Program-made: the position numbers and the translations under genes | Notes under the pieces: model-generated | Databases searched by the model: none | Seen by the model: only the letters and a program-made list of their open reading frames with translations | Told to the model about the DNA's origin: nothing | Assembly: GCA_001897295.1 (NCBI GenBank) | Contig: MKSN01000001.1 | Span: forward strand, 672,141-736,140 | DNA length: 64,000 nt | Reading direction: 5' to 3' | Origin: Candidatus Saccharibacteria bacterium 49-20 | Lineage (GTDB): Bacteria > Patescibacteriota > Saccharimonadia > Saccharimonadales > Saccharimonadaceae | Shown: piece by piece, positions 1-64,000 of the stretch | Layout: every line of letters begins with the position of its first letter | Numbering within the stretch: the stretch's first letter is position 1

Positions 1-160
1 CCGTCCTTGTGTCATTCGTCACAGCAATAAGCTGAAACCATGGGACGAGCGTCAGAAGCAACCCGACTACAGTTAATAAAAAGAGCGCGTATCCGTAGTA
101 CACGGTCACGCGCATCTGTGCATTATTCCTTTGAACCGATTTTGAAGCTTTTTTAGCCAT
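1..160 (-). CDS. hypothetical membrane protein, N-terminal part only (gene continues past window start)
   Basis: Minus-strand ATG at 158-160. The translation MAKKASKSVQRNNAQMRVTVYYGYALFLLTVVGLLLTLVPWFQLIAVTNDTRT stays open to position 1 and has one clear hydrophobic helix. It is absent from the ORF track because it is truncated. Confidence 0.4.
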   Translation of the reverse strand, partial: MAKKASKSVQRNNAQMRVTVYYGYALFLLTVVGLLLTLVPWFQLIAVTNDTRT

Positions 161-177
161 GCCCACTCCTTTAAAAT

Positions 178-253
178 TGGTACCCCGGGCAGGAATCGAA
201 CCTACAACCTTATCCTTAGGACGGATCTGCTCTTCCAGTTGAGCTACCGAGGC
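178..253 (-). tRNA. tRNA-Arg (anticodon CCU), CCA encoded
   Basis: The reverse complement GCCTCGGTAGCTCAACTGGAAGAGCAGATCCGTCCTAAGGATAAGGTTGTAGGTTCGATTCCTGCCCGGGGTACCA (76 nt) folds by hand into a cloverleaf. Acceptor stem is 7 bp (two G.U pairs), D stem GCTC/GAGC, anticodon loop GT-CCT-AA, T arm GTAGG-TTCGATT-CCTGC, with a terminal CCA. Confidence 0.85.
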
Positions 254-288
254 GTATACCCTATTTTAACAGATGAAAAACGATACAC

Positions 289-675
289 CTATTTACGAAT
301 TCGTTTCCATTCCGCGGATCCATATTGAACAATTCTTTTATACCGCAGCTGCGCGTTCAGCATATATACCGTAGTGGGCGCCACCACGACTGAAAGGATC
401 GCAAACATAGTCAACATCGCACCCACTATACCCTCTGTCTCCACTAGGACTTCAATATGAGTCGAGTGCAATAGTCCGCCCACGATAAGCGCACATACCG
501 CAGTAACTACTGAACCAACAACCGAATACAGCACCAGCTTCCACATAACGGGCTCGACAAATACATCTCGGGGTTCATTTACCTTTAGCTTAAACCGACG
601 AACAAGTGCGATGGGTAAAATCCACACGATAAGCGCGGCCACCGTCCCTAGAAAAATTCCGATATTCGCTTCCAT
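289..675 (-). CDS. hypothetical small integral membrane protein (about 4 TM)
   Basis: 128-aa ORF with four hydrophobic segments. No recognisable motif. Confidence 0.5.
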   Translation of the reverse strand: MEANIGIFLGTVAALIVWILPIALVRRFKLKVNEPRDVFVEPVMWKLVLYSVVGSVVTAVCALIVGGLLHSTHIEVLVETEGIVGAMLTMFAILSVVVAPTTVYMLNAQLRYKRIVQYGSAEWKRIRK

Positions 676-742
676 GCATCCAATATACCAAAGTAAAAAG
701 AGGCCGCAAGTTTGCGACCTCTTTTCATACTATCGTGGCGTA

Positions 743-1246
743 TTAGCGAGTAAACTTCTCGTTCAAAGCCTGGTAGTCGTAAAGTTCATCATCCGAGAAC
801 CAGTGGCCGATTTCTTGCTCAGCTTCTTCTGGGTCACCAGAAGCGTGAATAAGGTTTGGAATACCCTTCTTGGCGCCGTCTGCAAAGCCAAAGCTCATGT
901 GAGAGAAGTCACCGCGGATAGTTCCAGGAAGTGCAGACTTCGGCTCGGTTGTACCGACAAGCTTGCGCACGAGTGCAACCGCCTCGACACCTTCAAACAC
1001 CATGGCAATCACTGGGCCTTGGAGCATAAGGTCGAGAGTAATATTAAAGGTTTCTTCGCCACGACGAGTCACCATCTTACCAATATCTTCGTAGTGCTTG
1101 TAGTAGTGATCGCGGTCTGGTGCGATCATCTTTGTAGCGACAATCTTAAGGCCTACACGCTCGAAACGAGTAAGGATTTCCCCTACAACGCCGCGCTGCA
1201 CTGCGTCCGGCTTAAATAGTACCAATGTCTTTTCAACATCTGCCAT
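743..1246 (-). CDS. ndk: nucleoside-diphosphate kinase
   Basis: KTLVLFKPDAVQRG N-terminus, GTIRGDF and NLIHASG (active-site His) motifs typical of NDK. 167 aa. Confidence 0.93.
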   Translation of the reverse strand: MADVEKTLVLFKPDAVQRGVVGEILTRFERVGLKIVATKMIAPDRDHYYKHYEDIGKMVTRRGEETFNITLDLMLQGPVIAMVFEGVEAVALVRKLVGTTEPKSALPGTIRGDFSHMSFGFADGAKKGIPNLIHASGDPEEAEQEIGHWFSDDELYDYQALNEKFTR

Positions 1247-1279
1247 GAATTCTTCCCTTCGGAATTAACTGTATTACTT

Positions 1280-2080
1280 TTATTGTACCAAAAGAATGGT
1301 CGCGAGCACGAGTGCTAAGCCAATGCGGTACCATCCAAACACTGCCAATGAGTGCTTCGAGAGGAACTTCATCAAGAAGCCCACCGCAAGCAAGCCACTA
1401 GCGAAGGCAAAGAAGTTTGCCAATGCGAGCGTACCGAAGTGTGACATAAGGTAGTCGCTGTCGGTCAAAAGCACCTTAAGTGTCACGCCGGCCATAATCG
1501 GAAGCGACGCGAGGAAACTATACTCGGCAGCTTCAGCGGCACTAAGCCCCATAAAGCGACCGGCAATAATAGTCGAGCCGGATCGTGAGGTACCTGGAAT
1601 CAGCGCGAGTACCTGCGCGCCACCAATAATAAGCGCGCGCCACCATGGAAGCTTTTCGCCGTCTTTCATTGGTGAGAGCTTTGGAAGCTTCTCAAGTACC
1701 ACCATTACCACACCGACAATCGCCAGCGTAAACACCACTACCACCGCACTGGTAAAGAACGGGGTTTCTTCGATAAAACCAGCCAAAAGGAACCCAGCGA
1801 CACCTGCAGGAAGTGCAGTAATAAGGATGTTGCGCGCCAAACGATAATTACGGTTCTTGGTAATATCAACCAGAATCTTCCAGATTTTCTTACGGAAGAA
1901 TACGAGCAGCGCGAGCATCGTACCAATGTTAATAAACTCGAGGAATAAGTGGTCACCGCCACCGCCAAAAAGATACTGCGCAATCACAAGGTGTCCCGAA
2001 CTACTAATCGGAATGAACTCGGTAAGTCCCTGAATGAGGCCTAGGATAATTGCTTCTAACCACGCTGGCATTGTACCCAT
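1280..2080 (-). CDS. uppP: undecaprenyl-diphosphate phosphatase (UppP/BacA)
   Basis: GLTEFIPISSSGHL and PGTSRSGSTI signature motifs. Polytopic membrane protein of 266 aa. Confidence 0.92.
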   Translation of the reverse strand: MGTMPAWLEAIILGLIQGLTEFIPISSSGHLVIAQYLFGGGGDHLFLEFINIGTMLALLVFFRKKIWKILVDITKNRNYRLARNILITALPAGVAGFLLAGFIEETPFFTSAVVVVFTLAIVGVVMVVLEKLPKLSPMKDGEKLPWWRALIIGGAQVLALIPGTSRSGSTIIAGRFMGLSAAEAAEYSFLASLPIMAGVTLKVLLTDSDYLMSHFGTLALANFFAFASGLLAVGFLMKFLSKHSLAVFGWYRIGLALVLATILLVQ

Positions 2081-2117
2081 TCTACCCTGTTTGACGGTTT
2101 TAGGCTATGCTAATAGC

Positions 2118-3050
2118 ATGAGCAGTTACGAACAAAAGTATGTCTCCGACTACATTCTCGACTTTATCGAACACCTTGAGGTTGAGGGTGGACGCATGCC
2201 GCGCACTGCTGAAAACTATGAATTTTATCTAAATCGCTTTGTCGAGTTTGCAGGTGACATCACACCCGACCAAATTACCGCCGAACTTCTTCGTAAGTAC
2301 CGCCTATGGCTCAACCGCTACAAGAGCCTCGACGGCAACGAACTTGCCATGATTACGCAGTCCTACCACCTAATCGCCCTTAGGGGCTTTCTGAAGTACT
2401 TCTCACGACGCGATATCCCCTCGATGGCACCCGATAAAATCGAACTTCCTAAAACGCACCGCAAACAGGTCACCTTCCTTCACTACGACGAAGTCGTACG
2501 CCTCCTTGAACAAGTCGATACCAACGAAGAAAGCGGCCTGCGCGACCGCGCCATCCTCGAACTCCTCTTCTCAAGCGGTCTGCGTGTCTCTGAACTTGTG
2601 AATTTAAACCGCGACCACATTAACACCAAGCGTCGAGAATTTATGGTACGCGGTAAGGGTCAAAAAGACCGCCCAGTCTACATTAGCGAATCTGCCGCCG
2701 ATTGGGTTGAACAGTATTTGGCCATCCGCCAAGATACCCTCGCCCCCCTCTTCATTAGTTACAGTAAAAACGTCGAAGCCAACACCAGCGGAGATTACCG
2801 CCGCCTCACCGCCCGCAGTATTCAGCGCATGGTCAGTAAGTATGCCCGCCTCGCAGGCATCACAAAGCACGTCAGCCCGCACACTATGCGTCACAGCTTC
2901 GCAACAGACCTTCTGATGAATGGCGCTGATCTACGCAGCGTCCAAAGCATGCTTGGCCATAGCAACATCGCAACCACCCAAATCTACACCCACGTCACCG
3001 ATGCGCATCTGAAAGATGTGTATGAGAAGTTCCACAGCGAATCTCGCTAG
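2118..3050 (+). CDS. tyrosine site-specific recombinase, XerC/XerD family
   Basis: N-terminal SAM-like core-binding domain. C-terminal catalytic region has LLFSSGLRVSEL ... HTMRHSFATDLL ... LGHSNIATTQIYTHV (R, H-x-x-R, H, Y). Start placed at ATG 2118 because the 2034 start overlaps uppP by 47 nt. Confidence 0.88.
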   Translation: MSSYEQKYVSDYILDFIEHLEVEGGRMPRTAENYEFYLNRFVEFAGDITPDQITAELLRKYRLWLNRYKSLDGNELAMITQSYHLIALRGFLKYFSRRDIPSMAPDKIELPKTHRKQVTFLHYDEVVRLLEQVDTNEESGLRDRAILELLFSSGLRVSELVNLNRDHINTKRREFMVRGKGQKDRPVYISESAADWVEQYLAIRQDTLAPLFISYSKNVEANTSGDYRRLTARSIQRMVSKYARLAGITKHVSPHTMRHSFATDLLMNGADLRSVQSMLGHSNIATTQIYTHVTDAHLKDVYEKFHSESR

Positions 3051-3166
3051 CCCAAAATACTTCTAGTGTTTCTGAGCGACATCTGCAACCCAAGTTGAGC
3101 CGGGCGCAGAGGCCCCGGCAAAACGTGGCGTGAAGCCGTCCGAAGAAACTCTAGAAGTGTTTTGGG
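3051..3166. repeat. 116-bp element with 23-bp terminal inverted repeats (2 mismatches) and an internal GC hairpin; bidirectional terminator or MITE-like element
   Basis: The left arm cccaaaatacttctagtgtttct (3051-3073) pairs with the right arm agaaactctagaagtgttttggg (3144-3166). An inner hairpin gccggg...cccggc sits around 3099-3119. The element exactly fills the gap between the convergent xer and PilX-like genes. Confidence 0.6.
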
Positions 3167-3172
3167 TTACAG

Positions 3173-4429
3173 TTACGGTGTGCAAGAACCAGCAATATAC
3201 GCATCATTCGTCACGCCAAAGTCTTTACAGAAGTTGCCAGTGACATCGATACTTGCATCTGGATACGGGAAGCTGGTGTCGTAAAGGTCAACGCGGCTTA
3301 AGATGCGCCTGAACACATCGTTTGCGCGTCCTGTTGAGTCGATTTCTGGCTGCACGTCCTTGAAACGAATGACATTTGAGCCAGAGGCGTCTGGGGCGCC
3401 GCCGGTGCTCAGTGCAATCTCGTAGTGCGTGGCGTTATAGAACGGCGTCAGGCGTAGGAATGCGGTGCGATCTCCCCCACCAATAGGTGTTGGCAAACGA
3501 AGTGACATCGCACAGGCATAGCCACCGCTACTCACGTTCGCGCGGCACTGCACGCCAACCGGTGATGAGTTTGGTGAGTCTGGATCTGGATCGTCGGCTG
3601 CATTATTTTTACGAATATCCTGGCCTACAAATGGAGTCGTATTTGGAATATAGCCGATTGCAGCGTTACCACTTGAAGTGCCCGAGTATGGGTATAAGAA
3701 CAGTGTATTCGAGTTACTTTGGCTGCTTCCATTGACGATATCAAAGTCGCCTAGTGTGAAGTTTGTACCAAACTGAATGAGCTGCGCGCGCATCACCGAA
3801 GGGCGCCCCGCAGGCCATGAACTCTGCTGCAAGAGTGGTCGTGGTGAAGAAAGCGGGTTAAGGCTCACCGCACCCGTGACGTTACTCACGTCATCGCGGT
3901 CGTACCAATATACCGTCACCGTGTCGTAGCCAGATACGCCTACAAGTGGGATCATCTGACCCTGGTTTGGCGAAGCATTTCCTACATAGCGTTCCGTTTC
4001 AAGCTTCATCGTCAAACAGGTATAGGCCTGGTTGAGGTCGACATCGTTCGAACTTGATGATTGCTGCACCTTAATTTCACCCGGTGTCGATGGTGAGCCG
4101 CCCGTCACGGCTGAATTAGGCACTACCCCACCAACCAGCACGCCGGCGTTACAGACGTCGGTTGAAAGTTGGCTGCTAAGCGCCGCACAGTCGGTTGGTG
4201 AATTTGAACACACTTGCTGGTAACGAAGCAAGGCGCGCTTAGCGTCTTCAACACCTGCCATCGCTGAGTCATAGGCGCTTTGCGACAAGTCATTGTCACT
4301 TGATTGCTGTTGGTCAGACATCATGAGGCGCAGGAAGCTCACGGTAATCACCGTGATAATAAGCATCGCGAAAATAACGACAAATAGTGAAACTGCACCT
4401 GCTTGTTTGTTCCTGCTCATGGTTTTCAT
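3173..4429 (-). CDS. PilX-like pilus assembly/minor-pilin-associated protein
   Basis: N-terminus QAGAVSLFVVIFAMLIITVITVSFLRLM resembles a PilX_N hydrophobic segment. Last gene of the minor-pilin run, with a 1-nt TAATG overlap with the upstream pilin gene. The large Ser/Thr/Asn-rich body has conserved Cys residues. Confidence 0.65.
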   Translation of the reverse strand: MKTMSRNKQAGAVSLFVVIFAMLIITVITVSFLRLMMSDQQQSSDNDLSQSAYDSAMAGVEDAKRALLRYQQVCSNSPTDCAALSSQLSTDVCNAGVLVGGVVPNSAVTGGSPSTPGEIKVQQSSSSNDVDLNQAYTCLTMKLETERYVGNASPNQGQMIPLVGVSGYDTVTVYWYDRDDVSNVTGAVSLNPLSSPRPLLQQSSWPAGRPSVMRAQLIQFGTNFTLGDFDIVNGSSQSNSNTLFLYPYSGTSSGNAAIGYIPNTTPFVGQDIRKNNAADDPDPDSPNSSPVGVQCRANVSSGGYACAMSLRLPTPIGGGDRTAFLRLTPFYNATHYEIALSTGGAPDASGSNVIRFKDVQPEIDSTGRANDVFRRILSRVDLYDTSFPYPDASIDVTGNFCKDFGVTNDAYIAGSCTP

Positions 4430-5163
4430 TAAACCCTATTCCCCGCCCTAATGACAAGGCTAAATTGTTTTACATTACAGTATCCAGTATCGGCACCAGC
4501 CTGCCCTGCGTTCAAACACGAAAGTTGGTCGGTTGCCATTGTCGCGTTCTCCCCAGACCCAAGCACGTACTCAAAGGTATAGAGTCGCTCGTTCGTCGTG
4601 CTGTCATAGGCAGAACTCGTCGTACTTAAAGTAATCTTATTGATATTCATTTTGTAATCACCCGCCGAAACGAGTTCCTGCGTCTGCGCCACGTCCGCCG
4701 AGCGCACGTTCTTGTAGGTCAGAGCCCCGAGAGCATTTACTGAACAATATAATTTTGCCGCGTCAGGCACCTTCACCAGGTGCACTTCTCGAGTGTGAGA
4801 GGTATTTGTTTCCGTGCCGTACCAGACAAGGTTTGAGTCTGTCGGGTTGCCGGTTGCAGGTGTTTGGAGTGCTTTGCCGTTATTCCAGATATAGGTGTAG
4901 TTGCCAAGGCAGATGCGCCCACCCGCGCTCGTGGTGCGGTAATCAGTCGCCAGCGTAATCGCCTCTACTGAAGAAAGTGACTTACGGAAATCAGCCGAGA
5001 TATCACGCGATACTTGATTCACCTCTTTGAGCGAGAGGCCCTTGCGATAAATCGTACCGATTTGAATCACCGTCATCGCGATCCCAAGCAGCAGCACCGC
5101 GATAAAGCTCATCGCGAGCATGAGTTCAATAATGGTAAATCCCTTTTTAGCCGCGTGGTTCAT
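4429..5163 (-). CDS. type IV minor pilin (prepilin-type N-terminal cleavage/methylation domain)
   Basis: Class III signal KKG|FTIIELMLAMSFIAVLLLGIAM with Glu at +5. Confidence 0.8.
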   Translation of the reverse strand: MNHAAKKGFTIIELMLAMSFIAVLLLGIAMTVIQIGTIYRKGLSLKEVNQVSRDISADFRKSLSSVEAITLATDYRTTSAGGRICLGNYTYIWNNGKALQTPATGNPTDSNLVWYGTETNTSHTREVHLVKVPDAAKLYCSVNALGALTYKNVRSADVAQTQELVSAGDYKMNINKITLSTTSSAYDSTTNERLYTFEYVLGSGENATMATDQLSCLNAGQAGADTGYCNVKQFSLVIRAGNRV

Positions 5164-5779
5164 AAAGCCTCACAATTGTTCCTATATTCATTGGTGTCTT
5201 CAACCCCGGACCGTCCCAGCAGGCGCGAATATGGAAATCGGTGTAGCCCGTATTCTGCTGGTTCACATCAGCGCTTGAACCCGAGCGAATTGGCTCTACC
5301 CAAATACCCTGACTCTGCGTAAGGTTTGATCCAGTATAGACGAGCTTCGCGTAGACATCTGGGTATTTGTACGTCGCTGTCGTACTGAGTGTTGCAGTCT
5401 TTGGGTTGACGATAATACTTCCTGTCGGTCGAGTACCACAAGGTTGCGTACCAAACTTAGTCGCCGCACGAATGCCATTGTCGTAGTTGTCTTGTGCCTG
5501 CGCCACTACTTTAGCGTACTCGGCCGCAGGACCAGTTGCTGAAGCAAGGTTAATGCCCGCATAGTAGGCTTGAACATACGAGTCGTGCATAAAGCGAAGC
5601 GCTTCGGCCTGGCTGTCGATCTCTTGGCGTACCTGGGTGAGCTCAAGTGAGCGCTGCGATGCCGCCGTACCTTGATTCATAAGTGAAATGGCCGACACGA
5701 CAATCAGGCTAAAGACGGTTACTGCAAAGAGCACCTCGATGATAGTATCGCCCCTTTGGCGCCTACGAATCCCTAACAT
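5147..5779 (-). CDS. type IV minor pilin-like protein (atypical +1 residue)
   Basis: RG|[24 protein letters not shown] keeps Gly-1 and Glu+5, but +1 is Asp rather than Phe/Met. Overlaps both neighbouring pilin genes. Confidence 0.62.
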
Positions 5780-6579
5780 TGTGACGGTGTCCCCGCAAGG
5801 TCATTCGTACGCACCTCGATCGCGCTGGCTGAAGTTGCAAACGATGAAATATAAATACCACTATCCCCACCTACCGTAAGGCCACCAGAAGACACGCAGA
5901 GCGTTCGAGCAGCCTGTCCCGGCTTAGTGTTTCCCGCAACAAGCAGGTTCGTGAAGGTAGACTGATTAATTGCGTTCTTCGCCGGTACAGAGTCGCTTGT
6001 AAAGGTATACATCATGCCTGAATCTGGTGAGCGAATAAACAAAATGCCAATCCTACGTGGTGATGATGCGCCGGTGACAGCGACATCTTGCTGCTTGGTT
6101 GGGTCGGAGTTGGCCTTCGCCCACGCGATAGACGTACCCCACTCGAGCTGACGCTCGTCAACTTGCGTGTTTGAAGCGCTCAGTGCGTAGTTGCTGCGAA
6201 GTTTATTGACATCACTTCCCGTTGAGCCCGTCCCTCGGTCTACTGCAAGTACGCTATAGATTGAAATGTCCTGGCCTTCGATGCGCATGTACTTACCTAC
6301 GAGGAAACAGTCGCTCTGTCCCCTAAACTCGTTGCCGCCAGAAACAGAATTCGCGTTATTGTCACACGACCAAGAATTGTCGCGTCCATTCTGGACGTTC
6401 GAGAGCTCTGAGTACTGTGCCTGAAGGAGTGACTTGAAGCTCTCGGTCGAATCACGATACCGCTGCACGTTAAGTGAGGCCCCTGCGCCCGCAATCATGC
6501 CAATAATCAAGAAGCCCGTTACCGCGAGGAAGAGCATTGTCTCGATAATCGTAAACCCTTTAGATGCCCGGATGCCCAT
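5773..6579 (-). CDS. type IV minor pilin
   Basis: SKG|[20 protein letters not shown] class III signal peptide. Confidence 0.8.
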
Positions 6580-6589
6580 ATCTGGGCTA

Positions 6590-6598
6590 ATTATAGCA
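6590..6598 (-). promoter_or_regulatory. extended -10 element TGCTATAAT upstream of the minor-pilin genes
   Basis: The minus strand reads gcttaTGCTATAATtagcccagatATG. The hexamer ends 10 nt before the ATG at 6579, with no SD in between. Confidence 0.45.
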
Positions 6599-6610
6599 TA
6601 AGCAGTTCTA

Positions 6611-7504
6611 TTAAATACCTAGTGTTGCAAGATACCAATCAAGAATGTGCCACCCGATAAACCATGCCAAAATCGTACCCGAAATTAACATCGGTCCGAA
6701 CGGGATATGCGAAGTACGCTCCACCTTCTTCATCGCAAGCAGCGGAATCACAATAAGGCAGCCGATGAAGTTCGCAAGGAACAGCGCCACGCCCGCGAGC
6801 TGCCAGTCAACCAAGATCAGCCCCAGGCCCACGCCAAGCTTTACATCACCAAACCCAACCCAGCGGCCCTGAGAAATCGCATAGAGCACTGCATAGAGCC
6901 CCGAGAGAAGCCCTACTGCGCCAATTGCAGTCAGGATTGTACCACCAATATCCTGCGTCTCAGCCGCCGAAACACCCACAATACCAAGCCCTACTACGGC
7001 GAGCGCAATCACAAAGCTGTCAGGGAGCAAGAACCACTTCAGGTCATAGGCAAACAATACCGCCATAATGACGCCTGCGGCGAGCCACAATACGAAATGC
7101 GCAATCTCGAGGCCAGTGGTGACCCCACCTGGCCAGAACGCGTACGACAGCACGAAAAACGCAATCGTTCCGAGCTCCATAAGTAATTCAAACTTACCGA
7201 TTGGGTGTTTACACTTACGGCAACGGCCCCTAAGCGATAGCCAGCTGATGACTGGGATCAGATCATACCACTTGAGCTCGTAACCACACTCCAAGCAACG
7301 CGAGCGATCCTGCATAGTCTTTTTTCCAAGTAGCTTTTTCAGGCGCGAGTATTCCTTGTGATCATACGGCTCTTTCGCCGCCTTATCGGCCTGCAGCTGC
7401 CTTGCTCGAAGCCGCCATACCGTTGCACCCGCAAAACTACCGAAACATGCGCCAACGAGCACCAGCGCCAAGTACACAACAAATTCATTCATAAGCACCA
7501 TCAT
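6611..7504 (-). CDS. pilD: prepilin peptidase (A24 family, PilD)
   Basis: N-terminal Cys-rich segment [33 protein letters not shown], multiple TM segments, and GFGDVKL and PFGPML Asp-box regions. Confidence 0.92.
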
Positions 7505-7574
7505 AGCACGGCCGCGCCCCCTACTAAAAGAAAGAGCCCCGTTGGAGCTCTTTCTTCATAAGGAAACTTAGTTC

Positions 7575-8060
7575 CTAGGTGTCGAGACAGTAACCAGACT
7601 TGTTACCACCTTCAAGTTGTGTCACGGTTGCGAATTGACGAGATGTACCCGCAGTAATTGTTACAGAACCGTTCACTCCATTAGAGCCACACTTCATACC
7701 CTTGTAGACACGGATGGTGCCGTCAGGAATCGTGTAAGTACCTGCAGTTGCCGGGTTTACCACGGTCACAGTGTTGATGTTGTTTGACAGCTTAGCGAAG
7801 GTCTTATTGGTACCAGTACCAGTTGCTTCGAGTTGGTTGTCCATGTTCGCGGTAGTTGGGAACGTACCACGGTTGTTATTGGCGTATGTTGTTACTGCTG
7901 AAGCCACAGAACCTACGTCACTCTTACGAGCCGTGTCGCGTTGGCCACTCTGAAGCGCTGGGAGTGCCACGAAGACCATCAAGAAGATTAGACCCGCGAT
8001 AGCAAGCACCAAGACAACCTCGATGATTGTGAATCCTTTATTTTGTTTTACGAAGTTCAT
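7575..8060 (-). CDS. pilA: major type IV pilin
   Basis: MNFVKQNKG|FTIIEVVLVLAIAGLIFLMVFVALPALQ, 161 aa, with a C-terminal Cys pair (KCGS...GYCLDT). Start placed at ATG 8060, preceded by AAAGGTGGG. The ORF-track start at 8081 would add 7 residues. Confidence 0.85.
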   Translation of the reverse strand: MNFVKQNKGFTIIEVVLVLAIAGLIFLMVFVALPALQSGQRDTARKSDVGSVASAVTTYANNNRGTFPTTANMDNQLEATGTGTNKTFAKLSNNINTVTVVNPATAGTYTIPDGTIRVYKGMKCGSNGVNGSVTITAGTSRQFATVTQLEGGNKSGYCLDT

Positions 8061-8141
8061 TTGGGTTAGCCCACCTTTCATATGAACATTAATTCGGTTA
8101 AGCTTATACTAAACCACTTTTTTTACGTTGTCTAGCTCTTT

Positions 8142-9353
8142 TTAGACGCTAATACCGTTCACCAAGCTATAGATTGGGAATAGAATTGCGCCCACCATTC
8201 CTCCCGCGACAACCGCGAGGACAACCATGAGAATTGGCTCAATAGCCGTTGAAATGGTGCGAATTTGTTCGTCGAGCTCGTCTTCGTATACTTGGGCAAC
8301 CTTACCCATCATTTCGTCGATCTTACCCGACTGTTCACCAATACGAATCATCTGCGATACAAGTGGTTCAATAAGCTCTTCTGGTTCAAGTGCAGTCGAA
8401 AGCGCCTTACCGCCCTGCACCTTATCTGCAGCGCGTACAATCGCCGCTTCAAGCAAGGTGTTGTTAATAGCGTGGCTCGTGACCTTGAGGGTGTCGAGCA
8501 TGCTCACACCCGTACTAAGAAGGGTCTGTGCAGTACGCGCAAAGCGCGCCATGTAGAGCTTCGAGAACATCTTACCGAATAACGGCACTTTAAGCTTAAA
8601 GGTGTCCTTAAACTTAATACCATTCTCGGTCTTCATGAACTGCACGAGGAAGAAAATACCAATACCGAGGACGATTGCCACGAGCCACCAGAAGCCTGCC
8701 AAGAAGTTCGCCATCTTCACCATGATGTCAGTCAGGACTGGAAGTGGCTTTCCAAGGTCGTCATACAGCTTTTCCACCTGTGGAACAACCGTGAACAACA
8801 TGAAGGCCATCACACCACCAATCACAAAGAGGACAATCATTGGGTACATCATGGCACCACGAATACGGCCCGCAACGGCAGCGTCTTTTTCTTGCTGGTT
8901 TGCAATGCGCTGGAGCGATTCATCGAGCGTACCCGACAACTCACCTGCTGCAATAAGCGAAAGGAAGACTTCGTTAAACACCTTTGGGTGCTTTGCGAAT
9001 GAGTCAGAAAGCGAGCGACCACCCTCAACCGAGACAGAGATATCTTCGACAACCGCCTGAAGCTGCTTGTTTTGCGTTTGATCCTTCACGGTATGAAGGC
9101 TCTGGCTAAGCGGCAACCCTGCGCCAATCAAGGTTGCAAGCTGACGCGTAAAGACAACCTTATCTTTCGTACCAATACGGCCATTGATGCGGCTCATGAA
9201 GCTTCCGTCACCAATTTGCTCTTTGACGTTCAGTGGCACGAAGCCCTGCTTAATCAGCAGGCGTGCAGCAGCGGTTTCAGAGTCGGCCTGAATAGTCGAC
9301 TTTACAACCTTATTGGTCGCCTGATCCCTTGCTTCATAGGTAAATTTTTTCAC
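8142..9353 (-). CDS. pilC: type IV pilus platform protein PilC (GspF family)
   Basis: 403 aa with two GspF-type repeats and three TM segments. Lies in pilB-pilT-pilC context. Confidence 0.93.
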   Translation of the reverse strand: MKKFTYEARDQATNKVVKSTIQADSETAAARLLIKQGFVPLNVKEQIGDGSFMSRINGRIGTKDKVVFTRQLATLIGAGLPLSQSLHTVKDQTQNKQLQAVVEDISVSVEGGRSLSDSFAKHPKVFNEVFLSLIAAGELSGTLDESLQRIANQQEKDAAVAGRIRGAMMYPMIVLFVIGGVMAFMLFTVVPQVEKLYDDLGKPLPVLTDIMVKMANFLAGFWWLVAIVLGIGIFFLVQFMKTENGIKFKDTFKLKVPLFGKMFSKLYMARFARTAQTLLSTGVSMLDTLKVTSHAINNTLLEAAIVRAADKVQGGKALSTALEPEELIEPLVSQMIRIGEQSGKIDEMMGKVAQVYEDELDEQIRTISTAIEPILMVVLAVVAGGMVGAILFPIYSLVNGISV

Positions 9354-9356
9354 CTG

Positions 9357-10424
9357 TTATCCCCTCATAAGCCTTTCGAATTCAACAAGGTCAACGGCAA
9401 ACTCACGCGCATTGTCGTAGGTTACCGTACCAGCCTGCACGAGGCTTGCGAGTGTACGGTCCATGGTCTGCATCCCCTGCTCTGCCCCGGTTTGAATAAT
9501 CGCGTCGAGCTGGTGGCTCTTACCCTCACGAATAATATTGCGGACTGCTGGGTTGGCGATAAGAATTTCCGCCGCTACCACGCGACCGCCGCCAATTGCA
9601 GGGACGAGACGCTGCGAACAAATCGCCATCAAGATGTTTGAAAGCTGCGCACGAATCTGTGGCTGCTGGTGAGGAGGGAACACGTCAATCATACGGTCAA
9701 TCGACTGCGCCGCAGAGTTAGTGTGCAGTGTTGCGAACACAAGGTGTCCGGTTTCTGCAATCGTAATCGCCGCAGAGATAGTTTCGAGGTCACGCATCTC
9801 ACCAATCAACACGACGTCTGGGTCTTGGCGAAGGCTCGAACGAAGCGCCGCGCTAAATGAGTAGGTGTCGTAGTGCACTTCGCGCTGCACAATGACCGAC
9901 TTCTTTGACTTGTGGGTAAACTCAATTGGGTCTTCGATGGTAATAATGTGGGCCGACTTTTCAGTGTTGATCTTGTCGACAAGTGCCGCAAGTGTGGTCG
10001 ACTTACCTGAACCGGTTGGACCAGTCACAAGCACGAGACCGCGTGGATATTCAGCAAATCCCATTACTACAGATGGCATACCGAGCTCGGTCACCGACTT
10101 AATTTCGTTAGGAATGAGACGAAGCGCAGCCGCAAGATTACCGCGTTCGTGGAAGGCGTTTACACGGAAGCGTCCGAGTGTACCAAAGGCGAATGAAAAG
10201 TCGAATTCTTTGTCCTTTAGAAGGATCTGACGCTGGTCTTGGTCGAGAATAGCGAACACGAGTGTTTCAACACCCGCTTCATCCAAAGGGTTAAAGCCCG
10301 CAACTGGTACAAGCTGTCCGTCAATACGGAGCATTGGTGGCAAGCCCACCTGAAGGTGAAGGTCGGACGCGCGCCGCTTCACCACTTCTTCTAGCAATAC
10401 TTCGATTCGTAAGTTTTGATTCAT
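9357..10424 (-). CDS. pilT: twitching-motility retraction ATPase PilT
   Basis: 355 aa with Walker A GPTGSGKST, Walker B VVLIGEMRD and the PilT signature PAVRNIIREGKSHQL. Confidence 0.94.
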   Translation of the reverse strand: MNQNLRIEVLLEEVVKRRASDLHLQVGLPPMLRIDGQLVPVAGFNPLDEAGVETLVFAILDQDQRQILLKDKEFDFSFAFGTLGRFRVNAFHERGNLAAALRLIPNEIKSVTELGMPSVVMGFAEYPRGLVLVTGPTGSGKSTTLAALVDKINTEKSAHIITIEDPIEFTHKSKKSVIVQREVHYDTYSFSAALRSSLRQDPDVVLIGEMRDLETISAAITIAETGHLVFATLHTNSAAQSIDRMIDVFPPHQQPQIRAQLSNILMAICSQRLVPAIGGGRVVAAEILIANPAVRNIIREGKSHQLDAIIQTGAEQGMQTMDRTLASLVQAGTVTYDNAREFAVDLVEFERLMRG

Positions 10425-10437
10425 ATTGTGCCCACTC

Positions 10438-12201
10438 CTATGCTGTATCTGATGTAACGCGGTTAACCTCTTCTATTGTAGTGAGACCCGTTAACGCCTT
10501 TAGGTATCCGTCCTGTCGCATGGTAATCATCCCCTGCGATACGGCAAGTCGCTGAATTTCAGCACTCGTTGCCCGTTCGACGATAAGCTTTTGGATGTCC
10601 GTGTTCACATCCATCACTTCGTAAAGACCTGCACGACCAGTGTAGCCGTGTGGCGTTTGAGGGGTATCAATTCCTCTGACTAAAGTATAAGCGCTTTGGC
10701 CTGCTAATGGTAGGTCTTTATATCCCAAATCGGCAGAAACCTTTGCAACCTCTTCTTTTGTCTTTGGCAGAAGGTGCCCAACTGTGGCAAGAATGTTTTG
10801 CGTCTCGATTGGTGACGATTGGTACGTTTCGCGCTTATTCGCCACGCGACGCACAAGGCGCTGACCAATAATAGTATTCACCGTACTGGCAATAAGGAAC
10901 GGCTCGATATTCATATCAAGAAGACGCGGAAGCACACCTGCAGCCGAGTTGGTGTGCAGCGTACTAAACACAAGGTGTCCCGTAAGCGCCGCCTGGACAG
11001 CGAGTCCCGCGGTTTCGGCGTCACGGATCTCACCTACCATCACGACGTCCGGGTCCTGACGCAGAATTGAACGAAGGCCATTGGCAAACGTAAGTCCCAC
11101 TTCGGCATTTACCTGAATCTGGTTTACCCCTGCCATCTTATACTCAACCGGGTCTTCGAGGGTCACGATATTCACCGTATCGTCTTTAATTTCTTTAATG
11201 AGTGCATACAGACTGGTCGACTTACCTGAACCGGTAGGCCCAGAGGTCAGCACCATGCCGTTTGGACGCTTGACGCCGCGACGAATCACGCGCAGTGCAC
11301 GGCCCGCATATCCCATTTCCTCGAGGTCAAAGCTATTGCCTGACTTATCAAGAAGACGGATCACAATTTGCTCGCCCCATACCACTGGGCTAATGGCGAT
11401 ACGAAGGTCGACCTCTTTGTTCGCGACCTTGACGGCGAACTGACCGTCCTGCGGGATACGGTGTTCGTCAATTTTGAGGTTTGAAAGAATCTTCACACGA
11501 CTCACCAGCGCTGGCTCAATACTTTTTGGCAGCTGCATCACTTCACGAAGCACGCCGTCGACACGACAGCGAATCTTGAGCGCCGTCTCAAGAGGTTCGA
11601 CGTGGATGTCACTGGCACGAGACTTCACCGCGTACTCGAGAATCTTACTAAGGGCTTGGCTAATTGGTGAGTCTTGGACAATCGTCTTTACATCACTCGC
11701 CTCTTCCGCCTTCAGTTCATCCTGAGACGCCTTGGCGGCTTGGTCGACGCTCGAAAGGTCGGTTTTGTACTGGTCGAGTACGTGACGCACGCCTGCTTCC
11801 GAGGCCATGAAGACCTTCAGTGGACGCTGAATACGGTTTGCGAGGTAGTCAACCGCCTGGACGTTGTTTCCGTCAAGCATGGCAACCGCAAGACGGTTTT
11901 GCACTTCAGCCAAGGGCACGGCCATAAAGCGCTCCGCGATGTCCTCTGGAAGCAGCGCAAGGATATTCTGGTCAATGAGTGTGCTCGCGAGGTTTACATA
12001 CGGCACACCTGAAACCTGCGCAATGGCGTGCGTCAAAAGCTCATCATCAATAATGTCCTGATCGGTAAGTAAGCTAAAGAGCGGCTTACTCTCTTTTGCA
12101 GCCTGCTCTTTTGTCGCGGTAATCACGTCAGCAGCAACAAGCCCTTCATCAATCAGCAGGGCTATGAGCTTTTCTTGGATGTCGTCAGTGAGGAGTGCCA
12201 T
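10438..12201 (-). CDS. pilB: type IV pilus extension ATPase PilB (GspE family)
   Basis: 587 aa with an N-terminal GSPII/MshEN-like domain, Walker A SGPTGSGKSTSL, Walker B VVMVGEIRD and a His box (LVFSTLHTNSA). Confidence 0.94.
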   Translation of the reverse strand: MALLTDDIQEKLIALLIDEGLVAADVITATKEQAAKESKPLFSLLTDQDIIDDELLTHAIAQVSGVPYVNLASTLIDQNILALLPEDIAERFMAVPLAEVQNRLAVAMLDGNNVQAVDYLANRIQRPLKVFMASEAGVRHVLDQYKTDLSSVDQAAKASQDELKAEEASDVKTIVQDSPISQALSKILEYAVKSRASDIHVEPLETALKIRCRVDGVLREVMQLPKSIEPALVSRVKILSNLKIDEHRIPQDGQFAVKVANKEVDLRIAISPVVWGEQIVIRLLDKSGNSFDLEEMGYAGRALRVIRRGVKRPNGMVLTSGPTGSGKSTSLYALIKEIKDDTVNIVTLEDPVEYKMAGVNQIQVNAEVGLTFANGLRSILRQDPDVVMVGEIRDAETAGLAVQAALTGHLVFSTLHTNSAAGVLPRLLDMNIEPFLIASTVNTIIGQRLVRRVANKRETYQSSPIETQNILATVGHLLPKTKEEVAKVSADLGYKDLPLAGQSAYTLVRGIDTPQTPHGYTGRAGLYEVMDVNTDIQKLIVERATSAEIQRLAVSQGMITMRQDGYLKALTGLTTIEEVNRVTSDTA

Positions 12202-12219
12202 ATAAGCTAAGTGTCCTCC

Positions 12220-12444
12220 CTACTCGTTCGTGGGTGTAATCTGCACCTCTATGGCAGGGTTAATTGCATTTTGGTTGAAGATGTTTTGATCTGGAGGGGT
12301 TACCTCACTCTCGATGCGCTCAATTGACTTCACAGTCACCTCTTCGCTCTCAGAGCCATTGAAGATTCCGCGCGTTACAAAGAACGCGACCATCACACTC
12401 ACGACGGCAATAAGGATAATCATTGCTATATCGGTTTTTTTCAT
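12220..12444 (-). CDS. small single-pass membrane protein in the pilMNO-pilB interval
   Basis: 74 aa with one N-terminal TM (IAMIILIAVVSVMVAFFV). Its start overlaps the pilO stop by 4 nt, in the position PilP occupies in diderm clusters. No motif recognised. Confidence 0.5.
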   Translation of the reverse strand: MKKTDIAMIILIAVVSVMVAFFVTRGIFNGSESEEVTVKSIERIESEVTPPDQNIFNQNAINPAIEVQITPTNE

Positions 12445-13130
12445 CGAGGCACCTTCTTATCTTGGAGTTCAATTGTCTTTGCTGGTTCGTAGAATACTTT
12501 TCCGCGCACTGTCATTTGTGGCGTTCCCTGAATTTCAATACGAACTGAAGTTACCTGCACGGTACGGATTGAACGTTCGAGGTTCACGAGTACTTGCTTA
12601 AAGGCATCGAGTGAACCCTTTACTTGGAACTGGAATGTAATCTCGTTACCGGCTGCGTCGCCTTCTGCTGGCGCCGCTGCGTCGTCAGATGCCAGTGTTT
12701 CAACACCCACAATTGGGTCAACCTGTAGTGATTCAATCGAAAGCCCATCAATACCTACAAGCAGCTTGTTTTGCAGTGACGAACCAAATGCGAATGAGTT
12801 TGGCTCAGATGGGAGTGCGTCAAGAATTACCTGGAGCGCTTGGTCTTGCTCGTTTGCTTTTACGCTTGAGAGTGCCACATTCGTATCGAGTACACGGACT
12901 TGATCTTCAAGTTCTTTCACAACAGAGTTATTGTGTTCGAGCGTCGAGACAGTGTTTTGCTTTTCTGCGAGGACTTTCTCGTTGTAGATAAGCTTCTGTG
13001 CCATGAAGATACTTACCACCAGTGCTGAACCAACCAGCGCAGACGCAATCGCGATCCAAATGAACATCGTCTTGTTGGCGTTGGCGATTTGGGTTCGCTT
13101 ACGAATTGCTACATCATTACCTTGTTTCAT
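12441..13130 (-). CDS. pilO: PilO-like pilus alignment protein
   Basis: One TM followed by a coiled-coil segment (LIYNEKVLAEKQNTVSTLEHNNSVVKELEDQVRVLD), located directly after pilN. Start placed at ATG 13130 (TAG-t-ATG junction with pilN) rather than 13157. Confidence 0.6.
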   Translation of the reverse strand: MKQGNDVAIRKRTQIANANKTMFIWIAIASALVGSALVVSIFMAQKLIYNEKVLAEKQNTVSTLEHNNSVVKELEDQVRVLDTNVALSSVKANEQDQALQVILDALPSEPNSFAFGSSLQNKLLVGIDGLSIESLQVDPIVGVETLASDDAAAPAEGDAAGNEITFQFQVKGSLDAFKQVLVNLERSIRTVQVTSVRIEIQGTPQMTVRGKVFYEPAKTIELQDKKVPR

Positions 13131-13131
13131 A

Positions 13132-13848
13132 CTACAAATCCGTCGCCCTTTCCTCAAAGATCTTCCTTGGAATACCTAGGTAAGAGTCGGTGACGTTACC
13201 GTCAACACTGAGCTTAATTGCGATACCGCTAATATTTGGCGAGAAGGCTTTCTCTGCATAGGTAAATGTCAGCACAAAACGCAGGACCAAGTTGTTGTCG
13301 GCGTCCCTTCCGTAGCTCGTGTCGGTCACACTAATGTCGCTCGCGAGGTCGACGGTGGTTTGCTCTTCTGTTTCAGGTTCGGTGTAGGTCAGTGTTGCGC
13401 TATCAAGGGTCTTCTTAAAGAGCTCCATGCTGTCGTAGCCGCGAGTCTGGCCTTCAAGGCGAACGGTTTTCTCTTCTGCGTCGATAGTGATTTGTGACAT
13501 GCGTGCATCGTTTGGTGCCGGTGGCACAACTGCCGAAAGGATATCGAATACGCGTGAATCAACGTTCTTTGCGCTATTGAGCTCACTTACCTTGTTGAGT
13601 TGGTTCTGAATGGTCAAAATCTTCGAAAGGTCCTCTACCTTTGCAAGCTTTTCAGAACCTTCTTTGATTTGGCCGTCCAAAATTGCGCTGCGTACGTTTT
13701 GGGCACCAAAGACATAGGCCACCAATGCGACCACAAGACCCGCCGCGATAATACTCACAAGGATTGAGCTTGAAATAACGGTCGCGCGCATACGCTGCGC
13801 ACGGAGAAGCTCCTGCTTTACATCGGGGATGAGGTTAATTTCAATCAT
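13132..13848 (-). CDS. pilN: PilN-like pilus alignment protein
   Basis: MIEINLIPDVKQELLRAQR N-terminus (the INLLP-type PilM-binding motif), then one TM. Overlaps the pilM stop by 4 nt. Confidence 0.68.
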   Translation of the reverse strand: MIEINLIPDVKQELLRAQRMRATVISSSILVSIIAAGLVVALVAYVFGAQNVRSAILDGQIKEGSEKLAKVEDLSKILTIQNQLNKVSELNSAKNVDSRVFDILSAVVPPAPNDARMSQITIDAEEKTVRLEGQTRGYDSMELFKKTLDSATLTYTEPETEEQTTVDLASDISVTDTSYGRDADNNLVLRFVLTFTYAEKAFSPNISGIAIKLSVDGNVTDSYLGIPRKIFEERATDL

Positions 13849-14891
13849 ATACGCGTCTTCCTTTGCGCGAGGCCAATTGCCGCAGCATATTCTGTCGCAA
13901 CGGTCATAAGCTGCTGCTGGTCACCCTGTGACACGCGGACGCGCTGCCATGGGTTTGCAAGGCTCGACTGAATCCCAGTCTTACCGCTGACATATTCACC
14001 AAAACCAGGCACCACTGAACCGAAGCCGGAAAGCATAATGCCGCCTACTGGAGTGTTAGGGTAGCGAGTTTGGAAGAACTTGATTGACTTGATAAGTTCG
14101 ACTGCGAAGTTGTCGAGTGTACCTTCAATCGCGCGGTAGACCTGACCTTCAAGGCGGTCTGGCGCAAGACCAAACTTCAAAATGAACTGGCGCGCTTGGT
14201 CTTCTTGAACGTTAAGGTTTTGGACCGCAGCCTTAATAAGCGACTTAAGTCCCGTAGGAATCGTACGGACGAGTCGCGGTGCATCACCAAAGGTAATCGC
14301 AAGGTCGGTTGACTGCTCGCCCACATCGATAATAAGACGAGCATCCGCAACACCAGAAGGCAACAGTGAGCGGATCATCGCGAGTGGATCTGGTTCAGCA
14401 GCAATCACGTTAAGGCCGAGGCTCTCGACAAATTCGAGGCGCTCTTCAGCGTAGGTGTTTGAAGTACTTGCAATAAGGACTTCTTGCATCTTAGGGTCGT
14501 GCAGTGACGTACCGAGCAGCGCCCAGTCTACCTTCGCCTCGTTAACCGCCATAGGAATGTACTGATCAACTTGGTATTTGATGGTGTTTCGAAGTTCGTT
14601 TTCGGGCATGACAGGAACTTCAATCACAGTAGTGAAGGTCTTGCTTGAAGGGAGGCCGATCACCACGTTCTTCGTCTTAATACCGCTCTGCCCTACCGCG
14701 GTCATAATCACTTCGCCGAGTTTACGCATCGCTTCAGGTGAAGATGCGGCGGCAATTTTTTCATCGAGAGGCGCGTACCCAAAGTGAACGAGGTTCCATC
14801 CGTCAGACCCCGCAGGAGCTAGCTGAACAACACGAACAGCGTTCGTTCCTATGTCTAGTGCAAAAAAGTCGCCCACGCCATGTACTGCCAT
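13845..14891 (-). CDS. pilM: type IV pilus assembly ATPase-fold protein PilM
   Basis: Actin/HSP70-like fold motifs (FALDIGTNAVRVVQL, IIDVGEQSTDL, GIMLSGFGS). Start moved to ATG 14891 because the ORF-track ATG at 14903 lies inside the predicted -10 hexamer. Confidence 0.85.
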   Translation of the reverse strand: MAVHGVGDFFALDIGTNAVRVVQLAPAGSDGWNLVHFGYAPLDEKIAAASSPEAMRKLGEVIMTAVGQSGIKTKNVVIGLPSSKTFTTVIEVPVMPENELRNTIKYQVDQYIPMAVNEAKVDWALLGTSLHDPKMQEVLIASTSNTYAEERLEFVESLGLNVIAAEPDPLAMIRSLLPSGVADARLIIDVGEQSTDLAITFGDAPRLVRTIPTGLKSLIKAAVQNLNVQEDQARQFILKFGLAPDRLEGQVYRAIEGTLDNFAVELIKSIKFFQTRYPNTPVGGIMLSGFGSVVPGFGEYVSGKTGIQSSLANPWQRVRVSQGDQQQLMTVATEYAAAIGLAQRKTRI

Positions 14892-14901
14892 ATTGTCCCT
14901 C

Positions 14902-14930
14902 ATTATAGGAAAGCGTTAGCGGAATAGCAA
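14902..14930 (-). promoter_or_regulatory. sigma-70 type promoter for pilM operon (TTGCTA-17-TATAAT)
   Basis: The minus strand reads TTGCTAttccgctaacgctttccTATAATgagggacaatATG, with an exact 17-nt spacer. The -10 ends 10 nt before the ATG at 14891. Confidence 0.6.
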
Positions 14931-14952
14931 TACATTTTTCCCTTGTTTTTAT

Positions 14953-16782
14953 CTAGAAGCGCGGCGGAAGTTCTTTTGTCGTGACGGTCGGCAAACGGCC
15001 GGTTCCCGGGCTATAGCTTGTTGCCCAAATGTAGGCATCGGCGCGAAGGTTAAATACCTCGGCTGGGTCATCTGCGGCCGCGCCAGACCCCGCCCCTGCC
15101 GTACGGCGAAGCAGTAAGTGGTTGGCAGAAATTGGGCCGTTAATCGTCAGCTTGGTGTTACAAATAGTCGCGTTCACCGTGGTTGTTTGCGAAACCGCGC
15201 CCGCTCCACACGTATTAATGATGCCGTTTTGTGCAGCCGGTGACGTCGTGTCACTACCCACCGCGATGAGCCACGCATCAATGTTAGTGACCGCACTCGA
15301 AATAATGATATTCTTCGCAATAATCACGGCCTGCGGAATGTCTTCGACACTTGTCAGTGGAGTTGTCGTGTAGTTAATGTTGTTCGTAATTGTCACCGTT
15401 GTATTTGGCGCATTAATCACCACCCACTTCCCCGATCCAATTGCACTTCCACCCGTCACATATGCATTGGTCGCGTTCGAGGTGTAAAGGCGTGGCGCCG
15501 ATGGCGATGAGATAAGCGAGCTAAGGCTCACCGGGCTCGCCGCAGTACTCGCCGGTAAGTTAGGCGTTGCCGTCGAACCAGACGTCACAACTGGGAAGCG
15601 TGAAGCGATATTTGGTGCAATTGTACTGGTTGCGTAGCGCCCCTGCGTGACACCCGAGCCACAGGCGCTCGTGCCTGCATTCGAGAACGTGAGGTAATTA
15701 AGTGCACAGGTATTCACCGACCCGACACCCCCTACGAATCCAGAGCCTGATGACATACCTGTCACCGTACCAGTTGGAATGAGTGCGTATTCACCCCATG
15801 AGCCATAGTAACGTCCCGTATCGGCACGTGACACCGAAGTAACAATGTTTGAGGTACGCGATGCATTCGTTGCGGTGCCGCGACCCACAATTAGGTCACC
15901 GCCAATCACCTGAACCTTTGGCTTTTTGGCGACAATCACACAGGCGGCCGAGGATTCCGTCCAACCCGCGTTATCACGCCCTGCTGGAGAGGCACTCGTG
16001 GCTCTACAGAGCCGTCTTCCGAAGTCAGATGGCTGTACGGTATAGCTTGAGTTTGCCCCTGCACTTCCGCCTGGATCCGTACCAGACCCAAAGCCCCAGT
16101 CTGGACCAGCGCTATTCGTCCAGTCTCCCCTGTTTTGATAGTGCCACGTCACGTGACGCGTTGTGCGTCCCGGGCCGTTATTACTCACATAGTGAGTCCA
16201 GGTAATAGTGTCGCCTACCTCAGCCACGCTCATATTGGCACTTGAAGATACCGAGATAGTCCACGGGGTTTGCCCGTAACAGAACCACTCAAGGTTTGAA
16301 CCCCAAGTAAGACCTGACGTACCACTAATCCCCTGCGCAAGCGCTTCGTTATAGTAGTTGTGCACCTGGCTAATGCCCTCCGCACCGTAGTAGTGCGCAT
16401 TTGTATAGCCTGAGTACGGTGGCCCTTCGGAACTAATACCGTTATTTGCATCAAAGGCAAAGGCACGCTCAAGGCCGGCACCGTTACGCACCACATAAAT
16501 CCACACCGACTGCACATCGCGACAGATATTTTGCACCTCGCCCCAACTCCATCGGCGGCCAAGCGTCGTAAATCCGCCACTAGGCCCGCTGCCTGTGACA
16601 TCATATTTCTTCCATGCAAAGCCGTTGTCTGTACAGTAGTTTGTACACGCGCCAGACCCACCACCACCGGCGCCCTGACCGTGGACATTCGCCACAAAGA
16701 GAAAACCGCTCGCAAGCACAACGAGCCCACCTACCAGTGCAGCGTATCGAGCCCATTGACTACGCAGTATCAGCGATTTCAT
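14953..16782 (-). CDS. large secreted/anchored protein of unknown function, paralog 1 (DUF11/CARDB-like Ig segment plus beta-helix-like C-terminal part, ends PPRF)
   Basis: 609 aa with an N-terminal signal/anchor. Collinear with the 16851-18734 product through many identical blocks (GPSGGF, VWxYVVRN, TITWxH, KPKVxVxGG, VTGMxSGSGFxGG, GKWVVI, IIAKNIII, LTINGP, FNLRADAYxWA, PPRF-stop). Confidence 0.8.
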   Translation of the reverse strand: MKSLILRSQWARYAALVGGLVVLASGFLFVANVHGQGAGGGGSGACTNYCTDNGFAWKKYDVTGSGPSGGFTTLGRRWSWGEVQNICRDVQSVWIYVVRNGAGLERAFAFDANNGISSEGPPYSGYTNAHYYGAEGISQVHNYYNEALAQGISGTSGLTWGSNLEWFCYGQTPWTISVSSSANMSVAEVGDTITWTHYVSNNGPGRTTRHVTWHYQNRGDWTNSAGPDWGFGSGTDPGGSAGANSSYTVQPSDFGRRLCRATSASPAGRDNAGWTESSAACVIVAKKPKVQVIGGDLIVGRGTATNASRTSNIVTSVSRADTGRYYGSWGEYALIPTGTVTGMSSGSGFVGGVGSVNTCALNYLTFSNAGTSACGSGVTQGRYATSTIAPNIASRFPVVTSGSTATPNLPASTAASPVSLSSLISSPSAPRLYTSNATNAYVTGGSAIGSGKWVVINAPNTTVTITNNINYTTTPLTSVEDIPQAVIIAKNIIISSAVTNIDAWLIAVGSDTTSPAAQNGIINTCGAGAVSQTTTVNATICNTKLTINGPISANHLLLRRTAGAGSGAAADDPAEVFNLRADAYIWATSYSPGTGRLPTVTTKELPPRF

Positions 16783-16850
16783 ATTAGGTTAATCATAAGC
16801 CTTTTAGGGCTTCGCCGCAAGGTCTCGAGGCGAGTTTACACCCCTATAAA

Positions 16851-18734
16851 CTAGAACCTAGGGGGCACTTCAATAATCGAAGTTGTCTCAGCGCGATTGT
16901 TTACATCGAGTGATTTTGCCCAAAGATAGGCATCGGCACGAAGATTAAAGGATTCTGCAGATTGTGCGATTGTTGCGCCACTTTCTGCGCCAAACGTACG
17001 ATACAAAAGCAGTCGGTTCACCATCACGGGGCCGTTTATGGTCAGGTTCTTGTTACAATTCGCACCTCGCAGATCAGCCATTTTACTCACTGCGCCACAG
17101 GTCACCAACATGCCATCGTTGCCCGTACCACGCCCCACCAGCCAGGCGTCAACGCTTGTCACACTATCTTTAATAATGATATTTTTCGCAATAATAATCA
17201 CCTGCGGAATGTCGCGAATCGTCTTCAGCGCACCAGTTGCATACTCGATATTTTGATCAATATACACCGTATTGTCGGGCACGTGGATCACCACCCATTT
17301 GCCCTTCGGGATCTTCTCCGACGATGTAAGGTGGACTGCGTCTTTGCTTGTATATACTTTCGTGCTGTCGAGCGTCTTGATATCTGTTGAAGTAGGAGTC
17401 TTTAAGTCGGTCGCGCGGTCAGCCGAGAACCTAGCGGCAAGCGCACTCGCCTGCGACGATGAGGTACTGTACTTGCCTATTTGCTTACTATCGCATTTCG
17501 ATGAATCGTCAGTACGGTTATTTCCAAACGTAAGATAACTGACCGCACATAAATCGCCAGTCGTACGACCACCAGCAAATCCAGAGCCAGACGCCATACC
17601 CGTCACCAGCCCCTTACTTGCGATGCCATACTCAACCCACGATCCGTAGTACTTGCCGTCGCGGTAGCTTACAGCCGTATCAACTGAATTCGCGCGCACC
17701 TCGCCACCCAACACATGTACCTTTGGTCGCTTAATAATCAGCACACACTGCTCGTCCGATTTGGTCGAACCACCAGTATTTTTCGCAGGTTCGGCGTAGG
17801 TGTAGCGGCACAGATTCTTGCCGTAATCGGATGGTTTTACAAGATACGTTGACGTCTTGGAGTCCTTCGCGTCCTTCGCTTTGCGAGCGGTAAACTTCCA
17901 GCTCTCTGCGGTGCCCGTGCCAAGACCCTGCTCGTTATCGGCTCGCCAGGTAATGTCGACGTTCGTCTGATTTGCACCATTATTTTTTATGGTGTGCGCC
18001 CAGGTAATTGTTTCGCCCGGCTCGGCATACTCGCGGTCACGCGCCGTAGTCACCGTGACACTCCATGGTGGATTATCACTCCAACAAAACCACCCCACAC
18101 TCCAGCCCCAAGAGGCTCGATCGCCGCCCGCGCCTTCATACTTAGCGCGAACCGAACGCACCACCTCGTCAGCCGTGCCATAGCCACTAGCTCCGCCGTA
18201 CCGTGCCGAGCCGTCATGCACACCATCCGCATTGTATTCATATGGGTCACCACCCGCGCCTGGTCGATCTATCCACCAGTCTTTTGACGGATACTTCGCA
18301 GCACCACCATTGTTGTTGTCGGGGTTGAAGTTATCCCTGTAATACTCGTAGGTGTTTTGGAACGTAAAGCTCTTCTCCTTACCCGTTGAGTTGCGCACCA
18401 CATACACCCATACCTTGTTCGAGCCCGCCGCACTACACTTCCCCGCAACGCTATTCTTATCGTTCACGTTTCCCCAGTAGCCCGAGTAAAAACCGCCCGA
18501 AGGCCCAGTGGTATCAGACACATCATAGAGCTTCCAACCATGCCCCTTGCTTGTCCAGTAGTCTCCGCTTGCGCCGCTCGAAGTTCCCGGATTTCCCGAT
18601 ACAAATTCAGCGTGCGTTGAAGAGGTTGAAAGCAAGGTGGCGATAGCTACGACGGTCACCGCAATAACCGCACCCCCAATAAGTACGGTCGGCTGCCTCC
18701 ACTGCCCACGATGAAATGGCATCTTCATATGCAT
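16851..18734 (-). CDS. large secreted/anchored protein of unknown function, paralog 2
   Basis: 627 aa with N-terminal TM/signal (VLIGGAVIAVTVVAIATLL). Shares the block structure of 14953-16782 and ends EVPPRF-stop. The exact start is uncertain (three ATGs at 18734, 18728 and 18722). Confidence 0.8.
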   Translation of the reverse strand: MHMKMPFHRGQWRQPTVLIGGAVIAVTVVAIATLLSTSSTHAEFVSGNPGTSSGASGDYWTSKGHGWKLYDVSDTTGPSGGFYSGYWGNVNDKNSVAGKCSAAGSNKVWVYVVRNSTGKEKSFTFQNTYEYYRDNFNPDNNNGGAAKYPSKDWWIDRPGAGGDPYEYNADGVHDGSARYGGASGYGTADEVVRSVRAKYEGAGGDRASWGWSVGWFCWSDNPPWSVTVTTARDREYAEPGETITWAHTIKNNGANQTNVDITWRADNEQGLGTGTAESWKFTARKAKDAKDSKTSTYLVKPSDYGKNLCRYTYAEPAKNTGGSTKSDEQCVLIIKRPKVHVLGGEVRANSVDTAVSYRDGKYYGSWVEYGIASKGLVTGMASGSGFAGGRTTGDLCAVSYLTFGNNRTDDSSKCDSKQIGKYSTSSSQASALAARFSADRATDLKTPTSTDIKTLDSTKVYTSKDAVHLTSSEKIPKGKWVVIHVPDNTVYIDQNIEYATGALKTIRDIPQVIIIAKNIIIKDSVTSVDAWLVGRGTGNDGMLVTCGAVSKMADLRGANCNKNLTINGPVMVNRLLLYRTFGAESGATIAQSAESFNLRADAYLWAKSLDVNNRAETTSIIEVPPRF

Positions 18735-18795
18735 TAAGCATATGCTAAACTGGGCAAACTTCCAATAGGTTAAGTACCGTCACTCACCCCTGTCG

Positions 18796-18804
18796 TGGTA
18801 TACT
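18796..18804 (+). promoter_or_regulatory. extended -10 (TGGTATACT) for ychF, 7 nt from the ATG
   Basis: The sequence reads gtcgTGgTATACTattcactATG with no SD. The geometry fits a leaderless transcript. Confidence 0.55.
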
Positions 18805-18811
18805 ATTCACT

Positions 18812-19894
18812 ATGAGTTTATCTATTGGAATCGTGGGACTCCCGAATGTCGGCAAGTCTACACTCTTTAACGCCCTGACTGACAATAATATTTTGGCAGC
18901 CAACTACCCTTTCGCAACGATTGAGCCAAACACAGGTATTATCGCAGTACCTGATGATCGTCTTGAGGTACTACAAAAAATGTATTCAGCAGAAAAGCTT
19001 ATTCCGGCGACGGTTACTTTTGTTGATATCGCCGGCCTTGTTGCGGGTGCAAGTAAGGGCGAAGGTCTTGGCAACAAGTTCCTCGCAAATATTCGTGAGT
19101 GTGACGCGATTGCCCACGTAGTCCGTGCGTTTGAAGATTCAGATGTCACCCACGTCAACGACCGCGTTGACCCTATCGCCGACATTGAAATCATCAACAC
19201 CGAGCTTATCTTGGCTGACCTTCAATCGATTGAGCGCCACATTCCAAAGCTCGAGCGCGAGGCGAAGGCCAACCCCTCTGCTCGTGGGCAAATTGAAGAA
19301 TTAAAAAAGCTCCAAGCAGAGCTTGAAGCCGGCAAGCTTGCCTCTTCGGTTGAAGGGTTGAGCAAAGAAGTTATCCAAAGCCTGCAGCTACTAAGCGCAA
19401 AGCCAGTTATTTATGTCTTTAACGTCGACGAGTTCACCCTTGGTAACGATGCCCGTAAGGCCGAACTTGCCGAGCTCGTTGCACCTTCTGATAGTGTATT
19501 TATTTGTGCAAAACTTGAAGAGGAACTTCGAGGACTCGCTAAAGATGATGCCGCTGAACTTCTCGCCTCTTACGACGTGACCGAATCTGGCCTTTCGCAA
19601 CTTGCGCGCGTCGCGTACCACACCCTTGGGCTTCAAAGCTACCTGACCGCCGGACCAAAAGAGGTGCGCGCCTGGACAATTAAACAGGGCTCGACCGCCC
19701 CACAGGCCGCTGGTGTCATTCACACCGACTTCGAAAAGGGCTTCATCGCCGCAGCAATTGTTGATTATGATGACTTCGTGACCGCAGGTTCTGAACAAGC
19801 CGCAAAGGCTGCCGGTAAGCTTCGCACCGAAGGGCGCGACTATATCATGCGCCCAGGCGATATTGTTGAATTCCGCTTCAACGTCAGTAAATAA
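18812..19894 (+). CDS. ychF: ribosome-binding ATPase YchF
   Basis: GIVGLPNVGKSTLFNALT P-loop, 360 aa, YchF-type C-terminal domain (DFEKGFIAAAIV...IVEFRFNV). Confidence 0.94.
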   Translation: MSLSIGIVGLPNVGKSTLFNALTDNNILAANYPFATIEPNTGIIAVPDDRLEVLQKMYSAEKLIPATVTFVDIAGLVAGASKGEGLGNKFLANIRECDAIAHVVRAFEDSDVTHVNDRVDPIADIEIINTELILADLQSIERHIPKLEREAKANPSARGQIEELKKLQAELEAGKLASSVEGLSKEVIQSLQLLSAKPVIYVFNVDEFTLGNDARKAELAELVAPSDSVFICAKLEEELRGLAKDDAAELLASYDVTESGLSQLARVAYHTLGLQSYLTAGPKEVRAWTIKQGSTAPQAAGVIHTDFEKGFIAAAIVDYDDFVTAGSEQAAKAAGKLRTEGRDYIMRPGDIVEFRFNVSK

Positions 19895-19915
19895 TTTCTC
19901 CCTAAAAAAGAAGCA

Positions 19916-19940
19916 AGCCCCGGATTAACCGGGGCTTTTT
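19916..19940 (+). terminator. intrinsic terminator of ychF
   Basis: agccccgg-attaa-ccggggct followed by ttttt. Confidence 0.8.
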
Positions 19941-19970
19941 GCCACTTCACCACTCGTTTCGACCGCACCC

Positions 19971-20011
19971 GCGGACCGCCTCACCCCGAAGGGCTAATTG
20001 AGGCGGTCCGC
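19971..20011 (-). terminator. 13-bp perfect GC-rich hairpin spanning the stop codon of the sortase-like gene (no U-tract)
   Basis: gcggaccgcctca (19971-19983) pairs with tgaggcggtccgc (19999-20011). No U-run follows on the minus strand. Terminator function is inferred. Confidence 0.5.
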
Positions 20012-20767
20012 GAGACGGGACTCGAGGTGTTCATTGGAGGCAGACTCTTCCACCAGCGGCTCCGGGTACTGGACCTGAAGCACGACGGCAGTATTCTGCG
20101 TGGTGTGACCATCTTGGCGCGGGCCGTCCCGGTTGCAGGTCACGAAGACCCACTTGCCAGGCTGTGGCTCGGGGCTGAACACCCGTCCGTCCTGCGAGAA
20201 GTCCGACTTACTGATGTCGAACACCTCTTGGACGACGAGCGTCACCGTTTCGCCACAGGCAGTCACCGTCACAACGTCACCCGGCTTAAAGTCGGTGATG
20301 TGATCGAACACCGCGCCAACCCCGAGATCGAGGTAGGCGTGGCCGTACACATACACCGCATCTTCAGCCTGCGTCGACATGACGCTGTAGATGTTGTCGT
20401 GACGGTAGTAGCCAGAGTACCAGACGGCCTGCGAGACTTCGGGCGGATTGACTCCACCTTCAGCCTGCGCCTGCTCGTATGTGTACTCCCCCACCTCCGC
20501 CTCCAGTCCAATGGACGGGGCGGAAATGTGAGCCGCAGTGCATGCGGCCGGCCTGGGTGTGGGCGTTGGGGTCGGCGTGGGTGCTTCCGTCGGGGTTGCC
20601 GACGGAGTGGGCTCACGCGTCACCGTCGGACTTGGCGAAGGATCCGCAGCGCTCGTGGGGGGCGTGCCGAACGTCAGGTATGCACCTGCCGCAAGCGACA
20701 CGACCCCCAGAGCAACTACGAGGACCGCCAAGACGCGACGCACACGACGACGCGTCTTGCGAGCCAT
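19994..20767 (-). CDS. sortase-like transpeptidase (class E/F-like architecture), high-GC
   Basis: N-terminal TM, a Pro/Thr/Ala linker, then sortase-like blocks: ISAPSIGLEAEV, VYVYGHAY (His), AVFDHITDFKPGDVVTV and WVFVTCNRD (TC Cys). The Arg usually found about 12-14 residues after the Cys is not obvious (GHTTQNTAVV). Third codon positions are strongly G/C in this frame. Confidence 0.65.
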   Translation of the reverse strand: MARKTRRRVRRVLAVLVVALGVVSLAAGAYLTFGTPPTSAADPSPSPTVTREPTPSATPTEAPTPTPTPTPRPAACTAAHISAPSIGLEAEVGEYTYEQAQAEGGVNPPEVSQAVWYSGYYRHDNIYSVMSTQAEDAVYVYGHAYLDLGVGAVFDHITDFKPGDVVTVTACGETVTLVVQEVFDISKSDFSQDGRVFSPEPQPGKWVFVTCNRDGPRQDGHTTQNTAVVLQVQYPEPLVEESASNEHLESRLADRLN

Positions 20768-21717
20768 CAGCGACGGATCGCCGAGAGCTTGGACCGACGC
20801 ACGAACGCCATGACGACGATCGTGATGAACAGCACGCCGACACCCATCAGGCTGTAGCCGAGGACCGAGGGGCCCTCGACGACGTCACCCGTGTGGGCGG
20901 CCGGCGGGGCCGGCTTGACGGGCGTCTGCACGACCGGCTGCTGAACGACGGGCGCCTGGACCTCGGGGGTCGTGGGCGTCTCGCCGGACGGCGGCGTGGT
21001 TCCACCGTCGCCACCACCGTCACCCGGGTTGGGGCACGGGATGGTGACGTCGTAGGAGTTGCCGACCGGGCTGTCCGGGATGAACACCCCGAACACGTAG
21101 GTACCGCACGGCGACCACGGGAACGAACCCGACTGAGTCAGCGAGCCACCCTCGGTGAACGTGAGCTCCTTCGCGACGTCCTGCGCCCCGTAGCCGATGA
21201 TCACGGTCTGCGGGAGCGGGACGTTCTCCGGGCCCAGGTTGACGACGTAGTCGACACCCGAACCGTCCGCAGACGGCGTGAGCGTGGCGCTGACCGTCGG
21301 GCTGACGACCGGCGGGGTCGCGTCGCAGGTCCCGTCGAAGGTGAACTCGTTGACGAACAGGGTCTCGGCCGTGGTGTTGAGCCAGTACGAGACGGTGAAC
21401 GTCGACGGGAACGTGTCGACGGGAACGGTGACCGAGCGCGTGAACGGCGAGATGACGCCGACGGCGTAGTTCTCGACGTTCAGGCTGGCACCGTTGACGC
21501 TGAAGCCGCCCTGCATCTCCGCGTCGATGCCCACGGTGGGGACCGAAACGGTGAAGGTGGCGACGTTGTCGGCACAGGTGCCCGAGTTGCTGACCTGGCC
21601 GATGGCCGCCCAGGAATCGGGCGGCGCGGCACTGGCCGCGGTAGCGGGCACGATGACGGACAGGGACACGGCGGCAGCAGCCGCCAGGGCCGCCATGAGG
21701 CGGTTGCGCTTGCGCAT
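20767..21717 (-). CDS. cell-wall-anchored surface protein with AAHTG sorting-like signal, high-GC
   Basis: Signal peptide MRKRNRLMAALAAAAAVSLSVIVPATAASA, then two Cys-pair-containing beta-rich segments and a Pro-rich stalk. AAHTG (nt 20887-20901) is followed by a hydrophobic helix and an RRSKLSAIRR tail. The stop overlaps the sortase start (TGATG, 20765-20769). Confidence 0.7.
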   Translation of the reverse strand: MRKRNRLMAALAAAAAVSLSVIVPATAASAAPPDSWAAIGQVSNSGTCADNVATFTVSVPTVGIDAEMQGGFSVNGASLNVENYAVGVISPFTRSVTVPVDTFPSTFTVSYWLNTTAETLFVNEFTFDGTCDATPPVVSPTVSATLTPSADGSGVDYVVNLGPENVPLPQTVIIGYGAQDVAKELTFTEGGSLTQSGSFPWSPCGTYVFGVFIPDSPVGNSYDVTIPCPNPGDGGGDGGTTPPSGETPTTPEVQAPVVQQPVVQTPVKPAPPAAHTGDVVEGPSVLGYSLMGVGVLFITIVVMAFVRRSKLSAIRR

Positions 21718-21822
21718 GTTGTCTCCAAATGGTGATGTGGCACACCGGAGTATCCGGTGGGCTATGTGATGGCACCCTCCCTATTCTGTAAGGGGTGGTG
21801 TGTTTCCATGACACTAGTGGGG

Positions 21823-21831
21823 ATTATACCA
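21823..21831 (-). promoter_or_regulatory. extended -10 (TGGTATAAT) upstream of the high-GC island
   Basis: The minus strand reads tttttaTGGTATAATcccc in AT-rich sequence about 100 nt upstream of ATG 21717. The leader contains a caccgga-tac-tccggtg hairpin (about 21748-21764). Confidence 0.45.
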
Positions 21832-21878
21832 TAAAAAGCTAAAAAAGTAAATACTCTCGGCTTTTCATACCGCTTCGC

Positions 21879-22604
21879 TTAGAGCGATTTCAACAGGTAG
21901 AAGCGCTCGCGATTACCCTTCGAGCCGGCCACTTCACTATCGCGCTTGTCCTGAATAATAAATAAGTCTTTCGCCCAAAACTCAAAATCCTTCAAAATCT
22001 GACGGCGCACACCATCATTTTTAATAATTCCTTTATTTGTCTGGTGCTTGCCCGCTTCAAACTGCGGCTTTACCATCGCAACGATTTGCGTATCTTTCGT
22101 CACAAGCGCGACTGCCAAATGAGGCAAGATATCGCGAAGGCTAATAAATGACACGTCGATCACGACAATATTTGGACGATCCGCCGCAGCTAACGTAAAG
22201 TCGCGAATATCGGTCTTTTCATGGAGTTCAATCCGGGGATCATCCTGAAGACTTGGGTGGAGTTGGTCGGTTCCCACATCAACCGCGTATACCTTTTTCG
22301 CGCCGTGTTGCAACGAGTAATCAGTAAATCCACCCGTGCTACTTCCGACATCAAGCACCACCTTATCTTTAAAATTAAGGTTGAGAAGCTTCGCAACACT
22401 CGCAAGCTTCAACCCCGCCCTACTGACATACTGCTCATCGGCAAGTAACTTAAGCTCGGAATCTTCGCGCACAAAGTGACCCGATTTCGTCACCACTTTG
22501 CCATCAACCGTTACTTTCCCAAGCTTAATCCAGCTCTCCGCCTGAGAGCGTGTTGGGGCAAGTCCACGAGCGGTCAGCTCGGCGTCTAAACGGTTTTTAG
22601 TCAT
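21879..22604 (-). CDS. tlyA: TlyA-family rRNA 2'-O-methyltransferase
   Basis: N-terminal S4 domain (RLDAELTARGLAPTRSQAESWIKLGKVTVDG) plus FtsJ-type methyltransferase (VLDVGSSTGGFTD). Confidence 0.9.
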   Translation of the reverse strand: MTKNRLDAELTARGLAPTRSQAESWIKLGKVTVDGKVVTKSGHFVREDSELKLLADEQYVSRAGLKLASVAKLLNLNFKDKVVLDVGSSTGGFTDYSLQHGAKKVYAVDVGTDQLHPSLQDDPRIELHEKTDIRDFTLAAADRPNIVVIDVSFISLRDILPHLAVALVTKDTQIVAMVKPQFEAGKHQTNKGIIKNDGVRRQILKDFEFWAKDLFIIQDKRDSEVAGSKGNRERFYLLKSL

Positions 22605-22609
22605 AAATT

Positions 22610-23143
22610 CTATTGATTCCTTTCGGAGTGTTTAATAATGCGCGCGTCGGTGGCCATTGCAGCCCCCTTAAGCCCAATCTTGGCAACAATTTGCCAGGTT
22701 GCACGACCCTCTCGCTTCTCGGCGATTGAAAAGCCACCTATCTCAATGGTATCACCCTTCTGGGCACGAGGATCATCCTTGTCGATTGAGATGTGAGGAT
22801 TGTACGGCATGCGGTACTGGGCATTATGGGGTAAGTACTGAAATACCGCCAGAATCTTTCGGTGCACCGCCATAAGTTGAGGTGTGTGCTCAAGATGGCG
22901 TACGGGTACGTCGCGCTTGGGACCAAATTTGTCATCCTCTCCAATAGTGGCCATAAACGGCTCCATTGGGTTGATATAACGGCGAAGCTGCTCGGCGTGC
23001 GCAGGCCTCAGGGTTGTCTCGACTGGCGGAAAATACGTCATGTGGAGCGGCCACTCCCCACTTGGGAACTCTTCGCCCAGCTGCACCGGCTCAACAAAAA
23101 ACGCCGGGAGGATTTTTCCACCCCGCGCTTCCTGTTCAGACAT
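22610..23143 (-). CDS. 2H phosphoesterase superfamily protein (LigT-like)
   Basis: Two H-x-T/S motifs at appropriate spacing (PLHMTYF and NPHISID). 177 aa. Confidence 0.5.
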   Translation of the reverse strand: MSEQEARGGKILPAFFVEPVQLGEEFPSGEWPLHMTYFPPVETTLRPAHAEQLRRYINPMEPFMATIGEDDKFGPKRDVPVRHLEHTPQLMAVHRKILAVFQYLPHNAQYRMPYNPHISIDKDDPRAQKGDTIEIGGFSIAEKREGRATWQIVAKIGLKGAAMATDARIIKHSERNQ

Positions 23144-23148
23144 GCTGG

Positions 23149-23715
23149 TTACTTCTTTCGTTCTCGGTATGAACCGTTTTCGGTGTCGACGGAAAGAATG
23201 TCGCCTACCTTAATGAACGCAGGAACCTTGATGACAAGGCCTGTTTCAAGTGTGGCGTCCTTAAGGACACTACTTGTAGTATCGCCCTTTACGACGTCTT
23301 CGGTGTAGGTTACTTCAAGGTAAAGGTTCTTTGGAAGCTCTACGTTGATAACAGTACCCTCGAAGAATTGAAGTGAAAGGCTGTCACCTTCTTTAAGGTA
23401 TGGAGCTGCATCGGCACAGACATCAGCAGGAAGCTGGAACTGCTCGAAGCTCTCTGGATCCATAAAGTAAAAGTTGTCAGTGTCTTTGTAGAGATACTGG
23501 ACCGTTTGGTACGTTACTTCTGCTGAATCGATCTTGTCTTGACCCTTGTAGGTCTTTGGGATCACAGAACCATCAATCAGGTTCTTTAGGCGGATGTTCA
23601 CGATGCTTCCGCCGCGGCCCATCACCTTTTGGTTGTAGTCGATAACCTTAAAAGGCTTGCCGTCCACTTGAACGACAACGCCTTTCTTTAGGTCAGTTGG
23701 TTGCAACTGCGCCAT
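23149..23715 (-). CDS. efp: elongation factor P
   Basis: 188 aa; LKKGVVVQVDGKPFKVIDYNQKVMGRGGSIVNIRLKNL is typical of the EF-P N-terminal KOW domain. Confidence 0.94.
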   Translation of the reverse strand: MAQLQPTDLKKGVVVQVDGKPFKVIDYNQKVMGRGGSIVNIRLKNLIDGSVIPKTYKGQDKIDSAEVTYQTVQYLYKDTDNFYFMDPESFEQFQLPADVCADAAPYLKEGDSLSLQFFEGTVINVELPKNLYLEVTYTEDVVKGDTTSSVLKDATLETGLVIKVPAFIKVGDILSVDTENGSYRERKK

Positions 23716-23721
23716 GGTCGA

Positions 23722-23922
23722 TTACCCTTGTGCTACGAATGGTAGTAGTGCAAGGTGACGAGCACGCTTAATCGCTACTGCGAGTTGGCGTTGTTGCTTC
23801 GCGCTAAGGCCAGTCTTACCGATTGGTTCGATTTGACCGTAGATGTTTACGTAACGCTGCAGAGTCTTGACGTCTTTGTAGTCAAAGTATGCAGGTGTGT
23901 CTTTCTTCATACGTTTTGCCAT
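23722..23922 (-). CDS. rpsR: 30S ribosomal protein S18
   Basis: [14 protein letters not shown]...[25 protein letters not shown]. Confidence 0.94.
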
Positions 23923-23947
23923 TGTTATTCTCCTGTCTTTCTAGGGT

Positions 23948-24391
23948 CTAGAAAGGAATTTCACTTAAATCAATTGGTTTGTCGTCGATGTCTTCAATCA
24001 CGACATCTTTCGAGTTGTTACGAGATTGAGTGCTTGAGCTTGGTGCGGCCGCGTTTCCACCATCGCTGCCGTTAGGGCCGTCAAGGAAGGTTACGTCGTT
24101 CGCTACCACTTCAACGCGGCTGCGCTTCTTACCAGTTTCTTTGTCATCCCAGCTATCCTGGCGAAGGCGGCCTTGTACGAGTACGCGGCGTCCCTTTGCA
24201 AGGTACTGCATCACGAGCTCACCAGTCTTTTCCCACGCGGTTACGTCGAAAAAGTCTGCTTGGTCGTCTTGGCCAGCGCGGTCGACGGCAATGCTAAAGC
24301 TAGCAATGGTCTTACCGGTGGTTGTTGTACGCTGTTCTGGGTCGCGTGTAAGGCGTCCCATAAGGATTACCTGGTTAATGCTTCGTGCCAT
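23948..24391 (-). CDS. ssb: single-stranded DNA-binding protein
   Basis: OB fold (INQVILMGRLTRDPE...), a Gly/Ser-rich linker and an acidic tail ending DLSEIPF. Confidence 0.94.
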   Translation of the reverse strand: MARSINQVILMGRLTRDPEQRTTTTGKTIASFSIAVDRAGQDDQADFFDVTAWEKTGELVMQYLAKGRRVLVQGRLRQDSWDDKETGKKRSRVEVVANDVTFLDGPNGSDGGNAAAPSSSTQSRNNSKDVVIEDIDDKPIDLSEIPF

Positions 24392-24424
24392 GTTGTATAC
24401 TCCCCTCTACTCTCGTTTAAAGCC

Positions 24425-24784
24425 TTAGGCTTCTTCTTTAGTGTCGTCTGAAGACTTTTCAGCCGCCTTCTTTGCTTGCTCTGCAAGTGCAGCGCGTCCC
24501 TTAGGGTCTACCTTTACCAAGAGGTAACGGAGGACTTCGTCGGTGATATTAAACGTGTTGCTAATCTTGAGTGGTGCGTCTGCTGGAAGTTCAACATCGA
24601 TGTACACATACACTGCAAATTCTTCACGCTTAATTGCGTACTGGAGCTTCTTTTTACCCCAGTTGTCCTCGCGGACAATTTTTCCGCCTGCTGAGGTTAC
24701 GATGTCGCGTACCTTCGCAAGTGGAGTTTCCAAATCTGCTTCGAGATCTGGGTGGATAAGAACGGTAAGTTCGTATTCCTTCAC
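24425..24784 (-). CDS. rpsF: 30S ribosomal protein S6 (GTG start)
   Basis: KEYELTVLIHPDLE N-terminus. AAGGAG SD lies 8 nt upstream of GTG 24784. Classic rpsF-ssb-rpsR order. Confidence 0.92.
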   Translation of the reverse strand: MKEYELTVLIHPDLEADLETPLAKVRDIVTSAGGKIVREDNWGKKKLQYAIKREEFAVYVYIDVELPADAPLKISNTFNITDEVLRYLLVKVDPKGRAALAEQAKKAAEKSSDDTKEEA

Positions 24785-24948
24785 TAGTGTCTCCTTTTGG
24801 AATCCTGCTTTATAACCCTAGTGGGGCTAGTAGCAGATGCTTACCCTTTTTCCATTTGTCATCTCGCATATGAGAAATGACGGTAAGCTTGAGTTATTAA
24901 CGGTGTTATTATACCCCAACTCACCCCTGTTTGCAAGTGATGACCCCT

Positions 24949-25515
24949 TTAGTATGGCAGACGATCCTGAGATTGTTTTAAAATCCCTACGACAGTTTTG
25001 TAAAGCAACTCCAGTTCTTCTTTTGTAATCTTCGATTCGCTCGCCAATTCCTCAATCAATGCGGAGCCGTCAATGATATTCTCGCCGATACTGTCGTACT
25101 CTCGCACCCCATATACCCTTCGTACATCCTTCTGCACCAGAATACCCCGCTGCTCATCAGTCCTAAACTGGAAAAGGTATTCCCGCTCGAGTTCACCAGA
25201 CTTCATATATAATGCGGTCGTCAAATTTTGGTTTGGGCTACTCTGGTCATTTCCATCAAGAGAATATGGGCCCCAGGCGCTAATAGTAACGCTCTCTGGC
25301 GGATCGAGTGCACGTGCAATATATTCGTTAACAATGGGGTCATCAGGTGCTACATCAAAAGTAACACCCAGCCCACAATACTCGTCGTTTACATTATTTT
25401 CGCGATACGTCCTTCGCACTCCGCTGAGCAAAAGCTTGTCGACTTCTTGCATAAATAGGTACATCTGCACGTCGAGCTCAGGAAACTGTTCTTGGTTATT
25501 TTCTTTTTCGTTCAT
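24949..25515 (-). CDS. hypothetical protein (AT-richer orphan)
   Basis: Start placed at ATG 25515 (MNEKENNQEQ...), preceded by GGAGA. The ORF-track N-terminal extension to 25578 would read through an intrinsic terminator. No motif recognised. Confidence 0.55.
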   Translation of the reverse strand: MNEKENNQEQFPELDVQMYLFMQEVDKLLLSGVRRTYRENNVNDEYCGLGVTFDVAPDDPIVNEYIARALDPPESVTISAWGPYSLDGNDQSSPNQNLTTALYMKSGELEREYLFQFRTDEQRGILVQKDVRRVYGVREYDSIGENIIDGSALIEELASESKITKEELELLYKTVVGILKQSQDRLPY

Positions 25516-25526
25516 TTCTTTTCTCC

Positions 25527-25552
25527 AAAAAAAACGACCTCTTTCGAGGCCG
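25527..25552 (-). terminator. intrinsic terminator (7-bp stem plus U8) 12 nt upstream of the ATG of the 24949-25515 gene
   Basis: The minus-strand RNA reads cggccuc-gaaa-gaggucg-uuuuuuuu. The stem is complete only on the minus strand (A-C on the plus strand becomes U.G). Confidence 0.65.
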
Positions 25553-25689
25553 ATATAAAGTAATATATTTATGCACAATAGCTACACAGGCCTCACATGT
25601 GATGCACAAACGTGATGTAGTGTGTTGTTGATAAATATCATCGTATTTATAGTATAAAAGAATTTAGTCTAAGCGTCAACTAGGAATGC

Positions 25690-27957
25690 TTACCCCAGCT
25701 CTTCGTCATCAGCGTTTCCGCCACCCGTACCAAACACCTCATCAAGGCTCGATACAAGCACGTCACGAGGCCGTGCGCCATCCGCAGGGCCGATAATCCC
25801 CTGCTCTTCCATCTCTTCAATAAGGCGCGCTGCGCGGGCGTAGCCAACACGGAGGCGACGCTGCAGCAGGCTTGCAGATGCCTTGCCGCTATCAACTACT
25901 ACGCGAACCGCGTCCATAAACATATCGTCGTGGCCATCACTGTTAGAATCAAAGTCCATCACTACACCACCCTTGCCATTAAGCTGGACTGGCTGGCTGA
26001 CAACTTCGTCGTTGTACTGTGGAGGTGATTGCAAGCGAAGGTGGTCGGTAATCTTCATAACTTCTTCGTCGGTTACCCAGGCACCCTGAATACGCTTCGG
26101 CTTTGGCATTGCAGCCGTAAGCATCAGCATGTCACCCTGGCCAAGGAGCTTCTCGGCACCAATTTGGTCAAGAATAGTTCGTGAGTCAACCTGCGAAGCC
26201 ACAGTAAAGGCAATACGGGCTGGGACGTTGGCCTTAATAAGACCAGTAATAACGTCGACAGATGGGCGTTGGGTCGCAAGTACCAAGTGAATACCGACAG
26301 CACGAGCCTTCTGCGCAAGGCGCACAATCAGCGCTTCTACGTCGCGGGCTGCAACCATCATCAGGTCGGCGAGCTCGTCGATCACAATCACAATGTACGG
26401 CATCGAACCGTCTTCATGCTGTTGCTCGTGGCCCTCTTCATCTTGAACAACAATTTTGGTCTTTCCGCTTTGGACCATACCGTTATACGTTTTAATGTCG
26501 CGCACCTTGTGTTCAGCCAAAAGCTTGTAACGGCGCTCCATCTCGTTTACCGCCCACTTCAGCGCGCTAATCGTCTTTTCAGGTTCGTTAATTACAGGCG
26601 TAATAAGGTGCGGAATATCCTCGTAAGGCGCCATTTCCACCTGCTTAGGGTCAACCAGAATCAGTTTCATTTCTGAAGGGCTGTTGCGGTATAGAAGGCT
26701 TGAGAGCAGCGTGTTAATCATGACCGACTTACCAGAGCCAGTCTGACCGGCGATAAGAAGGTGTGGCATCTTGTTGAGTTCACCCACTACGGCGTCACCA
26801 GCAATGTCTTTACCAATCGCAAAGCCAAGTGGCTCACCACTACCATTCCACTGCTTGCTCGTAAGAATCGAGTGAATACGTACATCGGCAGCTTTACGGT
26901 TCGGCACTTCAATACCAACCGCCTTTTGGCCAGGAATTGGCGCTTCCATGCGAAGGCTTTGCGCCGCGAGGTTAAGGGCGATGTTGGTTTCAAGCGCGGT
27001 AATTTTAGTCAGCTTTACGCCGCTTGGTGGACGAAGGGTGTACTGAGTCACCTTAGGGCCAATGTTGGCGCCTTCCATTTCAACCGAAATATTAAATTCA
27101 GCCAAAGTATCCTTAATCGTTTGTGCATTTGCCTGTACGTCACCGGCGTCAGCTGGAGACTGCTTCTTTTCAAGCAAATCGAGGCCTGGCGCTTTCCAGT
27201 TAGGGTCGCTGACGGCAACAAGTGCAGCTTGGTCTTCGGCGGCCTTATCTTTTTGAACACTATTCTTCAGTGAGCCGAGGTGTGGGCTCTTTTTCTTATC
27301 TTCCGCTGGGTCGAGGGTTGAGACACCCGCGTTCACTGTAAAGTCAGCCATTGCACCCTTCTTTGCAGGCGCATCAAGCGCTGCAGCATTACGCATCACC
27401 CTCACGTTCTCTTCTTGCTCGCTATTGTCGCGGCGCGAAAGACCCCAGAGCTTCTTAATGACCGTAATTGGTGAGGTGCGCGTAATAAAGAGTGCGGTCA
27501 AAAGAATCAGTACGATATAAATAAATACTGCCACACCCGCGTCAACAAGTTGGAGCATACCGCTGTTTACGGTGTCACCAATGAAGCCGCCGGTGGTTTT
27601 GCCTTCAGCTTTCAAAAGGCCGAACAGACCCGCCACCCATACAAGTTCGATAGCGGTTGCGAATTTCATAATGAACGGAATGCGGTTGTCTTCGGCGCGG
27701 AAGATTTCTACAGCAACGTAAATGAACACCACAGGCACGACGTACACGCCGTACCCAATTGTCGCCATAGTAGCCATATTGAGCCAATCAAGGACATCCC
27801 CACCGAGGCCAAACCAACCCAAAATAATAAGCAGCGAGAAGACAACAAGAAGGACAGCCCCTACCTGAGCCCAGAACCCATCCGGCAACACATGTTGCGG
27901 TGCGCTGCTTACCGGTGCTTTTTTGCGACTTGCGCTCTTTCGCTTCTTCTTTGCCAT
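25690..27957 (-). CDS. ftsK: DNA translocase FtsK/SpoIIIE
   Basis: 755 aa with N-terminal TM helices, a linker, motor domain with Walker A GQTGSGKSV and Walker B IVIDELADL, and a C-terminal gamma winged helix (SLLQRRLRVGYARAARLIEEME). Confidence 0.94.
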   Translation of the reverse strand: MAKKKRKSASRKKAPVSSAPQHVLPDGFWAQVGAVLLVVFSLLIILGWFGLGGDVLDWLNMATMATIGYGVYVVPVVFIYVAVEIFRAEDNRIPFIMKFATAIELVWVAGLFGLLKAEGKTTGGFIGDTVNSGMLQLVDAGVAVFIYIVLILLTALFITRTSPITVIKKLWGLSRRDNSEQEENVRVMRNAAALDAPAKKGAMADFTVNAGVSTLDPAEDKKKSPHLGSLKNSVQKDKAAEDQAALVAVSDPNWKAPGLDLLEKKQSPADAGDVQANAQTIKDTLAEFNISVEMEGANIGPKVTQYTLRPPSGVKLTKITALETNIALNLAAQSLRMEAPIPGQKAVGIEVPNRKAADVRIHSILTSKQWNGSGEPLGFAIGKDIAGDAVVGELNKMPHLLIAGQTGSGKSVMINTLLSSLLYRNSPSEMKLILVDPKQVEMAPYEDIPHLITPVINEPEKTISALKWAVNEMERRYKLLAEHKVRDIKTYNGMVQSGKTKIVVQDEEGHEQQHEDGSMPYIVIVIDELADLMMVAARDVEALIVRLAQKARAVGIHLVLATQRPSVDVITGLIKANVPARIAFTVASQVDSRTILDQIGAEKLLGQGDMLMLTAAMPKPKRIQGAWVTDEEVMKITDHLRLQSPPQYNDEVVSQPVQLNGKGGVVMDFDSNSDGHDDMFMDAVRVVVDSGKASASLLQRRLRVGYARAARLIEEMEEQGIIGPADGARPRDVLVSSLDEVFGTGGGNADDEELG

Positions 27958-28128
27958 AATCTTTTTATATTATACGGGGTGAACCGCTTTTGGTAATAGA
28001 TATATTATAGCAAAATTTACCACATTTTGCAAGAGGCTTATGGTTTGGCATGAAGGGTTGGCTTTGCCCACGAGAAATGGTTTACTGGAAAAGGACAATC
28101 CGTCCGGAAACGAAAGAAAGGAAGTGCC

Positions 28129-28599
28129 ATGCGCACTACCCCGCATACGATCCCGGACTGTGACGTTCAGTTCGTGATAGGGCCTCGTGTCAATATCCTA
28201 CGTATGAACAACAACGTGCTTCGCACCGTCTGTGACGGCGAGTACGAGGGCTGGTCTCCCCGACTGGTCCGACTGGCGTTCAAGCGTGAGATCTTCGACG
28301 CAAGAGGTATCGGGCTATGGAGCAAGATCTTCGAAGGTATCGAAGGAATTCCCATTCGCCTGAGCGACGAACTGCAGGCATCGTACAATGCCCTGCTGGA
28401 TTCACATGCGCGCGTCACACTGACGCGGGTCAACTTCGATCGGAGAAATCTGTTCAAGCGCCCGCCCCTCTGGTCACGCATCAAGCTCACGCTCGTCCAG
28501 CCCACTACTCGTCGCCTCCGCTTCGAGCAGCCGGCTGCGACTGGACCTATCTCCATCTACAACGCGTCCATCGGTCGAATCGACCCGATTGCCGCCTGA
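28129..28599 (+). CDS. hypothetical protein, elevated-GC single-gene cassette A
   Basis: 156-aa ORF with GAAAGGAAG SD 5 nt upstream of the ATG, third positions enriched in G/C, and a long GC hairpin after the stop. No motif recognised. Confidence 0.55.
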   Translation: MRTTPHTIPDCDVQFVIGPRVNILRMNNNVLRTVCDGEYEGWSPRLVRLAFKREIFDARGIGLWSKIFEGIEGIPIRLSDELQASYNALLDSHARVTLTRVNFDRRNLFKRPPLWSRIKLTLVQPTTRRLRFEQPAATGPISIYNASIGRIDPIAA

Positions 28600-28631
28600 G
28601 CCCCGCCTGTACATGCGTCGCAGCCCCCCCC

Positions 28632-28674
28632 AAACGAATAGGGACTCCGCATGTCGCGGGGCCCCTATTCGTTT
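28632..28674. terminator. long hairpin (12-bp outer stem aaacgaataggg/ccctattcgttt with inner ccgc/gcgg) between convergent cassette A and the RCC1-pilin gene
   Basis: Read directly from the sequence. It lies between stops at 28599 (+) and 28689 (-). Confidence 0.6.
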
Positions 28675-28688
28675 TAAGCCAAAGTAAT

Positions 28689-30260
28689 TTATGGATTGAG
28701 TACTTTTACAGGTACGAGCGAGTTTGTCATCGCACCGTTACCAAGTTGTCCGTAGACATTGCGGCCCCAACAGTAGGCGTTACCGTCAGTCGCCTGCGCA
28801 CAGTAGAAGTCCGCACCGGCGGTAATGCTCCAAAGGTACTTACCTGCAAGTACACCCGTATCAACAACCGCTACTGGCGAGCTTGAGTTAGTTGTTGAGT
28901 TATTACCAAGCTGTCCATTTGAGTTATACCCCCAACAGTAAGCCTTACCTTCATCAGATAGTGCACAGGTTGAGTAAAGACCAGCTGCGATTGAAGTCAT
29001 CTTCTTGCCGCCCAGCACACCTGTCGTACTGACTGCAACTGGACTCAGCGCGTTGGTAGTGGTGCCGTTCCCTACCGCACCATAAGGATTGCGACCCCAA
29101 CAGTAGGCTTTCGCATCAGAGGCAATCGCACACGTTTGGTCGTAAAGCGAGACCTTGCGAATCGTCTTACCTGAAAGCGCGCCACTTGTTGAAACTGGTG
29201 TTGCAGAATTAGTTGAAGTGGTCGAGCCATTTCCAAGCTGACCATACGCATTGTTTCCCCAACAATACAGTTGGTTACTCGTATCGATAGCACAGCCGTT
29301 ATAAGGCCCACCTACAATATCACGAAGACTCAAGCCAGAAAGTGAGCCGGCATTAACCGCAACGGGTGTTGAGCGGTTTGCAGTAGTGCCGTCACCAATA
29401 TTGCCACTTGAGTTAATACCCCAGCAGGACGCCGAGTAGTCTAAGGTAACCGTACAGCTATGCCAGGTTCCCGATGAAACAATAATATTCTTTTTGTTCA
29501 GTAGTACACCCGCGTCATTCACGCGCACTGGTACATTCGAATCAGCGAGTGTTGCGTCATTACCTAGTTGCCCATAGGTGTCTTGGCCCCAACAATACAC
29601 CTGATAGCTCGTATCAGTCGCACACGACCCATATCCTGCTCCCGAAAGGCGATAAATCGGACGGTTGCCGATCGCACCATTCGCAGTAATTGGCAGTGGC
29701 GTACCACTATTTGTTGCGCTCCCATTACCACCCTGCGAGTTGTCGCGTGCACCCCAACAGTACGCCTTGTTGTCGTACGAGACACCACAGGTGTGGTATG
29801 AACCAGCCACGACGCGCTTCCAGCCACTTGTAATAGCAGCCGCATAGGCATCATCTGATGGCACGGTGTTTGTACACACGCCTGCCTTCGACTCGACCGT
29901 ATAGGCGCTGTCGGCGTTATTAAGGTTGCCTTGCGTATTGAAGACGCGGACACACCAATCCTTACCGTCGTCCGACACAGACACATCGGCCTGATTGCCT
30001 TCACTTACTTTAATATCGAGTCCGTCTGGAGCTGGATTGCTCGAAGACCATGCGGTGTACGTTGAGCCGTGCTTTGTGCCGTACAACCCCAGTGCGTCGC
30101 GAATCGCGCTTCCGTCACTTTTCACTGATGTGTCATGCGCATTCTTCGTGACAAGCCCATAGGCCACTAATACTACTGCGGCCAAAATCGCAATCACCAC
30201 CACAACGATGATGAGCTCAACGACCGTAAACCCTTTTCGTGAACTCCCTACCCTCTTCAT
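28689..30260 (-). CDS. modular type IV pilin fused to a seven-bladed RCC1/BLIP-II-like beta-propeller
   Basis: RKG|FTVVELIIVVVVIAILAAVVLVAYG class III signal, then a pilin head of about 130 aa with a Cys pair. Seven repeats follow, each carrying (Y/S)CWG and most also YGQLGNG-type motifs (AYCWGARD, VYCWGQD, ASCWGINS, LYCWGNN, AYCWGRNP, AYCWGYNS, AYCWGRNV). Confidence 0.85.
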   Translation of the reverse strand: MKRVGSSRKGFTVVELIIVVVVIAILAAVVLVAYGLVTKNAHDTSVKSDGSAIRDALGLYGTKHGSTYTAWSSSNPAPDGLDIKVSEGNQADVSVSDDGKDWCVRVFNTQGNLNNADSAYTVESKAGVCTNTVPSDDAYAAAITSGWKRVVAGSYHTCGVSYDNKAYCWGARDNSQGGNGSATNSGTPLPITANGAIGNRPIYRLSGAGYGSCATDTSYQVYCWGQDTYGQLGNDATLADSNVPVRVNDAGVLLNKKNIIVSSGTWHSCTVTLDYSASCWGINSSGNIGDGTTANRSTPVAVNAGSLSGLSLRDIVGGPYNGCAIDTSNQLYCWGNNAYGQLGNGSTTSTNSATPVSTSGALSGKTIRKVSLYDQTCAIASDAKAYCWGRNPYGAVGNGTTTNALSPVAVSTTGVLGGKKMTSIAAGLYSTCALSDEGKAYCWGYNSNGQLGNNSTTNSSSPVAVVDTGVLAGKYLWSITAGADFYCAQATDGNAYCWGRNVYGQLGNGAMTNSLVPVKVLNP

Positions 30261-30323
30261 ATACCCCTAGTATACGAAAACACCAGGTCTTTTCCAACCT
30301 GGTGCATATTCGTGTATTAAAAA

Positions 30324-32507
30324 CTAGTAGCCGCGTGCGTCGGTGCGCTGCTTTGGCTCGGTTGCTTCGCTGTCTGGGACAACTGGCGCCGGGAAATTCT
30401 TGGGCGCCGGGCGCTTGAATTGGCGGTTTCCACCTTGGCCACGGTTCTGGCCTTTCGGCTGGCCTTCGCCGTTTTGACCACGGTTATCGCCACGACCTTC
30501 ACGGTTTTGGTCACTATTTTGTGGCTTTCCACCACCACCAATTTCGTTGATCACAGGGATCACGATTGGGGTGCGGCGCGTTTGGTCGTAGAGCACGTGC
30601 GTCAGTTCGTCCTTAATTTCCTTCTTCACAACGTCCAGATCAACCTTGCGACCATTAAAGGTGCGGGCAACTTTTTGCTTCAAGTACTGGCGAATGATAC
30701 CCATGAGCTCTTCACTGTCGCGCAGGTAAATAAATCCGCGACTAATGATATCAGGGCTGGTCATAAGGCGACCACTTCCCTTTTGTACGGTAAGTACAAC
30801 CACGAAGATGCCTTCGTTGCTCATGTGAATACGGTCTTTAAGGACCACTTCTGAAACGATCTCACCAGAGTCGTCGTACATGATACCGCCCACTGGTACG
30901 CGACCGGCTTTCTTGGCGAGACCTTGGCTAATTTCGATTACGTCACCAGAGTCACATACGAAAATGTTTTCGCGTGGAATCGCGGCTTCTTTCTGTGCAA
31001 GTTCAGCATTGTGGACAAGCATGTGGAATTCACCGTGGATTGGCATGTAGAACTTAGGGTTCAGTGCGTTAATAAGCTTCACGTGGTCGTCGTAGTAGCC
31101 GTGACCTGAAAGGTGAAGTGGACCAATACCGGTAAGGTGTGTCTTACCGTTTTGAATCACACCACTGCCTTCGCGCATGAGGCCATCAACAGTACGAGTC
31201 ACGTACTTTTCATTACCAGGAATTGGGTTTGAGCTAAAGACGATTTGGTCTGAGTTCTTAATCTTAATGAACTTGTGTGAACCATTCGCCATACGGTTAA
31301 GCACGGCGCTAAATTCACCCTGTGAACCAGTACAAATGATGGTCACCTTACTGTCTGGAAGCTTTACGATATCTTCCATCTTCACGATCACGTCCTTAGG
31401 AACGGTAATTGTACCAGTGCGAAGGGCAACTTCAACGTTTTGGATCATACTGTACCCCGCAAAGGCAACCTTACGGCCGTGCGCCTTCGCTTCGTTCAGA
31501 ATGATTTGCATACGGTGAATCTGGCTACTGAAGGCACTAATAATCAGACGACTATTAGGATACTTCTCCATTACCTGACCCATACTGGCTTGAATTTCAA
31601 ACTCACCGTGGGTGTGGGTACCATCTGATTCACAGTTGGTAGATTCGTTCATAAGAAGGGTAATACCCTCTTTGGTTGCGATTTCAGTCAGGCGTTCAAG
31701 GTCGAACTTTACACCGTCAACTGGGTTTTCTTCGAAGCGCCAGTCACCAGTGTCAACCAAGACACCTTCTGGTGTGCGCACAACGACTGCCGTTGCGTCT
31801 GGAATTGAGTGGTTCACGCGTACGAGTTCGATGCTGAAGTTATCACCAAGGAATACTTGTTCGTGCGCTTCTGGGTCCATGACATGGTAGTCAGGTGCGT
31901 ACTCAGTGGTCGCCTCTTCCATGTTCTTTTGAACCATGGCGAGGGTAAACTTCGAACCGTAGACCGGTGCAGGAAGTTGGTGAAGCAAGTGACGAACCGC
32001 ACCGATGTGGTCAAGGTGTCCGTGCGTAAACACGATACCGCGGATCTTGTGCTTGTTTTCAAGCAAGTAGCTGATGTCCGGCACGATGTAGTTAATACCC
32101 GGGTAGTCTGAGCCTGGGAAAAGAAATCCCATGTCGATCACAATGATGTCGTTATCGTATTCGATCGCCATCATGTTCTTACCAATACCCATTTCACCAA
32201 GACCACCGATTGGAATCACGCGAAGGCGTGGACCAGGGGTACGTGGCTGCTTCTTTTGGTCGGCAATGCTAAATTGACGTCCGTTGTAGCCGTTAAACAT
32301 CGACTTGTTTACAGGTACGTTAATGAGGTGCTGTGAGGCACGCGCATTGACGTCGTCGCTGGTGCGACGTTGTGCGCGAAACACTTCTCCCCTACGGGTC
32401 TGAGTGTTTGCGAGCACGGTGTTATTTTGTTTAGGTCGCTGATTGTTACCGCGCGGCTGTTTTGCCGCGTCGTCAGCTTGTGGGGTTGCGAGTCTTCGTC
32501 CTCCCAT
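30324..32507 (-). CDS. rnj: ribonuclease J with N- and C-terminal low-complexity extensions
   Basis: Metallo-beta-lactamase/beta-CASP core (FTHGHLDHIGA, DTGDWRF, HLSGHG). Basic N-terminal extension of about 95 aa and an RGG/Q/N-rich C-terminal tail of about 70 aa. Confidence 0.92.
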   Translation of the reverse strand: MGGRRLATPQADDAAKQPRGNNQRPKQNNTVLANTQTRRGEVFRAQRRTSDDVNARASQHLINVPVNKSMFNGYNGRQFSIADQKKQPRTPGPRLRVIPIGGLGEMGIGKNMMAIEYDNDIIVIDMGFLFPGSDYPGINYIVPDISYLLENKHKIRGIVFTHGHLDHIGAVRHLLHQLPAPVYGSKFTLAMVQKNMEEATTEYAPDYHVMDPEAHEQVFLGDNFSIELVRVNHSIPDATAVVVRTPEGVLVDTGDWRFEENPVDGVKFDLERLTEIATKEGITLLMNESTNCESDGTHTHGEFEIQASMGQVMEKYPNSRLIISAFSSQIHRMQIILNEAKAHGRKVAFAGYSMIQNVEVALRTGTITVPKDVIVKMEDIVKLPDSKVTIICTGSQGEFSAVLNRMANGSHKFIKIKNSDQIVFSSNPIPGNEKYVTRTVDGLMREGSGVIQNGKTHLTGIGPLHLSGHGYYDDHVKLINALNPKFYMPIHGEFHMLVHNAELAQKEAAIPRENIFVCDSGDVIEISQGLAKKAGRVPVGGIMYDDSGEIVSEVVLKDRIHMSNEGIFVVVLTVQKGSGRLMTSPDIISRGFIYLRDSEELMGIIRQYLKQKVARTFNGRKVDLDVVKKEIKDELTHVLYDQTRRTPIVIPVINEIGGGGKPQNSDQNREGRGDNRGQNGEGQPKGQNRGQGGNRQFKRPAPKNFPAPVVPDSEATEPKQRTDARGY

Positions 32508-32677
32508 AATGTTGTTGTTTCTCCTTTTTGTTCAAAGAGTTCTCCCAGGCGACTTTCTTTTAATCCGACTGGTGAGCTTTCTTTTGGTTAACAATTAATG
32601 ATTTCTGATATAAGGGTGGGGTTTTACGGGCTGTAGCCTTAACTACGTGACAGAATTCCCCTTTGAAAGTAGTCTTA

Positions 32678-32686
32678 TTATAGCAA
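32678..32686 (-). promoter_or_regulatory. extended -10 (TGCTATAAT) giving RNase J a leader of about 165 nt
   Basis: The minus strand reads cagttTGCTATAATaagac. The ATG at 32507 is preceded by AAGGAG. Confidence 0.5.
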
Positions 32687-32714
32687 ACTGACCCCTAAAA
32701 GTCAATCACTCACC

Positions 32715-33302
32715 TTAGGTAAGCCTATCGATCTCCTCTTTCAGAAGCTTGAAATCATCTCTAAATACCTGGCGACCATTCTTGATAAACCTTAGCGCCG
32801 ATGGGTGCAAAAGCGGCATCAAAGGCAACGCCTGCTGTCCTAGCTGCACCCGTTGAAGCTGACCGTGGATCGTTTTAATTTTCCCCTCTGGCACGAAGTG
32901 GCCCAGGCTGATGCGTCCAAATGTCACGAGCAGTCGAGGCTTCACAATCTGAAGCTCGCTCTCGAGATGTGGCGCAAACTCCGCAATTTCCTCGGGTGAT
33001 GGGTCACGGTTCTCTGGTGGTCGATACTTTACGATGTTTGTAATATAGAAATCATCACGATTCATACCGAGTTCGCCAAATACCGTGTTTACAAACTTAC
33101 CGGCCGCGCCCACAAACGGCTTTCCCTGTAAGTCCTCTTCTTCCCCGGGGGCCTCGCCAATAAACACGACATCTGCATCGTAGTTGCCCGTACCCATCAC
33201 AAGGTGCGTAGCGTTCGACTCATTTTTGAGCGCAAGACCAACACCCCCGTCCAGCATATGTTGAGCGAGGGTGTTAAGTTGGTCCTTAGTGGTGGGGTTC
33301 AT
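32715..33302 (-). CDS. uracil-DNA glycosylase, family 4
   Basis: [21 protein letters not shown] and LLHPSA motifs. 195 aa. Confidence 0.88.
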
Positions 33303-33314
33303 ACCCCGACTATA

Positions 33315-34415
33315 CTATGATTTTTGCTTTTCGGTAAGGAAGTCGCCGAGAGCCTTCGCGCTATCCTTGACGCTCATTTCGTCGTCACGCTTCTCAAGTG
33401 AGTCGCTGAGGGTGCTTGATGCTTCGCTAATCTTCTTTTGTACCGCGCTCATTTGGTCACGAAGGGCCTTGTACTGTTCGTACTGACTACCGAAAGGATT
33501 CGTAAGTGCAGCACTCTTTTCGTAAATAGTTGCGTATTCGCCGTATGAAGTTCCGATTGTGCTAATGAAAGTCTTCATTTCTGCATTTGGAATGTCCGTT
33601 ACACCCTGGAGCTCACTTGAACAAGCCTTAAGGGCTGCGACGCGGCCTGCAGTGTCAGTAGCGTCGCTAATCTTACCGCAAGTTGCCATCGCTGGGCGAA
33701 GGTTCTTCACAGAGTTAATAAGCTCTGTTGCATATACGAGGTATGCTTTTACCTTGTCATTAAATGGACCATAGAGCTTTGCGCCCTCACCTACACGAAC
33801 GGCCTTCATCTTTGAAAGCGCTTCGTTTTCGGTCTTGATTTCCGCGATTGAATCTTCGGCTTCTTTCACTGCTTCGTTGAATTCTGCATCGTCATCGCCA
33901 CTAATTGAGTAACTGACGGACGAGACGTCGCCGGTAAGCCCTGCAGAAGCAACGCTTACTTTATTGTACTGACGGGTTGCTTCTTGGTAGTCTTGCTTCG
34001 ATACAGAAGTAAGCATGAAGTACGCAACCACACCAATAATGGCAAGAAGTACTGCACCACCCACGATCGCAGCGATAAGAACGATCTTGTTCTTAGAGCC
34101 TGGAGCCTGTGGAGCTGGAGTTGGTGCGAACCCAGGTGCCTGTGGGGCGGCTGGAGCTTCTGGAGTTCCTGCGGCTGCAAAAAGGTTTGGCGCAGCTGGC
34201 GCAGGTGGTGTGACTGGGGCAACTGGGGCTTCCGGAGCAACCGGTGTAGTTGGTGCAGCTGGTTCAACCGGCGCTGGAGCCTCTGGGGCAACCGGCGCTT
34301 CTGGCGCGGCAGGTGCAGCCGGTGCTGGCGCAGGGGTTGTGTCAAGTGGCTGTGGTGCTGGTGGTGTATCACCTACAGGTGGCACATTGTTTGGATTGGT
34401 CGCATTTGGATCCAT
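33315..34415 (-). CDS. membrane-anchored protein: Pro/Ala-rich N-terminal region, one TM, helical ectodomain (paralog of 34487-35257)
   Basis: About 110 aa of (A/P/V/E/T)-rich repeats, TM IVLIAAIVGGAVLLAIIGVVAYFML, then a domain collinear with the next gene. Both have a conserved Cys pair and a KALxDxL tail. Confidence 0.7.
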   Translation of the reverse strand: MDPNATNPNNVPPVGDTPPAPQPLDTTPAPAPAAPAAPEAPVAPEAPAPVEPAAPTTPVAPEAPVAPVTPPAPAAPNLFAAAGTPEAPAAPQAPGFAPTPAPQAPGSKNKIVLIAAIVGGAVLLAIIGVVAYFMLTSVSKQDYQEATRQYNKVSVASAGLTGDVSSVSYSISGDDDAEFNEAVKEAEDSIAEIKTENEALSKMKAVRVGEGAKLYGPFNDKVKAYLVYATELINSVKNLRPAMATCGKISDATDTAGRVAALKACSSELQGVTDIPNAEMKTFISTIGTSYGEYATIYEKSAALTNPFGSQYEQYKALRDQMSAVQKKISEASSTLSDSLEKRDDEMSVKDSAKALGDFLTEKQKS

Positions 34416-34486
34416 CTATATACTCCTAAAAATAAACTTAAGCTGTTTTTTAGTATACAGGAGTATAAGCGGGTTGCCAAAAGTGG

Positions 34487-35257
34487 CTAAAAGACCCGAG
34501 ATTTTGCCTCAAGATAGTCGTGCAGCGCCTTTGCGCTATCAGTAGCAAGGACTGCAGTTCGACGCTGCTGAACATTCTTCGTAAAGGTCGAGCTCGCGGT
34601 CGAGAAGTCTTCAAGGACAGCTTCTCGTTGGGTGCTTAACGCGGCGTATTCGGCGCTATTCGTGTCAGCAATTACCGCCATTTGGTCTAGGATGGTCGCG
34701 AGTTCGTCGTACTTTGCTGCGAATGCTGTTGCTAGCTGCGCGTAGTCTTCGTCGGGGGCGTCGCTCACCGCCTGCATCTCAACCGCACAAGCACGGACAA
34801 CCGCCGCACCTTCGGCATTCGCCTTTACAGTTTGCATCTCGGTTGAACACTTGCGAAGCACGGGCTGGAGCTTCTCCATCGAATCAATGACATTCGTATT
34901 GTACGCAATAAAGCGCTTCAGGTCTTCGTTGTAGGCGTCATAAAGGGCCTTCCCCTCGCCTTCTTTCAGAACCGACTCATCACCAAGTGCCTCATTCTCT
35001 TTTTCGAGTGACACAAAGGCAGCCCGTACCGCAGTAATGCCCTGTGCAAACTCTTCATCGGTCGCCTCACTGGCGTTGAGGGAAATATTTGTGCGACCAA
35101 GCGCGTTATCAACATTTTGGAACTGTGCCTGTGCGTCGCGGTATGGTTGGCGAGCTGGCGTCACAAGAATACCATACACAAGCAGCCCACAAATAATCGC
35201 CAAGGCAGCAGCAATACTACCAATCAAGGTTTTCTTTGAAGATAAGACTCCAGACAT
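34487..35257 (-). CDS. membrane-anchored helical protein (paralog of 33315-34415, without the Pro/Ala region)
   Basis: N-terminal TM, then a similar helical domain (..RKCSTEMQTV...RACAVEMQAV.., SAKALHDYLEAK). Confidence 0.7.
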   Translation of the reverse strand: MSGVLSSKKTLIGSIAAALAIICGLLVYGILVTPARQPYRDAQAQFQNVDNALGRTNISLNASEATDEEFAQGITAVRAAFVSLEKENEALGDESVLKEGEGKALYDAYNEDLKRFIAYNTNVIDSMEKLQPVLRKCSTEMQTVKANAEGAAVVRACAVEMQAVSDAPDEDYAQLATAFAAKYDELATILDQMAVIADTNSAEYAALSTQREAVLEDFSTASSTFTKNVQQRRTAVLATDSAKALHDYLEAKSRVF

Positions 35258-35284
35258 ACTTTACCTAGTGTACAGGATGCCGCC

Positions 35285-36928
35285 TTAAAGTTGCACCACT
35301 TCGCCGCTAAGCTGTTTTCGGAAATGCGTATCGTGAGAGATGTACAAAATAGCACCCGCATAACTCTGCAGGGCGTTTTCGAGCTCCTCGATACTTGGAA
35401 GATCAAGGTGGTTCGTCGGCTCGTCGAGTACGAGCAGCGACGGGCTATCGGCCAGCATATCAATAAGCTGCAGGCGGGCCTTTTGGCCACCGCTAAGCTG
35501 CTTCACCGGAATACTCGCGTCACCCTGGCTAAACAGGTAGTCAGCCATAAGCTGGCGCACCTTTGTGTCACCTACTTTAAGGCCACGCGAGAGGAAAATA
35601 TGTTCAATCGCCTCGGCAAGCGTCTTATCAAGAATCTCCGTTGGCGTCTCTTGTTCGTACACACCGACGCGAATCTTCTTATCAACATCGATCACACCAT
35701 CAAAGCTTTTAGCACTGAACGACTTTCCTTGCGCGGTCGCAAGAAGTGTTTTTACGAGCGTCGACTTACCCGCCCCGTTACGGCCACGCAGTTCGACAAC
35801 CTCGCCTTCACGAATTTGGAAGGAAATATCTTTAAAGAGTGGCGTGTCATAGCCAAGCGAAAGCCCAGTGATATTCACAAGAAGACGACTATAGCCTTCT
35901 TCCCCATTCACGCCGTGAAGCTTAATGTTCTTTGCCTTATACTTCTGATATTGCTCACCCGTTTTGAGGCCCATATCTTGGACCGATTCGCGGTCTACCC
36001 AGAATGTCGGCTTCTCGGTCTTTTCAAGCTTCGCAAGCTCGGCGCGCGACTGCTCTTCGAGGCGCTTAAAGCGCTGAATTGTACTCGGTGAACGAGATTT
36101 TTCCTTATAGCGTTGGTACTCAAGTACCTTAGCTTTTAGGTTCACGATCCGGCGCTGCGTCAGTTCATACTCGTTCATCATCGAACCAGTGCTTGATGAG
36201 TTTTGGCGCAAGTAATCAGTATAATTACCCTTGTAGCTAAGGATTTTCTGGTCTTTTACCTCAAGAATACGATCAACTTTTTCGAGTACATCACGGTCGT
36301 GCGAAATCACAATCATCGCATCGTTTGCAGACGACATCCATTGAAGAAACTTGTCTTTCGCGACGTAGTCCATGTGGTTGGTTGGCTCGTCGACAAGCGC
36401 GAGTTGCGCCTTCGAAAGCATTACCTTTGCAACTTCAATCAGGCGCTTTTGACCACCTGACAGTTCGCCGAGTGTCGAGTTGATACGGTCGCCCAGTTGG
36501 AATGAGTCGAGCACCTTCTCCACTTCATTCTCAATCGTGTAGTAGCCAAGCGCGTCAAACTGTTCGAGCGCTTCGGAATACTCGTTAATGAGGTGCATCT
36601 TGTCGCCCATGATCAACGGATGGTTTTCAAGGATATGCTTTAGCTTGGCATACTTCGGAAGGTCTTGAAGAATATACTCGAGCACCGGCATATCCTCGAA
36701 GCCGTGATGCTCTTGGCGGGTTGCCACCATGTGCACCCCCTTACTAAGCTGCAATTCACCCTGGAAGTCGTTATCTTCACCCGCGAGAATACGGAAAAGA
36801 GTTGTCTTACCCTCACCATTACGGCCAATCAGCCCCACCTTTTCACCGTCCTCAACAAAAAACGAGGTGCCGTTAAAAAGGCTTTTGTCGCCAAAGGATT
36901 TTTCGCTGATGGTCGCAGTGATAATCAT
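35285..36928 (-). CDS. ABC-F family ATPase (two ABC domains, no TM domain)
   Basis: Two Walker A sites (GRNGEGKTT, GRNGAGKST), two LSGGQK signatures, and an inter-domain charged linker. Confidence 0.9.
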   Translation of the reverse strand: MIITATISEKSFGDKSLFNGTSFFVEDGEKVGLIGRNGEGKTTLFRILAGEDNDFQGELQLSKGVHMVATRQEHHGFEDMPVLEYILQDLPKYAKLKHILENHPLIMGDKMHLINEYSEALEQFDALGYYTIENEVEKVLDSFQLGDRINSTLGELSGGQKRLIEVAKVMLSKAQLALVDEPTNHMDYVAKDKFLQWMSSANDAMIVISHDRDVLEKVDRILEVKDQKILSYKGNYTDYLRQNSSSTGSMMNEYELTQRRIVNLKAKVLEYQRYKEKSRSPSTIQRFKRLEEQSRAELAKLEKTEKPTFWVDRESVQDMGLKTGEQYQKYKAKNIKLHGVNGEEGYSRLLVNITGLSLGYDTPLFKDISFQIREGEVVELRGRNGAGKSTLVKTLLATAQGKSFSAKSFDGVIDVDKKIRVGVYEQETPTEILDKTLAEAIEHIFLSRGLKVGDTKVRQLMADYLFSQGDASIPVKQLSGGQKARLQLIDMLADSPSLLVLDEPTNHLDLPSIEELENALQSYAGAILYISHDTHFRKQLSGEVVQL

Positions 36929-36978
36929 ACAGTGTCCTATTATACCCTGTTATCTTAGATAATAACAGAGGTGGAATA

Positions 36979-37007
36979 TTGATATATTATATAACTTATG
37001 TTATAAT
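36979..37007 (+). promoter_or_regulatory. sigma-70 promoter TTGATA-17-TATAAT for cassette B, with the -10 in the loop of an inverted repeat
   Basis: TTGATAtattatataacttatgtTATAAT has an exact 17-nt spacer. An inverted repeat cttatgt/acataag (36995-37016) brackets the -10. Confidence 0.6.
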
Positions 37008-37065
37008 ATACATAAGCTTATGTTCCTGCATCCGCAGTGAGCGAAGTCCGAGAGAAAGGAAGGCC

Positions 37066-37605
37066 ATGGCCTCCACCTCACCCGCACCTTTCCCGTACCG
37101 CGACGCCAGAAGCACTCACCTTCACGTTCGCCAGATGCACGAAAACGTCGGCAACTTCCCCTACTTCGAAGAAGAGGGGTCGCTGCCCGTCATCGACGCC
37201 GACACGTACTCTGCATGGCGGCGCCTGGAGTTGCTATTCCCCGACGCCAACACCGTGGAGACAGGGCATCCCTTCGGAATACCTGCTCGTATGGAATTCT
37301 TCTGGGACCCCAGCTACGACAGTCGGGGTGTGACGTTCTTCGACGACAAGGGTCACCTCATCGTCCACGTCCTGCACGCCCTACTGGGCTACGGCGGCTC
37401 CGGACCGATGTTCAGCAAGCAGATCATGCTGCATCTCGGCGTCTCGGAAACGATGTTCCAGGACATCCAGTCCGCACTCTGGGATCAGCGGCCCTACAAG
37501 GTCGTCCTCTCCCGCGAGCGTCACGACATCGTCGATGAGGACGTCGAGTTCGTCGCTCCTGGCTCTGGCATTCTGCCGAGCTGGGAGTGGTGGCGCGTGC
37601 TCTGA
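37066..37605 (+). CDS. hypothetical protein, elevated-GC single-gene cassette B
   Basis: 179-aa ORF from ATG 37066, preceded by GAGAAAGGAAG. Third positions are enriched in G/C, and a 12-bp GC hairpin follows the stop. Contains an LLGYGGSGP motif that I cannot assign to a family. Confidence 0.55.
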   Translation: MASTSPAPFPYRDARSTHLHVRQMHENVGNFPYFEEEGSLPVIDADTYSAWRRLELLFPDANTVETGHPFGIPARMEFFWDPSYDSRGVTFFDDKGHLIVHVLHALLGYGGSGPMFSKQIMLHLGVSETMFQDIQSALWDQRPYKVVLSRERHDIVDEDVEFVAPGSGILPSWEWWRVL

Positions 37606-37626
37606 TCCACACTCATCGGGAAAGGT

Positions 37627-37656
37627 AAGGCCCGCGAGATTCGTCTCGCGGGCCTT
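37627..37656. terminator. 12-bp perfect GC hairpin between convergent cassette B and pnp
   Basis: aaggcccgcgag-attcgt-ctcgcgggcctt, with a T-run at 37662-37666 on the plus strand. Confidence 0.7.
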
Positions 37657-37676
37657 CCTCCTTTTTATACGACTAA

Positions 37677-39803
37677 CTATTCACGGTTTGCTTCTTTAAT
37701 AGAAAGACTCAAACGACCCTTTTCATCAATCGCCACAAGCTTCACCTTCACGATTTGGCCTTCAGTAAGCACATCTTCAACCTTTTCGACGCGTTCGTCA
37801 GAAAGTTGTGAGATGTGAACCATACCGTCGGTTCCAGGAAGGATATTCACAAATGCACCGAAGTCTTTAATAGTCACAACCTTACCTTCGTAGATAGTAC
37901 CTACTTCAGGTTCAGTCGTAAGACCCTTAATCCATTCGATTGCGCGTGCAATGCCCTCTGCATCTGAGCCAGCCACAGTAATGAGACCGTCTTCCTTGAT
38001 GTCGATTTCAGCACCGGTTTCCGAAGTAATCTTGTTAATCACTTCTCCACCCTTACCAATGACTGCACCAATCTTTTCTGGGTTGATCTTAATCTTCTCG
38101 ATACGTGGCGCGTATGGGCTGAGCTCCTTGCGTGGTTCAGCGAGTGTCGCGAGCATACTTTCAAGAATGTGCGCACGGCCCTTCTTTGCAGTCATGATTG
38201 CTTCTTTAAGAATTTCAACTGGGAGTCCGTGGACCTTCATGTCCATTTGGAGTGCAGTAATACCTGCAGCGGTACCGGCAGACTTGAAGTCCATGTCACC
38301 GGCGAAGTCTTCAGCGTCAGCGATGTCGCTCAGAATGTTTGGCGTGTCGCCGTCCATAATAAGCCCCATTGCGATACCAGATACAGGCGCCTTAATTGGC
38401 ACACCCGCGTCCATAAGCGCAAGACAGCTAGAACACGTTGCGGCCATTGAAGTTGAACCGTTTTGACTCATGATTTCCGTCACGCTACGAATGGCGTATG
38501 GGAAGTCTTCAACATCAGGAAGCACTGGAAGAAGCGCACGCTCTGCAAGATAGCCGTGACCAATTTCGCGGCGACCTGGACCACCGAGGCGCTGTACTTC
38601 ACCTACTGTGTAGCCTGGTGCGTTGTAGTGGTGCATGTAGCGACGCTCGCCATCGTTGATTTCCATTGTGTCAACGAGTTGTGCGTAGCTAAGTGGCGCG
38701 AGGGTTACGACATTAAGGCCCTGGGTCATACCACGAGTAAAGAGTGCTGAGCCGTGTACGCGTGGGAGGACGCCTACTTCGCTTGAAAGTGGACGAATCT
38801 CATCGAATGCGCGACCGTCTGGGCGAACCTTGTGCTCAACAATACCCTTGCGGACATCTTTATGAACTGCAGCCGTAAAGGCCTCGTCGTACTTATCGCG
38901 TGGATAGGTAGCGCCTTCGTTCTCCGCTTCGTACTTAGCGGCGGTTTCTTCGTGGAAAGCCCAGCGAAGCTGGTTGATAAGCTCATTGCGTTCTGGGTAT
39001 GGCTTGCGAATTGCTTCACCAAGCTTGCCATCTACCCATGCGTCAGCTGCTTCTTGAAGCGCTGGGTCTGGGAGTACCAATCTGTATTCTTGTGCAACTG
39101 GTGCGATCTTTTCAGCAAGCTCTTTTTGAAGCGCGATTGCTGGTTGGTAGTGTTCGTAGGCCCATGCGAGTGCATCGGCAACCACTTCTTCTGGCACTTG
39201 GTCGGCACCAGCTTCCACCATGGTAATACCACTTTCAATACCTGCGACTACAAGGTCGAGATCTGAGGCTTCACGCTCTTCAGGTGAGAGGAATGCTTTG
39301 AATTCGCCGTTCACGCGACCCACGCGAAGACCCGCAACCGGACCATCGAATGGTGTACCGGTAAGCATAAGAGCCGCAGAGGCTGCAATCATTGCCGGCA
39401 TGTCTGGGCGGAATGATGGGTCGAGGCTGAGCACACTTGCGACAACCTGCACTTCTTGGCGGTACCCCTTAGGGAACAACGGACGGATTGGGCGGTCAAT
39501 CAAACGACCGATAAGAATCGCCTCGTCAGATGGACGGCCTTCACGCTTAATGAAGCGGCTGCCGCTAATTTTGCCAGCTGCATAAAATTTTTCTTCATAG
39601 TCGATACTGAGCGGGAAGTAATCGAGTACTACTGGGCGCGTCCCAACGGTTGCTGAACCAAGCACAACGGTGTCGCCGTACTTTACGAGTACAGAACCAG
39701 TGGTGCGAAAGCCTACGCGGTTTACTTCCAATGTTAATGGACGACCTTCGAACTCGGTCGTCACGCTAATAATGTCCTTGCCATACGGATTGATTGTTGG
39801 CAT
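37677..39803 (-). CDS. pnp: polyribonucleotide nucleotidyltransferase (PNPase)
   Basis: 708 aa with two RNase PH domains, a KH domain (IGAVIGKGGEVINKI) and an S1 domain (GTIYEGKVVTIKDFGAFVNI). Confidence 0.95.
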   Translation of the reverse strand: MPTINPYGKDIISVTTEFEGRPLTLEVNRVGFRTTGSVLVKYGDTVVLGSATVGTRPVVLDYFPLSIDYEEKFYAAGKISGSRFIKREGRPSDEAILIGRLIDRPIRPLFPKGYRQEVQVVASVLSLDPSFRPDMPAMIAASAALMLTGTPFDGPVAGLRVGRVNGEFKAFLSPEEREASDLDLVVAGIESGITMVEAGADQVPEEVVADALAWAYEHYQPAIALQKELAEKIAPVAQEYRLVLPDPALQEAADAWVDGKLGEAIRKPYPERNELINQLRWAFHEETAAKYEAENEGATYPRDKYDEAFTAAVHKDVRKGIVEHKVRPDGRAFDEIRPLSSEVGVLPRVHGSALFTRGMTQGLNVVTLAPLSYAQLVDTMEINDGERRYMHHYNAPGYTVGEVQRLGGPGRREIGHGYLAERALLPVLPDVEDFPYAIRSVTEIMSQNGSTSMAATCSSCLALMDAGVPIKAPVSGIAMGLIMDGDTPNILSDIADAEDFAGDMDFKSAGTAAGITALQMDMKVHGLPVEILKEAIMTAKKGRAHILESMLATLAEPRKELSPYAPRIEKIKINPEKIGAVIGKGGEVINKITSETGAEIDIKEDGLITVAGSDAEGIARAIEWIKGLTTEPEVGTIYEGKVVTIKDFGAFVNILPGTDGMVHISQLSDERVEKVEDVLTEGQIVKVKLVAIDEKGRLSLSIKEANRE

Positions 39804-39919
39804 TGAACCTCCTTATTTTTAGTCCCACTTCTTTCTTTAAAGCGAGTAAGTAACGGGTACAGTGTTTCGATAGAATCGAAGCGCTCTATCCTGCACTTAT
39901 TCGCATGTGGGATATACCT

Positions 39920-39928
39920 ATTATAGCA
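39920..39928 (-). promoter_or_regulatory. extended -10 (TGCTATAAT) giving pnp a leader of about 110 nt
   Basis: The minus strand reads gtgactaTGCTATAATagg. AAGGAGG SD lies before ATG 39803. Confidence 0.5.
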
Positions 39929-40019
39929 TAGTCACAACAGTAGTAGACTTGACTTTTTATACTGTTTATGGTAATTTGATTTTATACAATTCAAAAACAA
40001 ACACGAGGCACCTTACACT

Positions 40020-40253
40020 ATGGGCGAACAAGATCCTTTCGAAGCAAGAGCAGCGCACGCAAAGCAAGTTGTAGACCGCATCAGAAGCGCCACGCCCGAA
40101 GAGCGCGCAGCAAACCTTGAAGCGGGTATTCATGACATGGCAGAGGACCTTTACAGTAGGTTGCGCCTAGAGCACGACATTCAGATGTACAATGCCCGAA
40201 GACAAAGACTCGCCGCCACAGCAACGAGTCACCTTGTCGACAGGGTTCAGTAG
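40020..40253 (+). CDS. small hypothetical protein (77 aa, helical, charged)
   Basis: ORF only. A possible TTGACT-17-TAATTT promoter lies at 39949-39977. No motif recognised. Confidence 0.4.
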   Translation: MGEQDPFEARAAHAKQVVDRIRSATPEERAANLEAGIHDMAEDLYSRLRLEHDIQMYNARRQRLAATATSHLVDRVQ

Positions 40254-40256
40254 TCC

Positions 40257-40637
40257 TTAACCGTTTCGCGGAATCGCCACAAGATCGATATCAAACACGA
40301 GGTCGCTATTTGCAGGGATGTTCCTTGAAGGGCTTGAGGCGCCGTATGCCATCTCTGCAGGGATAATCAGACGACGAGTACCACCAATTTTCATACCAGG
40401 AACACCGTGCGTCCAGCCCTTAATAACCTGGTCGAGACCAAAGGTGATCGCGTCACCAAAGTCGTGACTACTTTGGAAAATAATACCGTTCTTCACTAGT
40501 GCGCCGGTGTAGTGTGCAGTAATAGTTGCACCCGGCTTCACTTCTTCGCCAGCTCCTACTTCTACATCGATAATTTCAAGTTCTTTTACTTCGTCGCGCG
40601 GGTCAAAGCCGTGCAGTTTTGTACCTTCGTAGGCCAT
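40257..40637 (-). CDS. FKBP-type peptidyl-prolyl cis-trans isomerase
   Basis: HYTGALVKNGIIFQSS..., GWTHGVPGMKIGGTRRLIIPAEMAYG. Confidence 0.9.
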   Translation of the reverse strand: MAYEGTKLHGFDPRDEVKELEIIDVEVGAGEEVKPGATITAHYTGALVKNGIIFQSSHDFGDAITFGLDQVIKGWTHGVPGMKIGGTRRLIIPAEMAYGASSPSRNIPANSDLVFDIDLVAIPRNG

Positions 40638-40801
40638 AGTTTCTCCTTGGTTCTTTATTCTATTTTACCAAAGTATTCCCTAGGGCACCCTCCCCTGCTA
40701 TACTTTCCCTACTATGACCTGCGGGTCCTCTACGCGTCGACGTTCGGACGAGCCGAACCACTAACGCTCACCTACATAACAATTACAAGGAGAGCAACAA
40801 C

Positions 40802-41248
40802 ATGAGCACACGTCGTACAAACGTGAGGGGTATTATTTATCGTGACGGACAACTCCTCGTCACAAAGTTTCGCCAGGAGGACAATTCGGAGAGTGAACAC
40901 TGGGGTACTTTCGGGGGCGGGCTTGATATTGGCGAGTCGATTCTCGAAGGACTTCACCGCGAGATGATTGAAGAGACAGGCATTGCACCGAAGATTGGTC
41001 GCCTACTCTTTATTCAGCAGTTTTATGATGGCGAGAAAGAACAGTTCGAGCTTTTCTTTCACATCGAAAACCCAGAGGACTACGAAGCGATTAGCCTTGA
41101 GAGTACTTCGCACGGACTTCTCGAACTCACGCGCAGTGAATTCGTAGACCCAAAGAAGAGTTTCGTTTTGCCGGCATTTTTAAGCAACATTGATATCGAA
41201 TCATACATCAATGGCACGCTTCCAGTGCACATCTATAGCGAACTTTAG
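40802..41248 (+). CDS. NUDIX hydrolase
   Basis: Nudix box GGGLDIGESILEGLHREMIEETGI. Confidence 0.87.
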   Translation: MSTRRTNVRGIIYRDGQLLVTKFRQEDNSESEHWGTFGGGLDIGESILEGLHREMIEETGIAPKIGRLLFIQQFYDGEKEQFELFFHIENPEDYEAISLESTSHGLLELTRSEFVDPKKSFVLPAFLSNIDIESYINGTLPVHIYSEL

Positions 41249-42039
41249 ACAGACTTCACATCGCGGCGCGGGAAGAATAATAGCGCAATGAAAAGCGACA
41301 CAAGAATCACGACCCCGTAAAATACCGCGTTCCCCCATTCCACCGTGCCGTGGGCGATTTCTACCGCTGGGAAATAGTGGAAAAACGAAAGTTTTTCGTA
41401 TGGCTCAAGCCAATCTACAGCCTGCGCGAAGGTACTGAGTAAGAAGCTGCCAATAGCCAAGATAATCGCCACACCGGTAGTAATTGCACGCTTACCCGTC
41501 GAAAGCCCGATTGCGAAAATAAGGCTCGCCAGCGCCGTCACAAGTAGCCATGTAAATAGGCCGAGTCGTACGAGGACCATCTGATCAACCGACTCACCAA
41601 TCGTCAGAAGCCCAACTTCTACACCAATTATTGGTGCGAGTGAAGCTACGAAACAGATGATAACGATTGAAAACCACTTCGCAAGAATAATCTTTCGACG
41701 ACTCACAGGTAATGCAATCAATGTGCGCAATTGCCCCTTATCCTCCTCTCCGACCGTCAGGCCAATCGCAAGCAAGATAGAAAGGATACTGATAAAGATC
41801 GGCAAGCGAATATCAAAGACCTGGCTGCCAATGTAGCCCGGAAGTTCTTTCCAATCTTGCAAATCGCCCACTAAGCCTTGTAGCGCAGGAGGTAGGCTAT
41901 CAAGGAGTCCGTCAATTTGCCCACCGCTAAAAGATGGAAAGAACGAGGTCATCACAAAACCAAGGAATCCAATACCAATCGCCCACCCAAGAATGAAATA
42001 CCGCTTATCGCGCAGGGTCTTAAAAAATAGATTAAACAT
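41245..42039 (-). CDS. ABC-2 type exporter permease
   Basis: Six TM segments. Start placed at ATG 42039 (MFNLFFKTLRDKRYF), which overlaps the ATPase stop by 8 nt. Confidence 0.75.
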   Translation of the reverse strand: MFNLFFKTLRDKRYFILGWAIGIGFLGFVMTSFFPSFSGGQIDGLLDSLPPALQGLVGDLQDWKELPGYIGSQVFDIRLPIFISILSILLAIGLTVGEEDKGQLRTLIALPVSRRKIILAKWFSIVIICFVASLAPIIGVEVGLLTIGESVDQMVLVRLGLFTWLLVTALASLIFAIGLSTGKRAITTGVAIILAIGSFLLSTFAQAVDWLEPYEKLSFFHYFPAVEIAHGTVEWGNAVFYGVVILVSLFIALLFFPRRDVKSV

Positions 42040-42940
42040 TTTCAGACTCCTCTTCTTGGTACAAATCTTCAAAAGCCGCTTCAGCACTATGATCGGTAAT
42101 TGTCACGTCCAATAGGTGCGGCAGCGTGCCGAGCCATTCTTGCAGACGGATTGCCTTCTCCTTATAGATAAACTCAAGAACATAGCCTTCGGTCTGCTTG
42201 TGCGCCTCGACCATCTCGGCGGCTCTCGGTGCGGTCACCCTCTCTTTTGTCATCACGCGCACCAACTTACCCGCTTGGGTCTCGAGATCTGAAGTCGGGA
42301 TATCTTTGACGAGCTTGCCGTTTTTAATGAGCAAGATGCGCGTACACACATCCGTCACTTCGTTTAGGTAGTGCGACGACATAAAGATAGTTGCGCCGTT
42401 TTCAGAGGCCTCCCGCACCAACTCAATGAAGTGCTGCTGCATCAGTGGGTCGAGTCCGCTACTCGGCTCGTCAAGAATAATGAGTTCAGGCTCGGTCATA
42501 AAGGCAGAAATGAGGGCAATTTTTTGCTTATTACCCCTTGAAAGTGTGTTCAGTTTTTTATCGAGCTGCGGATCAAAGCGAGTCACCAAACTTTTAAATA
42601 GTTCAGTATTAGTTGATACCCCATACGAGCGAGCCACAAACCGTAGATACTGCGCGCCGGTCATACCGTCAAACAAGCTCATATCACCCGTCGCAAAACC
42701 AATGCGACGATGGCTATGGTGCGCATTCGGCAGCGTCACCCGTTCACCAAAAAGCTCTACCTCACCACCCGATGGGTGCTGAAAGCCAAGTAGCATATTA
42801 ATAGTAGTGGATTTCCCTGCGCCGTTCAGGCCAACAAACCCGATCACTTCTCCCTTATGTACAGAGAATGACACATCGTCGACTGCGGCATAGTTGCCGT
42901 ATCGTTTAGAAAGATTCTTTGTTGCAATAATAGCGGTCAT
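42032..42940 (-). CDS. ABC transporter ATP-binding protein
   Basis: Walker A GLNGAGKST, signature LSRGNKQK, Walker B LIILDEP. Confidence 0.92.
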   Translation of the reverse strand: MTAIIATKNLSKRYGNYAAVDDVSFSVHKGEVIGFVGLNGAGKSTTINMLLGFQHPSGGEVELFGERVTLPNAHHSHRRIGFATGDMSLFDGMTGAQYLRFVARSYGVSTNTELFKSLVTRFDPQLDKKLNTLSRGNKQKIALISAFMTEPELIILDEPSSGLDPLMQQHFIELVREASENGATIFMSSHYLNEVTDVCTRILLIKNGKLVKDIPTSDLETQAGKLVRVMTKERVTAPRAAEMVEAHKQTEGYVLEFIYKEKAIRLQEWLGTLPHLLDVTITDHSAEAAFEDLYQEEESENV

Positions 42941-42980
42941 GCTTCTAGTATAGCGCCGCCAAATAAAAAAAGAACTTCGC

Positions 42981-43247
42981 TTATTTGCGAAGTCCTAGTT
43001 TTGCAACGACAGCTTTGTAAGCTTCGAAGTCTTTTGCCTCTAAGTACTTTAGAAGGCGCTTGCGGCGTCCAACCATCTGCACGAGGCCGCGACGAGCCAT
43101 GTGGTCGTGCTTGTTGAGCTTAAGGTGCTCGGTTACCTCTTTAATACGCACAGTAAGTACTGACACTTGAGCTTGTGGGCTTCCAACGTCAGTTTTGTGC
43201 GTTTGCGTCAGGGCGAATGCCTGTGCTTTGTTCTCTGCAGTAATCAT
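42981..43247 (-). CDS. rpsO: 30S ribosomal protein S15
   Basis: Start placed at ATG 43247 (88 aa). Contains GSPQAQVSVLTVRIKEVTEHLKLNKHDHMARRGLVQMVGRRKRLLKYL. TGCTATAGT lies 9 nt upstream. Confidence 0.92.
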   Translation of the reverse strand: MITAENKAQAFALTQTHKTDVGSPQAQVSVLTVRIKEVTEHLKLNKHDHMARRGLVQMVGRRKRLLKYLEAKDFEAYKAVVAKLGLRK

Positions 43248-43345
43248 CAGGTGTGTACTATAGCAGAAATTTCCACAGGTTTCAAGAGGTACTACGCAAA
43301 GGAATTCCAAAATGCTCTTGCTTTGCAAAAAAGCGGCGTATACTA

Positions 43346-43846
43346 ATGCTCAAGAAGATTGATCAGGGCAAATCAATGTCAGAAATATACACACACGAAC
43401 CCCAGCGTCATATTATCGACTACCCCCACTTGGTAGATACTGCCCAGCTGAGCGCCGCGCGCCTGCTCGATATCGACAAGTCCCTCGATTCCGACACATT
43501 TGCGGAAGTACTGGCTCACCATAAGCCCGAAGATCACGAACGAATCATGCAACAAGTTGGTGTACGATTCGACGATGCACTTATTAGTTTTGTGACTGCA
43601 TCTATTATTGGACGCCGAAACCAAGATGTGGTCATTCTAGCGGACGCATCCGAAGGTTTTGACGGTCACCTGCCGTGGGAGCCGCGCTTAACCGCACATG
43701 TAGAGAACCTGAAAAATCACGGCCATCTTCAGACGGTAAATGTATGGGTAGAGCGTTTCTCAACCGATGACCAGGACATCCAAGCCCTTACCGAAACCGC
43801 ACGCGAACTTGCTGTCGAAACCACACCGGAATATCATCCTGCTTAA
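43346..43846 (+). CDS. hypothetical protein (start uncertain: 43346 or 43376)
   Basis: The ORF-track start at 43253 would leave no room for the divergent rpsO promoter. TATACT lies at 43339-43344. No motif recognised. Confidence 0.5.
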   Translation: MLKKIDQGKSMSEIYTHEPQRHIIDYPHLVDTAQLSAARLLDIDKSLDSDTFAEVLAHHKPEDHERIMQQVGVRFDDALISFVTASIIGRRNQDVVILADASEGFDGHLPWEPRLTAHVENLKNHGHLQTVNVWVERFSTDDQDIQALTETARELAVETTPEYHPA

Positions 43847-43849
43847 GCA

Positions 43850-43878
43850 TTGACTTTTTATCTGTTAAGTGGTATAAT
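43850..43878 (+). promoter_or_regulatory. near-consensus promoter TTGACT-17-(TGg)TATAAT, 9 nt before the ATG of the 1156-aa gene
   Basis: TTGACTttttatctgttaagtggTATAATtcaaccgttATG, with no SD. Confidence 0.65.
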
Positions 43879-43887
43879 TCAACCGTT

Positions 43888-46800
43888 ATGGAACTGCTGA
43901 GGTTTCCTTCGCGCGGAGGGTTCTCCGTACGAAGTGTTTTTATTTTTGCCCTAACCGTTATTATCACGGCCCTATTATGGGCAACCTTCGCAAGCACCCC
44001 TACTCACGCGGCTGACGCCCAGTGGAATGGTGCATCTCTTCAATACAACGGCAACCAATACCTTTCATATGGCACCGCTCAAACTGGCGATAGCATCGGG
44101 CTTCCAGCCGGAACCGACTTCTACGCCTATATCCCAGCTGCACCTTCGACACCCGCAACCGGCCCAGCAACGCAAAAGGCGTACGTCATTTACTTTGCAC
44201 CAGGCGCATCGCCTCCAAGCGAAGCCAACGCAACCTACGTTGAGTACACTTACGACCCAAGCACGAAGACTTTCTCTAACCCAACCAACTCAACCGCCAT
44301 CACCGTTGACACCAACTCTGCCGCCTCAACAGGTACCGCCTGTGCGATTGAAGGCATCGGTTGGATTGCTTGTCCTGCGATGACTTGGCTTGCAAACGGT
44401 ATGGACAGCGTCTTCGACCTGATTGCCGACTTTATGGAAGTGCAACCGCTTCAAACTGGTAACACCCAGGGAAGCCTCTACCAGTCATGGAACATGGTGC
44501 GAAGTATTGCGAATATCGCCTTCATCATCGTATTCATTATTATTATCTACTCACAGCTCACCAATATTGGTGTGACGAGCTATGGACTCAAGAAGCTTAT
44601 TCCTCGCCTCATCATCGCAGCCGTGGCCGTCAACATCTCGTACTACATCGCGGCGATTGCGGTCGACATCTCGAACATCCTCGGCTACTCGCTCCAGGAC
44701 CTTCTTATGGGTATGCAGCGCGAAGTGGTCGCCAATGGTGTTGTTGATCCAAACGCCCAAGCCGATATTAATAGCGGCCTCAGTTGGGGTGCCTTTACTG
44801 CCTTCATTATTTCAGGTGGTACTGCCGTCGTTGCAGGAACCGCAGGACTCCTTATTGCCTCTGGTGGTACGATTACCGCGATTGCTTTCCTCCTCCTCCC
44901 AACTCTCCTCGGGCTCATCCTTGCACTCCTCGTGGTATTCCTTATCCTCGCAGCGCGCCAGGCAATCATCATTATCTTGGTGATTATCGCGCCGCTTGCT
45001 ATCGTTGCCTACCTACTGCCAAACACCGAAAAGTGGTTCGACAAATGGCGCGGCCTCTTTATGACCATGCTGATTTTCTTCCCAGCTTTCGCAGTTGTAT
45101 TTGGTGGCGCGCAGCTCGCAGGTTCAATCATTATTAAGAACGCCGACTCAGTCACGATGCAGCTACTTGGTATGACCGTACAGATTGCTCCACTTGTCAT
45201 TACCCCAATCCTGTTGAAGTTCAGTGGGTCACTCCTTGGCAACATTGCACGCATTGTTAACAACCCAAACAAGGGGCTTATCGACCGTACCCGCAACTGG
45301 TCAAACGCGCGCGCCGACTGGCACAAGAAGCGCGGTACTGGTGGGCTCGACCGCAAAGGTAATCCTATTAACGCAGTCGACAAGAACGGCAACCCAATTG
45401 TGGGCGGCCTTGGTCGCAGGAACTTCGCACGCCGCTCTGCGCGCTACCTCGACGGACGTACTCGCCGTCTTGCTGATCGCACCGCAAACGCCGAGACCGC
45501 AACAGCAAATGCCTACGAAAACGGCAAGCTCTACGCCAAGACTGACCGCAAGGGCAATGTCCGCTACGACATGGCGCTTCAAAAGGCTGCCATTAAGTCC
45601 GACCAAGAGGCCACCCACAACCGACATGGCGCTCACGTTGAGCACGCCAAGACGCACCGTGGCTCTATGATGTACGACCGCGCAATTACCGAGGAGTCTA
45701 CTAAAGAACTCTTTACTGCTGCCCAAAACGACACCGCGGCACACTTCAACCGTGAACGTATCATTGGTGGCACCGCACTTAACCGAAGCTCACGACAGAT
45801 CGAGCTCAGTAAGATGCGCCTCGACATCTCAGATAACGACAAGCAAATCTACTTCACTGAAGAGCGTATGCGTACCGGTACGCAGCTTAATGCACTCGTC
45901 GATACCTTTGAATCTTCGAAGCTTCACCTTGAAGGCAGCCAACAACGCTACACTGCGCGTGTTGATACTATGAAGACCGACCCAAGCAACGCCCTCTACC
46001 TTGCGTCACAAGTTGCACAGGCAGGCAAGGACCACGCTGAGGCGGCACAAAACCGTGTCCAGGCTATGTTCGATGACCTTCGCAAGACCGAGCGCGCTCC
46101 TGGCGACCCTACGCCTAACGTTCTCAACGTTGCAGCGCGCGACCTTGTCAGCAGTAAGGTCATTGCTGAGCGTGGCCAAGCTGAATTTACCGAATACATC
46201 AGTACCCTTAAGTCTACCCAAGGCACTACCCTTCACCGTCAAGTGGTGGATGCTGAAAAGGCTAAGCAAAGTGCACAAGTCGCCGAGACCAAGCTCACTC
46301 GTATTGTTGAAGAATACAAGGGCGGCGGTAAGCGTGACGAAAACGGCAACATCTTTATCGATGGCCAACAAGTTACCGACCAAAGCATCCTTAGCCTGAC
46401 CGAGCAAATGGTCTATAACACCGAGCAGCTTTCTGCTGAAAAGCAGGGTGTGGAATCTGCACAGTACGAACAACGTCAACACGTTTCGCGTCTCCTTGCA
46501 GCTGAAGAAGGCAGCGCCGACTGGGCGCGTGCGCAGGAACTCCTTAATGTTGCCGGTAGCATCGACAATAACGGTCAGCAGCGTGCACTTGCAAACGCAC
46601 TTGCGCAACGTTCACGTAGCCGTACTGAAGTGCTTAACAACATTAAGTCGATCTTTAGCTTCCGTAACATTACCGATGCTGACGTAAGTAGGCTCGCACA
46701 AGGCGAGGACATTCCTGGCATCGAGAAAACCCAAGATACTATCGCTGCGGCCCTCGAAGCTATCCTTAGTGGTGGTAACGCCGAAGAAATCGTCAACGTG

Positions 46801-47358
46801 ATGCAAAAGACCGACTTCTCATTCCCTGGTATGAGCGATGAGGAGCGCGAAGAACTTCAAATTATCGCCTCTGACGCCCTCATGGGCAACAGCGCTCGCC
46901 CGCCATTCATGACCGTTGGATTCACCAAGATGTTGAAGTCTGGTAAGCGCTTCGATGGCACACTCTTCACCGATGCTGCCGCTGACCCTGCGAACCCAGA
47001 CGGTAAGCTTAATAGCGCAGCCACTGGCGACCCTAACCCAGGCAACACTCCATTCAACCGTATGATCATCACTGCAATTAATAACGGTAAGATCGACTCT
47101 AAGAAGCTCCAGGGCGCAGGCAAGGACTACGCAAAGGCAGTCTTCGAAGCTATGGACTCACTTCCTGGCGACATTAACGCGACCGCGAAGACCAAGCTCC
47201 TCGCCGAACTCGCCAAGACATTGGACCCAAGGCGCGAAGCCTCAGAAGGTCTCGCCGACAGTCTTCCATTCCTCCAAAGTATGGTGGACAACCTTGGCGG
47301 AGAGCTCATGCCTGACGGTTCAGTGAAGCTCAACCCAGACGGTACTCCTAAGCAGTAG
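43888..47358 (+). CDS. very large multi-pass membrane protein: signal peptide, ~150-aa ectodomain, ~8 TM block, ~690-aa charged helical C-terminal region (VirB6/TrbL-like topology, unverified)
   Basis: Signal sequence ...ASTPTHA|ADAQW. Hydrophobic block at about residues 195-460. The remainder is K/R/D/E/Q/A-rich with no recognised catalytic motif. Confidence 0.8.
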   Translation: MELLRFPSRGGFSVRSVFIFALTVIITALLWATFASTPTHAADAQWNGASLQYNGNQYLSYGTAQTGDSIGLPAGTDFYAYIPAAPSTPATGPATQKAYVIYFAPGASPPSEANATYVEYTYDPSTKTFSNPTNSTAITVDTNSAASTGTACAIEGIGWIACPAMTWLANGMDSVFDLIADFMEVQPLQTGNTQGSLYQSWNMVRSIANIAFIIVFIIIIYSQLTNIGVTSYGLKKLIPRLIIAAVAVNISYYIAAIAVDISNILGYSLQDLLMGMQREVVANGVVDPNAQADINSGLSWGAFTAFIISGGTAVVAGTAGLLIASGGTITAIAFLLLPTLLGLILALLVVFLILAARQAIIIILVIIAPLAIVAYLLPNTEKWFDKWRGLFMTMLIFFPAFAVVFGGAQLAGSIIIKNADSVTMQLLGMTVQIAPLVITPILLKFSGSLLGNIARIVNNPNKGLIDRTRNWSNARADWHKKRGTGGLDRKGNPINAVDKNGNPIVGGLGRRNFARRSARYLDGRTRRLADRTANAETATANAYENGKLYAKTDRKGNVRYDMALQKAAIKSDQEATHNRHGAHVEHAKTHRGSMMYDRAITEESTKELFTAAQNDTAAHFNRERIIGGTALNRSSRQIELSKMRLDISDNDKQIYFTEERMRTGTQLNALVDTFESSKLHLEGSQQRYTARVDTMKTDPSNALYLASQVAQAGKDHAEAAQNRVQAMFDDLRKTERAPGDPTPNVLNVAARDLVSSKVIAERGQAEFTEYISTLKSTQGTTLHRQVVDAEKAKQSAQVAETKLTRIVEEYKGGGKRDENGNIFIDGQQVTDQSILSLTEQMVYNTEQLSAEKQGVESAQYEQRQHVSRLLAAEEGSADWARAQELLNVAGSIDNNGQQRALANALAQRSRSRTEVLNNIKSIFSFRNITDADVSRLAQGEDIPGIEKTQDTIAAALEAILSGGNAEEIVNVMQKTDFSFPGMSDEEREELQIIASDALMGNSARPPFMTVGFTKMLKSGKRFDGTLFTDAAADPANPDGKLNSAATGDPNPGNTPFNRMIITAINNGKIDSKKLQGAGKDYAKAVFEAMDSLPGDINATAKTKLLAELAKTLDPRREASEGLADSLPFLQSMVDNLGGELMPDGSVKLNPDGTPKQ

Positions 47359-48016
47359 TAATAGGTGTCGCGTCGTCGACACGCCAGTCCGCTACTTTCG
47401 TGCGGCGAAGCTCGGCGCAATACGCACCGGTTTCGAGCACCTTCCCGATATCTTCGGCGAGGCTACGAATGTATGTACCACTACTGACATGTGCGCGAAT
47501 GCGAACATCAGGATACGTATAATCGATAAGTTCAAGGTTATATACCGTGACCTGGCGCTCGGGGATTTCAACGACCTCGCCCTTACGCGCTAAGTCGTAC
47601 GCACGGCGGCCATTAATCTTAATGGCACTAAACATAGGCGGACGTTGCGTAATTTCACCACGAAACGGCTCTAGCGCGGCCTCTACGGCCTCTTTGGTTG
47701 GAATATGAGTAGAAACCTCAGTCAGCTCGCCCTCGGGGTCTCCCGTCGAGCTCGTAAGACCAAGGCGAATCACTGCTTCGTATTCTTTATCGAGTTTTGA
47801 GTAGTTCATCGCGTTGCGACATTCTTTGCCTGTCACAATCAACATAAGCCCGGTCGCAAATGGATCGAGCGTACCCGTGTGGCCAACCTTGGCTTTCTTC
47901 CCTAGTTGCTCTGAAAGGCGTCGACGGACACGCGCAACCACACCAAAACTGGTGATGCCAGCTGGCTTGTCGATAAGAATCATACCGTCTTCAGGAACAA
48001 TAAAATCTGGGTTCAT
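47348..48016 (-). CDS. truB: tRNA pseudouridine-55 synthase TruB
   Basis: GHTGTLDPFATGLMLI catalytic Asp motif. 222 aa. Confidence 0.92.
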   Translation of the reverse strand: MNPDFIVPEDGMILIDKPAGITSFGVVARVRRRLSEQLGKKAKVGHTGTLDPFATGLMLIVTGKECRNAMNYSKLDKEYEAVIRLGLTSSTGDPEGELTEVSTHIPTKEAVEAALEPFRGEITQRPPMFSAIKINGRRAYDLARKGEVVEIPERQVTVYNLELIDYTYPDVRIRAHVSSGTYIRSLAEDIGKVLETGAYCAELRRTKVADWRVDDATPITTA

Positions 48017-48037
48017 TAAGGCTATTATACCCGAGTG

Positions 48038-49954
48038 CTATTGCTGGGGTGGAATCTGGAACTGTCCAGGGTCTGCAGGGCCTTGTTGCGGCTGCGTAGG
48101 TGCGGCTTGCACAGGAGGCAGCGCAGGCTCTGGTGCATAGGCACTATTTTCCGCAGGAACCGCATTGTTTGTGTAGTCAGGTGCAGGAGCTGGCTCTGGG
48201 GCTAAGATGTCACCCAAAATACCCGACTGTGGGGTTGGTGGCAGTGGAATACCAGGGGCCGGTGCACCTACCTGAGAAAAGTCAGGGATTGGTGGCGGCA
48301 AAGGAAGACCAAGATCTGCCGGAGATGCGTTCGCTGGTGGCTGAGGCGCTTCAGTATACGCAGACGTTGGCGCAGGCGCCGGTGCTGGTGTGGTGACAGG
48401 CTCTGGCATAATTTGCGATGAAAGTGGCTGAATCACGCGCTCAGAGCCAACCGCAATCGCCGGTGAACCAGGCGCTTGTCCGTAGTCAGATTCTTCTGGA
48501 GCGTACGCAGAGTGTACACCTTCGCTTAGTGATGCAGCGGCGCCAAAGTCGTTCACCCCGACTGATCCAGGTGCTGCAGAAGGCGTGCCCGGGAATCCAG
48601 CGTCGGTGTTACCCGCAGGAGCTGCCTCGGCACTTCCAAGGTATGAGTGTGATAAGATTGTTCGGTTTTGGTCGTTTTCCGCTTCACGACGCGCATCTTC
48701 AGCAGCTTGCTCTGCGGTTGCATTGAGCGTACCGCCAAGAATTGGCTCTACTCCGTCGTCATCGGCAGCATAGGCTGAACCGGCCGCCGGTGTTGACGGT
48801 GCAACTTCTTCGTAATTTACTGTGGGCTTTTCCGCTACTGCAGGCTCAATCGCAGGCAGTTGCGGTACTGGTTCTTCATCGGCAGCGTAGTTCGAGTGAA
48901 TTTGCGCCTCTTCATGACGAATCTCTTCCTCAGCTTCTTCGCGCGCTTCTTCTTGAGCGGCCTTTTCCTGTGCAACGGATACTTCTTCGATTACTTTTTC
49001 GCGCGCTTCTTCATCGCCAAGGATGCGGCGATCAAGTTCGGCGAGGGTTTCACCCTCGTGTGCGATATTCAATGACGACCCGTTATCGTGCTTTTTAATA
49101 GTCAACGAACCGTCGCCAGATTCCTTGTCGACTTCGACGTCTTCGCTCGGCGTCTCTTCGGGCTCTTCAGTAGGACCACCTTTAATTTCGTGCGAAGCCT
49201 GAAGTTCAGTTGCAATTAACTGCTGATCAGCACCCGCAGACATAAGCGTCGCGGCAACGGTCATCACCTTAGAAGTGGTGTGCTCGTTACTAAAGCGGTC
49301 GGTTTCGGCCACGATACCCGTAAGGAGCGCGGTTGCAATCTGCTCATCAAGGAGTGATTTTTTCTTGTCGTCTTTCAAGGCTTCCGCAAGGCCTGCAACC
49401 ATTTCACTCAGACTACTCGCGTTTGCGTCGCGCCAATCAATGCCACCAAGGTCACTCACCTGCTCGCCAGCACTCAAGGTAATAATTGCTGCGTCATGCA
49501 GAATCTGCCCGTGGTCTTCGAGGGCTTTATCGAGGTGTTTTTGGTCATCCACGCCAAGTGCAATCACAAGTTCGACGTTGTAGTCACCCTGACTGAATTC
49601 AAGGTCACTTTGGTCGATGGTGGTTTTGTACGGCGTAATGAAGATCTTTACTGAGTCGCCCTCTACTTTGTAGCGAAGGTGATCGGCCTTTTCTTTATTA
49701 AGGGCGATGATGAAATCGCGAAGGCTGTCAGTTGTGTCATCGAAGGTTTTCTCTGGCTCAAGGAAAGCAATCGCAGGAGGCGTTTCACCACTAAAAATAG
49801 AGGTGGCGTACTTTTCGTGCTTATCAAGAATCATCGTCAGCGCAAGGGCTGCCGAAAGGGCATCAACAGAAGGACTGTCAGATACAGTCACAAGAATTTT
49901 TGAAGATTCTTTAATCTTCTCGACTACCTGTTGTTTGGCTTTGATTTCATCCAT
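48038..49954 (-). CDS. DHH/NrnA-like domain protein with degenerate motifs and a ~300-aa Pro/Ala/Glu-rich disordered tail
   Basis: The N-terminal ~330 aa resemble a DHH-DHHA1 layout (ILVTVSDSPSVDALSAALAL, GIVAETDRFSN), but the canonical DxD, DHH and GGGH residues are not all present. Confidence 0.5.
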   Translation of the reverse strand: MDEIKAKQQVVEKIKESSKILVTVSDSPSVDALSAALALTMILDKHEKYATSIFSGETPPAIAFLEPEKTFDDTTDSLRDFIIALNKEKADHLRYKVEGDSVKIFITPYKTTIDQSDLEFSQGDYNVELVIALGVDDQKHLDKALEDHGQILHDAAIITLSAGEQVSDLGGIDWRDANASSLSEMVAGLAEALKDDKKKSLLDEQIATALLTGIVAETDRFSNEHTTSKVMTVAATLMSAGADQQLIATELQASHEIKGGPTEEPEETPSEDVEVDKESGDGSLTIKKHDNGSSLNIAHEGETLAELDRRILGDEEAREKVIEEVSVAQEKAAQEEAREEAEEEIRHEEAQIHSNYAADEEPVPQLPAIEPAVAEKPTVNYEEVAPSTPAAGSAYAADDDGVEPILGGTLNATAEQAAEDARREAENDQNRTILSHSYLGSAEAAPAGNTDAGFPGTPSAAPGSVGVNDFGAAASLSEGVHSAYAPEESDYGQAPGSPAIAVGSERVIQPLSSQIMPEPVTTPAPAPAPTSAYTEAPQPPANASPADLGLPLPPPIPDFSQVGAPAPGIPLPPTPQSGILGDILAPEPAPAPDYTNNAVPAENSAYAPEPALPPVQAAPTQPQQGPADPGQFQIPPQQ

Positions 49955-50055
49955 GGTGTGTTTCTTTTTGCCTTCGGTCCATTTGTTTTAGATAGACGCG
50001 TTTGCCTCACTATAGCATAAGGGTTTTTAAAGCGTCAACAAATATACCCCCACTC

Positions 50056-50084
50056 TTTACTTTTCGTGCATTTTCCTCTATAAT
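50056..50084 (+). promoter_or_regulatory. promoter TTTACT-17-TATAAT for rpsT
   Basis: TTTACTtttcgtgcattttcctcTATAAT, with the ATG 43 nt downstream behind aaggtaaaggaa. Confidence 0.55.
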
Positions 50085-50126
50085 CACCCCTTGATTGACA
50101 TAACAAATCTAAGGTAAAGGAACTTC

Positions 50127-50489
50127 ATGCCAATTATCAAATCCGCTATCAAGCGAGCAAAACAAACTGTCGTACGTCGCGAACGCAACGTGGCAACTAA
50201 GCGTGCCCTCAAGGACGCCGTAAAGGCTTTCAACGCAGCACCTTCTGCTGCTACCCTTTCTGCTGCACAAAGCGCAATCGACACTGCAGTAAAGAAGAAC
50301 GTACTTAACAAGAACACTGCTTCACGTCGCAAGGCACTTCTTGCAAAGAACGCAAAAGCTGCAGGCGTAAAGCCAGCCGCTACCAAGAAGGCTGCTCCTA
50401 AGGCCACTGCAAAGCCAGCAACTAAGACTGCTGCTGCAAAACCTGCTGCAAAGAAGGCTCCTGCGAAGAAGCCAGCTGCAAAGAAGTAA
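50127..50489 (+). CDS. rpsT: 30S ribosomal protein S20 with Lys/Ala/Pro-rich C-terminal extension
   Basis: MPIIKSAIKRAKQTVVRRERN... core of about 85 aa, then AAGVKPAATKKAAPKATAKPATKTAAAKPAAKKAPAKKPAAKK. Confidence 0.9.
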   Translation: MPIIKSAIKRAKQTVVRRERNVATKRALKDAVKAFNAAPSAATLSAAQSAIDTAVKKNVLNKNTASRRKALLAKNAKAAGVKPAATKKAAPKATAKPATKTAAAKPAAKKAPAKKPAAKK

Positions 50490-50506
50490 GTTTACCGCTC
50501 TCTTAC

Positions 50507-50536
50507 AAAAATACCTCCATCTCGGAGGTATTTTTT
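50507..50536. terminator. bidirectional intrinsic terminator between rpsT and holA
   Basis: aaaa-atacctcc-atctc-ggaggtat-tttttt. Confidence 0.8.
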
Positions 50537-51437
50537 ATTGTGCAGTTTCCAGTAAGGTTCGTTCGATAAGAAGCCACGGCTCGGCTTTTGAGCGCTTCAT
50601 ATCAGCGTCAGTCTTCGCAAACAGCTCTACAATATACCCAACCTTCGCCTTACCTAGCCGTTTGCCGTGACGAGTAAGTTTTGAAGCAACGAACGGGTGT
50701 ACGCCGAAGTCTTTGGCTGGGTTGGCGGTGTCATCGCCAAAAGTAACCGCCGCAAGCGTAAGGGCTTGTGAGGTTAAAAGTGCAAACAAGGCATACGGAT
50801 CCTCTTGGAGTGAAAGTGTGTCGAGCATCTTCGCAACCTGCTGAGTCCTGCCCTCAAGTGCCGTTTCAAACAATTGAAAAATGTTTTCAGTTGGGTTTGG
50901 TGGTACGATGTCGTTAATCGCCTGCTCATCTACGGTATCGAGTAGCCCCAGCGTTGTAACAGCGTGCGCCAACTGCCATTGGTCGAGCCCTACGCGCTGC
51001 ACAAGATGTGCTGCGAGCCTTTTGTCGAGCTTCAGCCCTTCAGCTTGCGCACGAGCGCTCACCCACTGCTCTGCTTTCGCGTAGTCGCGCTCGCCCCACA
51101 CGGGGAACTCTTGCAGATCCGCAGCGGCTTTCAGTGCTTTATAGCTTGTGGTGCGCTTATCGGGCTTCGTATCAATGAAGGCGACGTGGATATCGTCATT
51201 CACGCGCGGAAGCCATTCGGGGAGTTTCTCCCACAAGGTACTATTCGTTGAAATGTCTTGAATAATAACCAAGCGCTCGGTAGCAAAAAGGCTCACACCC
51301 ATCAGGACATCCGGCAATTGAGAAAGACTGAGGTCGGCCCCGTCAAAGCGCTCTGGTGTGCCCGAAAAAGACGCCTCGAGCGACTTCACTGCTTCGCGAA
51401 TCTCGAAGCTGTTTTCTCCAACAAGCCAGGTAATCAT
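50535..51437 (-). CDS. holA: DNA polymerase III delta subunit
   Basis: 300 aa, HolA-like layout (..SLFATERLVIIQD.., ..VGLDQWQLAHAVTTLGLL..). Confidence 0.78.
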   Translation of the reverse strand: MITWLVGENSFEIREAVKSLEASFSGTPERFDGADLSLSQLPDVLMGVSLFATERLVIIQDISTNSTLWEKLPEWLPRVNDDIHVAFIDTKPDKRTTSYKALKAAADLQEFPVWGERDYAKAEQWVSARAQAEGLKLDKRLAAHLVQRVGLDQWQLAHAVTTLGLLDTVDEQAINDIVPPNPTENIFQLFETALEGRTQQVAKMLDTLSLQEDPYALFALLTSQALTLAAVTFGDDTANPAKDFGVHPFVASKLTRHGKRLGKAKVGYIVELFAKTDADMKRSKAEPWLLIERTLLETAQ

Positions 51438-51455
51438 ATCTTCAGTATACCAGTG

Positions 51456-52322
51456 TTACACCTGCTGGCAGAATGGGCAAATATGCGTCCCTCGCCCCGC
51501 GACGCGCAGCTTTTCGATTGTCGTTCCACACCGTGGACACACTAAGCCTTCACGCCTAAACACGCGGGCGAAATCCATGTAACTTCCCTTCTTGCCTTCC
51601 GCGTTCACGTAGGTATGGTTCGATGAGCCACCCTTTTCTACGGCCAGGTTCATGACCGCGCGCATTTCATGAAACAGTAATTCAAATTCTTGTTCAGTAA
51701 TCGTATTTACCAAACGCTTTGGGTGGATTTTTGCACCCCAAAGCGATTCGTCCGCATAGATATTACCGATGCCCGCTACCACCGACTGATCGAGAAGTGC
51801 GGCTTTAATGTTAGTACGGCCGCGGCGCGCAAATCGTTGCATAAATTCTTTGGCTGTAAAATTTTCACTCAGTGGCTCAGGGCCCACCTTCTGCATAAAA
51901 TCAATGTTCGGAATTTCAATAGTGGGCATTAATCGCATCCAGCCAAACTTGCGCTGGTCGTTAAAGAAAAGCTTCGCGCCATCTGTAAATGTGAGTGTCA
52001 CGCGCGTTGATTTGTCGGGAAGGTCATTCACCAAGCTATCATTCGGATGCCCCGCCCCAAAACGCGTCTCACCCACAAACACAAGCTGCCCTGTCATTTT
52101 CAGGTGAATAATTAATGAGTACTCAGTCGATAGATCAATCATTAGTACCTTTGCGCGGCGACGAACATCCGTAATAGTTGCGCCCAACAAAAAGCGACTC
52201 ACGTCATCGAGGGTATTTGGAAATCCCTTTGCAGTATCGTGTGCTTCGGCCTTCACCACCTTGCCGATAATGAGCTCCGAAAGCCCCCGACGTACTGTCT
52301 CGACTTCGGGTAGTTCTGGCAT
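51456..52322 (-). CDS. mutM: formamidopyrimidine-DNA glycosylase
   Basis: MPELPEVETVRRGL N-terminus, H2TH region, C-terminal zinc finger CPRCGTTIEKLRVAGRGTHICPFCQ. Confidence 0.93.
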   Translation of the reverse strand: MPELPEVETVRRGLSELIIGKVVKAEAHDTAKGFPNTLDDVSRFLLGATITDVRRRAKVLMIDLSTEYSLIIHLKMTGQLVFVGETRFGAGHPNDSLVNDLPDKSTRVTLTFTDGAKLFFNDQRKFGWMRLMPTIEIPNIDFMQKVGPEPLSENFTAKEFMQRFARRGRTNIKAALLDQSVVAGIGNIYADESLWGAKIHPKRLVNTITEQEFELLFHEMRAVMNLAVEKGGSSNHTYVNAEGKKGSYMDFARVFRREGLVCPRCGTTIEKLRVAGRGTHICPFCQQV

Positions 52323-52326
52323 AGGA

Positions 52327-52929
52327 TTAAATCTTTAGGTTTGCTTCAATATTTGAGCCGTCAGGAATCTGGCTAAGGAAAAGTCGAGAAAGCTGTGTTG
52401 AGCTAGCTTTGAGTGACCCAGGAGAACCACTACAGGTTGAAGTCCAAAGCATCGTCTGGTCTTCGCCGCCGCTCATAGTGCGGTATTCGTATACCTTACC
52501 CGTCGCACAAACGCCAAGGACGTTATTCTTGTCACCGGTGAACGGTGTGCCCGCAACCATGTTTGCCTTATTAAGGGCGTGGACGAATTGGTCGTATGCG
52601 GCGGTATTGTTCGAGAGTACTTGTTGGTCAGTAATCACATCAAGGTAGCCGGTGTAGGCGGTAAATTTACGCTCGGTTGGAGAGATGATTACTTGGTAAG
52701 AACGGAAGTCTTCATCGGCCACAATGGGACCACGCACCGTCATACTGACTGCACGGCCGTCATCGGTGTTGAGAAGCCCCTGCTGTTGAGCCTGAAACTC
52801 CGTAACCGCAGTTGAAGAAGATCCCGTGAAAAGAAGGCGCGCCAAAGCAACGAGCCCGGCAATCGCAATAACGATCACAATAATGGTCAAAACAGTTGGA
52901 AGAATGCGTGATGTTCGATAATTAGCCAT
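52327..52929 (-). CDS. hypothetical membrane-anchored protein
   Basis: One N-terminal TM (ILPTVLTIIVIVIAIAGLVALARLLF), ectodomain with a Cys pair. No motif recognised. Confidence 0.6.
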   Translation of the reverse strand: MANYRTSRILPTVLTIIVIVIAIAGLVALARLLFTGSSSTAVTEFQAQQQGLLNTDDGRAVSMTVRGPIVADEDFRSYQVIISPTERKFTAYTGYLDVITDQQVLSNNTAAYDQFVHALNKANMVAGTPFTGDKNNVLGVCATGKVYEYRTMSGGEDQTMLWTSTCSGSPGSLKASSTQLSRLFLSQIPDGSNIEANLKI

Positions 52930-52960
52930 GCCCCTACCTTAGTCCCTTTTTCTACCCCTG

Positions 52961-53554
52961 TCAACCTCTGTTAAGAAGTGCGTCGAGCTCGGCGGTTGCT
53001 TGCTGGTTAGTTTGGAACTGAATCGCCTGCATACCCGTTGCCTTTGCGCCTTCACAAAACTCGATAATATCGTCAATCATGACGCACTCCGTAGGACTTA
53101 CACCAAGGCGTGTGGCGGCAATTTCATAAATCTCTGGCTGGGGCTTTACATACCCCTCGTCACCCGAGGCGACAACCGTATCAAAATGGCTTTCAAGCTC
53201 GCCGTTCACAAAACGAATACTGAGCCGTTCGCGGCTGCTAATATTACTGAGCAACGCAACTTTGTAGTCTTTTTTGAGTTCAGCGATGTATTCAAGAAGC
53301 TGGCGATTCGGCACCTCTACCTGGTTTTGTTCCGCCAAAAACTCATCGGTATCCATACCAAAGAGTGCACTAATGTGCTCGGCTGTTTCTTCGCGGCTCA
53401 AGATTCCCATATCGGATGCATGGTTAATCGCACGAATCTCTTTCGCCCGCTCCGGGTCTTCGCGCTCAACTTCCATCAAATGCGTCTTGTACGCGTTTCC
53501 AAGTAATACTCCAAAGCAATCAAAAATTACCGCTTTAATCATTGGTTTCTCCAT
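52961..53554 (-). CDS. HAD-superfamily hydrolase
   Basis: VIFDCFGVLL (motif I variant), LLSNIS (motif II), IDDI (motif IV region). Confidence 0.8.
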   Translation of the reverse strand: MEKPMIKAVIFDCFGVLLGNAYKTHLMEVEREDPERAKEIRAINHASDMGILSREETAEHISALFGMDTDEFLAEQNQVEVPNRQLLEYIAELKKDYKVALLSNISSRERLSIRFVNGELESHFDTVVASGDEGYVKPQPEIYEIAATRLGVSPTECVMIDDIIEFCEGAKATGMQAIQFQTNQQATAELDALLNRG

Positions 53555-56080
53555 TTATAATTCACCCCAGGTATCGCCGATATGCACGTCGACTTTCAAA
53601 GCAATATCGAGTTCAGGTGCGATATTCTCCATGACATTTTGAAGAATTTCTGCGACCTTTTCGCCGTTCTCTTTTGGACACTCCACCAAGATTGAGTCAT
53701 GAATTTGCAGGATTTGCTCGCCTAGGTCACCGAGCTCTTCGTCAACCTTCAGCATGGCACGCTTCATAAGATCGGCTTCCGTACCCTGAATTGGCATATT
53801 AGCCGCAGCGCGCTCGGCACCCATGCGCACCATGAAGTTTGAACTCTTCACGTCTGGTGTTGGACGGCGGCGGCCATAATACGTTTCAACGTAACCTTCC
53901 ACGCGCGCCTTCTCGAGGGTGCTATCAATAAACTTTCGAATCGGTGCGCGAAGTTCGAAATACTGGTCGATAAAGTCTTTTGCCTGTGTAAATGACATAC
54001 CCGTGTTCGCCGCCAGACCGTGCGGACTCATGCCGTACAAGACGCCGAAGTTAATCACCTTTGCATCGCGCCGCTGGCTCTTCGTCACGTCATCCATCGG
54101 AATGCCGTAGACTTCACTGGCAGTTTTAGTGTGAATGTCGACGTTACCGTTAAAGTCGTTAATGAGTTTATCGTCACCAGCTAAAATGGCAGCGAGGCGC
54201 AACTCGAACTGTGAATAGTCCGCGCTTACAAGCACCTTGTCGCCGTCGGTAATAAAGGCTTCGCGAATGCGCCTTCCCTGCTCGGTGCGAATTGGAATAT
54301 TTTGCAGGTTAGGGTTGGTGCTGCTTAAACGGCCTGTTGCGGCGACATCTTGGTTAAAAGTCGTGTGAATACGATCCCACGAATCAGCAAGCTTTGGCAG
54401 TGAGTCGACATACGTGTTTTTGAGCTTCGCGAGCTCACGCGTCTTTTCGATGAGTTCAATAATTGGGTGTTGACCGCGTAGCTTATCAAGCTCAGCCTGG
54501 CCAGTACTGTAGCCCGTTTTGCCTTTTTTAATACCCGTGGTTGGAAGTTGCAACTTGGTAAATAACACCTCTGAAAGCTGCGCAGGACTCCCAATGTTAA
54601 ACTCGTAGCCTGCCATTGTATACATTTCTTGTTCAAGCTTTGCATGCTCGTCACCGAGTTCTTTACTGAGTTTTTCAAACTGGGCAGGATCGATCTTGAC
54701 GCCACGACGCTCGATAAGAAATAGCGTGTATGTGAGCGGAAAGTCGTAGTGATACGCGATGTCCGCTACCTTTGGCTCGTCTTCAAATACACGTTTTTGA
54801 CGGGCATATTCCGCACGAAGACCCGAAAGTATTTCCAGAGGATTTGTCGTGTCACTCCCCACTAAAGCCGCGACCGAGCGGTCACGTGCAAGCGGGTCAA
54901 TAAGAAACGCGCCTTGGCGTAAATCATGAACTTCCGGGAAGTGCACCGAGATATCTCGTGCGTCGAGTGCGTGGTACAGCGCCTTGACGTCGTAACTCAC
55001 TACGGTGCCCATTTCAAGCACACGCCACAGTGAGCTATCAATATCCGCAACCGGTTTTTGGTGTGCGGTTTTTCCGTCCGTAGAAACCCAAATTGTATCG
55101 TCAATCAGTTCAATCGAGATAGGGCCGTCGATAAGAAGTGGGCTTGGCCACTCGATCTCAGTAAGCGCGGCGACTTCAGGCTTCACCTCTTCAACCACTC
55201 CCCCGCCGGCCATCATGTGCTTTGGAAGGCGCTTTTCAAGTGAGGTAAACTGAAGACGCTTCAATATTGCCGCAACCTTGTTGAGGTCGGTATCGTTCAC
55301 ATCAGCGACGTCCCAGTCGAGCTTCACCGGCGCATCACACCAAATCTTACCGACTTCTTTCGTCATATACGCAAGGTCCTTACCGGCTTCAAGCTTCTTA
55401 GCGGTAGAAGGCTTAATGTCGGCAAGATGTTCATACACGCCATCGAGCGTCTGGAAATCTTGGAGTAGCTGGATGGCGGTCTTCTCGCCAATTCCCGGCA
55501 CGCCAGGTAAATTATCCGACGAGTCGCCCTTCAGTGACTTGAGGTCGAGGAACTGCTCTACGTCGATTCCATACTTTGCTTCAAACGCAGACACGTCAAA
55601 CTCTTCAAGATTTGAAAGCCCGTTTTTAATCGCAATCACCTTGGTGGTGGGGCTGATAAGTTGCAGTGCATCGAGGTCGCTGGTTAAAAGGTACGTCTCA
55701 ATTCCCTTTTCAGTTGCCTGTTCGGCAAACGCGCCAAGAATGTCGTCGGCTTCATAGTCGTCGAGTTCATAAAATGGCCAACCAAATGCATCGAGGAGCT
55801 CGTGCAAAATTGGTACCTGTGCGTAAAAGTCAGCCGGAGCAGGTTTGCGCCCCGCTTTGTACTCTGGGTAGATTTCACGGCGTTTGCGAATATTCGTTTT
55901 CGGTTTATCCCATGCAACTGCCACGTAATCTGGTTCAAGCTTCTTTATGAGCTCGATCGCAATCGATGCAAAGCCAAAGACACCGCCCGTTGGGGTGCCG
56001 TCTGGCAAAGAGAGTCCTGGCATTGCGTAATACCCGCGATAAAATACTGATTTTCCGTCGATGACCGCCAGTTTCTTCAT
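53555..56080 (-). CDS. polA: DNA polymerase I
   Basis: 841 aa with a 5'-3' exonuclease domain (YEADDILG, GDSSDNLPGVPGIGEKTA) and pol motifs A (LVSADYSQFELR), B (QRRDAKVINFGVLYG) and C (QIHDSI). Confidence 0.94.
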   Translation of the reverse strand: MKKLAVIDGKSVFYRGYYAMPGLSLPDGTPTGGVFGFASIAIELIKKLEPDYVAVAWDKPKTNIRKRREIYPEYKAGRKPAPADFYAQVPILHELLDAFGWPFYELDDYEADDILGAFAEQATEKGIETYLLTSDLDALQLISPTTKVIAIKNGLSNLEEFDVSAFEAKYGIDVEQFLDLKSLKGDSSDNLPGVPGIGEKTAIQLLQDFQTLDGVYEHLADIKPSTAKKLEAGKDLAYMTKEVGKIWCDAPVKLDWDVADVNDTDLNKVAAILKRLQFTSLEKRLPKHMMAGGGVVEEVKPEVAALTEIEWPSPLLIDGPISIELIDDTIWVSTDGKTAHQKPVADIDSSLWRVLEMGTVVSYDVKALYHALDARDISVHFPEVHDLRQGAFLIDPLARDRSVAALVGSDTTNPLEILSGLRAEYARQKRVFEDEPKVADIAYHYDFPLTYTLFLIERRGVKIDPAQFEKLSKELGDEHAKLEQEMYTMAGYEFNIGSPAQLSEVLFTKLQLPTTGIKKGKTGYSTGQAELDKLRGQHPIIELIEKTRELAKLKNTYVDSLPKLADSWDRIHTTFNQDVAATGRLSSTNPNLQNIPIRTEQGRRIREAFITDGDKVLVSADYSQFELRLAAILAGDDKLINDFNGNVDIHTKTASEVYGIPMDDVTKSQRRDAKVINFGVLYGMSPHGLAANTGMSFTQAKDFIDQYFELRAPIRKFIDSTLEKARVEGYVETYYGRRRPTPDVKSSNFMVRMGAERAAANMPIQGTEADLMKRAMLKVDEELGDLGEQILQIHDSILVECPKENGEKVAEILQNVMENIAPELDIALKVDVHIGDTWGEL

Positions 56081-56086
56081 AGCTTA

Positions 56087-56095
56087 AGTATAGCA
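56087..56095 (-). promoter_or_regulatory. extended -10 (TGCTATACT) 6 nt from the polA ATG
   Basis: The minus strand reads aaaacTGCTATACTtaagctATGaag with no SD. Confidence 0.5.
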
Positions 56096-56117
56096 GTTTT
56101 CTTGAGGTAGCTCGAGT

Positions 56118-57770
56118 TTATGCCACTCGCTCTTTATCTTCGCGTTCAAGGTGTACGTAAAGACCCGCCACAACGCGGCGTTCATGCAGCGCCATCTCTT
56201 CTGCCGTCAGCGCAGCGGTAACTCGCGCAACACCCGCGTGACCGGTTGCGAGGAAGCGCTGCATCGACTTATCAATCTCAACCCAACCGGTTGGCTTGCC
56301 CCGCTCCATCACCATTTGGCGCACCTTACTAAAGGCTGCGCGAGATTCTTTTGGCACATCCATACCCTGGCCTGGTGTTTTTCCTGAAATGACGCTTTCA
56401 ATAATGACCGCCGCAGTTGCTTCGTCAAAACGCTCCGCAAGAAGCCCCTGCACCTCAGTGCGAATAGCTTCAAACGACTCGTTGTCGTACGCTTGGGGCT
56501 CAAGAGCAGCGCTCACCGCGTCAGATTTACGAAGACGCGCTAATTCGGCGTTTGGACCCTTTGTAAGGAGCTTGCTCAGACCGCTAAATACCGCCGCATC
56601 CACGCGAAGCGCCTGATCGGGAGTTCGCACGGTTTTACGAAGGTCTTTGAGTGGGATTGGTTCACGATTTTTAGGCGTCCCGTTTTCGATAAACACGCCA
56701 AATGAATGACGCACCCAACGAAGTTCTTCTGGGTCAAGCTTGTAGGTAGGGTCGTCCAGGTACGGGCGAAGGTAGTTTGCTGTCGCTTCTACCGCAGCCT
56801 GCTTTGCGGCCGTCATGTCACCGGTCGATTTTGGGTCGAGGAAACTTGCGAGGCCAACGCGTGCGGTGCCATCGAGGCCAATACGGTCTTGAAGAAGCTG
56901 CGCAAGATGGGTGTGCGGGGGAAGATCGGAGACTACTTCCTTGCTACGAGATGGAATTGGAGTTGGCTTTGGCGCCACCGGGCGCGCACGCTCAATTGGT
57001 GTTGGTGCGGCAACCGGAGCTTCGGTATGCACTGCAACCGCGTGACTTTCTTCTGTAGGCGCGGCATCAGAACCATTCACCCTCTTCTTAAGATTTGATT
57101 CGAACATAGAGATTGCACCACCAGTCACGCCAAAGTGTGCGGCAATTTCTTTAGTTGCAACACCCCGAAGGCGGAGTGTGATTTGCTCGATAAATCGGTC
57201 GGTATTCTTGGCTGAGCGTGGTGGGTTCGCGGCAATAATTTTCGCCGCAATCGCCGCTTCATCATCAGTCTCGTTGGCTGAAATATCCTCACGCCAGTTC
57301 TCACCAAGCTTGTTCGCAAGCCATGACTCAGCGAATGGACTGAGTGTTACCACCGGAGCAAGCTCAACGCTCACAACAGGCTCAGACTCGACCACCGCCA
57401 GCTCAGCTTCAGGTGCAACCTCGTCCGCCTCAACCGCATGAAGTGTCGGTTCGGCTACCACCGCATCAGCAGGAGCCGCTACGGCGTCGTCGTCGCCCAC
57501 ACCAATCCCCTGGAGCAATCGCGTCACTTGGCTGGCCTTTTTACCAATCTTACTCGCGAGTCGTGGATCGGTTTCGCGAAGCTTATCAAGTGCCGCTTCC
57601 GCGCTCGCAAGAAGTGTCGCAAGTTCAGCAAGATGACCTACCGCAACTGTGCGTTTTGTCTCATTAAATTGCTCAATAGTCCGCTGCTCGGTTTCGGTCA
57701 ATAACCCCATCAAATCCCCTTCGCCTCTCGTTGTTTTCATCATAATACGCTGGTCAAGCGAGGCCGACAA
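56118..57770 (-). CDS. hypothetical protein with a central sigma-70 region-4/LuxR-like HTH
   Basis: RFIEQITLRLRGVATKEIAAHFGVTGGAISMFESNLKKRV resembles a region-4 type HTH, flanked by acidic and Pro-rich linkers. The C-terminal ~270 aa are unassigned. Start uncertain. Confidence 0.55.
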   Translation of the reverse strand: MSASLDQRIMMKTTRGEGDLMGLLTETEQRTIEQFNETKRTVAVGHLAELATLLASAEAALDKLRETDPRLASKIGKKASQVTRLLQGIGVGDDDAVAAPADAVVAEPTLHAVEADEVAPEAELAVVESEPVVSVELAPVVTLSPFAESWLANKLGENWREDISANETDDEAAIAAKIIAANPPRSAKNTDRFIEQITLRLRGVATKEIAAHFGVTGGAISMFESNLKKRVNGSDAAPTEESHAVAVHTEAPVAAPTPIERARPVAPKPTPIPSRSKEVVSDLPPHTHLAQLLQDRIGLDGTARVGLASFLDPKSTGDMTAAKQAAVEATANYLRPYLDDPTYKLDPEELRWVRHSFGVFIENGTPKNREPIPLKDLRKTVRTPDQALRVDAAVFSGLSKLLTKGPNAELARLRKSDAVSAALEPQAYDNESFEAIRTEVQGLLAERFDEATAAVIIESVISGKTPGQGMDVPKESRAAFSKVRQMVMERGKPTGWVEIDKSMQRFLATGHAGVARVTAALTAEEMALHERRVVAGLYVHLEREDKERVA

Positions 57771-57803
57771 GCGTAAGGAGTATCAATCTGTTACAATGAC
57801 CCT

Positions 57804-58379
57804 ATGACACATCCACACGACAACCTCAAAATTCTTGCCTTTGTTGGGCTTCCTGGCGCGGGAAAATCTACCGCCGTCGACTACTTTACCGAAAAAGGCT
57901 ACCCTAAAGTCTACTTTGGTGGCATCGTCTTTGAAGCAATGAAAGAAGAGGGTATCGAGATCACTCCTGAAAGTGAAAAAGCTTTCCGCACACGCTTCCG
58001 CGAAGAGCACGGTAAAGATGTGGTAGTAAACCGCATCGTGGATCAAATCAAACATCTTGCAGACGCAGGCCAGCATCGCGTCATCGCCGACGGCCTCTAC
58101 ACCTGGACTGAGTATAAGGTCCTCAAGAAGGCCTTTCCGGGTGAGCTTATTCTTGCGGCAGTCGTTGCACCGCGCCACCTTCGCTATCACCGCCTCGAAA
58201 ATCGTCCAGTTCGCCCATTCACCGCAAGCGAATCATACGACCGTGACATGCACGAAATCGAAAACCTTGAAAAAGGTGGTCCGATTGCAATTGCCGATCA
58301 CTACCTCGTAAACGATGGGTCGGTTGAGGCGTTCGACAAGAAACTCGACGCACTCGCTGAAGAAGTACACTTTAGTTAA
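57804..58379 (+). CDS. P-loop nucleotide/nucleoside kinase-like protein (dephospho-CoA-kinase-like fold, UPF0200-like)
   Basis: ILAFVGLPGAGKSTAVDYF Walker A. Size and layout fit small kinases. Confidence 0.65.
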   Translation: MTHPHDNLKILAFVGLPGAGKSTAVDYFTEKGYPKVYFGGIVFEAMKEEGIEITPESEKAFRTRFREEHGKDVVVNRIVDQIKHLADAGQHRVIADGLYTWTEYKVLKKAFPGELILAAVVAPRHLRYHRLENRPVRPFTASESYDRDMHEIENLEKGGPIAIADHYLVNDGSVEAFDKKLDALAEEVHFS

Positions 58380-59350
58380 GCAAGGAGCTTAAGACGCTTA
58401 CGCTCGGCCGCAGTCTTACCACCCCATACCCCATCAGGTTGGTCGGTCGCGATTGCATAATCGAGGCAGTAGAGCCGAGCAACACATTGCTCACAGACCT
58501 GCTTTGCCATACGCACAGTTGCGCGATTTGGGTTATTAAATAGTTCTGGATCCGTCTCGGTGCAATTTGCAAATTCGCCCCAGTTTAACGCGTTCGGGGT
58601 GAGGTCGTCACGGGAAATCCTTTGCGGCTGTTCTTCAATTTCGTCTACCCGTTCACTTGGGTGACGTGGCTTTAACTTCTTAAAATGATCGCCAAGCTCA
58701 TTCATCTGTGCAATCGTCTGTTCGGTTGGATAATACGAATAAAGCTGGTTATTGTACGGATTAAGCTTCACGACTGGCGTGAGTACGATGTAGCGTAATC
58801 GCCGCCTCACCCACTTTACCCCCACGCCAAGCACCGTTGCAAGCCCTTCGACCGTACTCTCATCATCACCCGCCACCGGATACGCACGCATGCGTGCATC
58901 TTCGGCTTCTAGTAACGGCAAATCATCCTCGCGACTGTAATACTCAAATAATCGGTTATTGACTGGGTTACGCTTCGTCGTGCTCTCGATATCAAAGTAG
59001 GGCAATCTCGCCGCCACCCATTTTTCATCACGATCCAAGGCGAGTGACAGGCCATTGATTGAAATATCAGATTCATCCACAACCGGGTAATCCATCAGTG
59101 CACGAAGTTCGGCTGCAAGCACATCAATAGCTTCTATCGGGTAGTAGGTTCGTAACCTCCCCTGACTATCGGGCCATTGGCGGGAAATCTCTTTGTATTT
59201 TTCAAGGCGAGGCTTTGTCCAGTCATGGGTCTTACCCAAATACTCGGCAGCCTTTCCAATCGTCATCCAGTAGTCCGGATGAAACACGTCCATAGAATTT
59301 TGCGCACCACGCTCAACGACAAAAGCGCCTTCAATCTCAGCAATACTCAC
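58376..59350 (-). CDS. WhiB-like (Wbl) Fe-S transcription factor domain fused to three N-terminal HTH-like repeats (GTG start)
   Basis: The C-terminal part reads NC-x22-C-x2-C-x5-C followed by GVWGG and a basic tail. The N-terminal 220 aa contain three ~67-aa repeats, with W44/W111/W180 and YY69/YY137/YY206 in register. Confidence 0.85.
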   Translation of the reverse strand: MSIAEIEGAFVVERGAQNSMDVFHPDYWMTIGKAAEYLGKTHDWTKPRLEKYKEISRQWPDSQGRLRTYYPIEAIDVLAAELRALMDYPVVDESDISINGLSLALDRDEKWVAARLPYFDIESTTKRNPVNNRLFEYYSREDDLPLLEAEDARMRAYPVAGDDESTVEGLATVLGVGVKWVRRRLRYIVLTPVVKLNPYNNQLYSYYPTEQTIAQMNELGDHFKKLKPRHPSERVDEIEEQPQRISRDDLTPNALNWGEFANCTETDPELFNNPNRATVRMAKQVCEQCVARLYCLDYAIATDQPDGVWGGKTAAERKRLKLLA

Positions 59351-59394
59351 AATGCCCTTATTTAGCCACCATCTGGCCCATTATGCAAGCATAA

Positions 59395-59419
59395 GAAAAA
59401 CCCAGCACACGGCTGGGTT
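59395..59419 (-). terminator. intrinsic terminator after rpoD
   Basis: The minus-strand RNA reads aacccagc-cgugu-gcuggguu-uuuc. Confidence 0.65.
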
Positions 59420-59439
59420 CTATCTTGCACTAGTGCATC

Positions 59440-60471
59440 TTAGCTCAAGTAATCGTGAAGCTTCTTTGAGTCTTTGTGTTTACGAAGCTTGGCAAGCGCC
59501 TTGGCTTCGATTTGACGGATACGCTCACGAGTCACAGCAAACTCTTGACCTACTTCTTCGAGGGTATGACTCTTGCCGTTTTCAAGACCAAAACGCATCT
59601 TGATAATTTTCTGTTCACGGTCTGAAAGTGTCGAAAGAATTTCCTGTACTTGCTCCTTAAGGAGTTGTGACGCCGCAGACTCTTCTGGAGTCGCGCTATC
59701 TTCATCCTCAATGAAGTCACGAAGCACTGAATCTTCTTCGTCACCATCACGGCCCACACCAGCATCGAGTGAAGTAATGTCCTGCTTAATCTTCATGACA
59801 TACTCAACCTTTTCTGGTTCCATTTCAAGCTCTTTTGCAAGTTCTTCAATGGTTGGTTCGCGGTTAAGTTCTTGAGTCATACGACGTTGCGTGCGGAGAA
59901 GCTTATTAATAGTTTCCACCATGTGTACTGGAATACGGATCGTACGCGCTTGGTCGGCAATGGCACGGGTAATCGCTTGGCGAATCCACCAGGTTGCGTA
60001 GGTTGAGAACTTGAATCCCTTGTCCGGGTCGAACTTTTCAACTGCGCGAAGAAGCCCCGTGTTACCTTCCTGAATAAGGTCAAGGAAGTCGAGGCCGCGG
60101 CCACTATAACGCTTCGCGATTGAAACCACGAGACGCATGTTGGCTTCAGCCATCTTGTCTTTCGCCTTCTTGTCACCGTCAACGACACGCTTTGCAAGCG
60201 CGAGTTCTTCTTCGGCGCTAAGAAGTGGGATCTTACCGATTTCACGTAGGTACAAGCGCACACTGTCGTCACTTGCATCGTCGAAGTACTGCTCTTGGCT
60301 TAGTACGTCTTCATCAGTGTCCATTTCCTCTTCTTCGAGGTCTTCGAGCGCTGGGCCGTCGAAGTCTGCAGGAAGCGTAATTTCATCAGCTACTACACCT
60401 TCAGTGGCACCTTCTTCAACAAGCGCGTCATCTTCAATAATTGGTTCTTCTTTTTTCTTACCTTTTGGCAC
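59440..60471 (-). CDS. rpoD: primary RNA polymerase sigma factor (sigma-70/RpoD)
   Basis: Acidic N-terminus, region 2 ([37 protein letters not shown]), and regions 3 and 4 ([24 protein letters not shown]). Confidence 0.94.
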
Positions 60472-62206
60472 GAGGCATCTCCTTGATTAATTCGTTAAGA
60501 GCTTGGCGCAACCGGAGAGCCTCCGCTTCATTGCCAATATCTTCGGCTTCGCGGAGTGCATTCATCAGTGCGTCTTTCTGTTTTTGCTTGTGTTCAGTTA
60601 TTGTGAGGCGGACCAAGCGGGCTGCTTCGTGGTAACGATCTTTGTCGTCCCACTCCCCGTATCGTGTATCGGCCTTTAATAGTAATATTTTGACATAGGT
60701 GTCGTAATCTTGCAACTCTTTAGGGATGGCCTGAACCGCCTCGATGCTGCGTCGTGTGTAGCGAAGCACCTCTTTACGCTCGTCGGTTGCGAGCATATCT
60801 TCCGTCACTTCCGCTAAGAGTTCGCGCACAGCAGGGTCAATCAAGGCGAGCGCAAGCATACTATCCTGGTGTGCCGCCGGGTCTTGCTTTACTTCCTCCG
60901 CAAGGTGCACTGGCTTCAGGTCACGGGGTCTCTCAACTTCGGTCGTGGTATCGAGCTTCTCCTTCACCGTCCCAAGCGAGGTTGAGGTATAGGCAGCAAT
61001 CTTTTGCATAAAGTGTTCCTGCTCAACAGGGTCTTGAAGGGCGCGCACAACCGCAAGTGCCGCAGTTGTGAACCGTCGCTTGCCTATTGGCGCCGTCATA
61101 TCTTCACGCTTCGTATACTGCGTAAGGAGCCAGTCGACGACATTCTCCGAGGTATCGATTGCCTTTTGCCAAAGTGCAAGGTCCTTCTGAATGAGTTCAT
61201 CCGGGTCTTTCACACCTTCGGGAAGGCTAATAATTGTAAGGTCTACACCCACTGCCTGTGCAATCGGAATCGCCCGTTCAGTCGCAGCTAGTCCTGCCGC
61301 GTCACCGTCAAACGCCAACCTTACATTCGGGCTAAGGCGAACCAATGCCTTAAGGTGTGATTCGGTCATAGCAGTACCCGCCGTCGCCACCACCTGAGTT
61401 ACACCCGCCTGATGGCTACTGACGACGTCGAGGTTGCCCTCAACGATCACCGCATAGTCACTTTTACGAATTGCATCTTTTGCTTGGCTCAACCCAAAGA
61501 CGTGGCGGCTCTTGTTGTACAGCGGAGTCTCTGGGGTGTTCAGATATTTAGGCGCATTCGGCTCATCGGCCAAGATACGACCCGTAAAGCCAATCACCTG
61601 CCCTGATGCATCCATCAGCGGCACCATCATACGCCCCCTAAAAAGGTCACCGCCAAAGCGATTTGTTAGCCCGCCTAGTGCAAGCTCTTGCTTAGAAAAG
61701 CCCTTCTTGGTTAAGAATTGTACGAGCGCATCCCCCGCATCGGGTGCGTACCCAATCTGAAAGGTTTGGACAATTTCTTTGCTCAAACCGCGCTTTTTAA
61801 ATACATACTCAAGCGCAGGAGTGTTTTGAAGCAAACTCTGCTGATAATACTTTGCTGCGAGTTGATGCGCTTCGAGCAAGCGACGCTTTTGCCGTGCAAG
61901 TTCTTGCCCACCCTTCGAGTCGTACGCCGACAAGTCCACGCCGGCACGTTGCGCAAGTAGTTCAAGCGCTCCGCGAAAATCAATTCCTTCAACTTCCATC
62001 ACGAAGCTAAATACGTCACCGCCCTTATTTGATGAAAAGTCATGCCAAATGTTTTTTTCTGGGCTCACGATGAAGCTTGGCGTTTTCTCGCCCGAGAAAG
62101 GACTTAAGCCCTTGAAGTTGCGCCCAGCACGTTTAAGCTGCACGTATTCACTCACCACGTCTTCGATATTGAGGCGGGCTCGTATTTCTTCCTTGGCATC
62201 CTGCAT
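60458..62206 (-). CDS. dnaG: DNA primase
   Basis: Zinc-ribbon region ([26 protein letters not shown]) and TOPRIM domain ([12 protein letters not shown]...FDGDAAG). Overlaps the rpoD start by 14 nt. Confidence 0.93.
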
Positions 62207-62212
62207 AGCTAT

Positions 62213-62221
62213 AGTATACCA
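62213..62221 (-). promoter_or_regulatory. extended -10 (TGGTATACT) 6 nt from the dnaG ATG
   Basis: The minus strand reads agTGGTATACTatagctATGcag with no SD. Confidence 0.5.
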
Positions 62222-62259
62222 CTCTTTACCTCTGTTATTGATTATGCTTAAATGGGGTC

Positions 62260-62871
62260 ATGAATCCCCAAAATGGACAGACTCCACTCGACTATCTCAA
62301 CCAGATATCGCCAGCCACTCAAAAGAAGCCTCTCTTCGCGTTGAATCTTAAAACTATCATCCTCGGCGCACTTGTCGTACTCGTACTCATTATCATCTTA
62401 GTAAACATCGGTAACGGCCTTGCTGCAGCGCGCAAAGAGCCATGGGAAACCTACGCCGCCCGCCTCGCGGCAACCAGTGAAATCGTCGATAGCTCAAGTG
62501 GCAAAATTAAGAACTCACAGCTCCGTTCACTCAACAGTGACCTGAAGCTCTACATCACCAATACCCAGCGTGACCTTGCCGAACCCCTCAAAGGCCTGAG
62601 TATTAACACTGCGAAGCTTCCAAAGTCGGTTACTGCAAAAGAAAGTAGTGCAAAAGCGCTCGAACGCCTTGAAGATGGACGACTCAACGCCAAGTACGAC
62701 AGTACCTACGCCCGCGAGATGAGCTACCAACTCGCAACAACCCTAGCGCTCCTTCAACAGCTCTATAAATCAAACGTGACACCAAAAACAAAAGCCTTTC
62801 TTGAAGACTCTTACAAGAATCTCGCCCCTACCTATAAGGCGATCTCTGAATTTAGCGCATCAAACGAATAA
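62260..62871 (+). CDS. hypothetical membrane-anchored helical protein
   Basis: One TM (IILGALVVLVLIIILV), then a helical ectodomain. No motif recognised. Confidence 0.6.
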   Translation: MNPQNGQTPLDYLNQISPATQKKPLFALNLKTIILGALVVLVLIIILVNIGNGLAAARKEPWETYAARLAATSEIVDSSSGKIKNSQLRSLNSDLKLYITNTQRDLAEPLKGLSINTAKLPKSVTAKESSAKALERLEDGRLNAKYDSTYAREMSYQLATTLALLQQLYKSNVTPKTKAFLEDSYKNLAPTYKAISEFSASNE

Positions 62872-63207
62872 TTATTCGGTAACAAGACGGTAGCTAAGGC
62901 GCGCGAGGTCTTTAATCTCGTCGTCATTGAGCTGTCCGGTGCAAATGATAGTGTTCCAGTGGTTCTTATTTAGGTGGTAGCCAGGAAGCACGCTCTCGTA
63001 CTTCTCACGAAGATTCTTGGCAAGCTGCGGGTCACACTTTAGGCTGACGCGGAGCGGATTACTACCATCGGCTATAATCGCGAACAACTTTCCTTCACCA
63101 GTTTCTTTGTGTCCCACTTTATAGACGCTCGTGCCTTCACCGAATGGAAAATCAAGCCAAGTGTTTGGAAAAGTCAGTAAATATTCTTCAAGTTCTTTGT
63201 GGTTCAT
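62872..63207 (-). CDS. MmcQ/YjbR family protein
   Basis: 111 aa; PFGEGTSVYKV...LFAII...VSLKCDP...PGYHLNKNHWNTI is typical of the YjbR fold family. Confidence 0.75.
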   Translation of the reverse strand: MNHKELEEYLLTFPNTWLDFPFGEGTSVYKVGHKETGEGKLFAIIADGSNPLRVSLKCDPQLAKNLREKYESVLPGYHLNKNHWNTIICTGQLNDDEIKDLARLSYRLVTE

Positions 63208-63216
63208 AGCCCTATT

Positions 63217-64000
63217 CTACAGGCTACCCTGAGGTGACTGCAACTGGCTCATTGTTTGGGTCCAGTTAAGGCGCGTCAAAATCTCGGCAGTTTCAGCCTC
63301 TGTCGCAGGCTTCGTTTGTTTATTCGCACTGCTTGACCCCACTACCCCGTACTTAATTTCCATTGGAAGTTTCGCCAAGTTTCCTGTTGTCGCCTTCGCT
63401 AGACAATCATCCTTAAAGGCCCCACAGGTATTACCCAATTCGAGCCATGAGGCCAGCTGGTCGCTCTTGGCATTGGTTGTGTTCATGACAACATTTATTA
63501 TCGCCGAGCGAGTTACCTCTTTGTTCGCTTGCTGGTCAAAGATGAAGTTCCCCATCGAGTACACAATGAGCTTACCCTTGTAGGTCTCGGTTGATTGCAC
63601 CCAGTGGGGGTGGTTACCAATAACCATATCCGCCCCCGCATCAATCATCGCGCGGTAGGTGGTGGTACGGATACTATCTGGGCCGGCTTTGTATTCGGCG
63701 CCCATGTGTGGCATCACGATGACGGGCATAAGTTCTGAGTACTTTTTAATTTCATCAATTGATGCCGCGGGTGGAATCTTAAAGACCCCGTTATAGCCAC
63801 ATAGTGCGATTGGTAGCTTCTGGTCTTTTGTTGTCTTGTCGTCGTACGAAACCGTGACCGGCAGTGCAACAACTTCGCAAGAATCTTCGGTGACTACAGG
63901 ATCGTAGTGTCCGAAATATTGAATACCGTTTTTATCAAGTTGCTGCTTTGTTTCGGTAAAACCGGCCGCTCCCCTATTGTCCGTATGGTTGTTAGCAAGT
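63217..64000 (-). CDS. CapA-family metallophosphoesterase-like protein, C-terminal part (gene continues past window end)
   Basis: The frame stays open upstream of the ORF-track Met to position 63999 and reads LANNHTDNRG at the edge (CapA NNH motif). GNHPHWVQ and YSMGNFIFDQ lie downstream. Confidence 0.78.
   Translation of the reverse strand, partial: LANNHTDNRGAAGFTETKQQLDKNGIQYFGHYDPVVTEDSCEVVALPVTVSYDDKTTKDQKLPIALCGYNGVFKIPPAASIDEIKKYSELMPVIVMPHMGAEYKAGPDSIRTTTYRAMIDAGADMVIGNHPHWVQSTETYKGKLIVYSMGNFIFDQQANKEVTRSAIINVVMNTTNAKSDQLASWLELGNTCGAFKDDCLAKATTGNLAKLPMEIKYGVVGSSSANKQTKPATEAETAEILTRLNWTQTMSQLQSPQGSL

Follow-up and report, generated by a model that had tools for sequence, protein, structure and literature searches.

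We describe a gene, located directly after rpoD in the tiny genome of a member of the Saccharimonadaceae (Saccharibacteria; candidate phyla radiation, CPR), that joins an array of three winged-helix repeats to a WhiB-like (Wbl) domain. The fusion is a Wbl protein of a known kind, new in its architecture and found in an unexpected phylum. The complete gene occupies 58376..59350 on the minus strand of the window, by which we mean the whole 64-kb stretch of DNA that was analysed; it starts with GTG, ends with a stop codon at 58376-58378 and encodes 324 aa, as seen from the list of open reading frames, the sequence and the homologues. In the literature Wbls are exclusive to Actinobacteria and their phages (PMC6282962; PMC13013590) and are described as small, single-domain proteins of about 75-130 aa, a description from which the protein of the window departs in its length, its multi-domain build and its host. 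A 2026 survey of Wbls discarded sequences outside 75-250 aa. We found no description of the repeat-Wbl architecture in the literature that was searched.

All residues cited in a preliminary description of this DNA are present in the protein: W44/W111/W180, YY69-70/137-138/206-207 and the cysteines C263, C286, C289 and C295, which form the pattern C-x22-C-x2-C-x5-C. The base composition is native-like, as had been claimed, with a GC content of 0.499 for the gene and 0.512 for the window. Residues 1-25 (59276..59350, minus strand) form a variable N-terminus that is predicted to be disordered (pLDDT <50) and is weakly conserved in the homologue alignment. An acidic low-complexity linker, residues 229-254 (58589..58666, minus strand), lies between the repeats and the Wbl domain; it is rich in indels, its length differs between homologues, and the pLDDT is <50 at residues 230-266. 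The identical protein was observed on at least 23 contigs (43 data blocks). Searches of PADLOC and NCBIfam gave no match for the 324-aa protein or for the repeat.

Residues 255-324 (58379..58588, minus strand) make up a Wbl ([4Fe-4S]) domain with a basic tail, assigned from Pfam, PDB sequence matches and Foldseek. All 65 positions of the Pfam model Whib (PF02467) are covered by residues 257-320, and the score of 62.1 bits (E=7e-17; gathering score 23.6) places the C-terminal domain comfortably above the Wbl HMM threshold; PHROG WhiB families match it as well (E=6.5e-17). The G(V/I)WGG turn and basic tail pointed out before read GVWGGKTAAERKRLKLLA, with GVWGG (W309) and ERKRLKLLA; the tail is short, like that of Streptomyces WhiB. 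Over 12 family members the four Cys, W257 and F271 are invariant and the GxWGG position is always aromatic. Judged by its sequence, the C-terminal stretch of 70 residues is a bona fide WhiB-like domain, which would be expected to bind a [4Fe-4S] cluster. The AF2 confidence for this domain is a pLDDT of just 50-63. The aromatic patch AP1-AP4, which mediates sigma-A4 binding of Wbls (PMC13013590), is retained at three of four positions (AP1 = W257, AP2 = F271, AP4 = W309), and AP3 is the non-aromatic N272; WhiB4 and WhiB6 are examples of genuine Wbls that also go without one aromatic-patch position (PMC13013590). In a crude NJ tree the ten repeat-then-Wbl domains formed a clade of their own, throughout which AP3 is lost, and the Wbl domains joined to repeat arrays split into at least three groups. 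It was the Saccharimonadaceae protein L007_258, not the Wbl domain of the window, that grouped with WhiB of S. venezuelae in this tree.

The best solved match is that WhiB (WhiB2 class), seen with WhiA on region 4 of sigma-HrdB (8dy7, 8dy9; E=1.3e-18, ~42% identity). WhiB1 of M. tuberculosis on sigma-A4 (6ono, 6onu) was matched with E=3e-13 by sequence and 41% identity over 71 residues by Foldseek, which returned the chains 6onu_G and 8dy9_H at 41-42% identity. The domain has its Cys spacing, GxWGG turn and short basic tail in common with S. venezuelae WhiB; unlike it, it lacks the WhiB2/WhiB subclass signature FFPEKGGST, reading LFNNPNRATV, carries Asn at AP3 and comes from a host that is not an actinobacterium. 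W3, F17 and W60 of WhiB1 correspond to W257, F271 and W309 of the window protein. WhiB1, though, is an 84-aa single domain; its cluster pocket receives His516-Pro517 of the sigma partner, two positions at which the RpoD of the window has Lys-His.

Residues 26-228 consist of three in-register repeats of ~67 aa each, all winged-helix units encoded on the minus strand: R1 (residues 26-88, 59087..59275, pI 6.8), the acidic R2 (residues 89-157, 58880..59086, pI 4.4) and the basic R3 (residues 158-228, 58667..58879, pI 9.1, containing KWVRRRLRY). An acidic R2 and a neutral R1 are unusual in DNA-binding units. A unit profile matched R1, R2 and R3 with E-values of 1.3e-24, 1.2e-28 and 3.3e-28, which are not independent of these units as the profile includes them. 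In a self-comparison against shuffles R2 and R3 resembled each other with z=19, and R1 and R2 with a z of only ~3. Together with the in-register alignment of R1, R2 and R3 from five homologues, these values show that the three tandem repeats proposed before are real. In the AF2 model each repeat folds into a beta-alpha-alpha-beta-beta-alpha winged helix with a pLDDT of about 90. Since the Foldseek E-values for the whole protein were weak, a model of the single unit R2 was built and searched (pLDDT 91.5; E4-6, H7-14, H18-24, E33-36, E43-48, H49-65). It matched RacA (probability 1.00, TM 0.67), BldC (0.96), Pukovnik Xis (0.91), BmrR (0.90) and SoxR (0.93), and among phage proteins MerR-like proteins and excisionases (0.98-1.00) as well as AlpA. 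The E-values for this small unit remained weak (0.01-0.02), though probability and TM were high. Several of the best structural matches are winged helices solved on DNA.

The earlier view of the repeats as excisionase/MerR-like was borne out for the fold by AF2 and Foldseek, but the HTH_17 and MerR_1 HMMs had no match in the window protein, and residues 1-250 gave no Pfam or NCBIfam match at E<=1. In relatives the beginning of each unit shows sub-threshold Pfam matches to HTH_23, HTH_17, MerR_1 and KorB (HTH_17 16-18 bits against a cut-off of 27; MerR_1 18.5 against 21.6). The unit signature is W..T...A..LG....WV..R ... (H/Y)YP, in which W, R and YY/HYPP are the most conserved residues. The repeat is a previously undescribed domain that is covered by no Pfam or NCBIfam model. 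BldC, Xis, RacA and TraN belong to the small winged helices of the MerR/excisionase type, which cover DNA in head-to-tail or tandem fashion; BldC and Xis bind direct repeats cooperatively. BldC, the Xis proteins of lambda and Pukovnik, RacA and TraN share the beta-alpha-alpha-beta-beta fold with the repeat (TM 0.5-0.7, probability 0.9-1.0), and TraN has tandem units in one chain, as seen here. Unlike these proteins, to which it is 14-18% identical, the repeat has an extra C-terminal spacer helix and occurs only in covalent arrays of 2-9. On the basis of these models, the array would be expected to bind DNA. A scan for operator arrays with Tandem Repeats Finder gave no candidate.

In an exhaustive profile search, 288 protein clusters proved to contain the repeat, and in every one it forms an array of 2-9 units. 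Among the 150 best repeat-bearing clusters 9 contain a Wbl domain, 7 of them in the repeat-then-Wbl order of the window, and the Wbl-then-repeat order was observed in P0298 and P0344. A word search for the architecture of the window yielded 5 clusters in 5.8 billion proteins, so that it is as unusual as had been proposed. P0025 is a small HTH_23+Whib protein of 124 aa. Helicase and ECF-sigma-like domains are further fusion partners of the repeat array; for the ECF-like repeat protein P0257, a contig of only 3.4 kb makes the context uninformative. The fusion of repeat arrays with Wbl domains is therefore recurrent. Functional coupling of the two modules is supported by their fusion in both orders with Wbl domains of at least three tree groups, by the presence of both between rpoD and polA at L007 and L011, and by the ECF-sigma-like and helicase partners of the array, which act on DNA or RNA polymerase.

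The RpoD of the host is 90-95% identical to named Saccharibacteria RpoDs, which identifies the host as a member of the Saccharimonadaceae and places it outside Actinomycetota. Full-length homologues with 45-52% identity were found in five further lineages with the same synteny, so that the wbl gene directly follows rpoD in six lineages. It evolves faster than every neighbour (45-52% vs 65-99% identity). In sister genomes the wbl position holds other genes or nothing, from which we conclude that the gene is not essential. The interval between rpoD and polA is variable as a whole and contains helicases, extra sigma genes, Wbl genes or nothing; at L007 it carries a repeat-only protein and a separate Wbl, and at L011 a Wbl-then-repeat gene beside an extra sigma-70-family gene. 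The gene is an accessory, fast-evolving one rather than an ancient core gene. The GTDB representative genomes, scanned with the protein and with a five-sequence profile, contained no relative, and a scan of JGI metagenomes added just two more loci.

Between rpoD and the gene we analyzed conservation at the DNA level over five lineages; all elements lie on the minus strand. The terminator that the preliminary description had placed here was found at 59397..59421 as the rpoD intrinsic terminator, a hairpin of 10 pairs followed by a T-run, with compensatory changes in five lineages. The first conserved non-coding block, TTTTTCTTATGCTTGCAT (59383..59400), has the consensus TTTT[TG]CTT[AG]TG[CG]TTGC[AT]T, holds a -35-like TTGCAT at 59383-59388 and is conserved even at would-be third codon positions. 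An in-frame TAA (59381-59383) directly after it in the window shows that the block is non-coding, and L009 has a related block after rpoD with a different gene downstream. After a variable spacer of 14 nt follows the second block, TGGCTAAAT (59360..59368), in which TGGCT[AT]AAT is invariant. TGGCTWAAT occurs once in the 64-kb window, which is chance level; this single occurrence speaks for an element specific to the gene and not for a general promoter element, and the block could be either a promoter or an operator. A putative SD-like purine-rich tract, AAGGG (59355..59359), lies 4 nt upstream of the GTG, with AGGGG, GAGG, AGGG and AGAG at the same place in the four other lineages, and a GTG/ATG start is conserved downstream of it. 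The CATAAT at 59380-59385, previously suggested as a -10 element, is not conserved in relatives. A -35/-10 pair of TTGCAT and CTAAAT at a distance of 17 nt was rejected as well; it fails a consensus scan and would leave the conserved SD-like tract no space. In four homologues the gene call starts with MLAYLLNAWLNR; the same frame gives MLA*WARWWLNKGIV in the window. The corresponding upstream start (ATG, 59390-59392) was discarded in view of the TAA in the window, the conservation as a DNA block including third positions, the variable spacer and the occurrence of block 1 in L009.

The presumed partner, rpoD (59440..60471, minus strand), lies immediately upstream and encodes 343 aa with the domains Sigma70 r1.2, r2, r3 and r4; it matches TIGR02393 with 370.8 bits (cut-off 354) and is 90-99% identical across all related loci. 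Every Wbl studied to date docks on a His-Pro pair. In M. tuberculosis SigA, H516-P517 is the docking pair for Wbls, and H516A, H516F or P517A abolish Wbl binding (PMC6954389, PMC13013590). An ungapped HMMER alignment to SigA chains, in which the SigA side of the docking region reads KLRHPSRSKKL, placed the RpoD codons K331-H332 (59476..59481, minus strand) opposite this pair; the sigma-4 loop is R-K-H-K-D-S in the window and R-H-P-S-R-S in SigA. The RpoD tail with Lys-His is conserved in 120 relatives. Since the loop differs and mutation of H516 or P517 abolishes Wbl binding, canonical docking is not to be assumed. Sister genomes carry WhiB2-like Wbls with an intact FF motif alongside the same RpoD tail, which suggests that the Wbl-sigma interface was re-tuned rather than abandoned.

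We incline to the reading that the protein is an accessory Fe-S transcription factor, tethered to sigma region 4 and equipped with a DNA-targeting array of its own. Like every Wbl studied to date, the Wbl domain would most likely use its cluster pocket and aromatic patch to dock on the primary sigma factor, at region 4, within the holoenzyme of RNA polymerase, and activity would depend on an intact O2/NO-sensitive cluster. For the three excisionase/MerR-type units the most likely role is DNA binding on the upstream side of the -35 element, perhaps at direct repeats and head-to-tail like Xis and BldC. In actinobacterial Wbls promoter specificity comes either from an AT-hook, as in WhiB7, or from a second protein, as with WhiA for WhiB; here, a single chain would supply it. 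The concept of a sigma-4-tethered Wbl combined with a distinct DNA-reading module for specificity is shared with S. venezuelae WhiB, although the DNA reader in Streptomyces is the separate WhiA and here would be a fused triple wHTH array of unrelated fold. Streptomyces wbl genes beside sigma genes and the Wbl-ECF sigma fusion WblP are already known (PMC6282962), and precedents of this kind include both Wbl domains with an added module for DNA binding or transcription and wbl genes close to sigma genes. In contrast to those extended Wbls, the added module of the window protein is N-terminal, spans 200 aa and consists of three winged-helix repeats; no repeat arrays have been described there. The reading builds on the observed domain identities, repeat fold, host phylum, synteny and recurrent fusion, while we infer cluster binding, docking on sigma-4, binding of DNA and the direction of regulation. 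The closest solved relatives of the Wbl domain, WhiB and WhiB1, are both sigma-4-bound, which speaks for its Wbl identity, and the gene keeps its place right behind rpoD in six lineages together with conserved upstream blocks of its own, which also favours the reading. Against the reading stand the R-K-H-K-D-S loop, the Asn at AP3, the low pLDDT of the Wbl domain and the charges of R2 and R1, along with the weak Foldseek E-values, the lack of detected target DNA repeats and the missing gene in sister genomes.

It is rather unlikely, in our estimate, that the Wbl domain docks on sigma region 4 while the winged-helix units are protein-protein adaptors or a scaffold and not DNA binders. As adaptors the units might recruit another regulator or an RNA polymerase subunit, or oligomerise. 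The strongly acidic R2 and neutral R1 would fit this role, the conserved W, R and YY/HYPP could make a packing or peptide-binding surface, cognate DNA repeats were not found in the window and the HTH sequence models all stayed below threshold; yet every one of the top structural matches is a winged helix that binds DNA, and several were solved in complex with it, R3 has a basic putative recognition helix (KWVRRRLRY), and the fusion partners sigma, helicase and Wbl all point to nucleic-acid targeting. A protein that works without the primary sigma factor of its own cell seems distinctly improbable. The Wbl domain would then be an autonomous redox/NO switch on a DNA-binding array or bind an alternative sigma or WhiA-like partner, in line with K331 and H332 in place of H516 and P517, the loss of AP3 in its ten-member clade and the extra sigma-70-family gene at L011. 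Against this, a His remains one position later in the same sigma-4 loop, AP1, AP2 and AP4 are conserved, Wbls of the WhiB2 type with intact FF coexist with the same RpoD tail, and the adjacency to rpoD is conserved.

We regard as very unlikely a cargo gene of a mobile element or phage, or an effector against sigma-A of an actinobacterial host, in which His-Pro is kept, instead of a factor regulating genes of the epibiont itself. The rpoD-polA interval is a variable slot in which this gene changes faster than all its neighbours, the closest single-domain Wbl relatives include proteins from 73% GC contigs, and PMC12369343 gives Actinobacteria as the hosts of Saccharibacteria. But the flanks are core housekeeping genes with no integrase or phage genes, the GC content is native, IMG/VR contained no relatives, matches in GenBank phages are confined to the Wbl domain (28-31% identity), Pfam/NCBIfam domain scans give no sign of secretion and PADLOC had no match. 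A decaying or non-functional fusion is hardly credible: the patchy distribution, the low-confidence model of the Wbl domain and the in-frame TAA that precedes the called start where homologue gene calls run longer would agree with it, but six lineages keep an intact open reading frame (45-52% identity), the repeat cores, the W/F aromatics and all Cys are invariant, the upstream 'coding' extension of the homologues is conserved non-coding DNA and not a lost start, and the identical protein recurs on many contigs.

Returning to the sigma-tethered factor, a broader and tentative proposal, about which we are doubtful, is that Saccharibacteria, which are obligate epibionts of Actinobacteria, possess a native Wbl regulatory system of the kind held to be exclusive to Actinobacteria, and that they have repeatedly fused Wbl domains, in three or more lineages and with either module first, to an Xis-like array, giving single-chain, sigma-4-tethered, promoter-specific Fe-S activators. 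Their primary sigma factor would carry Lys-His in the place of the nearly universal His-Pro docking pair, so that Wbl and sigma would meet at an interface that has co-evolved and may be orthogonal.

A Wbl in Saccharibacteria contradicts the rule that these proteins occur only in Actinobacteria and their phages. As whiB in phages has been used to assign actinobacterial hosts (10.1101/2023.05.30.542503), a chromosomal wbl in Saccharibacteria would weaken it as a phage-host marker. The newly defined repeat domain, unannotated so far, is joined to sigma, helicase and Wbl modules. The combination of KH instead of HP in sigma-4 with Wbls lacking AP3 is a natural experiment on the Wbl-sigma interface, and the locus offers a Rosetta-stone case for Wbl promoter specificity, with the putative DNA-reading module fused here and encoded by a separate neighbouring gene in sister genomes. 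CPR genomes contain few regulators, and a predicted Fe-S factor that senses O2/NO, present in an organism living on Actinobacteria, may be relevant to how this epibiont senses its host.

The minus-strand fusion gene at 58376–59350 starts with GTG and encodes a protein of 324 aa, as read from the ORF list and the sequence. We found that residues 257–320 match the full Pfam Whib model (PF02467) with 62.1 bits, which exceeds the gathering score of 23.6, and a profile of this domain matched the solved structures of S. venezuelae WhiB (1.3e-18) and M. tuberculosis WhiB1 (3e-13). In addition, a Foldseek search with the whole-protein model matched the WhiB1:SigA4 and WhiA/WhiB RNA polymerase complexes at 41–42% identity. 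Because of this score and the structural matches, the WhiB-like (Wbl) identity proposed in the preliminary description, for which the HMM threshold had been set beforehand as the point of refutation, stands. The cysteines C263/C286/C289/C295 (C-x22-C-x2-C-x5-C), followed by GVW309GG and the tail ERKRLKLLA, are placed as described. Three aromatic-patch positions of the sigma-A4-binding surface are retained (AP1, W257; AP2, F271; AP4, W309), and the AP3 position is occupied by N272, as throughout the ten-member clade of the protein. In the AlphaFold2 model, calculated from a 12-sequence alignment, the Wbl part reaches a pLDDT of only 50–63. By every sequence criterion tested the protein belongs to the Wbl family; it departs from the textbook family in size, architecture and phylum.

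The host chromosome belongs to Saccharibacteria (Patescibacteria/CPR) and not to an actinobacterium. Relatives of the adjacent RpoD (343 aa) at 90–95% identity number in the hundreds, lie on contigs of 0.8–1.3 Mb and include proteins of Candidatus Microsaccharimonas sp., Candidatus Saccharimonadaceae bacterium and Candidatus Saccharibacteria bacterium 47-87, and the window carries an MDR-NUDIX RNA (40711–40767, plus strand; Rfam RF02918, 69.9 bits versus a gathering score of 54.9), which we take to be a TM7-associated motif. Reviews and a 2026 study describe Wbls as exclusive to Actinobacteria and actinophages (PMC6282962; PMC13013590), the latter study having excluded sequences outside 75–250 aa. 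Our literature search found no mention of Wbls in Saccharibacteria, Patescibacteria or TM7, nor of the repeat described below. A word-indexed search of 5.8 billion proteins yielded only four other full-length clusters (46–52% identity), and a JGI metagenome scan added one more homologous locus; no relative of the protein was found in the GTDB representative genomes or in IMG/VR.

The N-terminal part had been described as three tandem repeats in register, and the residues cited for this (W44/W111/W180 and YY at 69–70/137–138/206–207) are all correct. R2 (89–157) aligns with R3 (158–228) at 19 standard deviations above shuffles, with R1 being weaker (z ~2–3). The tandem arrangement is borne out by 15 units from five homologues, which fall in one common register, and by the matches of each window unit (1e-24 to 1e-28) to a unit profile of the ~67-aa repeat that includes the window's own units. 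Residues 28–228 are modelled at a pLDDT of ~90 from the same 12-sequence alignment, and a single unit (pLDDT 91.5) is predicted as strand, helix, helix, beta-hairpin and long helix. In the PDB it comes nearest to the RacA DNA-binding domain (Foldseek probability 1.00, TM 0.67), BldC, mycobacteriophage Pukovnik Xis, BmrR and SoxR; the viral library yielded MerR-like, excisionase, AlpA and PrtN proteins, and the whole-protein model also matches TraN, a two-unit DNA binder. Given these neighbours, the excisionase/MerR-like character ascribed to the repeats holds at the level of the fold but not at that of sequence models: residues 1–250 match no Pfam, NCBIfam or PHROG model, and in richer relatives the HTH_23, HTH_17, MerR_1 and KorB matches at the start of each unit are all sub-threshold.

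An exhaustive HMMER search with the unit profile over 1.84 billion cluster representatives retrieved 288 proteins at E<=1e-3, 167 of them at E<=1e-10. Nearly all of the best 150 of these 288 contain at least two tandem units, with up to nine matched stretches, and nine of the best 150 also carry a Wbl domain. Seven of the nine share the repeat-then-Wbl order of the window protein, with 3, 4 or 5 units, and two (P0298, P0344) show the reverse order; in a crude neighbour-joining tree without bootstraps, the Wbl domains of the repeat fusions split into three separate groups. Every other fused module acts on DNA or on RNA polymerase, namely an ECF-sigma-like N-terminus in P0257 (TIGR02937, 3.5e-9) and a ResIII/RadD-like helicase in P0256; the N-terminus of P0262 looks ECF-sigma-like too, by eye only. 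The composition of P0257 and P0260, rich in Ala/Arg/Pro, and the 57% GC of the P0257 contig suggest that the family is not confined to Saccharibacteria. The repeat is a winged-helix family of its own, previously undescribed. Extended Wbls have precedents in WhiB7 with its AT-hook and in WblP, a fusion with an ECF sigma, and wbl genes are also known to lie close to sigma genes (PMC6282962); our searches also returned a 124-aa HTH_23+Whib protein (P0025).

In 6/6 lineages the gene order is dnaG, rpoD, the fusion gene, a convergent AAA_17 nucleotide-kinase-like gene (57804–58379, plus strand) and polA. The fusion gene is 45–52% identical across lineages and thus diverges faster than its neighbours (kinase 65–72%, PolA 71–84%, DnaG 74–85%, RpoD 90–99%). 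It overlaps the kinase gene by 4 nt at the stop codons (58376–58379), tail to tail, as in the related locus L002; the overlap is longer in L004, and in L006 the genes adjoin without overlapping. A 14-nt overlap of dnaG and rpoD (60458–60471), kept in related loci, suggests that the primase and sigma genes are translationally coupled. Sister genomes sharing the rpoD and polA flanks differ in what lies between: L008 has an empty gap between rpoD and the kinase gene; L007 carries a gene for a repeat-only protein (391 aa) in this position and, ahead of polA, a separate one for a Wbl of 258 aa (9583–10359; Wbl domain, residues 158–223); L009 has a DEAH helicase and, ahead of polA, a 117-aa Wbl (6001–6354); L011 has a DEAD helicase and then, ahead of polA, a protein of the Wbl-then-repeat type next to an additional gene of the sigma-70 family. 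An array-less Wbl gene also lies just upstream of polA in L004 (9432–9998) and shares the signature FFPEKGGST with that of L007. In a crude tree the L007 Wbl clusters with Streptomyces WhiB, and the L009 Wbl (LFNPEQGGS) falls outside this group. A 550-aa ORF between kinase gene and polA (56118–57770, minus strand) is a second accessory gene, without Pfam, PHROG or PADLOC match; its only homologue is in L007 (33–35% identity), and it is absent from L002, L008, L009 and L013. A Tfx-like HTH is weakly indicated at its residues 190–232. The Saccharimonadaceae rpoD–polA interval is therefore a variable slot for helicases, an extra sigma, short or long Wbls, repeat-only proteins or nothing; as sister genomes differ in its content, we regard the fusion gene as accessory and the slot as devoted to transcription-related genes. 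Recurrent fusion in both orders and split versions in the same locus are Rosetta-stone evidence that array and Wbl domain function together.

Upstream of the gene, the rpoD terminator proved real (59397–59421, its hairpin preserved via compensatory changes), while the CATAAT proposed as -10 is not conserved in relatives. Between terminator and start codon we observed two minus-strand blocks conserved in five lineages, TTTT[TG]CTT[AG]TG[CG]TTGC[AT]T (59383–59400) and TGGCT[AT]AAT (59360–59368), separated by a variable 14-nt spacer and followed by a purine-rich tract and a conserved GTG/ATG; TGGCTWAAT occurs once within the window. Four homologue gene calls (L002, L004, L005, L006) begin 14–15 codons too early (MLAYLLNAWLNR...; 8001–8045 in both L002 and L004, equivalent to 59381–59392), since by chance a conserved non-coding element there contains no stop in that frame. 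Since the window breaks this frame with an in-frame TAA (59381–59383), third positions are invariant across relatives and block 1 is kept in L009 ahead of an unrelated gene, we interpret the stretch as regulatory DNA and place the true start at GTG 59350.

All structurally studied Wbls bind sigma-A region 4, whose C-terminal loop His516-Pro517 enters the cluster pocket lined by W3, F17, F18 and W60; H516A, H516F or P517A abolishes binding (PMC6954389; PMC13013590). In the window RpoD this loop (R330–D334; 59470–59484, minus strand) reads RKHKDS versus the near-universal RHPSRS, so that in an ungapped alignment (KLR-K-H-K-D-S versus KLR-H-P-S-R-S of other primary sigmas) H516 corresponds to K331 and P517 to H332. 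All 120 Saccharimonadaceae RpoDs retrieved share the altered tail, with or without wbl at the locus. As sister genomes with the identical tail encode WhiB2-like Wbls with intact FF motif, we infer that the interface has probably been re-tuned rather than lost; that the protein works without its own sigma, or through a different partner, seems rather improbable to us. The reading we consider most likely, and modestly probable, is a cluster-dependent, sigma-4-tethered transcription factor that would read upstream DNA through its fused array of three winged helices. The Wbl domain, dependent on its cluster, would tether the protein to sigma region 4 and the array would contact DNA upstream of the promoter, making the single chain a functional analogue of WhiB plus WhiA, or of WhiB7 with its AT-hook.

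The charge of the units (R2 acidic, pI 4.4; R1 neutral; only R3 basic) counts against a simple DNA-binding picture, as does the finding of no candidate target DNA repeats within the window. An array serving as a protein scaffold is unlikely in our judgement, if less so than independence from the sigma factor. A role of the gene as cargo of a mobile element or as an effector aimed at the host is very improbable, as its flanks are housekeeping genes, its GC is native (0.50 versus 0.51 for the window, as the preliminary description held), and viral relatives and defence-system matches are absent. Least credible of all is a decaying gene, since the functional residues are invariant across six lineages. 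Overall, the initial observation was confirmed and its interpretation largely upheld.

The closest single-domain Wbl relatives show 40–53% identity, and some lie on contigs of 73% GC that are presumably actinobacterial, which is compatible with the Wbl having been acquired from the hosts on which these epibionts live. Taken together, what is new here is that a Wbl from a phylum where none was expected is fused to winged-helix repeats of an undescribed family and encoded next to a sigma factor whose Wbl-docking loop is altered.
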